Assembly: GCA_944326905.1 (NCBI GenBank)
Contig: CALVFU010000004.1
Location: 16,619-80,618 of the forward strand
Length of the DNA stretch: 64,000 nucleotides
DNA from: Candidatus Gastranaerophilales bacterium
GTDB lineage: Bacteria; Cyanobacteriota; Vampirovibrionia; Gastranaerophilales; Gastranaerophilaceae
Direction of reading: 5' to 3'
Shown: positions 1-64,000 of the stretch, in pieces
How positions within the stretch are numbered: the stretch's first letter is position 1
Layout: every line of letters begins with the position of its first letter
Made by a program: the position numbers and the translations under genes
The notes under the pieces: generated by a model
What the model saw: the letters and a program-made list of their open reading frames with translations, nothing else
Databases searched by the model: none
What the model was told of the DNA's origin: nothing

Positions 1-2601
1 ACTGTAAATGTATATGGTGCAGGTGATTACTCTATGAGAATCTGGTTAAAGCCGGATAAGATGGCAAGTCTTGGAGTTTCTGTTGCAGATGTAAGTGCTG
101 CAATTACTGCCCAGAATGTCCAAACACCGGCTGGTAATATTGGAGTAGAGCCGACGGATACTCCTCAGATGATTAAATTTACTCTTAGAACAACAGGACG
201 TTTAAAGGACGTTGAAGAGTTTGAAAATATTATAATCAAAGCAAATACAGATGGTTCAAATATAAAAATTAAAGATATTGCCCGTGTTGAATTGGGAGCT
301 GAAAAGTATACATCAATGTCTGATGTAAATGGTGATGAGTGTTCTGTTATTATGGTAAACCAGCTGCCTGAAGCTAACGCTATTGAGCTGGTTAAAAAAA
401 TTAAGGCTAAAATTACAGAATTAAGCAAAAGTTTTCCGCCAGATTTAGTTTACTCTATTCAGTATGATCAAACAGAATTTATACAAGAGTCAATACATGA
501 AGTTATTCACGCTATTGTACTTGCTATCATATTAGTTAGTTTAGTAACATATTTGTTTCTTGGTACGGCGAGAGCTGCATTCATACCATTCTGCGCTATT
601 CCTGTATCTTTATTAGGTGTGTTTATATTTCTTGTATTATTTGGTTTTTCTATAAACTTGCTGATACTTTTCAGTTTAGTACTGGCGGTTGGTCTGGTTG
701 TAGATGATGCCATTGTAGTATTGGAAAATACTCAACGCCACATTCAGGAAGGGAAAGATCCTAAGACGGCTACTGAAATAACAATGGAGGAAGTTTTCAA
801 TGCGGTAGTTGCAACATCGTTGGTCTTGATGGCGGTATTTGTGCCTGTATCATTCATGTCCGGGATTACCGGGCAAATGTTTAGGCAATTTGCTATATGT
901 ATTGCAACTTCTATTGGTTTGTCAGCGATTGTTGCGTTGACGCTTTCTCCCGCTCTCTGTTCTATTATTCTTAAGCCTGGAGATGAGCTAAAAGAAAATA
1001 AATATATCAAAAAGTTTAATGTTTGGTTTGATGAATTAAGACAAAAATATCTTGTTATTGTTGAGTATTTTGTATATTCGCCAAAGAAAACGATTTTGGT
1101 ATTACTTGGCGTAATTTTATTTATTCTTGGGATGGCTAAAGTTATACCTACAGGATTTTTGCCTGATGAAGACAGAGGGGCTTTGATTTCGCAGATACAA
1201 TTGCCCGATGGCGCAACATTAACGAGAACAAATACAGTAGCTAGAGAGTTGGCCTCTGAATTTGCCAAAATTCCTGGTGTTGAAACTATGTTATCAATAG
1301 TTGGTTTTAATGGTGATAATACAGCTTTGCTTATTACAGATTTGGAGCCTTGGGGAAAAAGAAAATCTGCAAAGCTGCAGGTAAATAGTATCATATCTCA
1401 GATTAACCAGATTACATCAGGATATACAAAAGCTACAGTATTTACTACTCAGCCGGCGGCAATATCAGGTATGAGTATGTTTGGAGGTTTTGAATATCAG
1501 CTTTTAGATAGAGGCGACCGCTCTCCTGATGAATTGTATACGGAGGCTCAAAAGCTGATGGGCGCTGTAATGAAGTCTCCAAAATTTAAGAGTATTTATA
1601 CATCTTATACTGCGTCAATGCCGCAAAAAATTATAGAAATTGATGAAGAGAAAGCAACAGCTCAGCAAGTTGATATTTCAGAAATTTATAATACCTTGGC
1701 AGCGCAGTTTGCATCTACTTATATAAATGACTTTAATAAATTCGGACGGGTTTATCGTGTTTATATGCAGGCAGATTCTGAATACAGAACTTTACCTTCC
1801 GATTTATCAAAGATATATATCAAAAATAAAGTTGGCAGAATGGTGCCATTAACAGCAGTTATAAAAGTGAAAGATATAATTGGACCATATTCATTAACAA
1901 GGTTTAACTTATATCCTGCAATAACATTAAATGGGTCGCCTGCTGACAACGTAAGTTCTGGTCAAGCAATGGAGGAAATGCAGAAAATATCTGATGAAGT
2001 TTTGCCTCGTGATATGGGATTTGCCTGGTCTGGCACGTCATTACAAGAACAGCAGTCTGCCGGACAAATCGGACCAATTTTAACAATTGCTCTTATATTT
2101 GTTTACTTATTTTTGGTTGCGCTGTATGAGAGCTGGACATTGCCTGTAGCAGTAATGCTTATTGCTCCCGTATCAATGCTTGGTGCTTTGTTCTTCCAGT
2201 ATGTATGCGGTTTATCATTAGATATCTATGCACAAATTGGGTTAGTAATGTTAATCGGTCTGGGTACAAAACAGGCAATTCTTATTGTTGAATTTGCAAA
2301 AGATGCAATGGAAAAGGATGGATTAAATTATTATGATGCAGCTATGCAGGCAGCAAAATTAAGGTTCAGAGCTGTAATGATGACCGCAATAGCGTTCTTA
2401 CTAGGATTGCTCCCTCTTGTATTTGCAAAAGGTGCAGGTGCCGGGTCAAGACATTCTATTGGTATTTCGGTATTCGGCGGTATGCTTGCTGTTACTACGT
2501 TAGGTACAATTTTAGTTCCTGCATTTTTCTCTATGATTACTCAAATGAAACAAAATTTTTACACTTTTATCGGAAATAGAAAATCCGGAGGCAGAAAATG
2601 A
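1..2601 (+). CDS. RND (HAE1/AcrB-family) efflux permease, 5'-truncated by the window edge
   Basis: The frame of ORF 34..2601 stays open back to nt 1 (TVNVYGAGDYSMRIW...). It has AcrB-like alternation of large periplasmic segments and hydrophobic TM blocks (VVDDAIVVLEN, LVMLIGLGTKQAILIVEFA). Its stop overlaps the next start (ATGA). Confidence 0.9.
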   Translation, partial: TVNVYGAGDYSMRIWLKPDKMASLGVSVADVSAAITAQNVQTPAGNIGVEPTDTPQMIKFTLRTTGRLKDVEEFENIIIKANTDGSNIKIKDIARVELGAEKYTSMSDVNGDECSVIMVNQLPEANAIELVKKIKAKITELSKSFPPDLVYSIQYDQTEFIQESIHEVIHAIVLAIILVSLVTYLFLGTARAAFIPFCAIPVSLLGVFIFLVLFGFSINLLILFSLVLAVGLVVDDAIVVLENTQRHIQEGKDPKTATEITMEEVFNAVVATSLVLMAVFVPVSFMSGITGQMFRQFAICIATSIGLSAIVALTLSPALCSIILKPGDELKENKYIKKFNVWFDELRQKYLVIVEYFVYSPKKTILVLLGVILFILGMAKVIPTGFLPDEDRGALISQIQLPDGATLTRTNTVARELASEFAKIPGVETMLSIVGFNGDNTALLITDLEPWGKRKSAKLQVNSIISQINQITSGYTKATVFTTQPAAISGMSMFGGFEYQLLDRGDRSPDELYTEAQKLMGAVMKSPKFKSIYTSYTASMPQKIIEIDEEKATAQQVDISEIYNTLAAQFASTYINDFNKFGRVYRVYMQADSEYRTLPSDLSKIYIKNKVGRMVPLTAVIKVKDIIGPYSLTRFNLYPAITLNGSPADNVSSGQAMEEMQKISDEVLPRDMGFAWSGTSLQEQQSAGQIGPILTIALIFVYLFLVALYESWTLPVAVMLIAPVSMLGALFFQYVCGLSLDIYAQIGLVMLIGLGTKQAILIVEFAKDAMEKDGLNYYDAAMQAAKLRFRAVMMTAIAFLLGLLPLVFAKGAGAGSRHSIGISVFGGMLAVTTLGTILVPAFFSMITQMKQNFYTFIGNRKSGGRK

Positions 2602-4097
2602 AAAGAATAGCAGCCTTATTTTTCTTAACCGTATTTTCTTTTGCACAAACACCTGTTTTTGCGAATATAATACCAAAGATTGAATTAGGCAATATAATAG
2701 TAGAAGATGAATATCCTGATAGTACTCAAGTTGAACCTATTATTCCTTCATGTAATGAAAATATGGTAATAGAGGGCTCAGTTGAGGCTACTCCAGAAGA
2801 GGAAGATATTCCTGATTTAGGGCTTGAAGATTGTTTAAGAATAGCGCTGGGTAATAATCCTAGGATTCAGTCTGCTATGCAGGATATTTTAGCTTCTGAT
2901 GCCCGTATTCGTCAGGCTTGGTCTAACTATTTTCCTACATTCAGCTGGCAGACTGGTTATACAAGAATAAAACAGCTTCAATTATCTGATGCGATTGGGC
3001 GTAATCTTATTTTTAATTATTTTGTTCTTGGACAAATAACAGCAAGTCAAATGTTGTATGACTTTGGCGTTACCCAAAATCAGGTTACCATCCAAAAGAT
3101 TGATAATAAAATCTACAAAATGAATTTGTCCGAGATTATAAATGATGTTGTTTATCAGGTAAAGGATGCATATTACCAGCTGCTTTACGCTCAGGAAAAC
3201 AGAAATGTAGCGCTTGATATGGTTGATAAATATACATTGTTTTATAATCAGGCAAAATCTTATTATGAATCAGGAATTAGTCCCAAAGTTGATGTTACGA
3301 TAGCTGAGGTTAATTTAAGCAATTCTAAATTAACTCTGATTCAGGCTGATAATGCAGTTGATGTTGCAATTGCTAAATTGAATAATATAATGGGGATACC
3401 ATACGCAAGTAAATATTCTCTTTCTGACAGACTTACATATAACGCAATGGATATTACATTAGAGCAGGCAGAATGTATAGCAAAAGAAGCACGCCCTGAA
3501 TATAAGATGGCAGACTTACGTGTTGAGAACGCGTTACAGAATGTAAAATTAATAAAAAAATCCTGGGCGCCGCAAATCACAGTAGAAGGACAGTTCCAAG
3601 TGGGCGGCAGAACTTTTGTTAATAATTATGGTTATAACTTTGGCGGATACCTGAATTTTCCGACTATTAACGGGATGTTATTGAAGAATCAGATTAAAGA
3701 AGCAAAATCTCTTCATTCAAAACAAATAGCCGAAGCATTAAATACAAAAAACAATATTTACTTGGAGATTCAACAAGCATATTATAATTTGACAGAACGA
3801 AAAAATCAGATACCTGTTGCAACTCTTGGGGTAAAGCAAGCAAAGGAAAACTATGAATTATCATTTGGGAGGTATAAGGTTGGGGTTGGTTCTCCGACAG
3901 AATTGAAGGACGCACAAGTTGCTTACCAGAATGCAATGCTAAGTTATTTAAATTCCCTTTATCAGTATAATTCGGCGCTTGCTTACTTGGAAAAATCTGT
4001 AGGTAAGAATTTAAATTCGTGTGAAATTAAGTTAGAAAAAGAGGTAGTTCTGCCTGAAGGAAAGCATGCTAATAAAGAAAAGGCAAAAAATAAATAA
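2598..4097 (+). CDS. Outer-membrane efflux channel, TolC/OMF family
   Basis: N-terminal signal peptide (MKRIAALFFLTVFSFAQTPVFA). 499 aa with two tandem OEP-like coiled-coil/beta repeats (LEDCLRIALGNNPRIQ..., AYYNLTERKNQI...). Translationally coupled to the RND gene. Confidence 0.8.
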   Translation: MKRIAALFFLTVFSFAQTPVFANIIPKIELGNIIVEDEYPDSTQVEPIIPSCNENMVIEGSVEATPEEEDIPDLGLEDCLRIALGNNPRIQSAMQDILASDARIRQAWSNYFPTFSWQTGYTRIKQLQLSDAIGRNLIFNYFVLGQITASQMLYDFGVTQNQVTIQKIDNKIYKMNLSEIINDVVYQVKDAYYQLLYAQENRNVALDMVDKYTLFYNQAKSYYESGISPKVDVTIAEVNLSNSKLTLIQADNAVDVAIAKLNNIMGIPYASKYSLSDRLTYNAMDITLEQAECIAKEARPEYKMADLRVENALQNVKLIKKSWAPQITVEGQFQVGGRTFVNNYGYNFGGYLNFPTINGMLLKNQIKEAKSLHSKQIAEALNTKNNIYLEIQQAYYNLTERKNQIPVATLGVKQAKENYELSFGRYKVGVGSPTELKDAQVAYQNAMLSYLNSLYQYNSALAYLEKSVGKNLNSCEIKLEKEVVLPEGKHANKEKAKNK

Positions 4098-4098
4098 T

Positions 4099-5694
4099 TT
4101 AAAAGGCGATGTCCTCTGTTTTTATTATGTCTTTTGCCAGCGTATTGTTAAAACTTTCTTCCGAAAGTGTACCTTTAGGATTGATAAAAATGTATCCTTT
4201 GATGACTTCTAAATTTCCTGTATCAGAAAAAAGATAATCCGCTATATCTAAATCTCCGCCAATTTCTTTTAGCTTGCCGAGAGAGTAAACCCCAGCACCA
4301 ATGTAAGTGTCACCTCCAATACTTTCTAAATTGCCTAATGATAGTGAATTGACTGTAAAATTTACATCTCTTCCTATAGATTTTAATTTGCCGAGGGAGG
4401 TTGTGGCAGGATTTAAGTAGAGTGATTTACCAATTTTTTCAATATTGTGTAGGTCTGTAATTAAGGATTTTTCAAAATATGCGCTTCCGCCAATTTCTTT
4501 TAGCGAAGGGATATCTTTTACCATAGAATTATTAAAAATTACATCTCCTTCTACTTTTTCAAGTCCTCCAGTTGATGATATGCATGAATTACACAGATCT
4601 AAATCTCCGCCTATATATTTAACTGCACCAAGATTTACAGCTTTGGAATCCTCAAAATGTGCATTAGTACGGATTTCCTTAACCACCGCTAAAAGACTGT
4701 TTTCGTCAATTCCTAAATCGGAAAAAGAAAAATTCTCAGATGGCTGCCTATATTCTTCGATACTAAGTGAGCCATCTTTTAATTTTTGAGGGTTATATCC
4801 AAGCAGAAAAAATATTTCTTCGGCGTTGTTATTTTTAATAGCGGAATTTAATTGGTCTTTAATTTCCATAAGAAATTTGAATTTGTTTTGTGCTTCTTTA
4901 TATTTGAATGCAGCAGTTCCTGCTAAGTTAAAATGATTATTCTGTATGTAGCTGTTAATTTCATTGAAACACTGGTAATCAATAATTGAATTATTATTTT
5001 CATTTTGAATTTCAATAATAGAGTTTCCTTCAAATTTAAGACAGTATTTTGCTTGTCCGTTTTTTAGATAGAGGTGAAAATCTCCGGCTGAAAGGTAAGA
5101 TTCTGCTCGAGGGCCTTTTGTACACCAAGTTTTAGCGGATAATAACTTTAATTTTTGGAGATTTGTTTCAAAATCATTTGGCGCGTTGAACTGTGACGGA
5201 ATGATTATCCAGCCTGTTTTTGTTTCTTCATTATTTAAAAGTTGTTTTTTTAAAGTATCTGTATACAGCTTGTTAAAATCAAATTGATAATCTTTATCAT
5301 GTTCTAAGTTTGTTTCTAAATGTTTGATTGTTTCCTTGATAGATGTTTCACTAATTATAGGCGGAATTTTATCGGTAGTATTTTTTAAGTCTTTAGTGAT
5401 TGCTGAGAGAATAATAAGGCATATAGAAGGGATAGAGATATTTTTTAAAAGAAAAGCTGTCCATTCTTCTATCATTCCATATCTTTGGATTGTTATTTCG
5501 TCGTCTCTTGCTCGCCAGTTTTGGTTATGAACCCTGGTAAATCTATCCAAAGCCCATTTATTAAAATCACTTATAGAGTTAAATTTTTCAACAGGAGCTT
5601 TGAATTTTCTAATGCATGCATAATCAAACCCTTTGAATTGATTAGGTTTCATTGATGTAAAAGATAAAGGCGTACTGTAGGATTGAATATTCAT
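4099..5694 (-). CDS. Hypothetical protein with C-terminal BspA-type leucine-rich repeats
   Basis: 531-aa ORF with no signal peptide. The C-terminal ~140 aa form about 7 tandem 19-21-aa units of pattern L(K/E)xIGGDxxF....L(G). The N-terminal two thirds are unrecognised. Confidence 0.6.
   Translation of the reverse strand: MNIQSYSTPLSFTSMKPNQFKGFDYACIRKFKAPVEKFNSISDFNKWALDRFTRVHNQNWRARDDEITIQRYGMIEEWTAFLLKNISIPSICLIILSAITKDLKNTTDKIPPIISETSIKETIKHLETNLEHDKDYQFDFNKLYTDTLKKQLLNNEETKTGWIIIPSQFNAPNDFETNLQKLKLLSAKTWCTKGPRAESYLSAGDFHLYLKNGQAKYCLKFEGNSIIEIQNENNNSIIDYQCFNEINSYIQNNHFNLAGTAAFKYKEAQNKFKFLMEIKDQLNSAIKNNNAEEIFFLLGYNPQKLKDGSLSIEEYRQPSENFSFSDLGIDENSLLAVVKEIRTNAHFEDSKAVNLGAVKYIGGDLDLCNSCISSTGGLEKVEGDVIFNNSMVKDIPSLKEIGGSAYFEKSLITDLHNIEKIGKSLYLNPATTSLGKLKSIGRDVNFTVNSLSLGNLESIGGDTYIGAGVYSLGKLKEIGGDLDIADYLFSDTGNLEVIKGYIFINPKGTLSEESFNNTLAKDIIKTEDIAF
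4180..4590 (-). repeat. Coding tandem repeat (about 60-bp periodicity) encoding the LRR units
   Basis: Successive peptide units LEKVEGDVIF / LKEIGGSAYF / IEKIGKSLYL / LKSIGRDVNF / LESIGGDTYI / LKEIGGDLDI / LEVIKGYIFI. Confidence 0.6.
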
Positions 5695-5750
5695 ATTTAA
5701 GATAAAGTTGGTAAACCCAAAAAATTGTTAAAATATTAACAATTGTAAAT

Positions 5751-6521
5751 TTATGCAGGAATTGAATTAATAGCTTTTAGAGATTTAAAGTCTTTAGGCG
5801 AGTGTGATTGAATGTGTTTATTAAGGAGATTAAAGCATACATCAAGGACTTTATCAGTAGCTTTTCTGTCATAGTCGCTTTGATAATCAAAATCAAATTG
5901 GAGCATAGCTTGTAGGAAGTCTCTTATTTTATAATTTAGTTTCAAATTAACGTTAAGAGGTTTTCTGCAATTTTTACAGATTACGCCACCCATAGGGAGG
6001 GATAAGAACATATCTTCTGCAAGAATTTGTTCTCCGCAGCAGAGACAGGAATCCAGTTCTAGCGAAAAACCTTCGATCAACATCATTTTTAACTGGAACT
6101 TGATAACGGCAATTAAAATTTCACGCTTATCATGAGCCGCATCTATACGGTTTAGACCTTTGTAGAGCAGGTTGTAAATTTCTTTGCTTGAAGGATCATC
6201 TTCTACGCCAAAATTTGTTACAATTTCTGTGAGGTAAGAAGAATATACCAGTTTATCAATGTTTTTTCTTGTATTTTTAAACATGTTTAATGATTGTGCC
6301 TGGCAGATTCTATCAATGCTTTTACATTTAAGCATAGTAAGATTGTTAGCTGCAAGCAAATCCATTCTTGCGCCAAGTTTGCTTTTAGGTTTTTTAAGAC
6401 CTTTGGCGACGCCTTTTAAAAGTCCTTTATCTTTTGAATATAACACTATTATCTTATCAGCTTCACTGAGGTTGTAGGATTTTAGATTAATAGCATCAGT
6501 GACATAGTTATAATTATTCAT
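5751..6521 (-). CDS. recO: DNA repair protein RecO
   Basis: 256 aa. N-terminal OB-fold-like region (AINLKSYNLSEADKIIVLYSKDKG) and a zinc finger CxxC...CxxC (CLCCGEQ ... CKNCRK). Overlaps the pilT stop by 8 nt. Confidence 0.85.
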   Translation of the reverse strand: MNNYNYVTDAINLKSYNLSEADKIIVLYSKDKGLLKGVAKGLKKPKSKLGARMDLLAANNLTMLKCKSIDRICQAQSLNMFKNTRKNIDKLVYSSYLTEIVTNFGVEDDPSSKEIYNLLYKGLNRIDAAHDKREILIAVIKFQLKMMLIEGFSLELDSCLCCGEQILAEDMFLSLPMGGVICKNCRKPLNVNLKLNYKIRDFLQAMLQFDFDYQSDYDRKATDKVLDVCFNLLNKHIQSHSPKDFKSLKAINSIPA

Positions 6522-7611
6522 AGTAGTTTTTTGTTCCTGTAAATGCGCCTTTAAGCATTTTAACTAGTTCGTTTTCATCTTCTGATACTGCACAGGCTTC
6601 TTCTTCAGAGAGTTTACCGTCATTAACAAGAGTCATAAGAGAGGTATTCAGTGTCATCATTTCATTATAAGCTCCTTCTTTAAGGCAGTTGTAGATTTCA
6701 TCCATATTATCTTTTGTTATATAGTCCTGTATTGTCGGAGTTACGACCATTACTTCGCAGGCAGGGAAGCGTTTTTGCTTAGAGGCGGAATAAACCAGTT
6801 TTTGCGCGATAGTTCCGCGCAGAGTGTCTGCGACTTGTTTCCTTATGACATCTTTAGAAGCGTGTTCGCACATATTAACAATGCGGTTAATAGTTTGGAT
6901 AGCATCATTAGTATGAAGAGTTGCAAACACTAGGTGCCCAGTTTCAGCGGCTTTAAGGGCGGCAATCATGGTTTCTTCGTCTCTGATTTCTCCGATTAGT
7001 ATAATGTCCGGGTCTTGCCTTAAAACATATTTAAGCCCTGAAGGGAAGCTTGGAGTATCAAAACCGATTTGGCGCTGGGATACGATGCTTTTTTTGTTAG
7101 CAAAAACAAATTCTATAGGATCTTCGAGAGTGACAATGTGTTTTGGGTAGTTAGCATTAATAATATCTATTAGAGAGGCGAGTGTAGAGGATTTGCCGCA
7201 GCCGGTGGGTCCTGTAACTAGGACTATTCCGTTGTTAAGCTTTGAAAATTGTTTAACGGCTTGAGGCAGCTCTAAATCTTCAATTGTAGGAATGGAATAA
7301 GGGATGTTTCTCAGCACAAGTGCAGGTTTTGCGAGCTGGTGGCTGAAATTTACACGAAATCTAGAGCAACCTTTAAGTTCAAATAAAAAGTCCATATCAC
7401 AAGCGGAGTAAATAGATTCTTTGAGAAAATCCGGAATAATAATAGATAAAGCGTCCTTAAGGTCTTCTGTTGTCAGGCATGGAGCGTTGACTTTCCAGAT
7501 AACCCCGTCCTTTCTAAGGTATGGGGGGTGCCCTACACGAAGATGTTCATCAGATGCGCCCATAGCAACTGCTTTTTTTAGAAAGTTTACAATATTAAAT
7601 TTTTCATCCAT
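6514..7611 (-). CDS. pilT: Type IV pilus retraction ATPase, PilT/PilU family
   Basis: 365 aa. Walker A GPTGCGKSST, Asp box/Walker B DIILIGEIRD, His box ATLHTNDA. No long GspE-type N-terminal domain. Confidence 0.85.
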   Translation of the reverse strand: MDEKFNIVNFLKKAVAMGASDEHLRVGHPPYLRKDGVIWKVNAPCLTTEDLKDALSIIIPDFLKESIYSACDMDFLFELKGCSRFRVNFSHQLAKPALVLRNIPYSIPTIEDLELPQAVKQFSKLNNGIVLVTGPTGCGKSSTLASLIDIINANYPKHIVTLEDPIEFVFANKKSIVSQRQIGFDTPSFPSGLKYVLRQDPDIILIGEIRDEETMIAALKAAETGHLVFATLHTNDAIQTINRIVNMCEHASKDVIRKQVADTLRGTIAQKLVYSASKQKRFPACEVMVVTPTIQDYITKDNMDEIYNCLKEGAYNEMMTLNTSLMTLVNDGKLSEEEACAVSEDENELVKMLKGAFTGTKNYYE

Positions 7612-7759
7612 ACTCTGCTACCCTCTTATAATCTCCAGATGATATTATAACAAATCAATACAAGTGTGTCTATAAGGGGTCGCTGAAAAAACAAAAACGT
7701 CCTTGTTCTGTTTTTAACTTCTTCATAGCAGTAAAAATGACGTGATTTTTATTCGACCA

Positions 7760-7787
7760 TTGACAAACCCCTTTGAGAAGGTATTAT
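7760..7787 (+). promoter_or_regulatory. Candidate sigma70-type promoter upstream of tuf
   Basis: TTGACA, 16-nt spacer, TATTAT about 65 nt upstream of the tuf ATG. A second perfect TATAAT lies at about 7822. AAGGAG RBS at about 7836. Confidence 0.35.
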
Positions 7788-7850
7788 ATTACTATAACTT
7801 AATGTAAGTAAGTTAACGTAGTATAATGAAGAGTAAAGGAGATTAATCTC

Positions 7851-9059
7851 ATGGCACGTGAAAAGTATGAACGAACCAAACCGCACGTTAACATTGGTAC
7901 AATCGGCCACGTTGACCACGGTAAAACAACATTGACAGCAGCTATTACTGGCGTTATGGCTGCGGCAGGTAAAGCTCAAGCGAAGAAATTTGATGAAATT
8001 GATGCTGCTCCTGAAGAAAAAGCTAGAGGTATAACCATTTCTACCGCTCACGTAGAATATGAAACAGATGCAAGACACTATGCACACGTTGACTGCCCGG
8101 GACACGCAGATTATGTTAAAAACATGATTACTGGTGCCGCTCAAATGGATGGTGCAATTCTTGTTGTTGCTGCAACCGATGGTGCAATGCCTCAAACTCG
8201 TGAACACATCCTTCTTGCAAGACAAGTTGGTGTTCCTAACTTAGTTGTATTCTTGAATAAATGCGATATGGTTGATGATCCGGAATTGTTAGAACTCGTT
8301 GAAATGGAAGTAAGAGAACTTCTTTCTTCTTACGAGTTTGATGGTGATAATATTCCGTTTATCCACGGTTCTGCATTAAAAGCTTTAGAAGCTGTTCAAG
8401 CAAATCCGAAGGTACAACGCGGTGAAGATAAATGGGTAGACAAGATTTGGGAATTGATGGATGCTGTTGATTCTTACTTCCCAACTCCTGTTCGTGACCT
8501 TGATAAGCCATTCTTAATGCCTGTTGAAGACGTATTCTCTATTACAGGTCGTGGTACTGTTGCTACAGGTAGAGTAGAACGCGGTGTAGTTAAAGTTGGT
8601 GATGAAGTTGAATTGGTTGGTTTAGGTGAAACTAAGAAGACAACTGTTACTGGTGTTGAAATGTTCAGAAAATCTCTTGACCAAGGTCAAGCTGGTGATA
8701 ACATTGGTGCGTTGCTTCGTGGTATTGATAAGACTGAAATTCAACGCGGTCAAGTTCTTGCTAAACCTGGAACAATCCATCCGCACACTAAATTTACTGC
8801 TAACGTTTACGTCTTAACAAAAGAAGAAGGCGGTCGTCACACTCCATTCTTCCCAGGTTACAGACCTCAATTCTATATCAGAACAACTGACGTTACCGGT
8901 TCTATCAAGTTTGATGGTGAAATGGTAATGCCTGGTGATAACGTTGTAATGGAAGTTGAACTCATTGCTCCGGTTGCTATCGAAGAAGGTATGAGATTCG
9001 CTATCCGTGAAGGCGGTAGAACAGTTGGTGCTGGTGTTGTTGACAAGATTATTGCTTAG
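7851..9059 (+). CDS. tuf: Translation elongation factor Tu
   Basis: [17 protein letters not shown] and NKCD G-motifs. Near full-length identity pattern to EF-Tu, including the cyanobacterial-type segment [29 protein letters not shown]. Confidence 0.98.
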
Positions 9060-9078
9060 TAGTTTTGTTTAATACATA

Positions 9079-9111
9079 AAAAGCAGGTTGGTTTTCCAAT
9101 CTGCTTTTTTT
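9079..9111 (+). terminator. Intrinsic terminator of tuf
   Basis: AAGCAG-(14 nt)-CTGCTT hairpin followed by a T-run. Confidence 0.7.
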
Positions 9112-9202
9112 ATATTAAGATATGTAACAATTATATACTTTTTATATACAAAATTGTCAATTTTCTTTACATTTCTAACTTATATTATATAAGAGGATTA
9201 TT

Positions 9203-9709
9203 ATGAGCAATATTAATTTTAATCTGAATAATGGAAAAGAAGATTTTACTTCGCTAAAGGAGGCTATCTTTAGACGAGCAAGAGAAAAAGCAGAAGCTCT
9301 TAATAATGAAGTAAAGGATAGTTACACTAATGATGTAAAAGCAGATATTATGGAGAGTGCAAGAATTAGTGTGCGTAATAATCCTTTTCTAAATCTCTTA
9401 AATGATAAAATTAATAATGTAGAATCTCCGTCAACAAAAGAAATTGAGAAGCCGGAAATTTCACATTCAAGTGGTATTGAATATAAAAAAACAAGGGTAA
9501 AACAATATCCTTCTAAAATAAATAATCAGCTTTATACTGCGGCTGTTCGTGAAGGAACAATGCGTGAAGCAAGCGAATCTTTAAGGCAAAATCAAAATGT
9601 GCTAAACAGTTTAAAATTTTTAAATACCCAAGCTGCAATAGCTTTAAATAAACCTTTTATAAATAGAGAGATAGAAACGTTAGCACGAGAAATTACATTT
9701 GGAGTATGA
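9203..9709 (+). CDS. Hypothetical protein (168 aa)
   Basis: ORF with an AGAGGA RBS. N/K/E-rich with no recognisable domain. Confidence 0.5.
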   Translation: MSNINFNLNNGKEDFTSLKEAIFRRAREKAEALNNEVKDSYTNDVKADIMESARISVRNNPFLNLLNDKINNVESPSTKEIEKPEISHSSGIEYKKTRVKQYPSKINNQLYTAAVREGTMREASESLRQNQNVLNSLKFLNTQAAIALNKPFINREIETLAREITFGV

Positions 9710-9710
9710 G

Positions 9711-10298
9711 TTAATCTTCAAGCGGCAGATGTGTCATATGTATTGGTGCTGTGAGTACAATGAGTAAATCGGTGCCTGATGCCACAGTTACATGTTCACC
9801 CATTTTACGTGTCGGTCCTGGGCGATATTGGATAACTCCCATAAAATGACGTACTATTCCTTTATGATAATGCGGTACTTTTATGTAGGTTTCAGGCTCT
9901 GTTAATCCGCCGCCAAACAGGTTATTGTTTGCGGTGTATAAGTATCCTTTAACAGGCAGTTTAAAGCCGTCAGGAAGTATCATTGAATTAATGAATATTT
10001 TCATTGATGCGTGGGTACCTATTATTGGTTCGTTTTTCTTTTCAATGTAACCGCTGAATTTTGTTCCGCTCGGGATTATTTTATGTTCATACAGATAAAT
10101 ATCGTTTGTTGATACAAAATTCAGGGTATCTGTTTCATCGTTATATGCGGTAGAAAATTCCTGCAGACTTATAACAGGAATGAAGCTTCCGCTTGGAATG
10201 TCAAACTCGTCGTAATCTTTGATATCTGGAGCCGCCAATGCCGGGATAAGTATAAAAATAAAAAGTATAACAAATGTTAAGATTTTTTTTATAACCAT
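9711..10298 (-). CDS. Hypothetical secreted protein (195 aa)
   Basis: Clear signal peptide (KKILTFVILFIFILIPALAAP). No recognised domain. Confidence 0.55.
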   Translation of the reverse strand: MVIKKILTFVILFIFILIPALAAPDIKDYDEFDIPSGSFIPVISLQEFSTAYNDETDTLNFVSTNDIYLYEHKIIPSGTKFSGYIEKKNEPIIGTHASMKIFINSMILPDGFKLPVKGYLYTANNNLFGGGLTEPETYIKVPHYHKGIVRHFMGVIQYRPGPTRKMGEHVTVASGTDLLIVLTAPIHMTHLPLED

Positions 10299-10408
10299 AT
10301 TTTATATTATAATAATCAAGTGTGGATTAAGCAAGTAAAATGGAGTAATAATGTACTGTACTTGACAATATTTACTTTTAACGCGAAAATCAAATAAGAG
10401 GATTATTG

Positions 10409-11512
10409 ATGACAAAGCAAACTTTTTTACATGATAAGCATGTTAAATTAGGCGCAAAAATGGTTGATTTTGCTGGCTGGCATATGCCTGTGCAGTATAC
10501 TTCAATTATTGAAGAACATAATACAGTGAGAAATTCTGTTGGATTATTTGATGTTTCTCATATGGGAGAAGTTATAGTTAAAGGTGAAGATGCGCTGCCT
10601 TTTTTAAATAAGCTGGTTCCGCAAGATTTAACTAAGCTTGTTGACAGAAAGGCTGTTTATTGTCAAATGACTAATAAGCAGGGTGGGATTATTGATGATT
10701 TAATTATTTATAAACTTTGTGAAGATAAGTACCTTATTATTTTTAATGCTTCTAGAACAGATGATGATTTAAACTGGATGGTTAGGAATAAAAAGGGTTT
10801 CCATGTTGATGTTATAAATGAATCGCATAATTATTCTCTTCTGGCTGTTCAGGGGCCGAAAGCTTGTGATTTAATGAAAGCAATGGGGCTTGCTGAGCTG
10901 CCGCTATTTTTTTCTATTAAACGAGCTGAGCTTTTTAATATTAATTTATGGATATCAAGAACTGGTTATACGGGTGAAGATGGCGTAGAAATTCTTGTTA
11001 GAAACGAATTTTCTGAAATGCTTTGGGATAATATTTTGGAATGCGGAAAAAAATTTGGAATAAAGCCGATTGGACTTGGGGCAAGAGACACTTTGAGATT
11101 AGAAGCAGCACTTCATTTATATGGCAATGATTTAGACGAAGATACTACGCCTGTTGAAGCAGGGCTTTCTTGGTCAGTTTCCAAAAATAAAATTGATGAT
11201 TATAATGGAAAAGATGTGATTATGGAACAGCTTGCAAATGGCGGTAGGAAAAAGCTTGTTGGTCTAAAAATGATTGATAGAGGAATCGCAAGGCACGGAT
11301 ATGAAGTGTTTGATGGTGATAAGAAAATAGGTGTCGTAACAAGTGGCGGTATTTCACCTGTTAGAGGTGATAATATTGCCCTCGCGTATATTAAAAATTC
11401 GCCGGAATATAAAATTGACTCACAAATTGGTATTATGATTAGAGATAAAATTTATATGGCACAAATTATTAAGAAGCCTTTTGTAATTAAAAAAAATAAG
11501 ACAGAAATATAA
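10409..11512 (+). CDS. gcvT: Glycine cleavage system T protein (aminomethyltransferase)
   Basis: LHDKHVKLGAKMVDFAGWHMPVQY..., FDVSHMG and RTGYTGEDG motifs. The ATG at 10409 has better RBS spacing than the TTG at 10406. Confidence 0.93.
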   Translation: MTKQTFLHDKHVKLGAKMVDFAGWHMPVQYTSIIEEHNTVRNSVGLFDVSHMGEVIVKGEDALPFLNKLVPQDLTKLVDRKAVYCQMTNKQGGIIDDLIIYKLCEDKYLIIFNASRTDDDLNWMVRNKKGFHVDVINESHNYSLLAVQGPKACDLMKAMGLAELPLFFSIKRAELFNINLWISRTGYTGEDGVEILVRNEFSEMLWDNILECGKKFGIKPIGLGARDTLRLEAALHLYGNDLDEDTTPVEAGLSWSVSKNKIDDYNGKDVIMEQLANGGRKKLVGLKMIDRGIARHGYEVFDGDKKIGVVTSGGISPVRGDNIALAYIKNSPEYKIDSQIGIMIRDKIYMAQIIKKPFVIKKNKTEI

Positions 11513-11526
11513 GGAGATTGAAAAAG

Positions 11527-11904
11527 ATGAATGAAAGTGCTTTATGCTCAAAAACTCATGAATATGTTCTTGAACTTAAAGAAAATTTATATGAAATAGG
11601 ATTGACTGATTATGCAATAGAACAGTTAGGTGACATAGTGTTTGTTGAGTTGCCGGAAATTGGTTCAACTTTTGAAAAAAATGAAGTTTTTGCAACCATA
11701 GAGTCAGTAAAAGCCGCATCAGAAGTATATATGCCAATAAGCGGGACTGTTGTTGCAGTAAATGATGCAATTGCTGATTCGCCGGAAAAGCTTAATGACG
11801 ATTCTGAAGCAGATAAGTGGTTTATAAAAATAGAATCTTGCGCTGATCAGGTTGAATTTGCTGATTTATTAGATTACTCAGATTATAAAGAGGAAATTGA
11901 ATAA
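11527..11904 (+). CDS. gcvH: Glycine cleavage system H protein
   Basis: Lipoyl-lysine motif IESVKAASEVY. About 125 aa. AAGGAG lies 8 nt upstream of the ATG at 11527. Confidence 0.9.
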   Translation: MNESALCSKTHEYVLELKENLYEIGLTDYAIEQLGDIVFVELPEIGSTFEKNEVFATIESVKAASEVYMPISGTVVAVNDAIADSPEKLNDDSEADKWFIKIESCADQVEFADLLDYSDYKEEIE

Positions 11905-11910
11905 GATAAT

Positions 11911-13146
11911 ATGGATAATTTTTTAGCTCATAATGATATGACAAGAGCAGAAATGCTTAAAGATTTAAAATGTAATTCTATTGATGATTTGTTTAAACAC
12001 CTTCCTAGAATTATTAGTGAATTTAAACTTCAGGCGCCGTTAAGTGAATTGGAGACACAAAAACTTATTAAGGGGATGTCAGCCAGGAATAAAACAGATT
12101 ATATTTCATTTTTAGGCGCCGGAGTGTATAATAAATTTATTCCGGCGGCGGTTAATTATGTTGCTGAGCGTTTTGAGTTTTTAACAGCATATACACCGTA
12201 TCAGCCGGAAATATCTCAAGGAACTTTACAAGTTATTTATGAATTTCAGTCTATGATATGCAGGCTTACCGGCATGGACATTGCCAATGCCTCCATGTAT
12301 GATGTATCAACTGCTGCTGCTGAGGCTATTCTTATGAGTATGAGAATAACAAAAAAGCATAAAGCGCTTGTTTCAAATACTCTCAATCCTCAATATAAAG
12401 AGGTTATCAAAACATATTTATGGGCTGGTAATTTTGAAGTGGAGTGGTTTGATACTCTGCCTGATAATCTATCTGATTATGCTGCTGTAGTATATCAAAA
12501 TCCTGATTTTTATGGTGAACTTTTAGATATTTCAGCGCAGAATGATGTTTTAACTATAGTAATTCATGATTTGGCAGCTCTTTCTATTATTGAACCTCCA
12601 AGGAATGCTGATATTGTTGTGGGTGATGTCCAGCCTGCAGGTATTCCTATGTGGTTTGGCGGTCCTCATGCAGGTTATATGGCGTGTAAAGAAAAATATT
12701 TAAGGCAGCTGCCCGGAAGAATTGTAGGAAAGACTGTTGATAAGGATGGTAAACAGGCGTTCACTTTAACAATTCAAACGAGAGAGCAGCATATTAAGAG
12801 AGAAAAGGCAACAAGTAATATTTGTTCAAATCAGTCTTTAGTTGCCCTTATGACAACGTTGTACTTATCGTTGATGGGCGAAAACGGTTTTAGGCAAGCC
12901 GGATTAATTTCTGCTAAAAGAGCGCATTTACTTTCTGATAAATTGGCAGAGATTGGTGTTAAAACCTTGAACAACAATTTTTATGATGAATTTGTTATCG
13001 AAGTAACTGATGCAGATGAAACGTTAAGTAGATTAAAGTCAAACGGAATAATAGGAGGTTTAAAACTTTCCAATACCCGAATATTAGTTTGTGCAACAGA
13101 AATGATATCAGAAAACGATATAAACAAATACATTAGCTGCCTTTGA
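11911..13146 (+). CDS. gcvPA: Glycine dehydrogenase (decarboxylating) subunit 1
   Basis: TAYTPYQPEISQGTLQ..., REQHIKREKATSNICSNQ. 411 aa. Confidence 0.9.
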   Translation: MDNFLAHNDMTRAEMLKDLKCNSIDDLFKHLPRIISEFKLQAPLSELETQKLIKGMSARNKTDYISFLGAGVYNKFIPAAVNYVAERFEFLTAYTPYQPEISQGTLQVIYEFQSMICRLTGMDIANASMYDVSTAAAEAILMSMRITKKHKALVSNTLNPQYKEVIKTYLWAGNFEVEWFDTLPDNLSDYAAVVYQNPDFYGELLDISAQNDVLTIVIHDLAALSIIEPPRNADIVVGDVQPAGIPMWFGGPHAGYMACKEKYLRQLPGRIVGKTVDKDGKQAFTLTIQTREQHIKREKATSNICSNQSLVALMTTLYLSLMGENGFRQAGLISAKRAHLLSDKLAEIGVKTLNNNFYDEFVIEVTDADETLSRLKSNGIIGGLKLSNTRILVCATEMISENDINKYISCL

Positions 13147-13151
13147 TGTTT

Positions 13152-13607
13152 TTACATTTCTATTTTACAAACATTGGAATCTCCGAGATATTTATTCCAA
13201 ACTTTAATTACCGGGCTTTGCTGTGCTTCTTCAAGTGACATATTTTGATACTTTTGAGGATTTTTAGCAGCTTCTTGAGATTCTTTTTCCATGACTGAAT
13301 AAATTTCTCTGACTTGCTCACCTGAAAATTCGCAATTGACCTTTGATTTAAATCCTATTTCTTTAAATTCAACAATTTCTTGGTATTTACATGTGTATCC
13401 GTCCCATCCGATAATATTTTTGGTTACCTTAGAGGATACTCCGTCTATCTCAATTTCATCAACACTTTTATATTCAGAGCAGTTCTTAAACGCAGACATA
13501 AAATCTGCAGGATTACTTGCTGAGTGCTTATTCTCAGAATATGCTATACTACCGCTGATTAAAAGAACAGCTACAAATATAAAAGTTTTCTTATTCATGG
13601 TTTGCAA
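13152..13607 (-). CDS. Hypothetical secreted protein (about 150 aa)
   Basis: Signal peptide (KKTFIFVAVLLISGSIAYS). Its start overlaps the 3' end of atpC, so it is probably co-transcribed with atpDC. Confidence 0.5.
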   Translation of the reverse strand: MQTMNKKTFIFVAVLLISGSIAYSENKHSASNPADFMSAFKNCSEYKSVDEIEIDGVSSKVTKNIIGWDGYTCKYQEIVEFKEIGFKSKVNCEFSGEQVREIYSVMEKESQEAAKNPQKYQNMSLEEAQQSPVIKVWNKYLGDSNVCKIEM

Positions 13608-13983
13608 CTTTCAGTCTTGTCATTGCACGAGCTAATGCCATTTCTGCACGACTAACATCCATTTGAAGACTAGCTTTTGAAAGTCGTTCTTCGGCTCTTG
13701 CTTTTGCCTCTTTTGCACGTTTTATATCAATGTCTGCTTCGGATTCACAAGCATTAGTAAGAATTACAGCGTTATCATTGCTAAATTGAAAAACACCGCC
13801 CATTGTCGCATAATAATGATTTTCATTATTAATCAAAATCCTGGTAACACCAATTGCAAGAGGTGTTGTTATCGGCTGCCTGCCCGGCAGTATACCGATT
13901 GTACCTTCGGCTCCAGTGATTTGAATTTCATCTGCGGAGCCGTCAAATATTAACTTGTCATGTGTAATTATTTTTAATTTCAT
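13591..13983 (-). CDS. atpC: F1 ATP synthase epsilon subunit
   Basis: 130 aa directly after atpD. N-terminal beta-sandwich pattern (LKIITHDKLIFDGSADEIQITGAEGTIGILPG) and a C-terminal helical hairpin. Confidence 0.85.
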   Translation of the reverse strand: MKLKIITHDKLIFDGSADEIQITGAEGTIGILPGRQPITTPLAIGVTRILINNENHYYATMGGVFQFSNDNAVILTNACESEADIDIKRAKEAKARAEERLSKASLQMDVSRAEMALARAMTRLKVANHE

Positions 13984-13986
13984 AGA

Positions 13987-15408
<1,422 letters not shown>

Positions 15409-15439
15409 TTAAACAAATTAATTTTATCACAAATATTTC

Positions 15440-16369
15440 TTACCTGCAATCACATGCAGGTAATTTTGTGGCATTTAAATGAATTTCTCCGACAATTTCT
15501 CCATGGAGTGTCTTAATTGTGTTGTCATACTTAAAGCAGCCCCAGCCTAATCTATTAAGTATTTCCAATATAGCAAATCTTCTTGCATCCATGCTGCAAT
15601 CTTTAATTTTTAAACCAATGCTTTTTTTATTTTGTGTATTATAAACGATGCATAAACCGCCGGCACCAACTTTTGCAATTAAGGTATTAGAATTTTGCAT
15701 GATTTCTGTGTCAAGCCTGTTTTCTCCGCCTATAATATATGGATTATCTAAAAATGCTTTTTTTATGAGAGCATATTTGGGGGATGAAAATAAATTTTTA
15801 TACCCTCTAACCATGTTGAAAAGTGGCATTGATAGTATAGGAACGCCGCATCCGTCTTTGGTCTGCGGGTAGCTGTATTCAACTTCGCATAGACTATTAA
15901 TTCTTTCTTTTACTAATTTTTGGAGTGGATGGTTAATATTGTCATAATCGGTTAAATCCCAGTCGTTTATTTTGCAGAGCGCTAGAAATAGCAAATGTTT
16001 ACCGATGCAGTTGTTGTATAATTCATTAGGCTCGACACCTTCTATTCTAAGTTTAAAATCTGCGCTCTTTGAAATTGGACGATGAATACCGCACTTTAAG
16101 TTTTCGAGTGTTAGTCCAAATTTATCAAGCAAGGATTGTGCAAGTCTGACATGACTCTCTTCCCCGGCATGGGATGCGCAGATAAGAGCTATTTCTGCTG
16201 ATGTGAGCTCAAACTCTTTTGGCATGTCGAAATCAACCATTAAAGATGCTTGTAAAGGTTTTGCACAAGAACGCAAATAATATGGACTTCCGTTAGTTCG
16301 TTCGCCGTCTGAAAATTCTGCAATATGTTCTTCTTCAATTAAGCCGTCTCTAATATATTGTAGTATCAT
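15440..16369 (-). CDS. Asparaginase II family protein
   Basis: YLRSCAKPLQA and DGCGVP motifs typical of the Rhizobium-type asparaginase II family. 309 aa. Confidence 0.65.
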   Translation of the reverse strand: MILQYIRDGLIEEEHIAEFSDGERTNGSPYYLRSCAKPLQASLMVDFDMPKEFELTSAEIALICASHAGEESHVRLAQSLLDKFGLTLENLKCGIHRPISKSADFKLRIEGVEPNELYNNCIGKHLLFLALCKINDWDLTDYDNINHPLQKLVKERINSLCEVEYSYPQTKDGCGVPILSMPLFNMVRGYKNLFSSPKYALIKKAFLDNPYIIGGENRLDTEIMQNSNTLIAKVGAGGLCIVYNTQNKKSIGLKIKDCSMDARRFAILEILNRLGWGCFKYDNTIKTLHGEIVGEIHLNATKLPACDCR

Positions 16370-16370
16370 A

Positions 16371-17117
16371 TTATACTTTATTTTCTTTTATAAAGGCAAG
16401 TATTCGAGACAATTTTACTTTTAGAATTTCGCATTCTTCTTTCAGTTTTTGATTTTCAGCCAAAAGGTTAATATCCTGTTCTTCGCCTGCAACTTTTGGG
16501 ATAATTTCATCAGTAAGTACAAATTTCTTGCTTGCTTCTTCTTTTATAAGCATTACGCTTTTCATATCTTTTTCTTTGATGATACCCATTTGCACCATTA
16601 ATTCCGCAATAAAAACGTGCTTGCCCTTTGATTGTAGTTCCTGCTGCCTTGCAAGAACTTTCTCAAGGGCTTCAATAGACATTTTCCCTGCTCTGATAAA
16701 GTATTCCCCTGTTCTGTATTTACCTGCAATAAAGCCGGCAAGGGAGGAAACCAAAACGGGAATGTCTTCTGTAAAATACTTTTGATCCATGCAGAAAGTA
16801 AAAGCTTTTGCCATTTCTTCCATAGAAAATGATCCGGCAAGAGCTATTTCAACTAAATTCATATGATTTTTGCAGCAGGATAAAAATGTATAAATATTAT
16901 CATCCCAGCAGCAGTCTCTATTTTCAAGCTCTTGCTCTCCAATAGCTGACAATGACGGCTGGTAAGTATGGAATAACTCATCCTGCTGTGCGGATATAAA
17001 ATCCTGGCTTAGATATTTTTTTAAATCTGTTGATAAATTTATATAAATTGCTTGTTTTATCCATAGCGGAAACTTATATAAGGCTTCCATAAACTCATTG
17101 TAACTATTTTTACCCAC
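16371..17117 (-). CDS. Hypothetical protein (248 aa) with a GspE-N/MshEN-like helical segment and C-terminal coiled coil
   Basis: YFIRAGKMSIEALEKVLARQQE...FIAELMVQMGIIKEKDMKSVM resembles T2SSE_N-type repeats. The call is tentative. Confidence 0.4.
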   Translation of the reverse strand: MGKNSYNEFMEALYKFPLWIKQAIYINLSTDLKKYLSQDFISAQQDELFHTYQPSLSAIGEQELENRDCCWDDNIYTFLSCCKNHMNLVEIALAGSFSMEEMAKAFTFCMDQKYFTEDIPVLVSSLAGFIAGKYRTGEYFIRAGKMSIEALEKVLARQQELQSKGKHVFIAELMVQMGIIKEKDMKSVMLIKEEASKKFVLTDEIIPKVAGEEQDINLLAENQKLKEECEILKVKLSRILAFIKENKV

Positions 17118-17203
17118 TGCTCTTAATCCTTCTTTTAAATGATAGTAATAAATACAAAAGAATTATATCATATATTAAGGTACTATGTAAAGGAATACTG
17201 CAA

Positions 17204-17665
17204 ATGGGTATGGACGGTTTATCAATGGCAAATACCGGGCGCTTGAAAGAAGCGACCTCCCTTGATTATTCCAAAGAAAGTGAAGAACTTGCAAAAGAAG
17301 ATACCGAAAAAAGCATGATTGTGCAGGAGTTAACCCAGCAGGAACGTGTAAACGAGGAAAAAGAGGAAAATCGTAAGCGAAGAAAACGTTCTGAAAGAGA
17401 AGAAGCAAATTCAGATGATGAGGAGGAAAGTCAAGAAGATGAGTTTGATGAAGATGAACATAGTCCTATCCCCCCTGACGAAGCGTTACTTCTTGATGGT
17501 GAAAATAAAGGGTTTTATACTAAATTGAGTAAAAATTTGGAAAACATAGAATTATATGATAGAATAACTGACAGACTGATAGGTACAATAACCCCGGAGG
17601 AATTGAGTTCTTTAATCTCAAAACTTAATATGGGGTCTGGTATTTTTATCAATAAGAAAGTATAA
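17204..17665 (+). CDS. flaG: FlaG-like flagellar protein with a highly charged N-terminal extension
   Basis: The C-terminal 40 aa (IELYDRITDRLIGTITPEELSSLISKLNMGSGIFINKKV) match the FlaG consensus (..D..T.EVIRQIP.EE.L.L...L....G...D.K). Sits directly upstream of fliS. Confidence 0.45.
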   Translation: MGMDGLSMANTGRLKEATSLDYSKESEELAKEDTEKSMIVQELTQQERVNEEKEENRKRRKRSEREEANSDDEEESQEDEFDEDEHSPIPPDEALLLDGENKGFYTKLSKNLENIELYDRITDRLIGTITPEELSSLISKLNMGSGIFINKKV

Positions 17666-17668
17666 ATT

Positions 17669-18151
17669 ATGAGTTATAATCCCTATAACAAATATGTTAA
17701 AAAGTATCAGGAAAGTAATGTTAATACAGCTGATCCTAAAAAAATAATGATTATGCTGTTTGATGCGTGTATTCAATTTTTAGGGAAAGCGGCAATTGCT
17801 ATTGAGGAGAAAAAATACGCTGATAAAACTGCTAATATAAACAGCGCAAAACAAATTTTGAGGGAATTTATGCGTACGATTGATTTGGAGAACGGGAATG
17901 ATACTTCAAAACATTTATATGTTTTTTATAACAGGCAAATTAATAATCTTACAAAAGTGAGTGTTCATAGAGATTTGGAACTTTTAAAAAAAGTTACACA
18001 AGACCTGACTGATATAAGAAATGCTTTTATTGAAGCAATAAAAATTGTTAATCAAGATTTGGCAAAAACAGAGCAGGAAGAAGAACGAATTAAATATGAA
18101 AATGATTTAGCCGAGGCTGAAAATTACTCAGAACATGATTATGGAGTTTAG
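17669..18151 (+). CDS. fliS: Flagellar export chaperone FliS
   Basis: NPYNKY..Y....V.TADPKKIMIMLFD at the N-terminus, LYVFYNRQ... and a four-helix-length protein (160 aa) fit FliS. Confidence 0.75.
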   Translation: MSYNPYNKYVKKYQESNVNTADPKKIMIMLFDACIQFLGKAAIAIEEKKYADKTANINSAKQILREFMRTIDLENGNDTSKHLYVFYNRQINNLTKVSVHRDLELLKKVTQDLTDIRNAFIEAIKIVNQDLAKTEQEEERIKYENDLAEAENYSEHDYGV

Positions 18152-18153
18152 AT

Positions 18154-18537
18154 GTGGAAAAACAGTTTGAACAATTGATGCTGTATTACAATCAACTAAA
18201 GGAGATGGCTCTTCAAATCTCAGGCATGCTTGAGCGCGAGGCATATAATGAAGCTCTTACTATGCTTAACCATAGAAAAAGAGTTGTTAAAGAGCTTGGG
18301 CTCATGCTTCGGTATATTGAAATGACAGATGAACAAAAACAAATTGTAGATAATATAAGAAATGAAATTTACAAAATTGAAGCTGAAAGTATAAAAAAAC
18401 TCCAAAAAGATATGGAAGATGTAAAGTACGAACTTGACATTGCTTCTTCAAAAGTAAGATTTAGGAATAAATATAATCCTTACGAAGTTGAGCAGGCTAC
18501 TGGTAATGTTATTGACACGCATGACAATGATGTTTAA
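18154..18537 (+). CDS. FliT-like flagellar chaperone (Bacillus type), tentative
   Basis: 127-aa helical protein immediately after fliS, with a GTG start overlapping the fliS stop region. The C-terminal ...KYNPYE....G.VID tail resembles Bacillus FliT. Confidence 0.4.
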   Translation: MEKQFEQLMLYYNQLKEMALQISGMLEREAYNEALTMLNHRKRVVKELGLMLRYIEMTDEQKQIVDNIRNEIYKIEAESIKKLQKDMEDVKYELDIASSKVRFRNKYNPYEVEQATGNVIDTHDNDV

Positions 18538-19635
18538 TTAAACTGCAAATCTAAAGTGTACTAAATCTCCATCTTGGATTACATAATCCTTTCCTTCAAG
18601 TCTAGTTACTCCTTTTTCCTTGCAGGCAACGTACGAGCCGAGCTCTGCAAAATCCTTGTATGGTGTAATTTCAGCCCTGATAAATCCTTTTTCAAAATCA
18701 GTGTGAATTACACCTGCTGCTTGAGGGGCTTTGGTACCTTTTACTATAGTCCAGGCATGGACTTCTTTTTCTCCAGCAGTTATAAAAGTTATAAGGTTTA
18801 GGAGTGAATATACTGATTTAATCATTTTATCTATACCGCTGTCTTCAACACCTAAATCGTGCAGGTACTCTTTTGCCTCTTCTACGTCAAGATCAACTAA
18901 TTCTTCTTCTATGCGGGCAGAAATTATTACCATTTCTGCACCATGTTTTTTAGCGTATTCACCAACTTGTCTGGTGTATTCATTGCCGTCTTTAAGGTCA
19001 TATTCTGATACATTTGCACAATATATAATCGGCTTTACGGACATTAGGTTTAACTGCTTTATTACGGCTTGTTCGTCTTCGGTAAAATGTTCTTTTACAT
19101 TGATGAATGAACAATCTGCAAGCAGCTCTGTTAGTTTTTTCAATACTTTATCTTCTAATACGGCTTCTTTGTCTCCGCCTTTTGCCTGCTTAGATATTCT
19201 TGCAGCGCGTTTTTCTATAGTAGAGAGATCGGCAAGCGCAAGTTCGGTGTTAATAGTCTCTATATCATCAAGCGGATTAACTTTTCCTGATACATGTATT
19301 GTGTTTTCATCATCAAAACATCTTACTACTTGAATAATTGCGTCTACTTCTCTAATATTATGCAAAAACTGGTTCCCCAGTCCCTCCCCGTTAGAGGCTC
19401 CTTTTACTAATCCTGCTATATCAACAAATTCTATAACAGTAGGAATTATTTCTTTTGACTTGCACAAGTCTGTCAGGACTTGCAGCCTTTCATCAGGTAC
19501 AGTAACAACACCTACATTCGGTTCAATTGTACAGAATGGATAATTCGCACTCTGTGCATTTTTAGTTGCTGTTAACGCGTTAAACAAAGTTGATTTGCCG
19601 ACATTCGGCAGTCCTACTATTCCGGCTCTTAGCAT
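18538..19635 (-). CDS. ychF: Ribosome-binding ATPase YchF
   Basis: GIVGLPNVGKSTLFNALT, DIAGLVKGAS, C-terminal TGS-like GKDYVIQDGDLVHFRF. 365 aa. Confidence 0.93.
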   Translation of the reverse strand: MLRAGIVGLPNVGKSTLFNALTATKNAQSANYPFCTIEPNVGVVTVPDERLQVLTDLCKSKEIIPTVIEFVDIAGLVKGASNGEGLGNQFLHNIREVDAIIQVVRCFDDENTIHVSGKVNPLDDIETINTELALADLSTIEKRAARISKQAKGGDKEAVLEDKVLKKLTELLADCSFINVKEHFTEDEQAVIKQLNLMSVKPIIYCANVSEYDLKDGNEYTRQVGEYAKKHGAEMVIISARIEEELVDLDVEEAKEYLHDLGVEDSGIDKMIKSVYSLLNLITFITAGEKEVHAWTIVKGTKAPQAAGVIHTDFEKGFIRAEITPYKDFAELGSYVACKEKGVTRLEGKDYVIQDGDLVHFRFAV

Positions 19636-19724
19636 TATAATTTCCTCTTTGGTATTTTTTATTATCTTAACACAAAAGAAAATCTAATGCTAAACCGGAA
19701 TTTTATACTTCCAGCAAATTCCAA

Positions 19725-19865
19725 CTATTTTTTTTCTTCTTTTTTGATATCTTCAATCCAGACCAAAGTTATTGGATAAGTTTTGGTAAATGGATTTGTT
19801 TTGTATTTTGTATCATATTTATTGATTTTATACGATAGTATTTTAAAAAATTGTGCTATTTTCAT
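19725..19865 (-). CDS. Possible small ORF (46 aa, MKIAQFFKILSYKINKYDTKYKTNPFTKTYPITLVWIEDIKKEEKK)
   Basis: The only ORF in a 380-bp gap, below the 60-aa ORF-track cutoff, with a weak RBS. Hand translated. Confidence 0.2.
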   Translation of the reverse strand: MKIAQFFKILSYKINKYDTKYKTNPFTKTYPITLVWIEDIKKEEKK

Positions 19866-19964
19866 ATACCTATATTACACTTTTGAAAACAAGTTTAATT
19901 AGCCAAAAGTATTGATTTATATATGAGGGCTAGTCTGATTGGGTTAATCCTTTTTATCCCTCAA

Positions 19965-19998
19965 TAAAAAAGAAACCGAAATATTCGGTTTCTTTTTT
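19965..19998. terminator. Bidirectional intrinsic terminator downstream of rpsT
   Basis: AGAAACCGAA-ATA-TTCGGTTTCT hairpin flanked by an A-run and a T-run. Confidence 0.7.
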
Positions 19999-20017
19999 AA
20001 TTTAATTTAAGCTGTTT

Positions 20018-20284
20018 TTATTTTGCAAGTTTATTTACAGCAAGCGTTAATCTTGATTTTTTGCGAGCTGCGGTATTTTTATGAAGAATACCCTTAGAAA
20101 CAGCTTTATCACAAAGTTTGTAAACGTTTGATAATGCAGAATTTAAAGCTGCTTTGTCCTCACCGGCTGCTAGCTCTAGTGCTTTTTTTATAGCTGTTTT
20201 TATAGAAGATTTGAAAGCAACATTTCTGATTCTGTTTTTTTCTGCTGTAAGTATTCTTTTCTTTGCTGACTTAATATTTGCCAT
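20018..20284 (-). CDS. rpsT: 30S ribosomal protein S20
   Basis: MANIKSAKKRILTAEKNRIRN... is a canonical S20 N-terminus. 88 aa. Confidence 0.9.
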   Translation of the reverse strand: MANIKSAKKRILTAEKNRIRNVAFKSSIKTAIKKALELAAGEDKAALNSALSNVYKLCDKAVSKGILHKNTAARKKSRLTLAVNKLAK

Positions 20285-20411
20285 TTTTTATCCTTTCTAT
20301 TTACATTAGTATTTTTTGCGGGTAATGACTCCGCAAATCAACTGAGGATAGTGTGAGTAACTTTATTATAACTGCTGAATTATTAATTTCAACCATGCAA
20401 ATACAGATTAA

Positions 20412-21713
20412 TTAAAATTCTGTGACCAAGCTATTTCCAAAATCCCCTTTATATATGAGTGTTTTATATTTTTCATTCTTGTAAACGTAGATTTCAAATG
20501 ATATATCAGGATATGCAATTTTCTTATAATGCTTGCTGCCTGTATGGATTACAGTGATAATAGGAGAGATTTCATTTTGCTTGAGCGGAGCTTTGTCAAA
20601 AAATGTTTTCGTATAGCTCGCACTCAGATGCTTTTTTCTATAAATAAGAATATCCATTTTCATATTTGAAATATTGAAAGATGAAATATTTTTTATTCTG
20701 AATTTTAAAATAAATTTATCATTTTTCTTTGCTGTTTGAATTTTTGACTGTAAGAAGTCAAACTCAATATTATCACTGTTTATAATATTATTTTGATAAA
20801 AATTTTTGATAGAGCCTGCTTTGTAGGTATACAATTTAGAAGACGGGATATCTTCTCTGCTTCTGCATATATCTGCTGTTCTCATAAGTGTTTCATAGTA
20901 AAGATAGAAACTTACAAGCTGTGGTTCTTTGTTTTTTATTATCTCAAAATATTCAACTGCTTTTTGGGGGTTGATATAAGATAAAACCAAGGCAATCTTG
21001 TATTTTACAGTTAAGTTTCCAGGGGCTGATTTCTCAGCCCGTCTTAGGTATCGGTATGCTTCTCTGTAATTTTTTTTAGCGACAAAGTTGTCCGCTATTT
21101 TTACGTTTGAAGCAAGAATACCATTGTTAATATACTCTCTGATTTTAACTTTTCTTACGTTTAGTTTATTGAAATAATACTCCGCAATTTTATATTTTTT
21201 ATTAGCTAAGAGCGGATTGTTATGTTTATAGTAATAATCTGCAATTAAAATATTTGTATTACATTTAAATTTTATAAACCTTTGATTACTGCGGGTTCTG
21301 ATTGAATTTTCAACGCTTTCAGCAAATTCCGGCTTGTTATTTTCTAGATATAGTATAATCAATTTAAGATAATGCTCATATGTTGCATCGGGGGCGAGCT
21401 GTATTGCTCTTTTGTAATAAAATTCTGCTTTTTCAAAATTATCAATAGTTTGATATAATCCTCCGATATAAATATTAAATTTATAATCATCGGAGTACAT
21501 TTTCCCTAAAAATTCTTCTTGAGAAAGAATACTAGCCGTAAATTTTTTATAAAATTTGCTTTTATGTTCTTTTGTTATATACAATTTATCTTCAATTGAT
21601 AGACGGGCATTAATAATAATGCCTGTTACGGTAAAAACAGCCAGTAAAAAGGCTGTAAAAAAAGTTGTAAGGTATTTTATTTTAAAAATATCAAACTTTT
21701 TGAACTTAATCAT
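20412..21713 (-). CDS. Membrane-anchored TPR-repeat protein
   Basis: One N-terminal TM helix (YLTTFFTAFLLAVFTVTGIII), then TPR-like repeats (FEKAEFYYKRAIQLAPD...). The start was chosen at the internal Met (MIKFKK). Confidence 0.55.
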   Translation of the reverse strand: MIKFKKFDIFKIKYLTTFFTAFLLAVFTVTGIIINARLSIEDKLYITKEHKSKFYKKFTASILSQEEFLGKMYSDDYKFNIYIGGLYQTIDNFEKAEFYYKRAIQLAPDATYEHYLKLIILYLENNKPEFAESVENSIRTRSNQRFIKFKCNTNILIADYYYKHNNPLLANKKYKIAEYYFNKLNVRKVKIREYINNGILASNVKIADNFVAKKNYREAYRYLRRAEKSAPGNLTVKYKIALVLSYINPQKAVEYFEIIKNKEPQLVSFYLYYETLMRTADICRSREDIPSSKLYTYKAGSIKNFYQNNIINSDNIEFDFLQSKIQTAKKNDKFILKFRIKNISSFNISNMKMDILIYRKKHLSASYTKTFFDKAPLKQNEISPIITVIHTGSKHYKKIAYPDISFEIYVYKNEKYKTLIYKGDFGNSLVTEF

Positions 21714-22428
21714 TAACCTCCAGTATAGCTGCAGATTCAATATTACAAAAACGTTTTAAATCCTCATACAGAGATGTTAATTTGTCTTTTTTAGGAATTT
21801 CAACTGTTGCAGTAAGTTTTATTTTTTGTTCTTGAAAATTTGTATGTTTAACGGAAAAATTAACAACATCAAATTTTTTATCAAAAAATTCTCTAATTGC
21901 AGCTTCATCATTGATTGAACAGTAAAGAGTTATATTGTATCGTCTCATAGCCCTGGCCCCGGAGGGAAGAAATTCTTTTTCAAAAATCCGAATAAGTGTA
22001 AGAACGGCGACTGCAAAAATAGTAGTAGCAAGCCCAACCATAAAAAGTCCAGCACCGCAAGCCATGCCAATAGCGGCTGCAATCCATAGAGTTGCAGCGG
22101 TTGTAAGACCAAATATCATAGGACCATTACGGAGGACGGCGCCGGCACCGATAAAACCTATTCCTGAAACTATTTGTGCCGCAACCCGTCCAGTATCTCT
22201 TATTCCGTTTGCGTAATCATCTGTTAGAACGGTTGGAAAGCCATATATTGAAATTATTGTAAATATACACGCTCCCAGACATACAAGTATATGAGTTCTT
22301 AATCCTGCATACTTATTTGTTAGTTCTCGTTCTAATCCTAGAATAAAGCCATAGCAAACAGCAGCGAATATTCTTAAAATTATGTTGTAATCAAAAATAT
22401 TTTCAACTATTCCATGTCCAGACAGCAT
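21706..22428 (-). CDS. MgtC/SapB family membrane protein
   Basis: LGLERE....AGLRTHILVCLGA motif, four to five TM helices and a C-terminal soluble ACT-like domain. 240 aa. Confidence 0.8.
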   Translation of the reverse strand: MLSGHGIVENIFDYNIILRIFAAVCYGFILGLERELTNKYAGLRTHILVCLGACIFTIISIYGFPTVLTDDYANGIRDTGRVAAQIVSGIGFIGAGAVLRNGPMIFGLTTAATLWIAAAIGMACGAGLFMVGLATTIFAVAVLTLIRIFEKEFLPSGARAMRRYNITLYCSINDEAAIREFFDKKFDVVNFSVKHTNFQEQKIKLTATVEIPKKDKLTSLYEDLKRFCNIESAAILEVND

Positions 22429-22438
22429 AATAATTCCC

Positions 22439-23506
22439 TTATCTTAAATTTTCTCTCTTTCTTCCTTTTGGATCTAATATATCTCTTATTGTATCACCTA
22501 AAATATTAAATGATAATACCGCTATGAAAATCAAGCCTCCAGGAATTAAAAGCCAAGGTCGGTATAAAAGGTTTGTAAACTCTTGAGCTTCTTTAAGCAT
22601 ATTCCCCCAGCTTGCATCAGGTTGTTGGATTCCAAGTCCAAGAAAGCTTAAACCAGATTCGGAAAGAATATAAGACGGAACAGCTAAAGTAATTGCAATA
22701 ATAACATAGCTTGTGGTTTGAGGGAGGATGTGTTTTACTATTATTCTCAGCGGACTTGCTCCTATTGTTTTGGCAGCAAGAACAAAGTCTTCATTTTTGA
22801 TAGACAAAACCATTCCCCTTACAACTCGAGCAAAACCAGCCCATCCGATTAAAGCAAGAATAACTACTATTAATCCGAATCTCATTGTACTGGTCATTCC
22901 TGTTGGTAAAATGGCAGCAAGAATTATTAAAAGATAAAAAGATGGTATTGCCATTACTGCTTCGGCAAATCTCATCATAACCATGTCAACTTTTCCGCCA
23001 AAGTAACCTGATATACCACCGTAAAGCAGACCAATAGGAAAAAGAATCAGAAGGGCAAGAAAACCTACAGTCATTGATATTTGACCACCGAAAAATAAAC
23101 GAGAAAATACATCTCTTCCGTTTATATCAGTGCCTAATAGATATAAGTTTCCACCATTTTGAATTCCAAAAAGATGAAGTGAACATGGTATTAGTCCTAA
23201 AATTTTATATTCAGATCCAATAATTAATGGTTTTATAAAGTACTTTTTGCTTCTGTCTTCTTTATAGACAGTCTGCATTAATTCTTCATCATACTCCCTT
23301 ATATAGTTATAGGTATATGGAAATGATAATTTACCTGCTTCATTAATAATATACATTTTTGACGGCGGAACGTAGGCAAGGGCTCTGTTTGAATAATCTT
23401 TTGGGTATGGAGCTATAAAATCGGCAAGAAAAATTAATCCATACAAAGAAATAAGTATAATAAGAGCTGCTTTTGCAAATTTATCTTTCCATATTTCTTT
23501 TATCAT
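22439..23506 (-). CDS. ABC peptide/nickel-type transporter permease (OppC/DppC-like)
   Basis: BPD_transp_1 EAA-type loop (AAKTIGASPLRIIVKHILPQ) and an OppC-like N-terminal TM segment. Overlaps the upstream permease gene by 4 nt. Confidence 0.85.
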   Translation of the reverse strand: MIKEIWKDKFAKAALIILISLYGLIFLADFIAPYPKDYSNRALAYVPPSKMYIINEAGKLSFPYTYNYIREYDEELMQTVYKEDRSKKYFIKPLIIGSEYKILGLIPCSLHLFGIQNGGNLYLLGTDINGRDVFSRLFFGGQISMTVGFLALLILFPIGLLYGGISGYFGGKVDMVMMRFAEAVMAIPSFYLLIILAAILPTGMTSTMRFGLIVVILALIGWAGFARVVRGMVLSIKNEDFVLAAKTIGASPLRIIVKHILPQTTSYVIIAITLAVPSYILSESGLSFLGLGIQQPDASWGNMLKEAQEFTNLLYRPWLLIPGGLIFIAVLSFNILGDTIRDILDPKGRKRENLR

Positions 23507-24468
23507 GCTCTAATCCTCGGATCCGTGATGATTAATAATATATCTGCAATTAGATTACCAAGAATCAGCATGAAGGTTCCAATCATAAGAGATGCCATAA
23601 CAAGATTTATATCAGATTTCATAACCGCCTCCAGGATAAGTCTGCCAAGACCGGGATATTGAAAAACGTATTCTGTAAGAGCTGCTCCGCTTAGCAGTCC
23701 TGCAAACTCAAAACCCAGAAGAGTAATCATTGGATTTATGGCATTTCTAAGCGCGTGTTTAAATATTATTTTATTCTCCGGCAATCCTTTAGCACGGGCA
23801 TATTTTATATAATCGCTGTCAAGAACTTCAAGCGTATTAGCGCGCATTTGCCTCTGCAGTCCCGAAAGAGAAATTGTAAACAGAACAAGTGCCGGTAAAA
23901 AAATGTGTTTTGATATATCTATAACTTTTTCAATAAAATTCATTTCTGTAAAATTATAAGAGGTCAACCCCCCGGCAGGAAACCAGCCTGTTTTTACTGC
24001 AAACATTAAAAGAATTATTGCAAAAAAGAATGAAGGTATTGCCATTCCCATACTTGTAAATAATGTTAAAAGTCTATCAATATATGTTTTCTGCTTTACA
24101 GCTCCTAAAAGCCCCAGAGGAATACCCGCCATCCAAGTTGTAAAAATGACAACAAGGGTTAAGAGTAATGTGTTCGGTATTCTTTCTGCTAGTTTTACGG
24201 ATACTTTTTCTCCTGCTGCTGTATACCCCAAATCACCTTTTATAAATGATTTAGCCCATAGAAAGTACTGTATAAATATCGGCTTATCCAAACCAAGCCT
24301 TTTTTGTTCTTTTTCGAGTGTTTCTTGTGAAATTGAAGGGTTGAGTCTTAGTTCTCCAAGCGGATCAACCGGGCTTAGTCTAATTATAAAAAAACTTATT
24401 ATGGATACAAAAATAATCAATGGAATTGTTTGTATAATACGTTTTAATATGTATCCCGAAATATTCAT
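23503..24468 (-). CDS. ABC peptide/nickel-type transporter permease (OppB/DppB-like)
   Basis: ILKRIIQTIPLIIFVSIISFFII N-terminus and EAA loop (YIKYARAKGLPENKIIFKHALRNA). Confidence 0.85.
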   Translation of the reverse strand: MNISGYILKRIIQTIPLIIFVSIISFFIIRLSPVDPLGELRLNPSISQETLEKEQKRLGLDKPIFIQYFLWAKSFIKGDLGYTAAGEKVSVKLAERIPNTLLLTLVVIFTTWMAGIPLGLLGAVKQKTYIDRLLTLFTSMGMAIPSFFFAIILLMFAVKTGWFPAGGLTSYNFTEMNFIEKVIDISKHIFLPALVLFTISLSGLQRQMRANTLEVLDSDYIKYARAKGLPENKIIFKHALRNAINPMITLLGFEFAGLLSGAALTEYVFQYPGLGRLILEAVMKSDINLVMASLMIGTFMLILGNLIADILLIITDPRIRA

Positions 24469-24602
24469 TACCCGCCTCTTTTATTTAATCAAATTATAGC
24501 ATACTTTGTTGGGCATGCTATTACCAAGGTGTCATTTAATATTCGCGGACTATTATGTAATTATAGTTGCGGAGAATTCCTTATTTGATATATTATTACT
24601 GT

Positions 24603-25601
24603 ATGGAAATTCAGCTGTTAGATTGCACGTTAAGAGACGGCGGATATGTTAATGATTGGAATTTTGGTGAGGCAAATATTGAATTTATCATTGATTCCCT
24701 TGTCAATAGCGGTATAAATTATATTGAATGCGGTTTTTTAAAGCTTGAAGGAAAGTTTGGAACAAGTGTATATGATGGTATATATACGGGACAAAATCCA
24801 TTGAGTTCATATTTAGTGACTTATCCAAAACAAAAATTTACTGTTATGTATAATGCAGGTGAGTTTGAGCCTGAAAAAATACTGAAAGAAAAAATTCTTC
24901 AAAATCTTTTTATAAGAATTGCTTTTCGGAAAAATTATGTTGATAAAGCGGTAAATGATGCATATAAATTAATTGATGCGGGTGTGAATGTTTTTCTTAA
25001 CCCTATGTTTACTAATTCTTATTCTAAAGAAGAACTTGATTTATTAATAAAAAAAGTAAATGTTATACATCCATATGCTTTATGCATCACAGATTCTGCA
25101 GGCAGCCTTACAACTAAGAATTTAGCTGAACTTGTTTGTTATTTCGACACTAAGCTGGATAAAAAGATAATCCTTGGATATCATTCTCACAATAATTTAA
25201 ACCTTGCGTATAAAAATGTTTTGAATTTGATAAATTTAAGAATTTCTCGTCCGATTATTACTGACTGCTGTGTATCTGGCATGGGGCGCGGAGCTGGCAA
25301 TCTTAATACTGTAGAAATAGTGAAAAAATTTCCAAAACAATATAATTATAAGTTTGTTAAAAATTGTGCTGACAAGATTGTTTCTAAAATTTATAAGTAT
25401 TCACCATGGGGTCCTTCGTACGCTCTCTTTCAAACCGCAAAGCTTATGTGCCATCCAAGTTATGGTTTGTATTTAGAAAGTAAAAATATTAAGCAATCAA
25501 ATTATAAAAAAATTCTTTCATTAATATCAGAAGAAAAAAAATATAAGTTTGATAAAGATGCAATAAATAAAATTATTGAAGCTGCAAATGGAAAATATTA
25601 G
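24603..25601 (+). CDS. HMGL-like / DRE-TIM aldolase family protein
   Basis: N-terminal LLDCTLRDGGY signature of pyruvate carboxyltransferase/HMGL-like TIM barrels, and HSHNNL metal-site-like motif. The start was taken at MEIQLLD. Confidence 0.6.
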   Translation: MEIQLLDCTLRDGGYVNDWNFGEANIEFIIDSLVNSGINYIECGFLKLEGKFGTSVYDGIYTGQNPLSSYLVTYPKQKFTVMYNAGEFEPEKILKEKILQNLFIRIAFRKNYVDKAVNDAYKLIDAGVNVFLNPMFTNSYSKEELDLLIKKVNVIHPYALCITDSAGSLTTKNLAELVCYFDTKLDKKIILGYHSHNNLNLAYKNVLNLINLRISRPIITDCCVSGMGRGAGNLNTVEIVKKFPKQYNYKFVKNCADKIVSKIYKYSPWGPSYALFQTAKLMCHPSYGLYLESKNIKQSNYKKILSLISEEKKYKFDKDAINKIIEAANGKY

Positions 25602-26371
25602 TAATCAAGTCCTGTACTGTTAAGCATATCTTTAATTTTTAAGTATTGGTAGTTATTTCCATAATACTTGTAGAGTTCAGCAGCGATAACCAAATCATTG
25701 AGCATTTGGTAAGACTTGTCCGGCAGTTTACTGTAGCATAGTGCACGGTGGTAATAAGCATCTGCATCGTTTGATTTATACTGGATATAACTTGACAAAT
25801 CTTTAACACAATTTTTATATTTTTTAAGCCCGGAATACGCAAAGCCTCTTGTTTTAAAACCTTCTTTATAATTTTTATTAAGCTCCATGCATTTAGTTAA
25901 ATCATCTATTGTTCCTTGATAATCGTTTGAATGGAATCTTATGACTGCACGCGTATTGTATAGCAGATAATTATCAGGATTTTGATTAATTAAGTTATTA
26001 ATATTTTCCAGTTGTCCGTCAAAATTACCTTGGATTATTGCAAGCGTGATTTTCCCATGCTGTGGAGAAATGTATGTTTCATCCATAGATATAGCTTTAT
26101 TATAATCCTTTAGTGCGTCATCATATTTTCTAAGCAGTTTATACATGTTGCCGCGGTTATTGTAAAATTGTGGACTGTCAGGGTATTTTGCAATGCAAGC
26201 GTTAAGAAATTTAATTCCGCCTTCGTATCCTTCGTGTTTAATAATTTCTGAAAAATCATTTTCTATGGTAAATGGATTACATGTTAATATATCATTTCTA
26301 ACAGAAAGACCAGCATAAACTCCTAGTCCTGTTACAATTAATAAATAAATAGTAATAATAAGTTTATTCAT
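25598..26371 (-). CDS. TPR-repeat protein with N-terminal signal/anchor
   Basis: MNKLIITIYLLIVTGLGVYAG, then TPR units (YNNRGNMYKLLRKYDDALKDYNKAISMD...). Confidence 0.6.
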   Translation of the reverse strand: MNKLIITIYLLIVTGLGVYAGLSVRNDILTCNPFTIENDFSEIIKHEGYEGGIKFLNACIAKYPDSPQFYNNRGNMYKLLRKYDDALKDYNKAISMDETYISPQHGKITLAIIQGNFDGQLENINNLINQNPDNYLLYNTRAVIRFHSNDYQGTIDDLTKCMELNKNYKEGFKTRGFAYSGLKKYKNCVKDLSSYIQYKSNDADAYYHRALCYSKLPDKSYQMLNDLVIAAELYKYYGNNYQYLKIKDMLNSTGLDY

Positions 26372-26487
26372 AGAGTTAATTATACATAAATTTGGCAGAA
26401 TAGTATACTATTTAAATTACAGCACTCTTGCTATAAAGTATTTGGCAGGTATAATAATATAAAAAGATTAAACCTCAAACCACACGC

Positions 26488-26561
26488 GTGCTTGTAGCTC
26501 AGTTGGATAGAGCGTAGATCTCCGAAGTCTAAGGTCATGGGTTCGACTCCCATCAAGCACG
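26488..26561 (+). tRNA. tRNA-Arg (anticodon CCG)
   Basis: Hand-folded cloverleaf: acceptor GTGCTTG/CAAGCAC, D-arm TAGCTCAGTTGGATAGAGC, anticodon stem TAGAT/GTCTA with loop CTCCGAA, T-arm ATGGG-TTCGACT-CCCAT. Confidence 0.9.
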
Positions 26562-26605
26562 TTTTATAAGTTTTTTATTACATTCAGACGGGTGAAAGGG
26601 ATAAA

Positions 26606-27940
26606 ATGAAAAAGGTATATATTGAAACGCTTGGCTGCCAAATGAATAAATCTGATGCTGAAAGAATGCTTGGAATGCTTGAATGTCTTAATTATACTGA
26701 AACATATAATCCTAAAGAAGCGGATTTACTTATTATAAATACATGTTCAATAAGAAAATTATCTGAAGATAAGGCATATAGTGCAATTGGTGTTTGGGGA
26801 AAGTGGAAGAAAAACAGACCCGATTTAAAAATTGCTTTTTGCGGGTGTGTTGCGCAGCAAGTGCAAAAGGATTTATTTAAGCGCGCGCCCTATGTTGATT
26901 TAGTGCTTGGAACTCAAAGACTTTATGAATTGCCGGAATTGATAGAACGTGTTGAAAATGGTGAGCGTATAGTCTCATGTGATGAAACACCTTGTTCGGA
27001 ACGCGAAGAAATTAAACGAGTAAAGGGGGTGAATGCTTGGATACCGATAATGGAAGGGTGTAATAATTTCTGTACATACTGTATAGTTCCTTATACTCGC
27101 GGTCGCGAGCGCTCAAGAACTCCTGAAGCTGTTATTAATGAAGCGAAAAAAGCTTTAAATGATGGATTTAAAGAACTCACTCTTCTTGGACAAAATGTTG
27201 ATAGTTACAAATCTACTGACAGCGAAGGTAATATTGTTAATCTTTCAGAACTGCTGAGACGGTTAAATTTGCTCCCTGGTAAATTCAGAATCCGTTTTGT
27301 TACCTCTTATCCTACGGATATAACAGAAGAATTAATTGATACTGTCATTAAATTAGATAAAGTTTGTGAATATTTTCATATTCCTATGCAATCCGGCGAT
27401 AGTGACGTTTTAAAGAAAATGAACAGACGGTATGATAAAGAAACTTATGGAAAAATTTGCGCAAATATCAGAAAAAAAATTCCTGATGTAACTATAACAA
27501 GTGACTTTATTGCAGGGTTTCCTGGTGAAACGGAAGAACAATTTCAACGTACGCTTGATGCAATGTCAGAATTTGAACTGGATTATTCAAATACCGCAGC
27601 ATATTCTCCAAGAGAAAAAACTGTAGCGGCTAAGTGGATTGATAAGTATATTCCTGAAAAAGTAAAATCAGAGCGGCTTGCGCGTTTGAATGCGCATAAT
27701 CAACAGTGCTGTTTTAATTCTAATAAAAAATATATTGGAAAAATTCTTGAAGTCCTTGTTGAACGGTTTGACAGTAATAATGGAAAAATGGTCATATCAG
27801 GTCGCTCTAGAAATAATAAAATGGTGCACGCTTCTTCTGATAAGGATTTAACAGGCGAATTTGTTAATATAAAAATAATTGCAGCTCATACCTGGCATCT
27901 TGAAGGTGAAATAGTTAATTTTAATGAAACATCTAAATAA
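26606..27940 (+). CDS. miaB: tRNA-i6A37 methylthiotransferase MiaB
   Basis: UPF0004 N-domain (IETLGCQMN), radical-SAM CNNFCTYCIVP, C-terminal TRAM domain. 444 aa. Confidence 0.9.
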   Translation: MKKVYIETLGCQMNKSDAERMLGMLECLNYTETYNPKEADLLIINTCSIRKLSEDKAYSAIGVWGKWKKNRPDLKIAFCGCVAQQVQKDLFKRAPYVDLVLGTQRLYELPELIERVENGERIVSCDETPCSEREEIKRVKGVNAWIPIMEGCNNFCTYCIVPYTRGRERSRTPEAVINEAKKALNDGFKELTLLGQNVDSYKSTDSEGNIVNLSELLRRLNLLPGKFRIRFVTSYPTDITEELIDTVIKLDKVCEYFHIPMQSGDSDVLKKMNRRYDKETYGKICANIRKKIPDVTITSDFIAGFPGETEEQFQRTLDAMSEFELDYSNTAAYSPREKTVAAKWIDKYIPEKVKSERLARLNAHNQQCCFNSNKKYIGKILEVLVERFDSNNGKMVISGRSRNNKMVHASSDKDLTGEFVNIKIIAAHTWHLEGEIVNFNETSK

Positions 27941-28002
27941 GTTGTATTATTTTTGTGTTAAAATTTATAGGCTGAAAGATTTTTTTAAGAGGTTTATAAC
28001 AT

Positions 28003-29733
28003 ATGAAAATGTCAAAATTATTTGTTCAAACATTGAGAGAAAACCCATCAGATGCTGAGGTTGTTTCTCATAAACTGCTGGTAAGAGCAGGATTTATAAG
28101 GAAATTGACAAGCGGTGTTTATAACTACCTGCCGCTTATGTGGAGGGTTTTAAAAAAGATTGAGAATATAACACGGGAAGAAATGGATAGAGCAGGCGCG
28201 CAAGAACTATTAATGCCCTTTGTACAGCCTCAAGAACTTTGGGAGGAGTCCGGGCGATGGGGAGTTTACGGCGCTGAGCTTATGCGTTTAAAAGACAGAC
28301 ATGAGCGTGGAATGTGTCTTGGTCCTACACATGAAGAGGTTATTACTTCAATTGCTAGAGACGGGTTAAAGTCTTATAAGCAGCTCCCTGTAAATCTTTA
28401 TCAAATACAATCTAAGTTTAGAGATGAAATCAGACCAAGATTTGGGCTGTTGCGCGGTCGGGAATTTATAATGAAAGATGCATATAGCTTTGCAACAAAT
28501 GAAGAAGATTTGATGAAAGAGTATCAAAACATGGCACAAGCGTATAAACGCATTTTTAAACGCTGCGGGCTTGATACAAAAATGGTTCAATCTGATTCAG
28601 GGGCAATTGGCGGAAAGATAAGCCATGAATTTATGGTTATTACTGATACCGATGCCGGCGAAAATGATGTATTTTATTGTGATTCTTGTGATTATGCAGC
28701 AAATTCTAATCATGCAATATCTAAACTGCCTGCAGCAGTTGTTGACGGCGGATTTAATAAGAAAGAAGTTATTGATACTCCAAACACTCATTCAATAGAT
28801 GAATTGGCAGCTTTCCTTAAAGTTCCTGAAACCGTAATTTTAAAATCAATATTGTATATAGCAGATTCTAAGCCTGTATTGGCATTAATTAGAGCAGACA
28901 AGCAAGTCGAAGAAACAAAGCTTATGAATGCAGTAGGCGCTAATGAGATACGAATTGCAACTGCTGGTGAAATAGAAGAAATAATGAGAGAACACGGATT
29001 TGACGCTGTTGCAGGATTTATTGGTCCAAAAGGGCTTAATGATATAAATATAATTGCAGATAAAACAGTGTATGATATGAAAAATTTTGTAGTTGGAATT
29101 AATCAGACAGATAAACATCTTGTAGGGGCTAGTCTTTCTGATTTTCCGAATATTGATAAATATTATGATATAAGGCTTTGTGAAGCAGGTGATTTTTGTC
29201 CGCAGTGCGGCAAGCCGCTAAAAGTAACGCGCGGAATAGAGGTTGGAAATATATTTCAACTTGGAACAAAATACTCAGAACCGATGAATGCGGTTTATAC
29301 TGATGTAGACGGTAAAAATAAACCATTTATTATGGGGTGTTATGGCATTGGTATATCAAGGACAGCTGCTGCGGCTGTTGAGGCTCATCATGATGAACAT
29401 GGTATAGCGTGGCCGGTAGCAATTGCACCATACCATGTAGTAATTGTGCCGGTTAATATTAATGATGAACTTCAAATACAAACGGCAAACCGTTTGTATG
29501 AAGAGTTACAAAGAGCAGGTATTGAAGTAGTCCTTGATGATAGAGATGAACGGGCTGGTGTAAAATTCAAGGATGCAGATTTAATTGGCTTCCCTTATCG
29601 TATAACTGTTGGTAAGACTATAACTGAAGGTCTTGTGGAATTTAAAACGCGGCAAGGTGAAGTGATGGATAAAATCTCCCCGCAAGACGCTGTATATAGG
29701 ATTATTGCTGAAGTAAACAAAATACTTGCATAG
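28003..29733 (+). CDS. proS: Prolyl-tRNA synthetase (bacterial type with editing insertion)
   Basis: Class II motifs (FRDEIRPRFGLLRGREF, GCYGIGISR), a central INS domain and a C-terminal anticodon-binding domain. 576 aa. Confidence 0.95.
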   Translation: MKMSKLFVQTLRENPSDAEVVSHKLLVRAGFIRKLTSGVYNYLPLMWRVLKKIENITREEMDRAGAQELLMPFVQPQELWEESGRWGVYGAELMRLKDRHERGMCLGPTHEEVITSIARDGLKSYKQLPVNLYQIQSKFRDEIRPRFGLLRGREFIMKDAYSFATNEEDLMKEYQNMAQAYKRIFKRCGLDTKMVQSDSGAIGGKISHEFMVITDTDAGENDVFYCDSCDYAANSNHAISKLPAAVVDGGFNKKEVIDTPNTHSIDELAAFLKVPETVILKSILYIADSKPVLALIRADKQVEETKLMNAVGANEIRIATAGEIEEIMREHGFDAVAGFIGPKGLNDINIIADKTVYDMKNFVVGINQTDKHLVGASLSDFPNIDKYYDIRLCEAGDFCPQCGKPLKVTRGIEVGNIFQLGTKYSEPMNAVYTDVDGKNKPFIMGCYGIGISRTAAAAVEAHHDEHGIAWPVAIAPYHVVIVPVNINDELQIQTANRLYEELQRAGIEVVLDDRDERAGVKFKDADLIGFPYRITVGKTITEGLVEFKTRQGEVMDKISPQDAVYRIIAEVNKILA

Positions 29734-29804
29734 TTTAATTTACACTTTCAATTGTTTTCTTTGGTATAAAGGCAGAAAATATTTTTATATGATTTAACAA
29801 AAAA

Positions 29805-29839
29805 ATGATAGCCGTTTTCTTATAGAAAACGGCTATCAT
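29805..29839. terminator. Bidirectional intrinsic terminator between convergent proS and ftsZ
   Basis: 15-bp stem ATGATAGCCGTTTTC / GAAAACGGCTATCAT, preceded by an A-run. Confidence 0.7.
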
Positions 29840-29871
29840 ATACTTATTAATTTAATATCCCATTACCTTCA

Positions 29872-31077
29872 TTACTTTTTAAGAAAATCAGGAATTTGGA
29901 TATCAGAGAATGAAGGCATTGAAGGCATTTTTGAGCTTTGAGAAGCATTGTTTTTATTAAATGCATCTGAGAAAAATTCAGCTGCACTAATAGAACGCCC
30001 TTCAACTCGTTCTTCTATCGTGCTTTGAGATTTAAGCTCAAACCCGGTTGCAATAACTGTAATTTGAATTTCTCCTTGAATGTTATCATCAACAACCGCA
30101 CCAATAATAACCCTTGCATCATCAAGAACTGCATCATTAATTATATTAGTTGCGTCTGTAACTTCGTGGAGTGTCATATCTGGACCGCCTGTAATATTAA
30201 CTATAACGCCGCTTGCTCCATTAATGGAGGTTTCAAGCAGTTGTGAGTTGATTGCAATTTTGGCGGCTTCAATGGCTCTGCCTTCACCTGTACCTCTTCC
30301 TATACCCATAAGCGCTGAACCAGATGCTTGCATAACACTCTTAACATCGGCAAAGTCGACGTTAATGAGCCCTGGTATAGTGATGATATCAGAGATACCT
30401 TGAACACCTCTGAGCAGAACTTCATCAACTACGATAAACGATTCCTGAAGAGAAACTCGTCTGTCAACGACATCAAGAAGCTTATCATTAGGAATAACGA
30501 TGAGAGCATCAACGGATTCTTTTAACTTTTCTAACCCTTGTTGAGCTTGGTTTTGGCGTCTTTTACCTTCAAATGAGAAGGGCTTTGTAACTACTGCAAT
30601 TGTAAGTATACCAAGGTCTTTTGCAATTTTAGCAACTATAGGAGCAGCCCCGGTTCCTGTACCTCCGCCCATGCCTGCGGTAACAAAAACCATATCAGCG
30701 CCTTCGATAGCTTGAGTAATTTCTTGCTGTGCTTCTTCAGCTGCTTTCTCTCCAACTTGGGGTTCACCGCCTGCGCCGAGACCGTTAGTCAACTTAGCGC
30801 CTAATTGAATTTTATTTTTAGATTGAGAGCAATTAAGTACCTGAAGGTCAGTATTCATAAGCCAGAATTCAACGCCGGTTAATCCGCTTTTAATCATTCT
30901 ATTAACAGCATTACCGCCGCCTCCGCCGACACCGATAACTTTAATTTTTGCCGGGCTGATACCTGGTGCTGAAGTTGTACTGTATTCAGGAGCATTAGCA
31001 GTGCTCATACTGTAAGAATTATTTTGTGTGCTCACATTATCTTTTCTTCCGAAAATATCTGGTCCTAAATTGTCCAC
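29872..31077 (-). CDS. ftsZ: Cell division protein FtsZ
   Basis: [13 protein letters not shown] and [12 protein letters not shown] tubulin signatures. GTG start with an AAGGGG RBS. About 45-aa N-terminal extension as in cyanobacterial FtsZ. Confidence 0.95.
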
Positions 31078-31361
31078 GATTTCCCCTTTAATTTTAACTG
31101 TATACTTTTCTACTATATTACCATACTATTGTAAACAGGTAAAATAATAAAGTTTTTTTAAAGAAATATTACAATGTTTAATTTTTTGTTACAAAGTGCA
31201 TGTGTGTCAGAAAAATATCTCCATATTATTTTAGGTATTAAGGTTATAGAAAAAATCTAAATAAGAATTTCCTACATATGGAGGATTATTTTAAATTGTT
31301 GTTAAAGTTTTAAAATTTTTTGCCGTTTGGAAATTTGAAACAGTATTTTTATGGAGCTTTT

Positions 31362-33011
31362 ATGTCTGAACAAGTATTGGTAAACCCCGTTGATAAAGAG
31401 CAGGATGCAATTGATGCATTAGAAAAAGCACGTGTATATCATGAAAAATATCTTATAAAACAGCAGGAGAAAGACTTAGAAAACGCAATTTCTTTGTATG
31501 TGGATACAATTAAACTGAATCCGGGGATACCAGAAGCGTATTACCGTCTTGCAAGTTTGTTATATGAAAAAGGACAGATTACTGTAAATGGGGCTATAGA
31601 ACAGTGCAGGACTGCATTAACTCTTTCGCCGGACAATGCAAATGCGCACATTTATACTGGATATTTCCTTGGAATTGCTGGTGAATATGAAGCCGCGGCA
31701 GAAGAGTTCCATATTGCAATAAAAAAATCAGGAATGAATTCAGCACGTCCGAGGTTGTTCCTTTCTAAAATAATTATGGAACAAATGCGGAATAAACAAA
31801 AAAATATTGCTTCAATGGCGCAGTTTTTGTATTATTTCCTTTCCGGCAGTCTCATGATTATATGGGATTATCCTACACTTAAAATGTTATACAAATATTT
31901 GGCGGATGATTTTTCTGTATTTTCATTCAAGACACTAGGTTCCACGTGTGCAAAAATGCGAATGATACCCTCTGCTTTGGATATTTATTCAAGAGGAGCG
32001 GAAAAAACAGAGCATGGTGATGTTTTTTATCAGCGTATGGGTGATTTATCGCTGGAATGCGATGATATGATTACTTGTCTTGAATGCTACAGACGAGCGC
32101 TGGAAACATCTCCTGATAACAGAGAAATAATGATTAAGCTTGCTACTATTATTCAAACTTATTTTCCTGACGAAATTGATGAAGCAATTGATTATTATAA
32201 TAAACTGCTTGAATTCGGGATTGACAATGACAAAATTTATTATGAATTAGGTCATTTGTACTTAAAAAAAGAGGACAGACTGCATGCTGCGACTGCGTTT
32301 AAACTGGCAGTTGATTTAGACCCTGAAAATCCATACTATAACAATTCGCTTGCGTTTGCCTATATTAAGTGCGAACTTTATGATGATGCAATAGAGTGTT
32401 ATCAAAAGGCTATAAAAATCAATCCTGATGCCAAGTGGACAGCTATTGTCTGCCATGCTTTGGGTTCAATATATGGAGAAATTCATGGTAACTTTGAAGC
32501 TGCAGAAGCTACTTTTCAAGCTGCTATAGCTCTTGATCCTGAGAATGTTGATGTCCAATTATCTCTTGGTGACCTGTATATGGCAAAAGGTGACATTGAC
32601 GGGGCTATTAAGATTTACTGTGATACTATTGCTATTGATGGCGAAAACTATTTGAGCTACTCAAAAGTCGGGCTTGCTCTGTGGGAAAAAGATTATTTAG
32701 AGGAGTCTCTTGTTGCTTTCCATAAAGCGATCGATTTAAACCCAGAGTTTGATATAGCGCAAAATAATATTGGTGTGGTTTATTTAGACGGTTTTGGAGA
32801 TGCAAAATCTGCAATGGAATATTTTGAAACAGCGTGTTCTCTAAATCCGAATTACACTTTAGCACACTTTAATGCGGGACGCGCTGCGCAGGCTTTGAAT
32901 AAAAAATCATTAGCAGCGGAGTATTACCAGCAGGCAATGAATCTTAATAAACTTACAAATGATTTGGAAGAAAAGGATATTAGAGAGCGATTATACGATT
33001 TGTTTAATTAA
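31362..33011 (+). CDS. TPR-repeat protein (paralogue of 49948..51537)
   Basis: Many TPR units (e.g. AYYRLASLLYEKGQ, YYELGHLYLKKEDRLHAATAFKLAVDLDPEN). Start taken at MSEQ with a GGAG RBS. Confidence 0.65.
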   Translation: MSEQVLVNPVDKEQDAIDALEKARVYHEKYLIKQQEKDLENAISLYVDTIKLNPGIPEAYYRLASLLYEKGQITVNGAIEQCRTALTLSPDNANAHIYTGYFLGIAGEYEAAAEEFHIAIKKSGMNSARPRLFLSKIIMEQMRNKQKNIASMAQFLYYFLSGSLMIIWDYPTLKMLYKYLADDFSVFSFKTLGSTCAKMRMIPSALDIYSRGAEKTEHGDVFYQRMGDLSLECDDMITCLECYRRALETSPDNREIMIKLATIIQTYFPDEIDEAIDYYNKLLEFGIDNDKIYYELGHLYLKKEDRLHAATAFKLAVDLDPENPYYNNSLAFAYIKCELYDDAIECYQKAIKINPDAKWTAIVCHALGSIYGEIHGNFEAAEATFQAAIALDPENVDVQLSLGDLYMAKGDIDGAIKIYCDTIAIDGENYLSYSKVGLALWEKDYLEESLVAFHKAIDLNPEFDIAQNNIGVVYLDGFGDAKSAMEYFETACSLNPNYTLAHFNAGRAAQALNKKSLAAEYYQQAMNLNKLTNDLEEKDIRERLYDLFN

Positions 33012-34243
33012 ACAATTTGTACTTCCTCTTCTTCAATCGGATTTTCAGGCAGTTCCATTTCTAACGCAGAGGTTCCTTCTTCTATATTAAGTTCAGCCAT
33101 AGCGAGTAATGTATCTGTCCCTGCTCCGATATTGCCTATATTGGTATTTATTTCAGGCAAGCTATTTTGTACCCCGTTGAATTTATTTGTATAATCAGAG
33201 CCAAATCCTTGAATTACTCCGGCAACTAATTGAGCAGTACTGGTTCCTGCTGTTCCTGTTGTAATATATCCTTGTCCGACGGCTGTATCAAGTCCGCTCA
33301 TTGCGGTTCCAATAATTGGAAGAACACTTTTAGCAGATGCCATAGCAAGTATTCGTTCTCCAGTTAAGGTTTGATTTAATGAATTGCTGCGTAAAGTTGC
33401 TGTTTCTTGTGCAGCTGCACCTGTGTGTGATACAACACTGTTATTTGTAGTAACAACAGTATTATCAAGATTGTCTTGAGTTTCTGTTGTTGTTACTGCA
33501 AGCTGTTGCTGTAATTGTCCTGCCCATGCTTGAGATTGATTTGCTTTATAAATTTCTTGAGAAATTGAGTCTGCGCTTTCTATAATGTTTGTATGAAGTT
33601 CATTTATAACAGGTGCATAAGTTGCACAAATTTCATTTGCTGCTGCAAGCTGTTTTTGTAATTTTTCTTTTTCTGTTTCATCAGTTGTGCTGTTTAATTT
33701 TGCTTCAAGTTCATCTCTTCTTGCTTTTTCTGTTTCAAAAGTTTCAATTTGTTGTTGTATCAATTCAATATTTTCAAGTAAAGCTTCTTTTTTAGCAGCG
33801 ACAATCTCTGTACTTTCTTCAATTATTTTTATTTGTTCATCAAGATCTGCTTTGTATCCGTCAATTTTGCCGGCAGCTTCATTAATTATACCTTCTGCTT
33901 GAACTACGCCTTGTTGTGCGGCATCTTCTGCTGCTTTATTTTCTTTATTAATTTTTACTTCAGATGCTTTATTTTTGGCTTTTTCACCAGCTAAAGAAAG
34001 TCCGTTTGTAATAGCTCCGCCGACCGCGCTAAAAATGGAATTCATAGCCATAGATGCTGCTTGCATTCCCATACTTGATGCACTTTGACCCATTGCATCC
34101 CAGAAATTTCCGCCTTGGAAAATACAATTTATGAAATTTGAGCCGGCAGCTCCGAACGGGTTATTGCCGAGACTGCTGCCCATAGAGCTGCTGATTGAGT
34201 TTCCAAAAGTATTCAAATTAAATTTCAGTTCTGGCGCAGTCAT
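33008..34243 (-). CDS. Hypothetical coiled-coil protein with Gly/Ser/Ala/Met-rich termini
   Basis: 411-aa ORF. Residues ~90-215 are strongly heptad/charged (KIDGYKADLDEQIKIIEESTEIVAAKKEALLENIELIQQQIETFETEKARRDELEAKL). Both ends are small-residue rich and the tail is acidic. Confidence 0.55.
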   Translation of the reverse strand: MTAPELKFNLNTFGNSISSSMGSSLGNNPFGAAGSNFINCIFQGGNFWDAMGQSASSMGMQAASMAMNSIFSAVGGAITNGLSLAGEKAKNKASEVKINKENKAAEDAAQQGVVQAEGIINEAAGKIDGYKADLDEQIKIIEESTEIVAAKKEALLENIELIQQQIETFETEKARRDELEAKLNSTTDETEKEKLQKQLAAANEICATYAPVINELHTNIIESADSISQEIYKANQSQAWAGQLQQQLAVTTTETQDNLDNTVVTTNNSVVSHTGAAAQETATLRSNSLNQTLTGERILAMASAKSVLPIIGTAMSGLDTAVGQGYITTGTAGTSTAQLVAGVIQGFGSDYTNKFNGVQNSLPEINTNIGNIGAGTDTLLAMAELNIEEGTSALEMELPENPIEEEEVQIV

Positions 34244-34425
34244 CTTATTAATTCCTTAAAACATCTTACATATATACAAAGTATATAAAACACGGCAAAT
34301 TTCAGAGGTTTGCTTATTTGTTACAAAAGTTTACAAATGATATTTGGGGGAATTTGGGTGAAATTTTAGATATTAAAAATAATACTTGAATAAAAATATT
34401 ATTGATTTATAATAAGCATAACCGA

Positions 34426-34497
34426 AGCGGTATCGTCTAGGGGTCAGGATAGCAGATTCTCATTCTGTTGACACGGGTTCAAATCCCGTTGCCGCCG
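34426..34497 (+). tRNA. tRNA-Glu (anticodon CUC)
   Basis: Hand-folded: TCGTCTAGGGGTCAGGA D-region typical of tRNA-Glu, anticodon stem GCAGA/TCTGT with loop TTCTCAT, T-arm ACGGG-TTCAAAT-CCCGT. Acceptor pairs 2-7 are fine; position 1:72 reads A:C. Confidence 0.8.
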
Positions 34498-34522
34498 GTT
34501 TATTAGATATGTAATAGTAATA

Positions 34523-34550
34523 AAAGGATTGAATTTATTTCAATCCTTTT
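34523..34550. terminator. Bidirectional intrinsic terminator (tRNA-Glu / AAA+ gene)
   Basis: AAAGGATTGAA-TTTAT-TTCAATCCTTT hairpin with flanking A/T runs. Confidence 0.6.
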
Positions 34551-34555
34551 ATTTG

Positions 34556-36085
34556 TTAATTTTTATTGTAATTTGTATAGCCTATAGGTTTTCTTGTTTT
34601 TTGCTGTCCAAAGAGTTCCTGCATTGCAGCATCAAAGTCTTCCTTTGTTATCTTTACTAAATCCAAATCTGCAGGAACAAAAGTTCCTTCATCCATTTTT
34701 TTATGAATACCGCATCTCTCATAGGCGTTAATCTGTGCACTTGTTAAAAGTGCAGGAATATCTGAGCCTGTTGCTTTTTTCTTAAATAACTCTTTTGCTA
34801 TTTCATTGATATCTAAATCCAGTTCAACAGGTGTGTTTTTAATATGAATACTTAAAATATCCTTTAATCCTTTTTCATCAGGAAGTTCGACAGGAATATG
34901 GAGAGTGAATCTTCCTGAGCGTAATATCGCCTTATCTAAGATATCTTTTCGGTTAGTCGCGGCAATTACAATAACCTGGTCTCCTTCTTTTTCTAAATCG
35001 CTCATAAGCGTTAAAAGCTGGTTTACGACTTTGTCTCCGTATACATCTTGTCCTCCTCGCTCTTTTGCGACAGCATCAAATTCATCAATAAAAATTATAG
35101 TGGGTTGTTCTTCTTTGGCAAGTTTAAATAAGTTTCTCCAATTTTCCTCTGATTCACCTACCCATTTAGATTCCATCTCGAGCCCGTTAAGCTTTACAAA
35201 ATTTACCCCAGCTTCATTTGAAAGAGCAAGTGCAAGACGTGTTTTTCCTGTTCCTGGCGGACCGTACATTAAAGCACCATGGTTTGTTAATGTATTTTTG
35301 TATGCTTCAGGATATTTAAGCGGGTATAATATACCTCTTTTTAGAATTTCTATTGCTTTATCCTGTCCGCCTACATCTTTAAACATCACAGGCTGGACTT
35401 TTGAGCTTTCATCTTTTGCCATAGACATTATTGATTTTAAATTTTGTTTTTCAACAACAGGTCTAACCTCTTTTTCAAAATCTAATATTGTTGAAAAGGT
35501 GTGTCTGACCAGACTCAAATTTGCTTTCGGATTATCTTTTATTTCCATTGTAAAATCATTTAATTTAATGATATCACCGTTAAGAATATAAGCCGTTTCA
35601 TTGTTTTTAAGGTAGTCATTATTAACAAACATCATATCTTTATTAATATTCCAAAGTTCAGTATCACCTTGTTTGTGTTTTATAAAAGCTAAAGTTCCTC
35701 CTACATTATCATCAGGGATAAAAAATATTCTCCTGAAAAGTTGGTTTGCTGATTTGTAAGAATTCTTTAGAGCGTTTTGAGCTTCTTTTAAAGACTTGCT
35801 GACTAAAATTATTTCTTCGTGCTTAAATACTTCAAAAAGAGAAGCAACTCTATCTGAGAGCGGGATTTGTTTCCCTAATTCTAAAACCTTTGCTGGTATG
35901 GAAGCTTTAAAAGCTGGATTATTTTGGATAAATACACTATTATAATTTTTATCAGCAAGAACAGAGCTGGTGTTAGCAGCTGAAAACAAATTAACAGCCT
36001 CTGGTGTCTTGTTTTGTTGTTGTTTTATTGGTTTGGAAAAATTTTTGTTAAAATTAATAAAATTGGTTACTGCACTTACATTCAT
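34556..36085 (-). CDS. AAA+ ATPase (classical clade, CDC48/FtsH/Ycf46-like single module) with an unrecognised ~230-aa N-terminal region
   Basis: Walker A GPPGTGKT, Walker B IIFIDEFD, second region of homology ATNRKDILDKAILRSGRF. No TM segment and no protease domain. Confidence 0.8.
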   Translation of the reverse strand: MNVSAVTNFINFNKNFSKPIKQQQNKTPEAVNLFSAANTSSVLADKNYNSVFIQNNPAFKASIPAKVLELGKQIPLSDRVASLFEVFKHEEIILVSKSLKEAQNALKNSYKSANQLFRRIFFIPDDNVGGTLAFIKHKQGDTELWNINKDMMFVNNDYLKNNETAYILNGDIIKLNDFTMEIKDNPKANLSLVRHTFSTILDFEKEVRPVVEKQNLKSIMSMAKDESSKVQPVMFKDVGGQDKAIEILKRGILYPLKYPEAYKNTLTNHGALMYGPPGTGKTRLALALSNEAGVNFVKLNGLEMESKWVGESEENWRNLFKLAKEEQPTIIFIDEFDAVAKERGGQDVYGDKVVNQLLTLMSDLEKEGDQVIVIAATNRKDILDKAILRSGRFTLHIPVELPDEKGLKDILSIHIKNTPVELDLDINEIAKELFKKKATGSDIPALLTSAQINAYERCGIHKKMDEGTFVPADLDLVKITKEDFDAAMQELFGQQKTRKPIGYTNYNKN

Positions 36086-36468
36086 TACATATCTCCTTTT
36101 ACACAGGTATTGTACGATACTAAAAAATAATAATAATTACTGATGATTAGCCTACGAGCTTAAAATAGGAATATGGCATACTGCACGAAAAACCACAAGC
36201 CATAAAAGCTACAGTTATTGAGCATTTCACTCGTTTAATATTGTTGTGAACCCCGATACTAAAAATATGCATAGTTCAAGTGTAAATGAGACACTCTAAT
36301 CTGTCAAGCAGTAAACTTGCTAAAAGCTAAGGCTAATAATATGTTTTAAAATTAATTTACGGCGGTAACCCTGTAGAATTTTATATTTTATGCTACAATT
36401 ATTGCTGTGATAAATTCTTTTTGCGGGAAAAGAATTTAAATTTTAGCTTACAGCAGCGGGGTAACTAA

Positions 36469-37281
36469 ATGCATTTATTGTTTCTTGAGGAGTCAGGATC
36501 TGTAGATCCTAAAAATAAAAATTTTTCTAAGTATTTTGTTATTGCCGGCATTATTATACCTGAAGATTTATGGATAGTTTTACACACAAAGTTAAAAGAA
36601 TTAAAAAAAGAATACAGGGTTACAACTGAAATAAAATGGCGGTATTTTTCCCCAAATAATAAGGAAAAAAATAACGGTTTAAGATATATGAGTTTTGATA
36701 CAAGAGATAAATTTCGTGATTGCTTATATAAACTTATCACATCACACCCGGAAATAAAAATTATTTCTATAGTTACAGATATAGAAGAAGCGTATAAACT
36801 ATCATATGTTGTAAATCAACGAGATTTATACTGGTTTAGTTATAAACAAATAATAGAGCGTTTTCAGTATTATTTACAAGATTTTGCAAGAGAAACAGGA
36901 CAAAAGGTTTATGGTATGGTTTTTATTGATAAAAAATCTGCAAACAGCGACAAGATACTTAAAAATATACAAAAAGGGCTATTGTATGTAGAAAAACGCA
37001 GTCATTCAATTTTGGATAATCTTATAGAGGGCGTATCTCTTATATCTTCTCATTTTAGTTTAGGCGCTCAGCTTGCGGATGTTATAACAGGTGCGGTTTA
37101 TCGTAAATTTGAAAAAAAGGACGAACGATATTTTAATAAAATAAAAAACTCTTTCAGAAGACGTGGAGATATTATTACAGGCTACGGTCTTATTAATTTT
37201 CCAAAAAATAAAGACACCGGGATGATTAAAATCAAACCTGCAGCAAGACGCAGTCCCGATGTTAAGTACTATTATCAGTGA
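36469..37281 (+). CDS. DUF3800-family protein
   Basis: N-terminal LFLEESGS (DESG-like) and C-terminal GAQLADVITGAVYR (Q-x-AD) motifs as I recall them for DUF3800. 270 aa. Confidence 0.55.
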   Translation: MHLLFLEESGSVDPKNKNFSKYFVIAGIIIPEDLWIVLHTKLKELKKEYRVTTEIKWRYFSPNNKEKNNGLRYMSFDTRDKFRDCLYKLITSHPEIKIISIVTDIEEAYKLSYVVNQRDLYWFSYKQIIERFQYYLQDFARETGQKVYGMVFIDKKSANSDKILKNIQKGLLYVEKRSHSILDNLIEGVSLISSHFSLGAQLADVITGAVYRKFEKKDERYFNKIKNSFRRRGDIITGYGLINFPKNKDTGMIKIKPAARRSPDVKYYYQ

Positions 37282-37401
37282 TAATAGCTATAAATGCAAA
37301 TTGTTAAGTGTTCTTAACTGAATGCTCCCTTTGTATTTGCTTTACAGCAAGTTTTTTTGTGTTAAACTATAGGTATTAATTGGGGATAGAAGGAGGATGT
37401 T

Positions 37402-39972
37402 TTGAGCCAGCAAAATATGTTTTCAGACGGGAAGATAGTTCCTGTTAATATTAGAGAAGAGATGAAGCGTTCATATATAGATTATGCAATGAGCGTAATT
37501 GTAGGACGTGCGCTGCCGGATGTAAGAGACGGGTTAAAGCCTGTACACAGGCGTATACTTTTTGCAATGAATGAGTTAGGCATGACTCCTGATAAACCTT
37601 TTAAAAAGTGCGCGCGTATTGTAGGTGAAGTGCTTGGTAAATATCACCCTCACGGTGATACGGCAGTATATGAGTCTCTTGTTCGTATGGCTCAGGACTT
37701 TTCTACAAGATATTTAACTGTCGATGGGCATGGAAACTTTGGATCTGTTGACGGTGACGGTGCGGCGGCTATGCGTTATACAGAGGCGCGTATGCATAAA
37801 ATTACAACTTCAATGCTCGCTGATATTGATTGTGAGACTGTTGATTTTGTACCTAACTTTGACGGCTCTTTAGAAGAGCCTTCTGTATTGCCTGTAAGAC
37901 TGCCGATGCTTTTGTTAAACGGAGTATCAGGTATTGCTGTTGGTATGGCAACAAATATTCCGCCGCACAACCTCTGTGAAATTGTGGACGGTACGATTGC
38001 TTTAATTGATAACCCTAATATTACGGTTGCGGAGTTAATGGAATATATCAAAGGTCCTGATTTTCCGACGGCTGCTACAATTGTAGGGCTTGGTGATATA
38101 AGACAAGCTTATGAAACAGGCAGAGGCTCAATTAAAATGAGAGCTGTAGCAACTATCGAAGAAATTCCAGGCGGCGGCGGGCGACAGGCTAGAACTGCCA
38201 TTATTGTTACGGAAATACCTTATCAGGTAAACAAAGCTCAGCTTATTGAAAAAATTGCTGAACTTGTAAAAGAAGGCAAAATTAGCGGAATCTCGGATTT
38301 AAGAGATGAATCTGACCGTGAGGGCATGCGTATTGTTATTGAATTAAAACGTGATGCAAAGCCGGATGTTGTTAAAAATAATTTATTTAAATTTACTCAA
38401 TTATCTACGACTTTTGGTGTTAATATGCTTGCTTTATGCGGAAAACAGCCGCGTTTAATGAATCTATATGATGTCCTTAATGAATTTGTAGAACATAGAG
38501 TTGAAATAGTTACACGGCGTACAATATATTTCCTTAAAAAAGCAAAAATAAGAGCTCATATATTGGCAGGTTTGCTTATTGCTCTAGGCTCCTTGGATGA
38601 AGTTATTGAGCTTATTAAAAAATCAAAAACAACGGATGATGCTAGAGTTGGTTTGATGAGCCGGTTTGGACTAGACGCGGATCAGGCTAATGCTATCCTT
38701 GAGATGCAATTAAGACGTTTAACCGGGTTAGAGCAAGATAAGATTAAGAATGAATATGATGAGTTAATTAAAAAGATTGCTGAGTATGAAGATATTCTTG
38801 CAAGCCGTCAGAAAGTTTTAAATATCATAAAATCGGAACTTCTTGAAGATAAAGAAAAATATGGTGATGACAGAAAAACGCAAATTGTGCCGGAACTAGA
38901 CGAAGTCACAATAGAAGATTTGACGCCGAATATCCCAATGGCAGTATTTATAACTAATCAGGGATATTTAAAACGAATTTCCCTAGATACTTTTGAACGT
39001 CAAAATCGTGCAACCAGAGGAAAAAGCGGTATAAAAACCAAAGAAGATGATGATATTCAGCATTTCTTTACTGCCATGATGCATGATAAAGTATTATTCT
39101 TTAGTACAAAAGGTATCTGTTATAGTCTAAATGTTTATGATTTCCCTGAAGGCGGAAGGCAGGCTAAGGGCTTACCGATTGTAAATGTTTTACCAATTTC
39201 ACAAGACGAAAAAATTACTGCAGTTGTACCAGTAAGTAACTTCTCACATGATACTAATTTAATTATGCTTACGCAAAAAGGGTATATTAAACGTATAGAG
39301 CTGGATAATTTTGCAAATATCCGCCGCAGCGGAATTATTGCAATTGGTCTGGAAGAAGATGATAAACTTAATTGGGTTAAGTTATCAAAATCAAATGATG
39401 AAATAATAATTGGTACATCATGCGGCATGGCCATAAGATTCCCTATAGAAGACTTAAGACCGTTAGGAAGAAGCGCTAGAGGTGTAAATTCTATGAAGCT
39501 GAGAGCCGGTGATACTATTATTGGGTGCGATATAGTACCAAGAGATAAAGACGGAGATTTACTTGTTGTAACGTCTGACGGCTTTGGTAAGCGTACTAAA
39601 ATATCAGAATTTAGAACACAAAACAGAGGCGGTATAGGATTGATTGCAACTAAATTTAAATCAACTACATCAAGACTTGTTGCTTTAACTATTGTAGAAG
39701 AAAAAGATGAAATAATGATAGTTACTGCAAACGGGGTAGTATCAAGAATAAAAGCTCAAGATATATCGTGTCAGGGAAGACCGGCAACTGGTGTGAAGGC
39801 TCAAAATCTTTCAGATAATGATGCAGTTGTGTCTTGCAATAAGATAGTTAATACTGATAATGACGATACTTCTGCTGATAGAGGGCAGACTGTTTTAGAA
39901 AATTCAAATGACTCGTCAGTTCAGGGCTCTTTGTTGAGTGAAAATCCTCAAGATAATATCGTAGAGGAATAA
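37402..39972 (+). CDS. gyrA: DNA gyrase subunit A
   Basis: [15 protein letters not shown], active-site [10 protein letters not shown], and a C-terminal beta-pinwheel with GyrA-box-like [13 protein letters not shown] start 5 nt after AGGAGG. Confidence 0.97.
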
Positions 39973-40005
39973 CTAGAAAAACTTGATAGTGTAATGGATA
40001 AGTAG

Positions 40006-40037
40006 CTGCAAATAATAATTTGCAGTTATTTATTTTT
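40006..40037 (+). terminator. Intrinsic terminator of gyrA
   Basis: CTGCAAAT-AATA-ATTTGCAG hairpin followed by a T-rich tract. Confidence 0.6.
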
Positions 40038-40045
40038 TAACGGTA

Positions 40046-40073
40046 TTGACCAAAAGAAAAACGGTAATAGAAT
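40046..40073 (+). promoter_or_regulatory. Candidate sigma70-type promoter with no downstream ORF
   Basis: TTGACC, 16-nt spacer, TAGAAT immediately after the gyrA terminator. Confidence 0.35.
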
Positions 40074-40440
40074 CCCACTACCGCTCAAAATCTCCTCTTA
40101 ATTGGAATACTTATATTTTATTTCCAAAAATTTATAAATAAAGTATACTTCAAAACAACTGCTTTGTATAGTGAAAATATTTACGCATGCTTAAATTTTT
40201 ACAAAGATAAATAACAAAATAGTGTAAAAGTAACACTGGTAAGCTATAGCGGAATTTAAATATTTTTTTGAAATATTTACAATTGAATTGTTACAAAAAA
40301 GACATAAATACTTGAAAAAAAAAGAAGTGTGAGCGACAGTGTGTTTTTAGGGAAATTGGGTATTATTATTGATTTAAAATGTTAGGGATAAAAAATGTGT
40401 GGATTTTTTTTGATACTAGTGGATTGTGTTTTTAATATTA

Positions 40441-40484
40441 TTAATCCTCAAAATATAACTAGATATTTTGAGGATTAATTTTTT
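40441..40484 (+). terminator. Strong intrinsic terminator in an ORF-free region
   Basis: Perfect 16-bp stem TTAATCCTCAAAATAT / ATATTTTGAGGATTAA, 6-nt loop, then TTTTTT. Confidence 0.75.
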
Positions 40485-40646
40485 GATTTACTTGTATGCA
40501 CTGGCGTAACATTACAATGCCAAGATGTTGTTCTTAAAACTACCTGCTACTTATTACATTCTTGGGTGCTGTTTTAGTAGCATACTGAGAAGGCTCGGAG
40601 TTCAACAACTCAGGCAAAAATCTTTTACTACACCACTGGCACCAGC

Positions 40647-40910
40647 TTAACCGCGGATGTTAAGTTCCTTGAGTAAGCTTCTGTAACCTTCCAAGTCTTG
40701 GCTTTTTAGATAAGATAGTAATCTTTTCCTTTTACCAACAAGCATTAAAAGCCCGCGTTTGGTTGCAAAATCTTTCTTATTATTTTTTAAATGTTCAGTT
40801 AATTCACTGATTTTTTGTGTCATAAGAGCAATTTGCACACGTGCTGAGCCGGTATCTTTTTCACTGGCTCCAAATTTTGTAACAATTTCAGATTTGTTTT
40901 TTAGATTCAT
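40647..40910 (-). CDS. rpsO: 30S ribosomal protein S15
   Basis: MNLKNKSEIVTKFGASEKDTGSARVQIALMTQKISELTEHLKNNKKDFATKRGLLMLVGKRKRLLSYLK... is canonical S15. Start set at the internal Met of ORF 40647..40952. Confidence 0.9.
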   Translation of the reverse strand: MNLKNKSEIVTKFGASEKDTGSARVQIALMTQKISELTEHLKNNKKDFATKRGLLMLVGKRKRLLSYLKSQDLEGYRSLLKELNIRG

Positions 40911-41079
40911 GTTAATTTTCCTTTTTTGTTGAGTGAATATTGGCGTAAGCACTCTACTTTCCTATAATAATATAGTTTTTATCAAAAAGCAATATAAATT
41001 GTTGCGATTTGTAAAGTAACAAACTTGTCAATAATCAATTTTTTATTATAAATTGTTTTTATATAGTATAGAGGAATAT

Positions 41080-41784
41080 ATGCATAGTATCTTTGATAAA
41101 ATCAATAAACTTAAATTAGAAGCACAAAATAAAGTTTTAACGCTATCGTTAAAGGATACTTTGAGTGTTGATTATAATAATGTATTAAATAAAAAATATT
41201 ATCGCAAAGGGTGTACACTTGATATAGCTGCAGATGCGGAAAAACGGATTTTAGATATCAAGAACAAAGCTCTTGAATTAGTTAATAGATACAATAAAAG
41301 TACATTGGGTTTATTAGATTATATATCATCAAAAGGGTATAGAATTGTTCGGATTAGCGGAGCAAAAAAAATATTATCAAAAATAGATGAAACTCCAGGA
41401 TTTGTATGTGCTGCGTCAGGTTTAAGAGCTTTATATATTAATATTGTATCAGGTTCTGGTATAGGCTTAAAATCTGAACCTATGTTTATACTGGAAAAGG
41501 AAACACCTTCGATTTCTGAAATATTACATGATTTTTATTTGTGGCTTGCAATGGATATGGGACTGCCTGGGTTTGATGATAAAACGCATAAATTATTTAT
41601 ACGATATTTTGTAAAGGGAGAAGATGCTTTGTTAAAGCGTATACATGTTAATCAAATGATTATGCTTAAGCAGGCAGTTTCTCGTGACAAAGAGGCCATT
41701 GAATTTGTTATAGATTTTGAAAAAATAAATAGATCATCTAAAAAAGTTCATAAGGATTCAATTCCAAGTAAGATTTTTATATAG
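41080..41784 (+). CDS. Hypothetical protein (about 234 aa)
   Basis: ORF with an AGAGGAA RBS before MHSIFDK. No recognised domain. Confidence 0.5.
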   Translation: MHSIFDKINKLKLEAQNKVLTLSLKDTLSVDYNNVLNKKYYRKGCTLDIAADAEKRILDIKNKALELVNRYNKSTLGLLDYISSKGYRIVRISGAKKILSKIDETPGFVCAASGLRALYINIVSGSGIGLKSEPMFILEKETPSISEILHDFYLWLAMDMGLPGFDDKTHKLFIRYFVKGEDALLKRIHVNQMIMLKQAVSRDKEAIEFVIDFEKINRSSKKVHKDSIPSKIFI

Positions 41785-42883
41785 AATTTAGAATAATTTG
41801 TTTAATTTGGTCGATGGCTTTATAGTTAGTAAATTTTGAACAATTTTGCTGAAGTTGTTTTAATTTATCTGGGTGGTAAATCAAGTCTTTAAGAGTATAA
41901 AGAATAATATTTGCATCGAGGTCTTTATCTTCGATATAAATGCAGGCATTTTTGTGTTGATAACATTTAGCATTGCATCTTTGGTGATTTTGTGCAGCAT
42001 ATGGGTAAGGAACAAGAATAGGCGCTGCTTGACTTGCAGAAATTTCACTTAAACTAAGCGAGCCTGCCCTAGAGATAACTATATCTGCGGCTTTCATTAC
42101 CGTAACCATATCTGCAAAATATGGTTTTATAATTAGATTTAAATCTTTACGGTATTTAGGATAAACTAGCTCCAAGTGTTTAAGAACTTCATCGTAGTTC
42201 TTTTTCCCGGTTTGAAAAACAATTTGTAAGTCAAGAGATTCACTGAGTTCTTTAAGAATATCAATTACGGCATTATTGATACTTTTAGCACCTTGAGAAC
42301 CGCCTGTTATGCATAGTGTTAATTTATTTTTTAACCCGAGGAAAGACTTAGCGGCTTCTTTTGTTGTCGCTTTAAATTCTTTTCTTATAGGATTTCCTGT
42401 TGTGTATATATTGTTATTTTTTATAAAATCGCGAGCTTCATCAAAAGCAAGAGTAACGGCTTTTGCGTTATGAGCGAATTTCTGAGTAACGAGACCTGGT
42501 CGGGCGTCGCAGTCGTGCATAATGTAGGATACTTTCATAATATTACAAGCTAATAACAGCGGGGCTGATACGTACCCCCCAGTTGCAAATACAGCACTCG
42601 GCTTGTAGCGTGCAATATATGTGAAACATTTAATAACAGAAAAGATTAATCCGCATGCCCAGGGTAAAATTTTAAAACTTAGTTTTCTTGGCATTCCTTT
42701 AACAAAAACAGGTAAAAATTTATACTCTTTTTCAACTGTAAGTACATATTCCATATTATATGGATTACCTACATAATATACTTGACCTTCGCTGAGTAAT
42801 TCATCAGCAATTGCTATTGCGGGGTATATGTGACCGCCGGTTCCTCCTCCGGTCACGAAAAAGGTTTTAGAGGTATCTGACAT
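41777..42883 (-). CDS. murG: UDP-GlcNAc:lipid I N-acetylglucosaminyltransferase MurG
   Basis: GGGTGGHIYPAIA N-terminal motif, GGSQGA. 368 aa, last gene of the mur block. Confidence 0.9.
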   Translation of the reverse strand: MSDTSKTFFVTGGGTGGHIYPAIAIADELLSEGQVYYVGNPYNMEYVLTVEKEYKFLPVFVKGMPRKLSFKILPWACGLIFSVIKCFTYIARYKPSAVFATGGYVSAPLLLACNIMKVSYIMHDCDARPGLVTQKFAHNAKAVTLAFDEARDFIKNNNIYTTGNPIRKEFKATTKEAAKSFLGLKNKLTLCITGGSQGAKSINNAVIDILKELSESLDLQIVFQTGKKNYDEVLKHLELVYPKYRKDLNLIIKPYFADMVTVMKAADIVISRAGSLSLSEISASQAAPILVPYPYAAQNHQRCNAKCYQHKNACIYIEDKDLDANIILYTLKDLIYHPDKLKQLQQNCSKFTNYKAIDQIKQIILNSI

Positions 42884-44030
42884 TGTGCTGCATCCTTATA
42901 TTTTTTTCGTTTTCTTTAGATATATTAAATAAAATTCCAACCATCCATAATGATACCATAACAGAAGTTCCTCCGTAACTAATAAAAGGCATTGGAACAC
43001 CCGTTGCAGGGGCAAAAGAGCTTGCTACAAACATATTAAGGAAACCTTGAATACAAATAGAAAAGGTTAAGCCTAACGCGAGAAGTTTTCCATACATATC
43101 CCGGCATTTTGAGGCAATAATTACGCCTCTTTGCAGCAGGCTCCAGAATAAACAAATCAACAGCAAGCAGCCAATAAATCCCATTTCTTCAGCGTATACA
43201 GAGAATATAAAATCTGTGTGCGCTTCAGGCAGCCACGCTAATTTTTGTTTTGAATTGCCAAAGCCTGCTCCCCAGAAGTTTCCTGAGGCAATTGCAACGA
43301 GTGACTGTAATATGTTATATCCAGCGCCGAGAGGATCTGAACCGGGATTTAGCCACGTAGTAATTCTGCTTGATTGGTAATCGTGCAATCCGTTTATAAG
43401 AAATAGAATTGCTGCAGGGATTCCCATTCCAAATAGGAGCTTTAAAGAACCGCCGGCTGCTATGTACATTATAACGGAGGTTATTAAGAGTAATAAAACC
43501 ATTGATAAGTTAGGTTGCTTAAATATTAGACCCAGCATTATAAGAATTGGAATATAAGCAAGGAAAATTTTACTTTGTGTGAATAGTTTTGTCCCAGAGC
43601 AGAAAGCGCCTGCTATCAGCATAACTATTGCCGGTTTGGCAAGTTCAGAAGGCTGAAGATTAATAGGTCCTATATATAGCCATCTCTGAGCTCCGTTTAC
43701 GGTTGTACCTATGAGCTTTACCATAATTAACAGAATTATTACGATTATCGCAAAAATAAAACTTTTATTTTTATAATTATTGTAATTATAGTTGCTTAAA
43801 AAATAAGCTCCAACACATCCTGCTCCAACGCCAATAAGTTGTTGTATAAAGAATCTCAGCGGGGTGTATCCCATATCAATGCATTTTTGCGCGCTTGCGG
43901 AGAAAATTATCATTAATCCAATGACGACGAGAAATGCTACCGTCACCGCAAGGGGTTTGTCAGGAGGTATTTTACGTATATCGATATCAGGTGTATTTCT
44001 GTTATTTGTTTGAAAATTTTGATAAGACAT
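42867..44030 (-). CDS. ftsW: SEDS-family peptidoglycan polymerase FtsW
   Basis: About 10 TM helices, with the PEAHTDFIF and ISYGGTS motifs. Position between murD and murG. Start set at MSYQNF. Confidence 0.85.
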   Translation of the reverse strand: MSYQNFQTNNRNTPDIDIRKIPPDKPLAVTVAFLVVIGLMIIFSASAQKCIDMGYTPLRFFIQQLIGVGAGCVGAYFLSNYNYNNYKNKSFIFAIIVIILLIMVKLIGTTVNGAQRWLYIGPINLQPSELAKPAIVMLIAGAFCSGTKLFTQSKIFLAYIPILIMLGLIFKQPNLSMVLLLLITSVIMYIAAGGSLKLLFGMGIPAAILFLINGLHDYQSSRITTWLNPGSDPLGAGYNILQSLVAIASGNFWGAGFGNSKQKLAWLPEAHTDFIFSVYAEEMGFIGCLLLICLFWSLLQRGVIIASKCRDMYGKLLALGLTFSICIQGFLNMFVASSFAPATGVPMPFISYGGTSVMVSLWMVGILFNISKENEKNIRMQHNVRYL

Positions 44031-45360
44031 AATCTTTAAAAACTTTCCCGCGTTCTTCGTATCCGCTGAACATGTCAAAACTTGCGCAAGCTGGAGATAA
44101 TAATATAGTATCAGGTTTTAGTGATACACATTTATCAACTGCTTTTTGTAAACTTGTTTCTTTATAGATTTGTTTAAATCCGTTGTTTTTTAATTCTACT
44201 TCAAATCTGTCGGCGGCTTCACCGATTAAAATGACCGATGTTATATGTTTATTAACTGATTTGCAGAAATCATCAAGCGGTGTAAGCTTATCCCGCCCAC
44301 CAGCTATCAAGGCAACATTTTGGTTATTAAAAGCATCTATTGCGGCGATTGATGATTCAGGGTTTGTAGCTTTTGAATCATTAAAGAATGTAATTCCGTT
44401 AAATTGTGCAAATTTTTCCATTCTGTGTTCAGGGGGTGTAAAAGTTTTTAATCCTGTGCGGATATTTTCAGTCGGAAGTCCTGCCAGTTTAGAAACAAGG
44501 ATTGCGCACATTAAATTTTGATAATTATGATGACCACTCAAATTGCATTCTTCAAGTTTTATTATTTCTTCTGTAGCTCCGTTTGTTTTTATATAGATAA
44601 TGTTATTTTTTATAAAAGAGCAATTGTCTTCAGTCTCTTTATCAAACCAAAAAACTCGTCCCGGACACTTGCTGGCAAAGTCTTTAAGTGCTTTATCGCT
44701 CCCGTTAAGTATTGCAAAATCGTCTTCTGTTTGGTTTAAAAACATTTTAGCTTTGGCATTAAAGTATTTTTCCATTGAACCATGCCAAGTTATATGGTCA
44801 GGGGTAAAATTTGTCCAGCACGCAATGTGAGCCCTAAATTCTTTACTCTTCTCCAATTGAAAGGAACTAACTTCTGTAACATACCAATCAGGTTTTTCTA
44901 GTGTAAAAGATATAGGCGGCTTTCCAATATTTCCGCAGGCAGGAGCTGTAAATTTTTTAGATAATAAATGTGCGATTGCACTTGTTGTAGTTGTTTTGCC
45001 ATTTGTTCCTGTAATGCCGATAAAGGAATCTTTATTTTTAGTACACCTGTATGCAAGATCAAGTTCTGATATTACTTCTATTTTTAAGTCTTTAAGGATA
45101 TTGTAAATGGGAGCGCTGTTTGGAATACTGGGGCTTGTTACAGCAAACGATGCACCTTTGAGGAAATTAATAGTATGTCCATTGAATTCAAAATTAACAC
45201 CTTGTTTTTTTAGGTTATTAACGTCCAGAACAAATTTTTCTGGCAAATCACTAAAATCTGAAACAAAGACACTATAGCCCGATTTAAGTAAATAATGGGC
45301 TGCAGCTAGACCGCTTACAGAACATCCTAGTATTACGGCTTTATTGGAATAGTTTACCAT
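44002..45360 (-). CDS. murD: UDP-N-acetylmuramoylalanine--D-glutamate ligase MurD
   Basis: Rossmann N-domain (AVILGCSVSGLAAAHYL), GITGTNGKTTT P-loop. 452 aa. Confidence 0.9.
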   Translation of the reverse strand: MVNYSNKAVILGCSVSGLAAAHYLLKSGYSVFVSDFSDLPEKFVLDVNNLKKQGVNFEFNGHTINFLKGASFAVTSPSIPNSAPIYNILKDLKIEVISELDLAYRCTKNKDSFIGITGTNGKTTTTSAIAHLLSKKFTAPACGNIGKPPISFTLEKPDWYVTEVSSFQLEKSKEFRAHIACWTNFTPDHITWHGSMEKYFNAKAKMFLNQTEDDFAILNGSDKALKDFASKCPGRVFWFDKETEDNCSFIKNNIIYIKTNGATEEIIKLEECNLSGHHNYQNLMCAILVSKLAGLPTENIRTGLKTFTPPEHRMEKFAQFNGITFFNDSKATNPESSIAAIDAFNNQNVALIAGGRDKLTPLDDFCKSVNKHITSVILIGEAADRFEVELKNNGFKQIYKETSLQKAVDKCVSLKPDTILLSPACASFDMFSGYEERGKVFKDYVLSKFSNK

Positions 45361-46325
45361 ACTAATTGTCCTCCTGTAGCAAGAACTACCCCAAGAATCG
45401 CAAAAAACATTGAAACAAGGGCAAAATTTTTAACTATTTTTTCTTCGCTTTGGTTGCATAGTTCATAATGGTGGTGAAGAGGAGACATTTTAAATACTCT
45501 TTTCCCGGTAGTTTTGTAGCTTATAACTTGTATAATTACAGAAAGGGCTTCCATAACAAACAAGCCTGCGATAATTAGCAAGTAAAGCTCAAATTTACCA
45601 ATAACGGCAAGTGTGCCCATCAAACCGCCAAGTGCTAGAGAGCCTGTATCGCCCATAAATATTTGTGCTTTGGGTTTATTATACTTTAAGAAGCCTAATA
45701 ATGCTCCGACTGTAATTACTGATATTATTGCAAGATCAGGGCGTCTAAAATATGAACATAGAAAACCAATACCTAAAAAGACAGGAATACCGCATGATGC
45801 CGCAAGTCCGTCCAGACCGTCCGTTAGATTGAAGGCGTTCGAGCTTGATACTATAACACAAATAGCAAAAATCGGATAAAACAGTTTTAAATCAAAAAAG
45901 AAAGAGCCAAATTGAATAGCAGTTCCTCCTGCGTGTGTTATGTAAATCGCCGGGATTAAAGATATTATTACTTGAAAAAGGAGCTTTGCTTTTGCTGATA
46001 AGCCTTGATTATGTTTGCCTTTAAATTTAAGACTGTCATCTTTATAACCTAATATTGCAAATAAAAGGGTGGTAATTAAAATTATCCAGCTGTTAGCCCC
46101 AAGCTTTTGTGCTAATAAAAGTGTTATAAGAGCAGAGATAACGATAGCTGCAATTATAAATACACCGCCAGTCGTTGGAGTACCCGCTTTTTGAACATGA
46201 GTTTCAGGCGCAACTTCTCTTATATATTGTCCATGGGTAATTTTTTTCATTAAATCTATATACGGGATACCGAACAGCATTGTAAGGACTAAAGCCAATA
46301 TTCCGCCGACGCATATCATAATCAT
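45354..46325 (-). CDS. mraY: Phospho-N-acetylmuramoyl-pentapeptide transferase MraY
   Basis: AGTPTTGG, NLTDGLDGLA, MGDTGSLALGG, SPLHHHYE motifs. Confidence 0.95.
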   Translation of the reverse strand: MIMICVGGILALVLTMLFGIPYIDLMKKITHGQYIREVAPETHVQKAGTPTTGGVFIIAAIVISALITLLLAQKLGANSWIILITTLLFAILGYKDDSLKFKGKHNQGLSAKAKLLFQVIISLIPAIYITHAGGTAIQFGSFFFDLKLFYPIFAICVIVSSSNAFNLTDGLDGLAASCGIPVFLGIGFLCSYFRRPDLAIISVITVGALLGFLKYNKPKAQIFMGDTGSLALGGLMGTLAVIGKFELYLLIIAGLFVMEALSVIIQVISYKTTGKRVFKMSPLHHHYELCNQSEEKIVKNFALVSMFFAILGVVLATGGQLVW

Positions 46326-47665
46326 GTGATATCTCCTTTAAGTTTATTAATAATCTCTTCAAATTTCATAGCTCGCGAGGCTTTAAAAAATAGTATATTC
46401 CCGATATTTCTATTTTTCAAGATATACTCAGCTGCTTGTGCTATAGTTTCAAAATTTTTAGTTACACAATTTGTAATCTGTTTACTGATTTCTTTTGATA
46501 ATTCACCAACAGTAAGAACAACGGTATTTTGTGAAGTTTTGGGGTGCGTATTGATAAATTCACCGACTTGTGCGTGGTATTTTTTAGCATCTTTTCCCAG
46601 CTCTCCCATATCACCTAAAACTAAAACGGGCGTTTCGTAAGTATCAAGAACAGTCCCGACAGATGCTTTCATTGAATCAGGATTTGCGTTATAACTGTCA
46701 TTAATAACTTTGTACCCGCCGATTTTTTCGACATTCCATCTGTTTTCTATTGTTTCAAAACTTCGTAATCCTTCCCATATATTTTTCTCTGGCATTCCTA
46801 GAAATATTCCTGTATTGATTGCCGCTAGTGCATTTTCTATATTGTGAGTTCCTTCTATAGGTAGTTCATACTCAAATCCTTCATATCTAAATCTGGAGTA
46901 ACCAATATGCTGCTCAAATATGTCGGTATCTTCTATTGAGTAATACTTAACAAAGCCTTTAAACTGATTATATTTTTTAATCAGGGGGTTATTATGTGCA
47001 ATAAAAATGCCGTTATCTTTTATGTATTTGGTTAATTCACATTTAGCGGCAGCAATATTATCTTGAGAGCCAAGCCGTCCTATATGAGCAGTCCCTACGT
47101 TAGTAATTATACCTATATCAGGCTGTGCGTATTCAGAAATTAATTCTATTTCGCCTAATCCTCTCATACCCATTTCTAGAATTAGTATTTCAGTTCCATT
47201 TGGTGCATCAAATACGGTTTGGCAAAAGCCGATTTCATTATTGTGGTTTAACTTCGTTTTCCAGGTTTTATAATTTTTAGATAGTACGGTATTAACCATT
47301 TCTTTAGTTGTGGTTTTCCCGCTGCTGCCTGTTATACCAATGACTTTACAGTTTAAATTTTTTATTCTTTCTCTGGCTAGTTCCATGTACGCAGCACGGC
47401 TTTCCGAAACTACAATAATTGTTTTTACCCGCTCATCATTTATGTATTTTAGTGCGGTGTTGTTATTTGTGGTTAAAAATCCTTTGGCGCCTATTTCGAT
47501 AGCTTTTTCTATAAAATCTTCGCCGTCAAAGTGTTCACCTTTTAGCGGTATATAAAAATCATCTATTTGAACAGCTCTGGTATCAGTTGATATTTTTTTA
47601 TATTCAAATTCGGTATTTTTAATAATATTTTTATTTTTAAGACAATTAAAAAAACTACTCTTCAT
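46322..47665 (-). CDS. murF: UDP-MurNAc-tripeptide--D-Ala-D-Ala ligase MurF
   Basis: GITGSSGKTTTKEM P-loop, Mur ligase middle and C domains (DSYNANPDSM). Confidence 0.9.
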   Translation of the reverse strand: MKSSFFNCLKNKNIIKNTEFEYKKISTDTRAVQIDDFYIPLKGEHFDGEDFIEKAIEIGAKGFLTTNNNTALKYINDERVKTIIVVSESRAAYMELARERIKNLNCKVIGITGSSGKTTTKEMVNTVLSKNYKTWKTKLNHNNEIGFCQTVFDAPNGTEILILEMGMRGLGEIELISEYAQPDIGIITNVGTAHIGRLGSQDNIAAAKCELTKYIKDNGIFIAHNNPLIKKYNQFKGFVKYYSIEDTDIFEQHIGYSRFRYEGFEYELPIEGTHNIENALAAINTGIFLGMPEKNIWEGLRSFETIENRWNVEKIGGYKVINDSYNANPDSMKASVGTVLDTYETPVLVLGDMGELGKDAKKYHAQVGEFINTHPKTSQNTVVLTVGELSKEISKQITNCVTKNFETIAQAAEYILKNRNIGNILFFKASRAMKFEEIINKLKGDIT

Positions 47666-47678
47666 ATAGATTATTATA

Positions 47679-48299
47679 CTACAAAGAAAGAGTTTCCAAG
47701 TATCTAAAAACTCTAAAAATAGAAGGTTGTAATTCGTTTATTGTTTTATTTTCATCAAGTTCCAATGTTATAGTCGGGATATTTTTTTCTATACCGGCAT
47801 AAGTCCCAAGACTGCCAGGAGTTGGGTAGCCTATATCTTCACAAATTGGATATCCTGTTATTTGGGAAATTTCTTGTGCAAAAATTAAGCCTTCGCCATC
47901 GTAATTTACAACTTTATATGGAGCATGTATTGCCAGTATGAGCTTGGGGCTGTAAATATTAATAACATTTATCAAAAACTTTATTTCTTCCTCGCTTGCA
48001 GGTTCTTTTCCGCCCCAGTAGCTGTCCTTTTGACCACCTATCCAGTTTGAAGTTGGAAAATTTCTGTTTAAATCTACTTTATTAGCATTTGTCCGCGTTC
48101 CAAGAATTAAACCATCTGGATTTAAGATAGGTATAAATCCAAGATTGCTGTTTTTTTCTTCTGCTAGATAGTTCCTTATTAAATCCCGCCCCTGAGGCTC
48201 GTCTCCGTGTACTACGCCTATTACCAGAATATTAAAATTCTTGTTTGACGAGTTTATTAATTCAAGTTCGGTGCCGTTTTTTGTTATAAATTTTTTCAT
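47679..48299 (-). CDS. M14-family zinc peptidase, MpaA-like murein peptide amidase
   Basis: VHGDEPQG zinc motif, NPDG, VDLNRNFP, LAIHAP. Short 206-aa cytoplasmic form. Confidence 0.7.
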   Translation of the reverse strand: MKKFITKNGTELELINSSNKNFNILVIGVVHGDEPQGRDLIRNYLAEEKNSNLGFIPILNPDGLILGTRTNANKVDLNRNFPTSNWIGGQKDSYWGGKEPASEEEIKFLINVINIYSPKLILAIHAPYKVVNYDGEGLIFAQEISQITGYPICEDIGYPTPGSLGTYAGIEKNIPTITLELDENKTINELQPSIFRVFRYLETLSL

Positions 48300-48304
48300 A
48301 ATAA

Positions 48305-49219
48305 TTAATCAAATATTGCATTGATAAAATCAGACGGATTAAATTCTTTTAAATCCTCCATTTTTTCACCAACGCCTACTAACTTAACAGGAAGTTTAAA
48401 ATCTTTTGCAATTGCAAGAACAATTGCGCCTTTTGCCGAACCGTCCAATTTTGTAACTGCTACAGATGTCAGATTAATGCATTCTTTGAATACTTTTGCT
48501 TGGTTTAATCCGTTTTGCCCGGTATTTGCATCTATTACAAGAATGCTCTCTCTTAATGCATTAGGTATGTTTTTATTTATAACATTTTTTATTTTTGATA
48601 ACTCTTCCATAAGGTTAAATTTGTTATGCAATCTTCCGGCGGTGTCTATAAGAATTACATCATAATTTTCGTTTTTAGCTTTTTCTATTGCTTCATATAC
48701 AACGGATGCGGGGTCTGCTTTATCTCTTCTTACTATTTCTGCTCCGGCACGTTTAGACCAAATGTCTGCCTGTTCCTCAGCTGCAGCTCTGAAGGTGTCT
48801 GCTGCTGCAATTAGAACTTTTTTCCCTTTTTGTTTAAATAAATACGCAAGTTTTCCTATGAGTGTGGTTTTTCCTGCTCCGTTTACGCCGGCTATAAAAT
48901 AAATATTTATTTCGTTTTCTTTATAATCAATAGAATTGCTGCCGGCATTTTTTAATGTTTCTATAAAAGATTTCTTTAAATATTCTTTAACTTCAGACGG
49001 TTTTATACTTTTTTTGTTTCTAAGCTCGTCAATAAGTTCAGAAGCGTATCCAACGCCTAAATCTGCACTTATTAAAATATCTTCCATATCATCATATAAA
49101 AATTCAGAAAATTCATCTGCCCCTGCTACGGCATCCGTAATATTCCCAACAAGGGCTTTAGCCGTTTTAGATACGGCTTGTTTTATGTTATCAATTTTTG
49201 AAGAGAAAAATCCAAACAT
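48305..49219 (-). CDS. ftsY: Signal recognition particle receptor FtsY
   Basis: NG domain: GVNGAGKTTLIGKLA, DTAGRLHN, TKLDGSAKGA. 304 aa with no long acidic A-domain. Confidence 0.93.
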   Translation of the reverse strand: MFGFFSSKIDNIKQAVSKTAKALVGNITDAVAGADEFSEFLYDDMEDILISADLGVGYASELIDELRNKKSIKPSEVKEYLKKSFIETLKNAGSNSIDYKENEINIYFIAGVNGAGKTTLIGKLAYLFKQKGKKVLIAAADTFRAAAEEQADIWSKRAGAEIVRRDKADPASVVYEAIEKAKNENYDVILIDTAGRLHNKFNLMEELSKIKNVINKNIPNALRESILVIDANTGQNGLNQAKVFKECINLTSVAVTKLDGSAKGAIVLAIAKDFKLPVKLVGVGEKMEDLKEFNPSDFINAIFD

Positions 49220-49878
49220 TATTTTATTCCGTTATCAGCTATTACGCGGGCTAAAATTCCATTTACAAAGGAAGCACTATCATCGGTTGAATATTTCTTT
49301 GCAAGCTCTAATGCTTCGTCAACAACAACCTTAACAGGTGCATCTTTAATATAAAGTAACTCAGTGATAGCTATTCTTAAGATGTCTTTGTCCATTTTTA
49401 CCAGCCGTGAAAAATCCCATCCTGTTGAATATTTTTTTATTTCATTATCAACTTCTTCATTATGTTCTTTATATTTCTCTGCAATATTAATTACATAATT
49501 TTTAACATCATCATGAGTTTCTAAAGTCGCAAATTCGGCAATTTCTAGGCAAGCAATTGCTTTTTCGGCAATTTCAAGCATATTTTCAATGTTTTTTGAC
49601 ATATCAGATGTTAATGGCAGCTGAACAGGTTTGTTCTTAGCGCCTATCGGTCTTGAAAGATTTGTTTCGTGCTCTGCTTCATAAGTATCAATTATTTCTT
49701 TCATTTCTACTAATGAGCGGGTAGTCAGTTTTAATTCTTCTAATGTGTTATTTGATAATATTCTAACTGATTTTAAAATGATATCTTCAAAATCTTGAGG
49801 GGTATAGCTTATTATTTTTTTATCTAACTGTGAAAGTAAAATTAATGCCAATTCTCTTGCAGCACGTCTTGCTTGCAT
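49219..49878 (-). CDS. nusB: Transcription antitermination factor NusB (long form)
   Basis: ARRAARELALILLSQL N-terminus and C-terminal VVDEALELAKKYSTDDSASFVNGIL. 219 aa. TAATG overlap with ftsY. Confidence 0.8.
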   Translation of the reverse strand: MQARRAARELALILLSQLDKKIISYTPQDFEDIILKSVRILSNNTLEELKLTTRSLVEMKEIIDTYEAEHETNLSRPIGAKNKPVQLPLTSDMSKNIENMLEIAEKAIACLEIAEFATLETHDDVKNYVINIAEKYKEHNEEVDNEIKKYSTGWDFSRLVKMDKDILRIAITELLYIKDAPVKVVVDEALELAKKYSTDDSASFVNGILARVIADNGIK

Positions 49879-49947
49879 AATTAATCTCCTTTTATTAACT
49901 AATTTTGAGAAGATTTTATCATGAACAAAAGTTTTCTGCTACAAAGC

Positions 49948-51537
49948 TTACTCAAAAAGTTCTTTAATTTTTTCTTCTATATCCTGCGGGTCAATTTCCA
50001 TAGTTATTTTATTTATATCTTGAGAAACTTGATATAATTTTGCTGCTTCAACTTTGTCTCCAATGATAGTCGTTGCCCGTGCCAGGTTAAAATATGCTAA
50101 TGCGTAGTTAGGGTTGGATTCAATTGCAGCCTTAAACAATTCTACTGCTTTTTGTATTCGACCAAGGTCATCTAGGTAAATTACACCTAGGTTGTTGTAT
50201 GCAATAGCGTAATTTTTATCATTTTTAATTGCTAAGTCATACTCTTGTATAGCCTGTTCAGTATCGCCTTTTCCCCAATATAAGAATCCCAGGTTACAAT
50301 GAATTTTTGCATTGTTTGGCTCCAATTCAAGAGCTTTCCTATATATAGCTAGGGCATTATTATAGTCCTCTTTGTCATAAAATGCACTGCCCATATTGAT
50401 ATAAATGTCAATATCATCAGGTGTAAGCATATAAGCTGTTTGATATGCAGAAATTGCACTATCAGGGTCTTGTTTATTTTCCTGATATACAAAGCCTAGA
50501 GTCTGGGCAATAACACTTGTCCAGCGTTTGTTTGGGTTTAGTGTTATTGCGGTCTGGTAATTCTTAATAGCAAGTTCAAACTCGCCTTTTATGTAAAAAA
50601 TATTACCTAGGTTTGAATACAAATCAGGCATATTCGGCGCCATTGAAATCAGCTTATAATATATATCAATAGCTTTATCATAGTCGCCTTGCTCTTCGTA
50701 TGCGCGGCATAGCCTGCGGTAGGCTTGTATATTTAAACTGTCAAGCCATATAGCCATTTTAAATTCGCAAATTGCATCTTCGTAATGACCGCATGCGATA
50801 TATATATCACCTAACAGACAGTATAAAGAAGCAAATCCGGGAGCTTTTTCAATTGCAGCATCGTATAAGTCGCGCGCTTTATCAAATTTTTTTGCGCTTA
50901 AGTAGTAAAAACCAAGCATAAATAAAGGGATAAAGCGTAAGTAATAAATATTTAAAAATACATTTTCTATTGCATCTTTATCAAAAGGTAATGTTATAAT
51001 TGATAAAAATTGCTCCCATTTTGCAAGTACTGATGTTTTAAAATTCTTAAAAGATGAGGTGTCATAAAGCTTGTATAAAAGGTAATGAGCATTAGAACTG
51101 TCAAATATCCCGCGTGAAGCAATTTTGGCAAAACGTTTTGCCTCTGAAAAATTTGCCTTTTTGGTAAATATATCTGCTTTTAAATAATATGCTTGTGAAT
51201 AGTTATTCTTTTTACCAATCGCAAGATCCAGATAATTGTTTGCTTTGTCAAAGTCTCCCTTGTAATAAAAGGCTTTTCCTAACTTGTAAAAAAGTTCAGG
51301 AGCATCCATGTATGACTCAAGGGCTATCTGGTACTCTGTAATGGCTTCATCTATATACTGGAAAGAATTTGATATATCTAAGTGCCAGGCAACGTACAAG
51401 TCTCCAAGCTGAACATGGAGTTTTGCATTGTTTGGATCCTTTGTTAAGGATAATCTGAGCTTTTCTATCTCCCGTAAAACTTTATTTGATTTCGTATTAT
51501 TGATTGTATCTGTTTCTTTATCAAGCATTTTTTTCAT
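49948..51537 (-). CDS. TPR-repeat protein (paralogue of 31362..33011)
   Basis: Multiple TPR units. The C-terminal ~90 aa align with the other protein (NNLGVIYLDDLGR...NPNYALAYFNLARA...IEEKIKELFE vs NNIGVVYLDGFGD...NPNYTLAHFNAGRA...IRERLYDLFN). Confidence 0.65.
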   Translation of the reverse strand: MKKMLDKETDTINNTKSNKVLREIEKLRLSLTKDPNNAKLHVQLGDLYVAWHLDISNSFQYIDEAITEYQIALESYMDAPELFYKLGKAFYYKGDFDKANNYLDLAIGKKNNYSQAYYLKADIFTKKANFSEAKRFAKIASRGIFDSSNAHYLLYKLYDTSSFKNFKTSVLAKWEQFLSIITLPFDKDAIENVFLNIYYLRFIPLFMLGFYYLSAKKFDKARDLYDAAIEKAPGFASLYCLLGDIYIACGHYEDAICEFKMAIWLDSLNIQAYRRLCRAYEEQGDYDKAIDIYYKLISMAPNMPDLYSNLGNIFYIKGEFELAIKNYQTAITLNPNKRWTSVIAQTLGFVYQENKQDPDSAISAYQTAYMLTPDDIDIYINMGSAFYDKEDYNNALAIYRKALELEPNNAKIHCNLGFLYWGKGDTEQAIQEYDLAIKNDKNYAIAYNNLGVIYLDDLGRIQKAVELFKAAIESNPNYALAYFNLARATTIIGDKVEAAKLYQVSQDINKITMEIDPQDIEEKIKELFE

Positions 51538-51564
51538 AATATACTATTCCACTATTTAACTCTA

Positions 51565-52158
51565 TTATCCCACACTATAAATAAAACGCAAAATATTTTG
51601 CCTGTCGACTCCAGATATTTTAGTATAGGACATTATGTATTCTTCTGGAAATACTGAATCAAAAGAGTTTATTATTCCTGTGAATTCGATATTCCCAAAC
51701 TCTTCATTAGTAACAAGAACGAATTCGTATACCGTTTCAAGTTCCAATTTTTCTTCGCATACAAATTTAATACCTTTTGTCCCTATCTCAATAGTTTTCC
51801 CTGAGTAAACTTTACCTGACTTATCTTTTATCGTAAGCTCCATAATTTCCTCAACAGAAGGTGATTCTGTATAAGGCTCCATTCTTACTGCATTTTCGTC
51901 ATACTCTATTGAAAAGAAATCTTCCAGTCCGCCATTTATTATTATTGAATTGAAGGCTAAAATCCCTGCAGTTGAAAAAACTCTTACACTAACTTCACAT
52001 CCTGTTGCCAGAAACTCTATATACCGCATAAAAGATTTGGGTAATTCTACAATTAATCTGTCAAATTCTACAGATGCAACAATGCATGTTATCTCTACAG
52101 TCTTATCACCTTTATTGAATATTAGATTTAATTTCTGCCCTTCTCTTACAAGATTCAT
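51565..52158 (-). CDS. YcgR/PilZ-like protein with degenerate c-di-GMP motifs (tentative)
   Basis: The C-terminal half follows the PilZ beta-barrel pattern (IEIGTKGIKF....VYEFVL....IEFTGII....YIMSYTKISGVDRQNILRFIY), but RxxxR is absent and DxSxxG reads EIGTKG. Confidence 0.35.
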   Translation of the reverse strand: MNLVREGQKLNLIFNKGDKTVEITCIVASVEFDRLIVELPKSFMRYIEFLATGCEVSVRVFSTAGILAFNSIIINGGLEDFFSIEYDENAVRMEPYTESPSVEEIMELTIKDKSGKVYSGKTIEIGTKGIKFVCEEKLELETVYEFVLVTNEEFGNIEFTGIINSFDSVFPEEYIMSYTKISGVDRQNILRFIYSVG

Positions 52159-52202
52159 ATTTTTATTGTATGAAGTTTAGACTAAAAAAGCAAGGATACC
52201 AT

Positions 52203-52979
52203 CTAGTCTACATGACGTAGTTGTGTATAAATTACATCGCTTCCTTCAGGAATATCTAAAATTTTATATTCGCCGGTTATACTATACGAAGGGGTAATAA
52301 TGTGGTTTACATTATTTATTAATTGTTCTTCATTTTTTTTGAAGTGACCGGCTATAATTGCAAAAACATTTGAATGTTTATTTAGCATGTTTGTATAGAG
52401 CTCTACTTTGTAGGTATTGTTGGCTGGAATATCTCCTTTTATAAGCGGAAAATGCTGTAATATAATAACATTATCTTTTTGATATTTTGTCAGCATTTTA
52501 TCAATCCAGTCTACAGTATTTTGTTTGTAATAACCGTTGCTTGCGGTTACGAATTCTTTTGCTCCGTCTGCTGCTATAAACCTAACATTGCCTTTTTTAA
52601 ATGTGTAATTGGGGCTAAATGACTGTCCAAATCCTAGAGATTTAAAAACTTCTTCTCTGTAGGTTTCTTTATTTAAGCCTTTTTCTTTTGAAACATCTTT
52701 ATCTCCAATAATTATGTAGACTGGATAATTGAGTTTTTTTACTTCTTTTAAAAAGCCTTTTAGATATTCAATTCTTGCAGCTGCAATATTATCTCCTGTA
52801 AAAACGACAAAATCAATATTTTTAAGAGTATTAATATCGTTTATACAATTGGTAAGCGGAGCTGAATTTTCCGTGGTATACATAACTTCAGCTACCTGTA
52901 CAAATCTTAAATCTTTGGCGGAGACAGTTAGTACAATATTAAAAAATATTATAGATAATAAAATTATTTTTTTTATCAT
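52203..52979 (-). CDS. Secreted calcineurin-like metallophosphoesterase
   Basis: Signal peptide. FVVFTGDN, IIGDKD and AGHF motifs in the usual order. 258 aa. Confidence 0.7.
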   Translation of the reverse strand: MIKKIILLSIIFFNIVLTVSAKDLRFVQVAEVMYTTENSAPLTNCINDINTLKNIDFVVFTGDNIAAARIEYLKGFLKEVKKLNYPVYIIIGDKDVSKEKGLNKETYREEVFKSLGFGQSFSPNYTFKKGNVRFIAADGAKEFVTASNGYYKQNTVDWIDKMLTKYQKDNVIILQHFPLIKGDIPANNTYKVELYTNMLNKHSNVFAIIAGHFKKNEEQLINNVNHIITPSYSITGEYKILDIPEGSDVIYTQLRHVD

Positions 52980-53013
52980 AACTTTATAAAATTACCATAA
53001 ATTTTGATGTTTT

Positions 53014-54084
53014 TCAATAATTACTATTTTCATCAACAATTGCTGCCGCTTCTTGTTTTATTTTATCGGCAAGCGCTAATCCAAGGGTAATAGATTTTTC
53101 AGCAAGTGTGTCTGTGAGCTCTGGGGTATAATTTCCGATAGTTACTAAGCTGTTTGATAGAATTAGTGAGCGATGTAGTTTATGAAAATTTTTTAGCCGA
53201 GAGACAAGCTCTATATAATTATTAAAAATAGGAGATACATCAATTGTTTTTAATCTGTTTGGATTGTTCGGCAGCAGATTCCAGGCAATTTTTCCTCCTG
53301 AGTTAAGAAATTTATCTATTCTCAGCTCTTTATTTAACAGCGTTACAAACTGTGTTTCTGTATTGATGCATATTATATTGAAGTCTGCATTTATTGCAAA
53401 ATTCCAATCGGTGCAGCTTGAAGACATAAGCGCTGCTGTTCCGCCATTGTCTTTTATTGATTTGACAAGTGATTTTAGGATGCTTAATATTGCTTTGGTA
53501 TTTCTATAGCTGTTCTCCGGCTGGTATGCTTTGCCTAACTCCGATTCATCTATAAATATTATTGGAGTGATGGCTGGATGAATTTTTTTCATTTCGCAAA
53601 TTTGGGATATACATTGAAGAATACAAGCTTTTGTTATTACATCCATAACTTTGTGATTTTCAATTGCAGGTGTTCCTGTTTCATCAGTGAGCAGCAAGCC
53701 CATAGTAATAGGTCCGATTATTTGCCCTTTTGCATATTTAGGTTTATACTCATCTATGATTCTTAAAAAATAATCAAAAAAAACGGAATTTGGTTTGTAT
53801 TTCTCAAGTTTTTCTATTGTAATATCATTATAATCTTTTAGTATTCCGGGAATTTTAGTTTGAAAAGTATAACTTTGCGTATCAATGTAGTACTTCTTTT
53901 TTAACAAATCATTTTTTACACCAGGAATGGGGGTTAAAAATTGCAAAAACTTACCTTCAACTGAAGAATAATTTGGAAGTTGTGCCCAAAACGGAATATC
54001 AGAAAAATATTTGCTTATTATATCAACTACAGCATTTATATTTTTATGCGGCAATATCCCTAAATGCAGACAAGCTGTTTCCAA
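53014..54084 (-). CDS. Hypothetical protein (356 aa), possibly URO-D/CIMS-like TIM barrel
   Basis: Long ORF co-oriented with its neighbours. Only a weak resemblance to cobalamin-independent methyltransferase-like folds (GQIIGPITMGLLL); not verified. Confidence 0.45.
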   Translation of the reverse strand: METACLHLGILPHKNINAVVDIISKYFSDIPFWAQLPNYSSVEGKFLQFLTPIPGVKNDLLKKKYYIDTQSYTFQTKIPGILKDYNDITIEKLEKYKPNSVFFDYFLRIIDEYKPKYAKGQIIGPITMGLLLTDETGTPAIENHKVMDVITKACILQCISQICEMKKIHPAITPIIFIDESELGKAYQPENSYRNTKAILSILKSLVKSIKDNGGTAALMSSSCTDWNFAINADFNIICINTETQFVTLLNKELRIDKFLNSGGKIAWNLLPNNPNRLKTIDVSPIFNNYIELVSRLKNFHKLHRSLILSNSLVTIGNYTPELTDTLAEKSITLGLALADKIKQEAAAIVDENSNY

Positions 54085-54100
54085 TGTATCTCCCTCTTAT

Positions 54101-54136
54101 GAAAAAAGCGAAGTATACAATAATGCATACTTCGCT
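54101..54136 (-). terminator. Intrinsic terminator of rplI
   Basis: On the minus strand: AGCGAAGTAT-(loop)-ATACTTCGCT followed by TTTTTT. Confidence 0.7.
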
Positions 54137-54149
54137 AAAAATACTATAC

Positions 54150-54653
54150 CTATATATTTGTTTCGGTAGTGTCTGCGGGTTCTTCAATAGATTCTTTTAT
54201 TACTTCAGAAGCCGTAACAACTACTTTTAATTCCGTTTTTACTTTAGAAGTAAGTTTGATAAGCATAATATACTCACCAATTTTATTAATTGGGGCATTT
54301 AATGAAATCGTTTTTTTGTCAATTTCAAGACCTGCTTTTTCAAATAATTCTTCACAAAGTCTTTTTGTTGTAATTGTACCGAATAATCTTCCGCTTTCGC
54401 CTGCTTTGGCTGAAAGTTCAAGCTGACCGATTTTTTCAATTTTTTCTGCTTTAGCTAATGCTTCAGCATGTAATTTTTCTTGTTTAGCCTTGATTCTTGC
54501 TAAATTTTGTTCTCTGTTTTGGATTGCTCCAGGAGTTGCAAGCTCTGCATAATTCTTAGGAAGCAGATAATTGCGTGCATACCCGTCCTTAACATTTACT
54601 AAATCGCCGGCTTCTCCAACGTTTTGTACATCTCGTTTTAATATGATTTGCAT
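54150..54653 (-). CDS. rplI: 50S ribosomal protein L9
   Basis: MQIILKRDVQNVGEAGDLVNVKDGYARNYLLPKNYA is a canonical L9 N-domain. 167 aa. Confidence 0.9.
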   Translation of the reverse strand: MQIILKRDVQNVGEAGDLVNVKDGYARNYLLPKNYAELATPGAIQNREQNLARIKAKQEKLHAEALAKAEKIEKIGQLELSAKAGESGRLFGTITTKRLCEELFEKAGLEIDKKTISLNAPINKIGEYIMLIKLTSKVKTELKVVVTASEVIKESIEEPADTTETNI

Positions 54654-54731
54654 TTCTTTTCTCCTATTAATAGCTAGTGTACTATTATCATAAATGAAAC
54701 ATTTCTAAATGTACAGTATTTGTTAAATTTT

Positions 54732-56105
54732 TTAAAATTTATGTATAATTAATGCGTATATATCGTTAAAAATGATATATATCATAAGCAATATAAGAAG
54801 AAAGAAGAAGGCAGAAGCAATTTTATTTATAACTTCTTCGTTAAGTTTTCTTCCTGTTATCTTTTCTATACTCATAAATAATAAGTGTCCTCCATCTAAC
54901 GCCGGAATTGGTAATATATTTATGAGCGCAAGGTTCATTGATATTAATGCGGTAAGCAGTAATCCGGGGAATATGCCGCCGTATTGAATTTCATCTCCTC
55001 CGATTTTTGTTATGGCAATTACTCCGTGGAGGTCGCTTAATGGGACGTTTCCGCTAAAAATTTGTCCTAATCCGTATAACATTAAATATGTATTATCAAT
55101 TAAGTATTTAATACTTGTTTTTACTATTGCACCAGGTGTTTTTGTGTCTATATTTATTTCTTTAATTTCTAATTCAACGCCAAGTGCTCCTTTTTCATTT
55201 ATATAGATTGGTTTAAGAGCTATTTCTTGCCCGTCTCTCAATATTGTTAAATTTAGCGGGTGAGTATTGTCTGAAAGTGCTTCAGCAAGTTCATACAGGG
55301 TGTATTCTCCATTTGAAGTGTAGTAGTTTTTATTTGTTTTTCGAAGTTCGTCTCTAAGTTTTATTGCATTGTCTGAGAGCTTAACTTGTGTATCCTTAGG
55401 ATACTTTGCCCCCTTAGATTCGTACTTATCAAGGGTAATAATTCCTTCTGTATCAACTTTTGGTAGTTGAATGTTAATTCCTGTCGGAATTATTTCATCG
55501 TGCTCAAATGCAGGATTTAGAGCTTTTAGATTATTATATGTTTTATCTATAAGTTCTTGACTTGTTTTTCCGTCGTAACCTTTACTCATTTTGATGTATG
55601 TCAAAAAAGAGTAAACATTATCTAATTTTTTCCCGTTAGCTGTAAAGAAGCGATCACCTTCTTTTAGTCCTGACTGCCATACAGAGTAACCCTCCGGCGC
55701 AATAATTTTTTTTGCATAAATTTCATAAGTACCAGATGGCAAGTGCCCCCACAACGAGGCTGTTAAAAATACAAGTACTATTGCGCAGAGAATATTCGCT
55801 ATTACTCCGGCAGAAACTACTGCTGCTTTTTGATAATATGGCTTGTTAATAAATCGTTCTTTTGAATCCGCAGGTAAAGAACAGTTTTCATCATCATCAG
55901 GAAAAGAAACATAACCGCCAAGTAAAAAAGCGTGTATACAAATGGTTGTATCTCCGAATTTCTTTTCGTATAAGGTTGGTCCGACTGGCAGCCCAAAACC
56001 AAATTTATCAACCTTCATACCAAAAAATTTCGCGGTGAAAAAGTGACCGGCTTCGTGTACTAATATTAATAAACTTAAAAGTAATATCATTATTATAAGC
56101 GACAT
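54732..56105 (-). CDS. rseP: Site-2 (M50) intramembrane zinc metalloprotease RseP
   Basis: HEAGHF zinc motif in TM1, a central PDZ region, NILPIPALDGGHL motif. 457 aa. Confidence 0.85.
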   Translation of the reverse strand: MSLIIMILLLSLLILVHEAGHFFTAKFFGMKVDKFGFGLPVGPTLYEKKFGDTTICIHAFLLGGYVSFPDDDENCSLPADSKERFINKPYYQKAAVVSAGVIANILCAIVLVFLTASLWGHLPSGTYEIYAKKIIAPEGYSVWQSGLKEGDRFFTANGKKLDNVYSFLTYIKMSKGYDGKTSQELIDKTYNNLKALNPAFEHDEIIPTGINIQLPKVDTEGIITLDKYESKGAKYPKDTQVKLSDNAIKLRDELRKTNKNYYTSNGEYTLYELAEALSDNTHPLNLTILRDGQEIALKPIYINEKGALGVELEIKEINIDTKTPGAIVKTSIKYLIDNTYLMLYGLGQIFSGNVPLSDLHGVIAITKIGGDEIQYGGIFPGLLLTALISMNLALINILPIPALDGGHLLFMSIEKITGRKLNEEVINKIASAFFFLLILLMIYIIFNDIYALIIHKF

Positions 56106-56124
56106 AGTTTAATTTCCTTTTTTA

Positions 56125-56967
56125 TTATTTTACAATGTAGAATAGTGCTGTCATTGCAGCTCCGACAATAAGACAATATATCCCAAAGATTTTTAATGAA
56201 AATTTTGAAACAAATTTAATGAAGTATTTTATGCAAAAGTATCCAACAATTCCTGATACAAGAGCTCCTATTGAAAGAAGAAGAAAATCAAATTGAGCAA
56301 CTTCACGGAGGTCAAGTTTTATAAACGGGTAAACCATAGAGGCTCCTAATATGATAGGAATACTTAGAAGAAAAGAGTATCGGGCACTTGCAGAACGATC
56401 AAGCCCGCATAACAGCCCTGTAGAGATAGTAAGCCCTGAACGGGAAAAACCAGGAAGTGCTGCCAATCCTTGGGCAATAGCAATAAGAATTGCTGTTTTT
56501 AAATCAAGAATTGATTTTTTTTCTAAAATATTTTTCGATACGTACTCGCTAAACAAAAGTAAAAAACCGGTAAAAGTCAGCAAAACTCCAACCGCCATTG
56601 GCGAAAATACTAAGAATTCAGCAATATCATGCAATGGATAGGCTATTAATACGGTTACGACTGTTCCGACAATTAAGTAAATTCCCAGCTTCGCTTCAAC
56701 AGTACTGAAATTACGAGTTTTAACTGCAGTAGAAAGCGCTTTTATTATTTGCAAGATTTCTTTTCTGTAATAAATTAATACTGCAACCAAAGTTCCAAAA
56801 TGAAGGACAATATCAAGAAAAACCTCTTGTGCATTATATACTGTCTCCATTCCGTTAAACAGTTTACAAATATTAGAAGTAAACACAAGGTGGGCAGAAC
56901 TTGAGATTGGAAGAAACTCGCTTAATCCCTGAACTATACCCATTAATATAACTTCAAAATAACCCAT
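56125..56967 (-). CDS. uppP: Undecaprenyl-diphosphate phosphatase (BacA/UppP)
   Basis: GLSEFLPISSSAHL and PGFSRSGLTI motifs, polytopic membrane protein. Start set at MGYFEV to avoid overlap with queD. Confidence 0.9.
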   Translation of the reverse strand: MGYFEVILMGIVQGLSEFLPISSSAHLVFTSNICKLFNGMETVYNAQEVFLDIVLHFGTLVAVLIYYRKEILQIIKALSTAVKTRNFSTVEAKLGIYLIVGTVVTVLIAYPLHDIAEFLVFSPMAVGVLLTFTGFLLLFSEYVSKNILEKKSILDLKTAILIAIAQGLAALPGFSRSGLTISTGLLCGLDRSASARYSFLLSIPIILGASMVYPFIKLDLREVAQFDFLLLSIGALVSGIVGYFCIKYFIKFVSKFSLKIFGIYCLIVGAAMTALFYIVK

Positions 56968-56968
56968 T

Positions 56969-57328
56969 TTAATCCTCAAAATAACTTGCACATGATGTAT
57001 TAGTCTCCCAAACAGAAACTTTGCTTAACTGCGGAAACTCTTCTTTTAGCTTTTCATAAATGTATTTTGCGATAATCTCACTGCTCGGGCTTATTCCTTT
57101 AAATTCTGGAAGCTCATTTATATCACTGTGATCGAGATAATCCAAAATCCGTTTTAACGATATTTTAAGGACCTTATAGTCTACAAGTATGTTGCTTTTA
57201 TCTAAGTCGCTGCCTGTAATATATGCTTCTACAAGCCAATTATGACCGTGCTGGTTTTCGCATTCTCCGTCATAATTGAGCAGGTGATGTGCGGCAGAAA
57301 AAGTCATCTGCTTTTTTATCTCAAACAT
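56969..57328 (-). CDS. queD: 6-carboxy-5,6,7,8-tetrahydropterin synthase QueD
   Basis: FSAAHHL...CENQHGHNW...VWETNTSCA. 119 aa. Confidence 0.9.
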   Translation of the reverse strand: MFEIKKQMTFSAAHHLLNYDGECENQHGHNWLVEAYITGSDLDKSNILVDYKVLKISLKRILDYLDHSDINELPEFKGISPSSEIIAKYIYEKLKEEFPQLSKVSVWETNTSCASYFED

Positions 57329-57368
57329 TATCCTCTCCTTTTAGGACAATTTTAGCACAAATATATTT

Positions 57369-57839
57369 TTATTTGCTTCTGAATTTTGGTGCTGGACAAT
57401 TTTTTTTGAATGCCCACCAGTTTAATGCTCCGCCATATGCATCTTCGCTATTTTGAAGTAATTGGTTTACGTTAGAAAATATTTCTTTTATACTTTTTGA
57501 TTGACCTATTTTTTTTAAAGAGAAGTCGTTAGATGTTCGTAAATGAAATTCCAGCCGGAGACAAGACTCTATTTCTTGTAAGGCAGCATGTATAAGTAAA
57601 ATTTTATCGGCTTTTGAATGTTTAGAAAGTAATGTTCGAACTTCTCCCAGCGGCGGAACATTTGATATTGTTATAATTAACTCAGCATTATTCTTGTACC
57701 ACTCTTTATACTCTTCATAAGTGAATTTTTCCATACGTTTTTTTAGGTTTTTTATATCCTTATTGGTAAACAGTTGAATAAGTATTTCGCTTCGCTGCTT
57801 CTTTTTCCTGATAGTTTCACTTGGAGGGTTGATATCCAA
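57369..57839 (-). CDS. Hypothetical protein (156 aa)
   Basis: ORF co-oriented between kpsF and queD. Basic, helical, no recognised domain. Confidence 0.45.
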   Translation of the reverse strand: MDINPPSETIRKKKQRSEILIQLFTNKDIKNLKKRMEKFTYEEYKEWYKNNAELIITISNVPPLGEVRTLLSKHSKADKILLIHAALQEIESCLRLEFHLRTSNDFSLKKIGQSKSIKEIFSNVNQLLQNSEDAYGGALNWWAFKKNCPAPKFRSK

Positions 57840-57928
57840 ATTGCCTTCCTTAAAAAATTAACCTGTATATTTGATATATAAATTATGCATAAAATTAGAT
57901 ATGTAATAAATAACCCACATGGATAATT

Positions 57929-58915
57929 TTATTGTATACCATTTGCCAGTAAGTCATGAATGTGTATTACTCCTACAGGTTTGTTTTCTTTATCAACGGC
58001 AAAAAGGTTAGTAATTTTTTTAGTATTCATTATTTTTAGTGCTTCAGATGCAAGCGTATCAGGAAAAACAGTTTTAGGCATCTTAGTCATAATATTAACA
58101 GCTTTTTCGTCGAAAATTCTGGCTGATAAACATCTTCTTAAGTCTCCATCTGTAATTATACCTGTTAAAATCCCTTGGCTATTTATAAAGCCGACACATC
58201 CAAGCCGTTTTGAAGTTATTTCTAATAAAACGTTTTGCATGCCAGAATTTTCGTGCAAAATAGGCATTTCTTCGCCTTTGTGCATTAGGTCGGAAACTCT
58301 TTGGAGAATGGAACCAAGTTTTCCGCCTGGGTGTCTGTCGTTAAAGTCTGTTTTTGAAAATCCTTTTCTTTCTATAAGTCCTACTGTTAAAATATCACCC
58401 AGCACAAGAGTTGCGGTTGTTGAGTTGGTCGGTGCAAGCCCAAGCGGGCATGCTTCGCCGTTGTTTGGCAGTCTTAAAACAATGTCGCCTGCTTTTCCTA
58501 AAGAACTATCAGGATTTTTTGTTATTGCAATAAGCGTAATTCCGAAACGTTTACAGTAGTTTATTATATCTACCAATTCTTTTGATTCTCCGCTATTAGA
58601 AATTGCAATAACAACATCATCTTCTGTAATCATACCTAAATCGCCATGACTTGCCTCTGCCGGGTGTACAAAAAATGACGGTGTGCCAGTTGATGCTAGA
58701 GATGCAGCTATTTTCTTCCCGATATGACCAGATTTACCCATGCCTGAAATAATTATTCTTCCTGTAGAATTTTGCATTAAATCAAGCGTTTGTGATAATG
58801 CGCTGTAGTTAAGTTCATTTTTAAGCTTTTCTAAGGTTGCGATTTCCGAGTCGACTGTTTTAACTGCTGTATTTTTATCTTTTGAAAGTTTGTCTGTAGA
58901 TGTGGTATTTATCAT
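57929..58915 (-). CDS. kpsF: Arabinose-5-phosphate isomerase (KpsF/GutQ family)
   Basis: SIS domain (GMGKSGHIGKKIAASLASTGTPSFF) followed by tandem CBS domains. 328 aa. Confidence 0.9.
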   Translation of the reverse strand: MINTTSTDKLSKDKNTAVKTVDSEIATLEKLKNELNYSALSQTLDLMQNSTGRIIISGMGKSGHIGKKIAASLASTGTPSFFVHPAEASHGDLGMITEDDVVIAISNSGESKELVDIINYCKRFGITLIAITKNPDSSLGKAGDIVLRLPNNGEACPLGLAPTNSTTATLVLGDILTVGLIERKGFSKTDFNDRHPGGKLGSILQRVSDLMHKGEEMPILHENSGMQNVLLEITSKRLGCVGFINSQGILTGIITDGDLRRCLSARIFDEKAVNIMTKMPKTVFPDTLASEALKIMNTKKITNLFAVDKENKPVGVIHIHDLLANGIQ

Positions 58916-59014
58916 ACGAACTCCTTAAATATATTTTTATTTTACCATAATATTTTAATGAATGATATTTAGGAATATTTTGCTTTTAAACCTGTTACAA
59001 ATTACTTATTTAAA

Positions 59015-59030
59015 TCCGACAGCGGGACTT
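59015..59030 (-). repeat. Partial copy of the tRNA-Leu 3' end (15/16 nt)
   Basis: Plus-strand CCGACAGCGGGACTTG here versus CCGACGGCGGGACTTG at 59215..59230, exactly 200 bp apart and in direct orientation. Confidence 0.6.
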
Positions 59031-59183
59031 GTCTTGGTCTGTTCGCAATAGACGTGTCTACGGATTTTGCAGCAAAGAATTATATTCTTTTTGCAAAAGG
59101 TCTCCGCACTCTGCTCACAGACCGCTGAACCCAAGAAATGCTTTGCATTGGGGTTCTGCGTCCTCTTGTCGTTAATGGGCAAT

Positions 59184-59210
59184 AAAAAAGAGCCTGTTAA
59201 GCTCCTTTTT
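59184..59210 (-). terminator. Intrinsic terminator after tRNA-Leu
   Basis: Minus strand AAGGAGC-UUAACAG-GCUCUUU followed by a U-run. Modest stem. Confidence 0.5.
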
Positions 59211-59212
59211 AT

Positions 59213-59294
59213 TGCCGACGGCGGGACTTGAACCCGCAAGGATTTCTCCACACGCATCTGAAACGTGCATGTTTACCGATTTCATCACGTCGGC
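59213..59294 (-). tRNA. tRNA-Leu (anticodon CAG), class II with long variable arm
   Basis: Hand-folded from the reverse complement: acceptor GCCGACG/CGTCGGC, 3-bp D-stem AUG/CAU, anticodon stem CACGU/GCGUG with loop UUCAGAU, variable stem GGA-GAAA-UCC, T-arm GCGGG-UUCAAGU-CCCGC, discriminator A. No encoded CCA. Confidence 0.9.
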
Positions 59295-59310
59295 ACACAC
59301 TCTTACTATA

Positions 59311-60516
59311 CTATATGATTTCATCCATATTTTCAAGTAAATTATTTGTACCGTTGTTTACTATATTTCCTTCTGCTTTCGCCTTATTTTCTATTTTCTT
59401 GTTACCGGCTTCTTTCCCTGCTGCTTCGCTATTCTTGTTGCGTGAAGTTCGAGAGGCTTTTGAAACTTTTGTAGCTCCGCTGTTTTTTGCGTCTTTTGCA
59501 GCTTTTGCTGCTATTTCTTCACATTCTTTCATTTTTTTATATAAAAAGTTAAAATCCAGCTCTCTGTTTGGAATAATCCACGGCAGAGGTAAAAAGTCAG
59601 GTTCTGTTCGGTTTTGTAGTTCCTTTAAAGTAACATTTTTTCGTTTTCTTTGGTGTAGATAAGCATTTCTTGTATATTCCTTAAAGGCGTTCTTTAATAC
59701 ATCGTTGCCTTCTTCTTGGAGCGGTTTTAGATATTTCATCATAGACATATATTTCTTTTGTATAGGCTTGCTACACCGTATTTTATATGTTAAATCTTCA
59801 ACATCCTTTAATTCGGCAATATCTGCACCCATGATTTGAATTTCAGCATAGCTTTCTCCGTACTTGCTTGGTGGAAATTTTATGGTTAAGTGTATTGCAT
59901 TATACCCCATAGGATGCTCTTCGCTTACAACACGTATAGGTCCCACCATCTTTTCACAGGCTTTCTTTAACGGTTGTAATTGCTTTGGCGTAACATAGGA
60001 TAACCTTGGATCTCCATAAAAGTTTTCAATTTCTATTATTGAAAGTTCTCCTTTTAACACCATATCTTCAAACTTTTTAAGGATAGTTTCTATACTTTGT
60101 TTTGATGTATCTCTTAAGATTAATCTTCCTCCGATTATGTCTTGGATTTGTTGAGATAGTTCTGTATAGTTCTTAACCTCTCTTGCTCCGCCTTTTTCAG
60201 CTATAGACTCAGGTGATTTAATTCTTGCTTTGATTTTATAAATAGGTCTATCTGGATAATTGTCAGTTGCCTTCATGGCGTTAAAAGCGCTTTCCAGCTT
60301 CTTTTGAAACATTTGAAAGGCTTTTGCAAGTGTTTTGTTTACGTCCATTCCCATTTGTTTTGATAATCTAGCCTCATTTTTAAGCTGTTTTGCTCCTACA
60401 CCGAATGATACAGTGTCGCGTTCTAATGGCTTAAGGTTGGAATAGTTATTGTTTATAAGGGGGGTGTTAGTTTGTCTTTTAAAATTAAATAAATTCGGAG
60501 TAATTGTTAAATTCAT
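59311..60516 (-). CDS. RelA/SpoT-homologue, synthetase-only small RSH (SAS/toxSAS-like) with N- and C-terminal extensions
   Basis: Ordered RelA_SpoT motifs: YKIKARIKSPESIAEK, IQDIIGGRLILRD, HPMGYNAIHLTIKF, YAEIQIMG...VEDLTYKIR. No HD hydrolase, TGS or ACT regions. Lys/Ala/Ser-rich C-terminal tail. Confidence 0.75.
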   Translation of the reverse strand: MNLTITPNLFNFKRQTNTPLINNNYSNLKPLERDTVSFGVGAKQLKNEARLSKQMGMDVNKTLAKAFQMFQKKLESAFNAMKATDNYPDRPIYKIKARIKSPESIAEKGGAREVKNYTELSQQIQDIIGGRLILRDTSKQSIETILKKFEDMVLKGELSIIEIENFYGDPRLSYVTPKQLQPLKKACEKMVGPIRVVSEEHPMGYNAIHLTIKFPPSKYGESYAEIQIMGADIAELKDVEDLTYKIRCSKPIQKKYMSMMKYLKPLQEEGNDVLKNAFKEYTRNAYLHQRKRKNVTLKELQNRTEPDFLPLPWIIPNRELDFNFLYKKMKECEEIAAKAAKDAKNSGATKVSKASRTSRNKNSEAAGKEAGNKKIENKAKAEGNIVNNGTNNLLENMDEII

Positions 60517-60667
60517 ATTTTACCTTCTGTTCTTTTTATTTTCCATTTCGTATAAAATATGTAAATAAAAAAATTTGCTTTGTAAATAACTAAATTATGA
60601 TTATTCTTAATATAAATTTACAAATTAAAACTTTTTTGTTAGTATTTAGTCACAGAGGTAAAGGGAT

Positions 60668-61921
60668 ATGGATTTTAAGGAAATTGCAAAATCAGCTAAA
60701 AAGGCGTCATTTGAACTTGCTAATGCTAGCGAAGAGATTAAGAATAGAGTTTTGTCGGCCGCTGCTAAAGGATTGGAGCAGAATTCTAAAATGATTTTTG
60801 AGGCAAATATAAAAGATTTGGATGCGGCTAAAGAACTTGTATCAACAGGTGAAATTACTCCATCTGTGTATAAACGATTAAAACTAGATGAAAATAAATT
60901 AAGAGATATGATACAAGGAATTAGAGATTTAATAAAACTCCCGGATCCTGTGAACAAAACACTATTGAGACGTCAGCTTGATAAAGGAATTATACTGGAA
61001 AAGATATCTTGTCCAATTGGGGTTCTTGGTATTATATTTGAAGCCCGTCCTGATGTTATTGCGCAAGTTTCAGCACTTGCTGTAAAATCAGGTAATGCGG
61101 TAATATTAAAGGGTGGTAAAGAGGCTGTTAATACTAATAAAATTCTTTTTGATATTATCAAAAAAGCAGCGTCTGAAGTTGAAGGTTTTCTGCCTGATGC
61201 CTTGCAGCAGATATTTACCAGAGAAGATGTCTCAGAAATGCTTAAATGTGACGGGCTTGTTGATTTAATTATCCCAAGGGGCGGTAATAAGCTTGTCCAA
61301 TTTATCAAAAGTAATACTAAAATACCTGTACTAGGTCACGCGGATGGAGTCTGCCATATTTTTGTGGATGAGTCTGCTGATTTAGAAATGGCAGTAAAAA
61401 TAATTGTAGACGCTAAAACACAGTACCCAAGTGCATGTAATTCTGTGGAAACTCTTATTGTACATAAAGACTTTCCTTATGCACCGGCATTGAGGGATAC
61501 ATTGATTGATTCTGGAATTGATATTGTTGATAATCCGCAGGAATGGCATCATGAATACTCTGATACAACTTTAAGTTATTTAATTGTGCCGGATATTGAT
61601 ACTGCAATTAATCATATTAATACTTACGGGTCTGGGCACACTGATGCTATCATTACAAATGACAAGCAGAATGCAGATAAATTTATAAGTCTTGTTGATT
61701 CTGCCGGCGTATACCATAATGTATCAACAAGGTTTGCTGATGGGTTCCGCTATGGTTTTGGTGCAGAAGTTGGTATTTCTACTAATAAAACACATGCACG
61801 CGGTCCTGTTGGTCTTGAAGGGCTTACCATATATAAATATAATATTAGAGGCAATGGTGATATTGTAAGCGATTATGCAGACGGAACAAAACAGTTTCAT
61901 CATAAGGACTTAGAAATATGA
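60668..61921 (+). CDS. proA: Gamma-glutamyl phosphate reductase
   Basis: 417 aa of the aldehyde dehydrogenase fold, with the catalytic Cys in PSACNSVETLIVH and the conserved GHTDAIIT and VYHNVSTRFADG blocks. Confidence 0.93.
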   Translation: MDFKEIAKSAKKASFELANASEEIKNRVLSAAAKGLEQNSKMIFEANIKDLDAAKELVSTGEITPSVYKRLKLDENKLRDMIQGIRDLIKLPDPVNKTLLRRQLDKGIILEKISCPIGVLGIIFEARPDVIAQVSALAVKSGNAVILKGGKEAVNTNKILFDIIKKAASEVEGFLPDALQQIFTREDVSEMLKCDGLVDLIIPRGGNKLVQFIKSNTKIPVLGHADGVCHIFVDESADLEMAVKIIVDAKTQYPSACNSVETLIVHKDFPYAPALRDTLIDSGIDIVDNPQEWHHEYSDTTLSYLIVPDIDTAINHINTYGSGHTDAIITNDKQNADKFISLVDSAGVYHNVSTRFADGFRYGFGAEVGISTNKTHARGPVGLEGLTIYKYNIRGNGDIVSDYADGTKQFHHKDLEI

Positions 61922-62694
61922 AAGTTGGTGTAATAGGTCTGGGATTGATAGGCGGGTCGATATTTAAGCGGCTTAAAGCTCAAGGTTATGATATTGTTGC
62001 TGTGTCATCAACGCAAACAGGCGAGAATATTTTTTCTGATTATTCTGCTTTAAAAGACTGTAATTTTATTTTTATTTGTACTCCTATTCATACAATTTTG
62101 GATGTTCTTGATAAATTAACTGAAGTTATTCCTGCTGATACAATTGTTACAGATACTGCAAGTTTAAAAGAATTTGTTACAAAAAAGAGTTATTCGTTTA
62201 AATTTATTCCGTCTCACCCAATGGCGGGAACTGAGTTTAGCGGATATAAGAATTCTTTTCCTGAACTTTTTGACGGTGCCAAGTGGGTTATAACTCCATA
62301 CGATAATACAGATACGTCACCTTTGGAAAAGTTGATAAAAGATATGGGGGCTGTTCCTGTTTATGCCTCACCTAAAGCGCATGATAAAGCCGCTGCAATG
62401 ATTTCACATACTCCTATGCTTATTGCGCAGGCTTTATTTGTTGCAAGCTTTGATGATGATTTAGCATTGAAACTTGCAGCAAGCGGATTCCGTGATATGA
62501 CAAGGCTTGCTGTTTCTAACCCTGAGATGGCGGCTGATATGATTAATTTTAACTATTATAATATTGAACAATCTCTGCTTAAGATTTATTCTGTAATTGG
62601 TGATTTACTCAAAAATTATGATAAGGATTTTCTTACGGAAATAGCTTTGAAACGTAAAAATATGTATGATAAAAACGGTAAAAACATTTTGTAG
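61918..62694 (+). CDS. tyrA: Prephenate/arogenate dehydrogenase
   Basis: Rossmann VGVIGLGLIGGS, SHPMAG catalytic motif. ATGA overlap with proA. Confidence 0.85.
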   Translation: MKVGVIGLGLIGGSIFKRLKAQGYDIVAVSSTQTGENIFSDYSALKDCNFIFICTPIHTILDVLDKLTEVIPADTIVTDTASLKEFVTKKSYSFKFIPSHPMAGTEFSGYKNSFPELFDGAKWVITPYDNTDTSPLEKLIKDMGAVPVYASPKAHDKAAAMISHTPMLIAQALFVASFDDDLALKLAASGFRDMTRLAVSNPEMAADMINFNYYNIEQSLLKIYSVIGDLLKNYDKDFLTEIALKRKNMYDKNGKNIL

Positions 62695-62698
62695 GTTT

Positions 62699-63607
62699 TT
62701 ATACTTTTATTTCTCTTTTTATAGTATCGGCAGGATAGGTAAGTGTTAATTTGTTATCCAGGGCGAATTGTAAATATTTTTGACGATTATTTTCATCACC
62801 TAATTTTTTAAAGAGACATGCTGTATCATAGCATAAGTCGCCGTTATTTTTTGTTTTTTCGATACCTTCAAGCAGAATATTTAGCCCTTCTTCTATTTGA
62901 TTTTTAGAAACGAATATCTTTGCAAGAATTTGATAGGCGCCGATATCCATAGGATTGTAGAAGAGAGTTTTTTTTAGATACTCGGCGGCTTCTTCCAAGT
63001 CACCGTTTTCATAAGAAATTGAACCCAGATTAAAATATGCCCAGCTGTAATCCGGAGATATTTCGATTACTCGTTTGTAATTTTCTATTGCGAAATTGGT
63101 AAGTCCTTGTTCCTTGTAGATGTATCCGGCGTAGAAATATGCATAGACATCATACCTATCAAGTTCTATTGCTTGCAGGAAATAATCGAGTGCTTTATTG
63201 TAATCCTTTAGGTGAAAATAGCAGAGTCCTATATTAAATATAGTATTTTCATCTCCGGGCGAGGTTTTACTTACTTTTAAAAATTCTGTTAATGCGTCCT
63301 GGTAGTTTTTTTGTTCAATCAGAACGGAGCCCAAGTTGTAGCTGTAATCTTCTTCCTGTTTAATGGAGACTGCGTGTTTGTATGCATCAACAGCTTCATC
63401 TTTCATTTTTAATTTTTCATACGCTATTCCCAGGTTAAACCATATTTCATCGTTATCAGGAAAGATTTTTAAGAGGTATTTAAGATTAGTAACCGCTTCT
63501 TCATTAAATCCTTTTTCTAGAAGCTCCATAGCAAGCTCTCTTCTTGCCTGAAAATTATCAGGTGAAGCCTTTAGAATTTTTTGCAGGTTTTTAATTTCAT
63601 CCTCCAT
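62699..63607 (-). CDS. TPR-repeat protein
   Basis: 302 aa of consecutive TPR units (WFNLGIAYEKLKMKDEAVDAYKHAVSI..., AYFNLGSISYENGDLEEAAEYLKKTLFYNP). Confidence 0.65.
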   Translation of the reverse strand: MEDEIKNLQKILKASPDNFQARRELAMELLEKGFNEEAVTNLKYLLKIFPDNDEIWFNLGIAYEKLKMKDEAVDAYKHAVSIKQEEDYSYNLGSVLIEQKNYQDALTEFLKVSKTSPGDENTIFNIGLCYFHLKDYNKALDYFLQAIELDRYDVYAYFYAGYIYKEQGLTNFAIENYKRVIEISPDYSWAYFNLGSISYENGDLEEAAEYLKKTLFYNPMDIGAYQILAKIFVSKNQIEEGLNILLEGIEKTKNNGDLCYDTACLFKKLGDENNRQKYLQFALDNKLTLTYPADTIKREIKV

Positions 63608-63633
63608 ACAGATAAATATATCAGATTTATTAC

Positions 63634-63662
63634 AAAAAAAAAAGCCGTCTTAGAGAACGGCT
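63634..63662 (-). terminator. Intrinsic terminator on the minus strand with no annotated gene upstream of it
   Basis: Minus strand AGCCGU-UCUCUAAG-ACGGCU followed by U10. Lies between the aroA promoter region and the TPR gene start. Confidence 0.6.
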
Positions 63663-63805
63663 ACCAGACTTGGGGAGGAGGTATAAGAAACGAAATTGTT
63701 CCTTATATTAGCAATTACGGCAGTTTAAAAAAAATCTTTAAATTTTTTGTTTAAATATCCTACAAATGGTTTACTTTTAAGAACGCGGGTGATAAAATTA
63801 ATCCT

Positions 63806-64000
63806 ATGAAAAAACAAGTTATACCTTTAATTGAGCCCCTAAAAGGCGAAATAGAAATTCCTTCGGACAAGTCAATATCTCATAGAGCGGTTATGTTTTC
63901 ATCTTTGGCAGATGGGCGTTCAATTATAAGTAATTTTTCAAAAGGTGCAGATTGTGTATCTTCTCTTAATGTGTGCCGCGGGCTTGGAGCAGAGATTAAT
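63806..64000 (+). CDS. aroA: 3-phosphoshikimate 1-carboxyvinyltransferase (EPSP synthase), 3'-truncated by the window edge
   Basis: MKKQVIPLIEPLKGEIEIPSDKSISHRAVMFSSLADG... is a canonical AroA N-terminus (PxDKSxSHR). Confidence 0.85.
   Translation, partial: MKKQVIPLIEPLKGEIEIPSDKSISHRAVMFSSLADGRSIISNFSKGADCVSSLNVCRGLGAEIN

Follow-up and report, generated by a model that had tools for sequence, protein, structure and literature searches.

Exported alarmone synthetases (EAS) are encoded by orphan SAS genes at isolated loci without an immunity gene (PMC12691689, mBio 2025). Early flagellar type III substrates such as FlgD carry a bipartite export signal, with a spacing of 19–30 residues and a motif at residues 36–40 (eLife 2022, PMC8983047). 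Features of both systems bear on the locus described here, a RelA/SpoT-type (RSH) gene lying in a window of 64,000 nucleotides (the whole stretch of DNA that was analysed) from a Candidatus Gastranaerophilales bacterium. The Gastranaerophilales are non-photosynthetic Melainabacteria, gut relatives of the cyanobacteria; they are common in human and animal guts and largely uncultured, and their stress sensing and interactions with neighbours are almost unstudied. In these bacteria RelA/SpoT synthetases form a large private family, mostly unnamed in current annotation, and a portable N-terminal peptide links these synthetases with many unrelated, unannotated proteins.

The synthetase and its family

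A preliminary description of this DNA had claimed a 401-aa ORF at 59311..60516 of the minus strand, and exactly this ORF was present (Table 1). An AAGG Shine-Dalgarno-like (SD) sequence lies 5–8 nt 5′ of the ATG, and in every orthologue the ORF extends merely 1–4 codons 5′ of Met1. The SD before Met1 supports translation from that codon, and hence a translated leader. Upstream, the gap to the divergent proA gene (60668..61921) is 151 bp, where 150 had been given.

Table 1. Features of the RSH locus, in window coordinates.
Feature	Position	Strand	Basis or remark
Shine-Dalgarno-like AGAAGG/AAGG	60521..60527	minus	sequence, adjoining the ATG upstream
Complete ORF (leader, SAS core, helical extension, basic tail)	59311..60516	minus	401 aa plus stop, ATG start
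Leader, residues 1–47	60376..60516	minus	hydrophobic start MNLTITPNLF, Asn/Thr-rich acid-free linker, then motif
Core leader motif N27-LKPLERDTVSF-G39	60400..60438	minus	family consensus [Y][PS]NLAPLxxDTVSF[GST]
RelA/SpoT synthetase (SAS) core, residues 50–250	59767..60369	minus	Pfam, PDB profile, conservation, AF2, Foldseek
Helical extension, residues 251–345	59482..59766	minus	family-wide; alignment, AF2 pLDDT 93–98
Lys/Ala/Ser-rich basic tail, residues 346–401	59314..59481	minus	alignment columns 620–690; pLDDT below 55
Sigma-70-like candidate tRNA-Leu promoter	59308..59336	minus	-35 TTGAAA 59336–59331, 17-nt spacer, -10 TAGTAT 59313–59308
tRNA-Leu(CAG)	59212..59295	minus, as ORF	Rfam 54.8 bits; syntenic neighbour
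Terminator hairpin plus T-run	59178..59216	minus	inverted repeat 59178–59193/59201–59216

The RSH motifs that had been quoted were all there and in the order given: KARIKSPESIAEK (residues 96–108), DIIGGRLIL (126–134), PMGYNAIHLTI (202–212), YAEIQIMG (223–230) and DLTYKIR (241–247). The proposed search with PF04607 returned a Pfam RelA_SpoT match at residues 98–233 (30.9 bits against a cutoff of 27; E 3.5e-7). It was the only Pfam domain found, bearing out the reported absence of HD, TGS and ACT regions, and the AF2 model comprised one globular domain plus helices; an SAS is likewise defined by the lack of HD, TGS and ACT/RRM. Alignments of 32–146 family members contained the catalytic motifs RxKxxxSxxxK (R98, K100, K108), DxxGxR (D126, G129, R131), GYxxxH, ExQ and YK, and conservation extended to G204, Y205, H209, E225 and Q227 (of EIQ), K237, D241, Y244 and K245. 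Among 146 family sequences K100, K108, D126, Y205, H209, E225, K237 and K245 were invariant, while R98, S104, Q227, G230, D241 and Y244 were conserved in at least 90%. The residues for ATP/Mg2+ binding, acceptor-base stacking and pyrophosphate transfer are all retained in the core.

When the family profile was compared with the PDB, RelP (6fgk) was matched at E 1.5e-10 and RelQ was also matched; the best Foldseek matches of the AF2 model (overall pLDDT 85, pTM 0.78; above 93 in the SAS core) were likewise RelP and RelQ, at ∼1e-6. A single-sequence phmmer comparison with RelP gave only E 0.02, and NCBIfam, a library assumed to hold models of RelQ/RelP-type SASs, yielded no relevant match at E ≤ 1. 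By these searches, and with 16–21% identity to the RelP/RelQ structures, the protein falls outside the RelQ, RelP and RelV subfamilies. We conclude from its sequence that the gene encodes a genuine but highly divergent stand-alone RelA/SpoT-type synthetase, with predicted activity. The data support a synthetase-only RSH with intact catalytic residues and, from the second suggestion of the preliminary description, its membership of a new RSH subfamily.

The protein is built of four parts, a ∼45-residue leader, the synthetase core, a helical extension and a basic tail. The extension, marked by K250, Y256, Y281-TRxAYxxQR, FLxIPxxxPxELDFN and a conserved Cys334, has no counterpart in solved SAS structures and lay outside every Foldseek match; it is probably family-specific and packed on the synthetase core. 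The tail is disordered, varies in sequence and length and is missing from most family members, and would be dispensable. The extensions had been called private. That term holds for the tail (∼346–401), which is lineage-specific, but not for the leader or residues 250–345, which are conserved family-wide.

The family is large, with 905 representatives at E ≤ 1e-3, 465 at 1e-10 and 208 at 1e-30; close relatives of the gene formed 31 clusters. Profile positions 1–350 were spanned by nearly all of the top 150 representatives, and the full architecture recurs in no fewer than 208 clusters formed at 50% identity. The five named genome matches were mostly Gastranaerophilales MAGs, three of them being assigned to Gastranaerophilales/Gastranaerophilaceae, and a scan of the genome collection with the 14 closest sequences recovered clade-A loci alone. 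GC content was 0.22–0.40 at all loci. At least 11 subfamilies, below 34% identity, make up the family and are spread over several genomic positions: proA-PDH-TPR synteny is retained in orthologous loci of 45–51% identity, and other subfamilies occupy two additional conserved housekeeping positions. PFOR, a TRAM methyltransferase, lptFG and priA, which neighbour the gene at other family loci, were not found within the window, where the neighbours are core genes. One orthologue has fliO, a gene of flagellar export, at a distance of 8 kb. We conclude that this is a large, previously unnamed, low-GC family, inherited vertically within housekeeping loci.

As had been claimed, no antitoxin or hydrolase partner was encoded next to the gene: the ORFs that overlap it are all antisense and within the gene, and no small conserved neighbour or partner ORF was present in the window or at ∼20 related loci. 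The preliminary description had raised the possibility of a self-regulated toxSAS fusion acting in stress or against phages. In its CapRel-type form the C-terminal region would be an autoinhibitory sensor, and the enzyme would pyrophosphorylate tRNA 3′ ends in anti-phage abortive infection. The absence of a separate antitoxin, a well-folded C-terminal extension of ∼95 residues, a basic tail that could bind RNA, the presence of CapRel among the Foldseek matches (5e-5) and the fast evolution and expansion of the family are compatible with such a protein. However, a PADLOC defence search gave 0 matches, 0 copies were found on 2.9 M viral contigs, and no defence-island, phage or mobile context was seen at ∼20 distinct loci, where the chromosomal synteny is instead conserved. 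CapRel also ranked under RelP and RelQ by profile and fold; the TM-score normalised to CapRel length was 0.34–0.38, against 0.46–0.65 for the synthetase-only chains of RelP and RelQ, so that no match to the CapRel C-terminal domain is demonstrated, and the tail that might contact RNA is variable. We therefore regard a CapRel-type defence module as improbable.

The adjacent tRNA-Leu gene

The preliminary description placed tRNA-Leu(CAG) just downstream of the ORF on the same strand and suggested that the two are co-transcribed. The tRNA gene is present, although the gap from the stop codon is 15 nt rather than 16. The reported placement of the terminator was reproduced, with no hairpin between ORF and tRNA and a hairpin plus T-run after the tRNA; relatives L001–L003 share this hairpin, with compensatory changes. 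The linkage, which is kept in four related MAGs, could mark a co-transcribed functional unit in which the enzyme acts on or senses that tRNA.

Adjacency was confined, however, to 4 loci, all from relatives with 64% identity or more, and was lacking at the orthologous loci of 45% and 51% identity, despite their proA synteny, and at 11 other family loci. A -35/-10 pair precedes the tRNA and overlaps the last eight codons of the ORF (LENMDEII) and its stop codon. This promoter-like site is kept in L001–L004, including L004, in which an earlier stop leaves the -10 region outside the coding sequence. From these sequences the tRNA-Leu gene seems to be transcribed from a promoter of its own. Across these genomes the tRNA sequence does not differ, as expected of any tRNA. 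The acidic ENMDEII end noted earlier is real, but its conservation is explained by the candidate tRNA promoter that overlaps the end of the ORF. Functional coupling of the synthetase to this tRNA is thus very unlikely, and the adjacency appears to be a clade-specific coincidence. Both the apparent coupling and the acidic C-terminus would be by-products of promoter overlap, which is a trap for context-based prediction of function.

The region 3′ of the tRNA contains ∼50 conserved nt and one hairpin with negligible covariation. Rfam matched nothing there at E ≤ 10, and a known RNA was set aside.

The N-terminal leader

The N/T-rich leader of the preliminary description is real, but its modularity, and its sharing with unrelated proteins, had been missed. 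Residues D34 and F38 were found in all motif-bearing N-termini. Leaders are depleted of Asp (0.15x) and Glu (0.13x) and enriched in Asn (3x). A non-polar residue occupies position 3 in 72% of them and position 5 in 64%, and the median position of the motif Asp is about residue 39. No Sec-type hydrophobic core was found in the leaders, in which the longest hydrophobic run is mostly 2–4 residues, and Pfam identified no known export domain in the protein. To our knowledge, the motif matches neither double-glycine/PCAT leaders, nor encapsulin targeting peptides, nor Prp-type cleavage sites. The one PDB match to the leader, 3tyk, was an artefact of a TEV-site expression tag (ENLYFQGMKK).

All synonymous codons occur at the leader motif, and this free codon use indicates selection at the protein level. 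An untranslated DNA or RNA element was rejected in view of the SD, of a reading frame kept across more than 200 sequences whose linkers differ in length, and of the free use of synonymous codons. The leader was disordered or of low confidence in AF2; a model from a deeper MSA gave pLDDT 54–67, and on that prediction the leader may dock weakly on its own core.

The same peptide was found on other proteins. An HMM built from RSH N-termini matched a non-RSH family at 7e-12, and in hhalign comparisons of RSH with other carriers the leader alone aligned (36 columns, E 4.8e-5; 42 columns, E 9e-9). A DNA pattern back-translated from NLAPLxxDTVSF recovered 38 metagenome loci, of which ∼13 encode RSH proteins, 3 encode a second leader-bearing family (family 2) and the rest encode other bodies; where the N-terminus was present, the motif lay 22–41 residues from the Met. 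Carriers include a WCTKS/LRR family, a NagA-like amidohydrolase and a weakly HNH-like protein, and family 2 frequently terminates in LRRs of the BspA type, characteristic of proteins that are secreted or lie at the cell surface. Pfam and PDB searches with family 2 and the other cargos gave essentially no matches. Two cargos, L029 and L031, are RSH-like by eye and are not claimed as RSH; for L031, hhalign aligned the leader only. Sequence comparison identifies the leader as a modular peptide, found on six or more further protein types in these bacteria. This modular peptide, with its signature of protein-level selection, is the new element here. Its occurrence on unrelated proteins points to sorting or export and not to a fused antitoxin.

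The best explanation, which we hold tentatively, is an orphan alarmone-type synthetase with a lineage-specific, Sec-independent sorting or export leader. By analogy, the leader would direct sorting, and most probably an export that does not depend on Sec. Its geometry, with small hydrophobic residues at 3–5, an acid-free linker of 25–30 residues and a putative docking motif near residue 39, recalls the two-part signal of early flagellar type III substrates. The enzyme would then work outside the producer's cytosol, for which the EAS, described recently, offer a precedent. Candidate acceptors are GDP/GTP, ADP/ATP or a tRNA 3′ end. Action outside the cytosol would account for the lack of an antitoxin or hydrolase partner beside a synthetase that could arrest growth. 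In that case a simple sequence rule would be enough to list every cargo of an undescribed pathway, in a phylum that has received little study. More doubtful is a wider proposal, in which the leader labels an undescribed sorting or secretion route of gut Melainabacteria, perhaps through a flagellar-type gate (partly kept in many genomes), with dozens of effector-like cargos per genome among which RSH subfamilies are a major class, and by which alarmone or nucleotide-pyrophosphate chemistry would be delivered outside the cell.

A rival reading is a cytoplasmic SAS with a role in housekeeping or stress signalling, whose leader would be a handle for regulation. It could be a short linear motif by which varied enzymes are tied to a single intracellular hub, or a shared degron or autoinhibitory peptide holding them scarce or inactive pending a signal. 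No secretion machinery gene was linked to any leader gene. Some cargos look cytoplasmic (the NagA-like protein, nucleotide-using enzymes), so that the leader could bind an intracellular partner or be a degron. The nearest solved relatives, RelP and RelQ, are non-toxic housekeeping SASs, and the rise in leader pLDDT with the deeper MSA hints that the leader touches the core. The stable positions among housekeeping genes, with their vertical synteny, fit an ordinary cytoplasmic regulator equally well. Against this stand the number and divergence of the subfamilies and their several genomic positions, which are unusual for housekeeping SASs, and the failure to match the RelQ/RelP-type models that NCBIfam is assumed to include. 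The leader also occurs on BspA-LRR-type proteins, which are normally extracellular, and acid depletion with a fixed motif distance is typical of translocation signals and not of internal interaction motifs. We consider a purely cytoplasmic role possible but on the unlikely side.

The leader might alternatively belong to a bacteriocin-like released toxin, its disordered acid-free N-terminus being a colicin-style translocation domain that carries varied cytotoxic domains (RSH, HNH-like and others) into competitors. The consensus of the TonB box is D/E-T-hydrophobic-x-V, and DTVSF, a D-T-V-x-hydrophobic motif, could act as a strand of this kind; the composition of the leader and the variety of enzymatic bodies, including the weakly HNH-like one, are compatible with a toxin of this kind. 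The genes, however, have no adjoining immunity or lysis genes, encode no evident receptor-binding domain and occupy stable core-genome positions. A released toxin is accordingly a highly improbable reading.

Comparison with described systems

The RelP and RelQ proteins (6fgk, 6fgj, 6ewz, 5ded, 5dec) share the fold of this synthetase and its whole set of catalytic motifs, again within one synthetase domain, and gave the best Foldseek matches (TM-score 0.46–0.65 on the target), yet at the low identity given above. The protein described here is about twice their size, adding the modular leader, the 95-residue helical extension and the basic tail. In contrast to RelP and RelQ, its family is confined to a low-GC, Gastranaerophilales-like lineage in which it has expanded into many subfamilies. 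CapRel (7ztb, 9erv) and FaRel2 (8pu4) have a similar RSH core, and CapRel too joins an added C-terminal region to the core on one chain and lacks a separate antitoxin, but both lie below RelP and RelQ in the Foldseek ranking (FaRel2 at 3e-3). The operon partner and the defence or mobile context of toxSAS genes were seen neither in the window nor at the related loci.

The flagellar signal and the leader differ in their motif (FxxxPhi in Salmonella, PLxxDTVSF here), and the leader cargos are not flagellar proteins, so that the likeness is one of layout only. In both, small hydrophobic residues at the extreme N-terminus are followed by a polar linker of ∼24–30 residues and a short motif near residues 36–40, which serves docking in the flagellar substrates and putatively does so here, and both are disordered, without need of a hydrophobic core.

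The EAS (SaEAS, PDB 8vx3, ∼6e-5 in Foldseek; PMC12691689) carry recognised signals (Sec signal peptide, LXG/WXG, XopAD and others), whereas the leader here, a putative export signal, matches none of these. As in the EAS, the gene described here is an orphan at an isolated locus, with no immunity or antitoxin gene beside it, and its product bears an N-terminal extension of a putative export type. If the export reading is true, exported alarmone synthetases would be extended to a new lineage and to a new type of signal.

A small alarmone synthetase of a new RSH subfamily

The RelA/SpoT homologue (RSH) ORF contains all the RelA/SpoT motifs quoted in the preliminary description, in the correct order, and scores 30.9 bits against PF04607 (RelA_SpoT; curated cutoff 27) over residues 98–233. 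The reported lack of HD, TGS and ACT domains and of an antitoxin ORF was borne out by Pfam and by an ORF survey of the locus, in which no credible small partner ORF was seen. Alignments of 32 and 146 family members, together with two AlphaFold models (the better with pLDDT 85.1 and pTM 0.78), divide the protein into four parts. In the core, K100, K108, D126, Y205, H209, E225, K237 and K245 are invariant in the family alignment, and conservation reaches at least 90% at R98, S104, Q227, G230, D241 and Y244. By comparison with the structures of Rel, RelQ and RelP, these residues correspond to the RxKxxxSxxxK motif that binds the ATP phosphates, the DxxGxR Asp that binds Mg2+, the GYxxxH Tyr that stacks on the base and the ExQ Glu required for catalysis. 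Retention of the catalytic-motif residues indicates that the enzyme is very probably active; its acceptor substrate cannot be inferred from sequence. No equivalent of the helical extension was found among solved structures. The tail varies in sequence and length even between close relatives, and is absent, or reduced to a few basic residues, in most family members. The extensions, previously called private, are two conserved family features (leader and helical extension) and one truly lineage-specific tail.

In a PDB profile search, the family profile matched RelP- and RelQ-type chains only (RelP 6fgk, 1.5e-10). RelP and RelQ also ranked top in Foldseek (~1e-6, TM 0.46–0.65 on target), followed by CapRel (7ztb) and the exported synthetase SaEAS (8vx3) at ~5e-5, then FaRel2 at 3e-3, with SpoT/Rel lower still. 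Phage RelA/SpoT-domain proteins in BFVD matched at similar significance, and NCBIfam gave no relevant match. The protein is a bona fide small alarmone synthetase (SAS), as far as tested outside the RelQ and RelP families, and shows no specific affinity to the characterised toxic SAS (toxSAS). The CapRel match was seen for the shared core only (TM-score normalised to CapRel length, 0.34–0.38).

A search of 5.8 billion proteins revealed 31 close clusters, none with a name, and a genome scan gave five loci, in three Candidatus Gastranaerophilales/Gastranaerophilaceae MAGs, one unclassified bacterium and one genome labelled Muribaculaceae. The family is nevertheless large: the profile, run against 1.84 billion representatives clustered at 50% identity, returned 905 at E<=1e-3, 465 at 1e-10 and 208 at 1e-30. 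Nearly all of the top 150 matches span profile positions 1–350 and are 330–520 aa long. Average-linkage clustering gave ~11 groups below 34% identity, one of which, with 13 representatives, contains the window protein. This supports the earlier alternative of a new RSH subfamily, the novelty being a sizeable group in which a SAS core is joined to a leader and a helical extension that are both new.

Features of the RSH protein, its locus and the leader-bearing families
Feature	Position	Strand	Remarks
RSH ORF	59311..60516	minus	401 aa; ATG start; AAGG Shine-Dalgarno-like sequence ahead of ATG
Leader	residues 1-47		low model confidence; MNLTITPNLF at start, NLKPLERDTVSFG at end
Synthetase core	residues 50-250		pLDDT above 93
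Family-wide helical extension	residues 251-345		pLDDT 93-98; YTRxAYxxQR, FLxIPxxxPxELDFN, conserved Cys
Lys/Ala/Ser-rich tail	residues 346-401		disordered
tRNA-Leu(CAG)	59212..59295	minus	ARAGORN and Rfam
Sigma-70-like promoter of tRNA-Leu	59308-59336	minus	TTGAAA/TTGCAA, 17-nt spacer, TAGTAT/TAAGAT; conserved in junction alignment
Block after tRNA-Leu terminator	window 59000-59172; L001:7333-7390; L002:7345-7400; L003:7323-7380	minus (window)	
RSH/TRAM/tRNA-(uracil-5)-methyltransferase-family pairs	L006:9266-11612; L008:8596-11226; L010:8001-10341	convergent	
Pfam-less window ORFs	4099-5694; 20412-21740; 33008-34243; 57369-57839; 9711-10298; 16371-17117	minus	
Pfam-less window ORF	9203-9709	plus	
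Family 2	L010:1-760; L017:10001-10783; L021:10001-11287; L022; L025; L051	minus (L010)	proteins P0193-P0261
Cargo, ~337-aa family	L023; L034; L038; L044; L056		
Cargo, 505 aa	L029; L032		
Cargo, 451 aa	L031; L047		hhalign to RSH family: leader alone, 42 columns, E 9e-9
Cargo, 638-aa coiled-coil protein	L030:2443-4377	plus	weakly HNH-like
Cargo, 308 aa	L040		
Cargo, 178 aa	L048		
Cargo, NagA-like amidohydrolase	L053:1864-3057	plus	PDB 2vhl (B. subtilis NagA), E 3e-27

Genomic context and the adjoining tRNA gene

The window (34% GC) is ordinary core chromosome, encoding AcrB/TolC, RecO, a PilT-like ATPase, EF-Tu, the glycine cleavage system, AtpD, YchF, Opp permeases, ProRS, FtsZ, GyrA, RseP, UppP, QueD, KdsD, ProA and prephenate dehydrogenase. 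Seven sizeable ORFs had no Pfam match at the thresholds used, and none of them carries the leader motif. A gap of 151 bp separates the RSH ORF from divergent proA, and at four orthologous loci (L004, L005, L012 and L013; 64%, 45% and 51% identity) the gene likewise diverges from a group made up of proA, prephenate dehydrogenase and a TPR gene, an arrangement that reflects vertical inheritance in a housekeeping neighbourhood. Further conserved core positions are taken by other subfamilies. In two of these (L006, L008 and L010) the RSH gene is convergent with a TRAM/tRNA-U5 methyltransferase gene; L006 and L010 also have pyruvate:ferredoxin oxidoreductase genes on the other side of RSH, and there the 3' ends of the RSH and methyltransferase-family genes overlap, whereas L008 shares the convergent gene only. 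The methyltransferase-family gene may be a second, independent RNA-related neighbour or may reflect plain synteny. In a very common gut species, RSH stands in a same-strand run of ABC ATPase, lptFG, NAGPA gene, RSH, PC4 and priA.

No conserved small neighbour, hydrolase, defence or mobile-element gene was present at any examined family locus, PADLOC found no defence system, and no relative was present in viral contigs. These results argue against a toxin–antitoxin or abortive-infection module. The proposed CapRel-like toxSAS or anti-phage module, for which the Foldseek match to CapRel might speak, is improbable given this context and the lack of affinity to characterised toxSAS.

The tRNA-Leu(CAG) gene does lie just downstream on the same strand, 15 nt from the RSH stop codon rather than the 16 nt first given, and the sole hairpin with a T-run at the locus is 3' of it. 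The window shares this adjacency with four relatives that are at least 64% identical, and it is missing at the orthologous loci of 45% and 51% identity and at the other family loci checked. A promoter-like pair ends ~13 nt ahead of the mature tRNA 5' end, overlapping the RSH ORF across its final eight codons and stop; in L004 the ORF stops earlier (…LLEN*) and the -10 region is still conserved as non-coding DNA. From this overlap, the C-terminal ENMDEII/NFDEIV is best explained as translated tRNA promoter, its conservation probably being that of DNA and not of a protein motif, and the Lys/Ala-rich tail as a recent ORF extension into the A-rich DNA that precedes the tRNA. Co-transcription by read-through is possible; nothing points to a functional link. 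Coupling of RSH to tRNA-Leu, suggested earlier from their adjacency, is very improbable, the adjacency being restricted to close relatives and the tRNA having its own promoter-like site.

Directly 3' of the tRNA-Leu terminator, a block of ~50 nt (CGACAAGAGGACGnAGAACCCC..UGCnnAGCAGUUU..GGUUCAGCGG) is kept in four genomes. The 181-nt window region has an unusually stable fold (-58 kcal/mol, z = -4.85) and ends in an 83% copy of the tRNA-Leu 3' end (59009-59031 versus 59208-59230). Rfam gave no match, covariation was weak and the remainder beyond ~50 nt variable; candidate explanations for the region are a tRNA-derived remnant or att-like scar, the 5' leader of kdsD and a small RNA.

A leader shared with unrelated proteins

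An N-terminus could be recognised in 166 family members, in which the leader motif has the consensus [Y][PS]NLAPLxxDTVSF[GST], with the Asp at a median position of about residue 39; Asp and Phe occur in every motif-bearing N-terminus, both being demanded by the search pattern. A sub-variant (P0025, P0053, P0071, P0092, P0134 and others) has xFGL[KR]M[AST]xPL in place of YPNLAPL before DTVSF. An HMM scan of all the retrieved loci gave a weak family-profile match in L010, ~7 kb from an RSH paralogue, to a protein with the N-terminus MKILPFVFNNQYYNNRKQCKNPYLQPLKQDTVNFTAMKK… and a body that is not RSH. Its relatives (family 2) form 69 unannotated clusters that start FxAMKKSQFxGxD…KFKAPIEKFN and contain PPVLN, a WCTKS/GDFHIY domain, an invariant Cys and, often, C-terminal BspA-type LRRs, with no significant match in Pfam or the PDB. 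The full leader is present in 24 of the 69, a shortened [SN]FxAMKK form in many others. An RSH-derived leader HMM matched a family-2 member at 7e-12, and in profile–profile comparison of the two families the leader alone aligned (36 columns, E 4.8e-5). In the family-2 search the only PDB match to the leader motif, 3tyk, was an artefact, the TEV-site expression tag ENLYFQGMKK aligning with DTVSFGAMKK; the alignment does show that the motif resembles, in sequence, a linear site for a protease or for recognition, with small residues after it.

Back-translated NLAPLxxDTVSF was present at 38 loci in 241 million metagenome records (~4 expected by chance, by our own estimate) and at none in viral contigs. 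About 13 loci encode the RSH family, three family 2 and the rest other bodies, unrelated and mostly unannotatable. In the NagA-like cargo, the leader replaces the first ~50 NagA residues and the HxH motif is retained; its gene is outside any nag operon, beside YebC-like, amylase-like, TetR and TolC-like genes. In the L030 cargo, CxxC…H…CxxC-N HNH-like motifs precede a coiled coil of ~400 residues, and one leader-bearing family contains a GxGxxA…YK stretch that recalls the glycine loop of kinases.

Wherever the N-terminus was present in the metagenome loci, 22–41 residues separate the initiator Met from the motif. The genes are dispersed singletons on low-GC contigs (GC 0.22–0.40). All synonymous codons are used at the motif, among them five for Leu and members of both Ser families, and the frame is maintained across variable linker lengths. 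Given also the Shine-Dalgarno sequence at Met1, the leader is a translated peptide on which selection acts at the protein level. Compared with the protein bodies, it is depleted in Asp (0.15x) and Glu (0.13x) and enriched in Asn (3x) and Phe (2x). With most hydrophobic stretches only 2–4 residues long, it is not a Sec or Tat signal peptide. In computational comparison the leader matched no known signal, and no mention of the motif was found in the literature. A bacteriocin- or TonB-box-like reading is highly unlikely. This modularity, beyond anything proposed in the preliminary description, is the main new result.

A proposed sorting role for the leader

The sequence comparisons establish an intact SAS-type pyrophosphokinase with a portable, lineage-specific N-terminal peptide, encoded by an orphan gene in the core genome. 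We infer that the leader is a sorting signal and, with slightly less than even confidence in the statement as a whole, favour export, in which the leader would route this orphan enzyme out of the producer cytosol. The N-terminal position, disorder, fixed distance and extreme acid depletion resemble translocation signals, and the leader is also found on LRR proteins of a usually extracellular type. Export would account for a potentially growth-arresting enzyme without an antitoxin or hydrolase partner. The main rival, somewhat less likely, is a cytoplasmic enzyme whose leader serves as a shared partner-binding, degron or autoinhibitory handle. A divergent SAS in a poorly studied lineage is the firm and modest part of the result; the leader is the surprise, its function a proposal. 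As a sorting signal, it makes a concrete and testable prediction: gut Melainabacteria would possess a sorting route, with its own set of cargos, that has gone unrecognised.

Export is also favoured by a layout like that of the bipartite signal on early substrates of flagellar type III export, in which a hydrophobic extreme N-terminus is followed by at least 19, optimally 24–30, linker residues and a docking motif at 36–40 (PMC8983047), although the FxxxPhi motif of that signal differs from PLxxDTVSF. Full or partial flagellar gene sets occur in Gastranaerophilales genomes (PMC5877343) and fliO lies near an RSH orthologue; the flagellar link is one of analogy only. Exported alarmone synthetases, described in 2025, are orphans without immunity genes and are toxic only when kept in the cytosol (PMC12691689), and the RSH gene has the same orphan, partner-free pattern.
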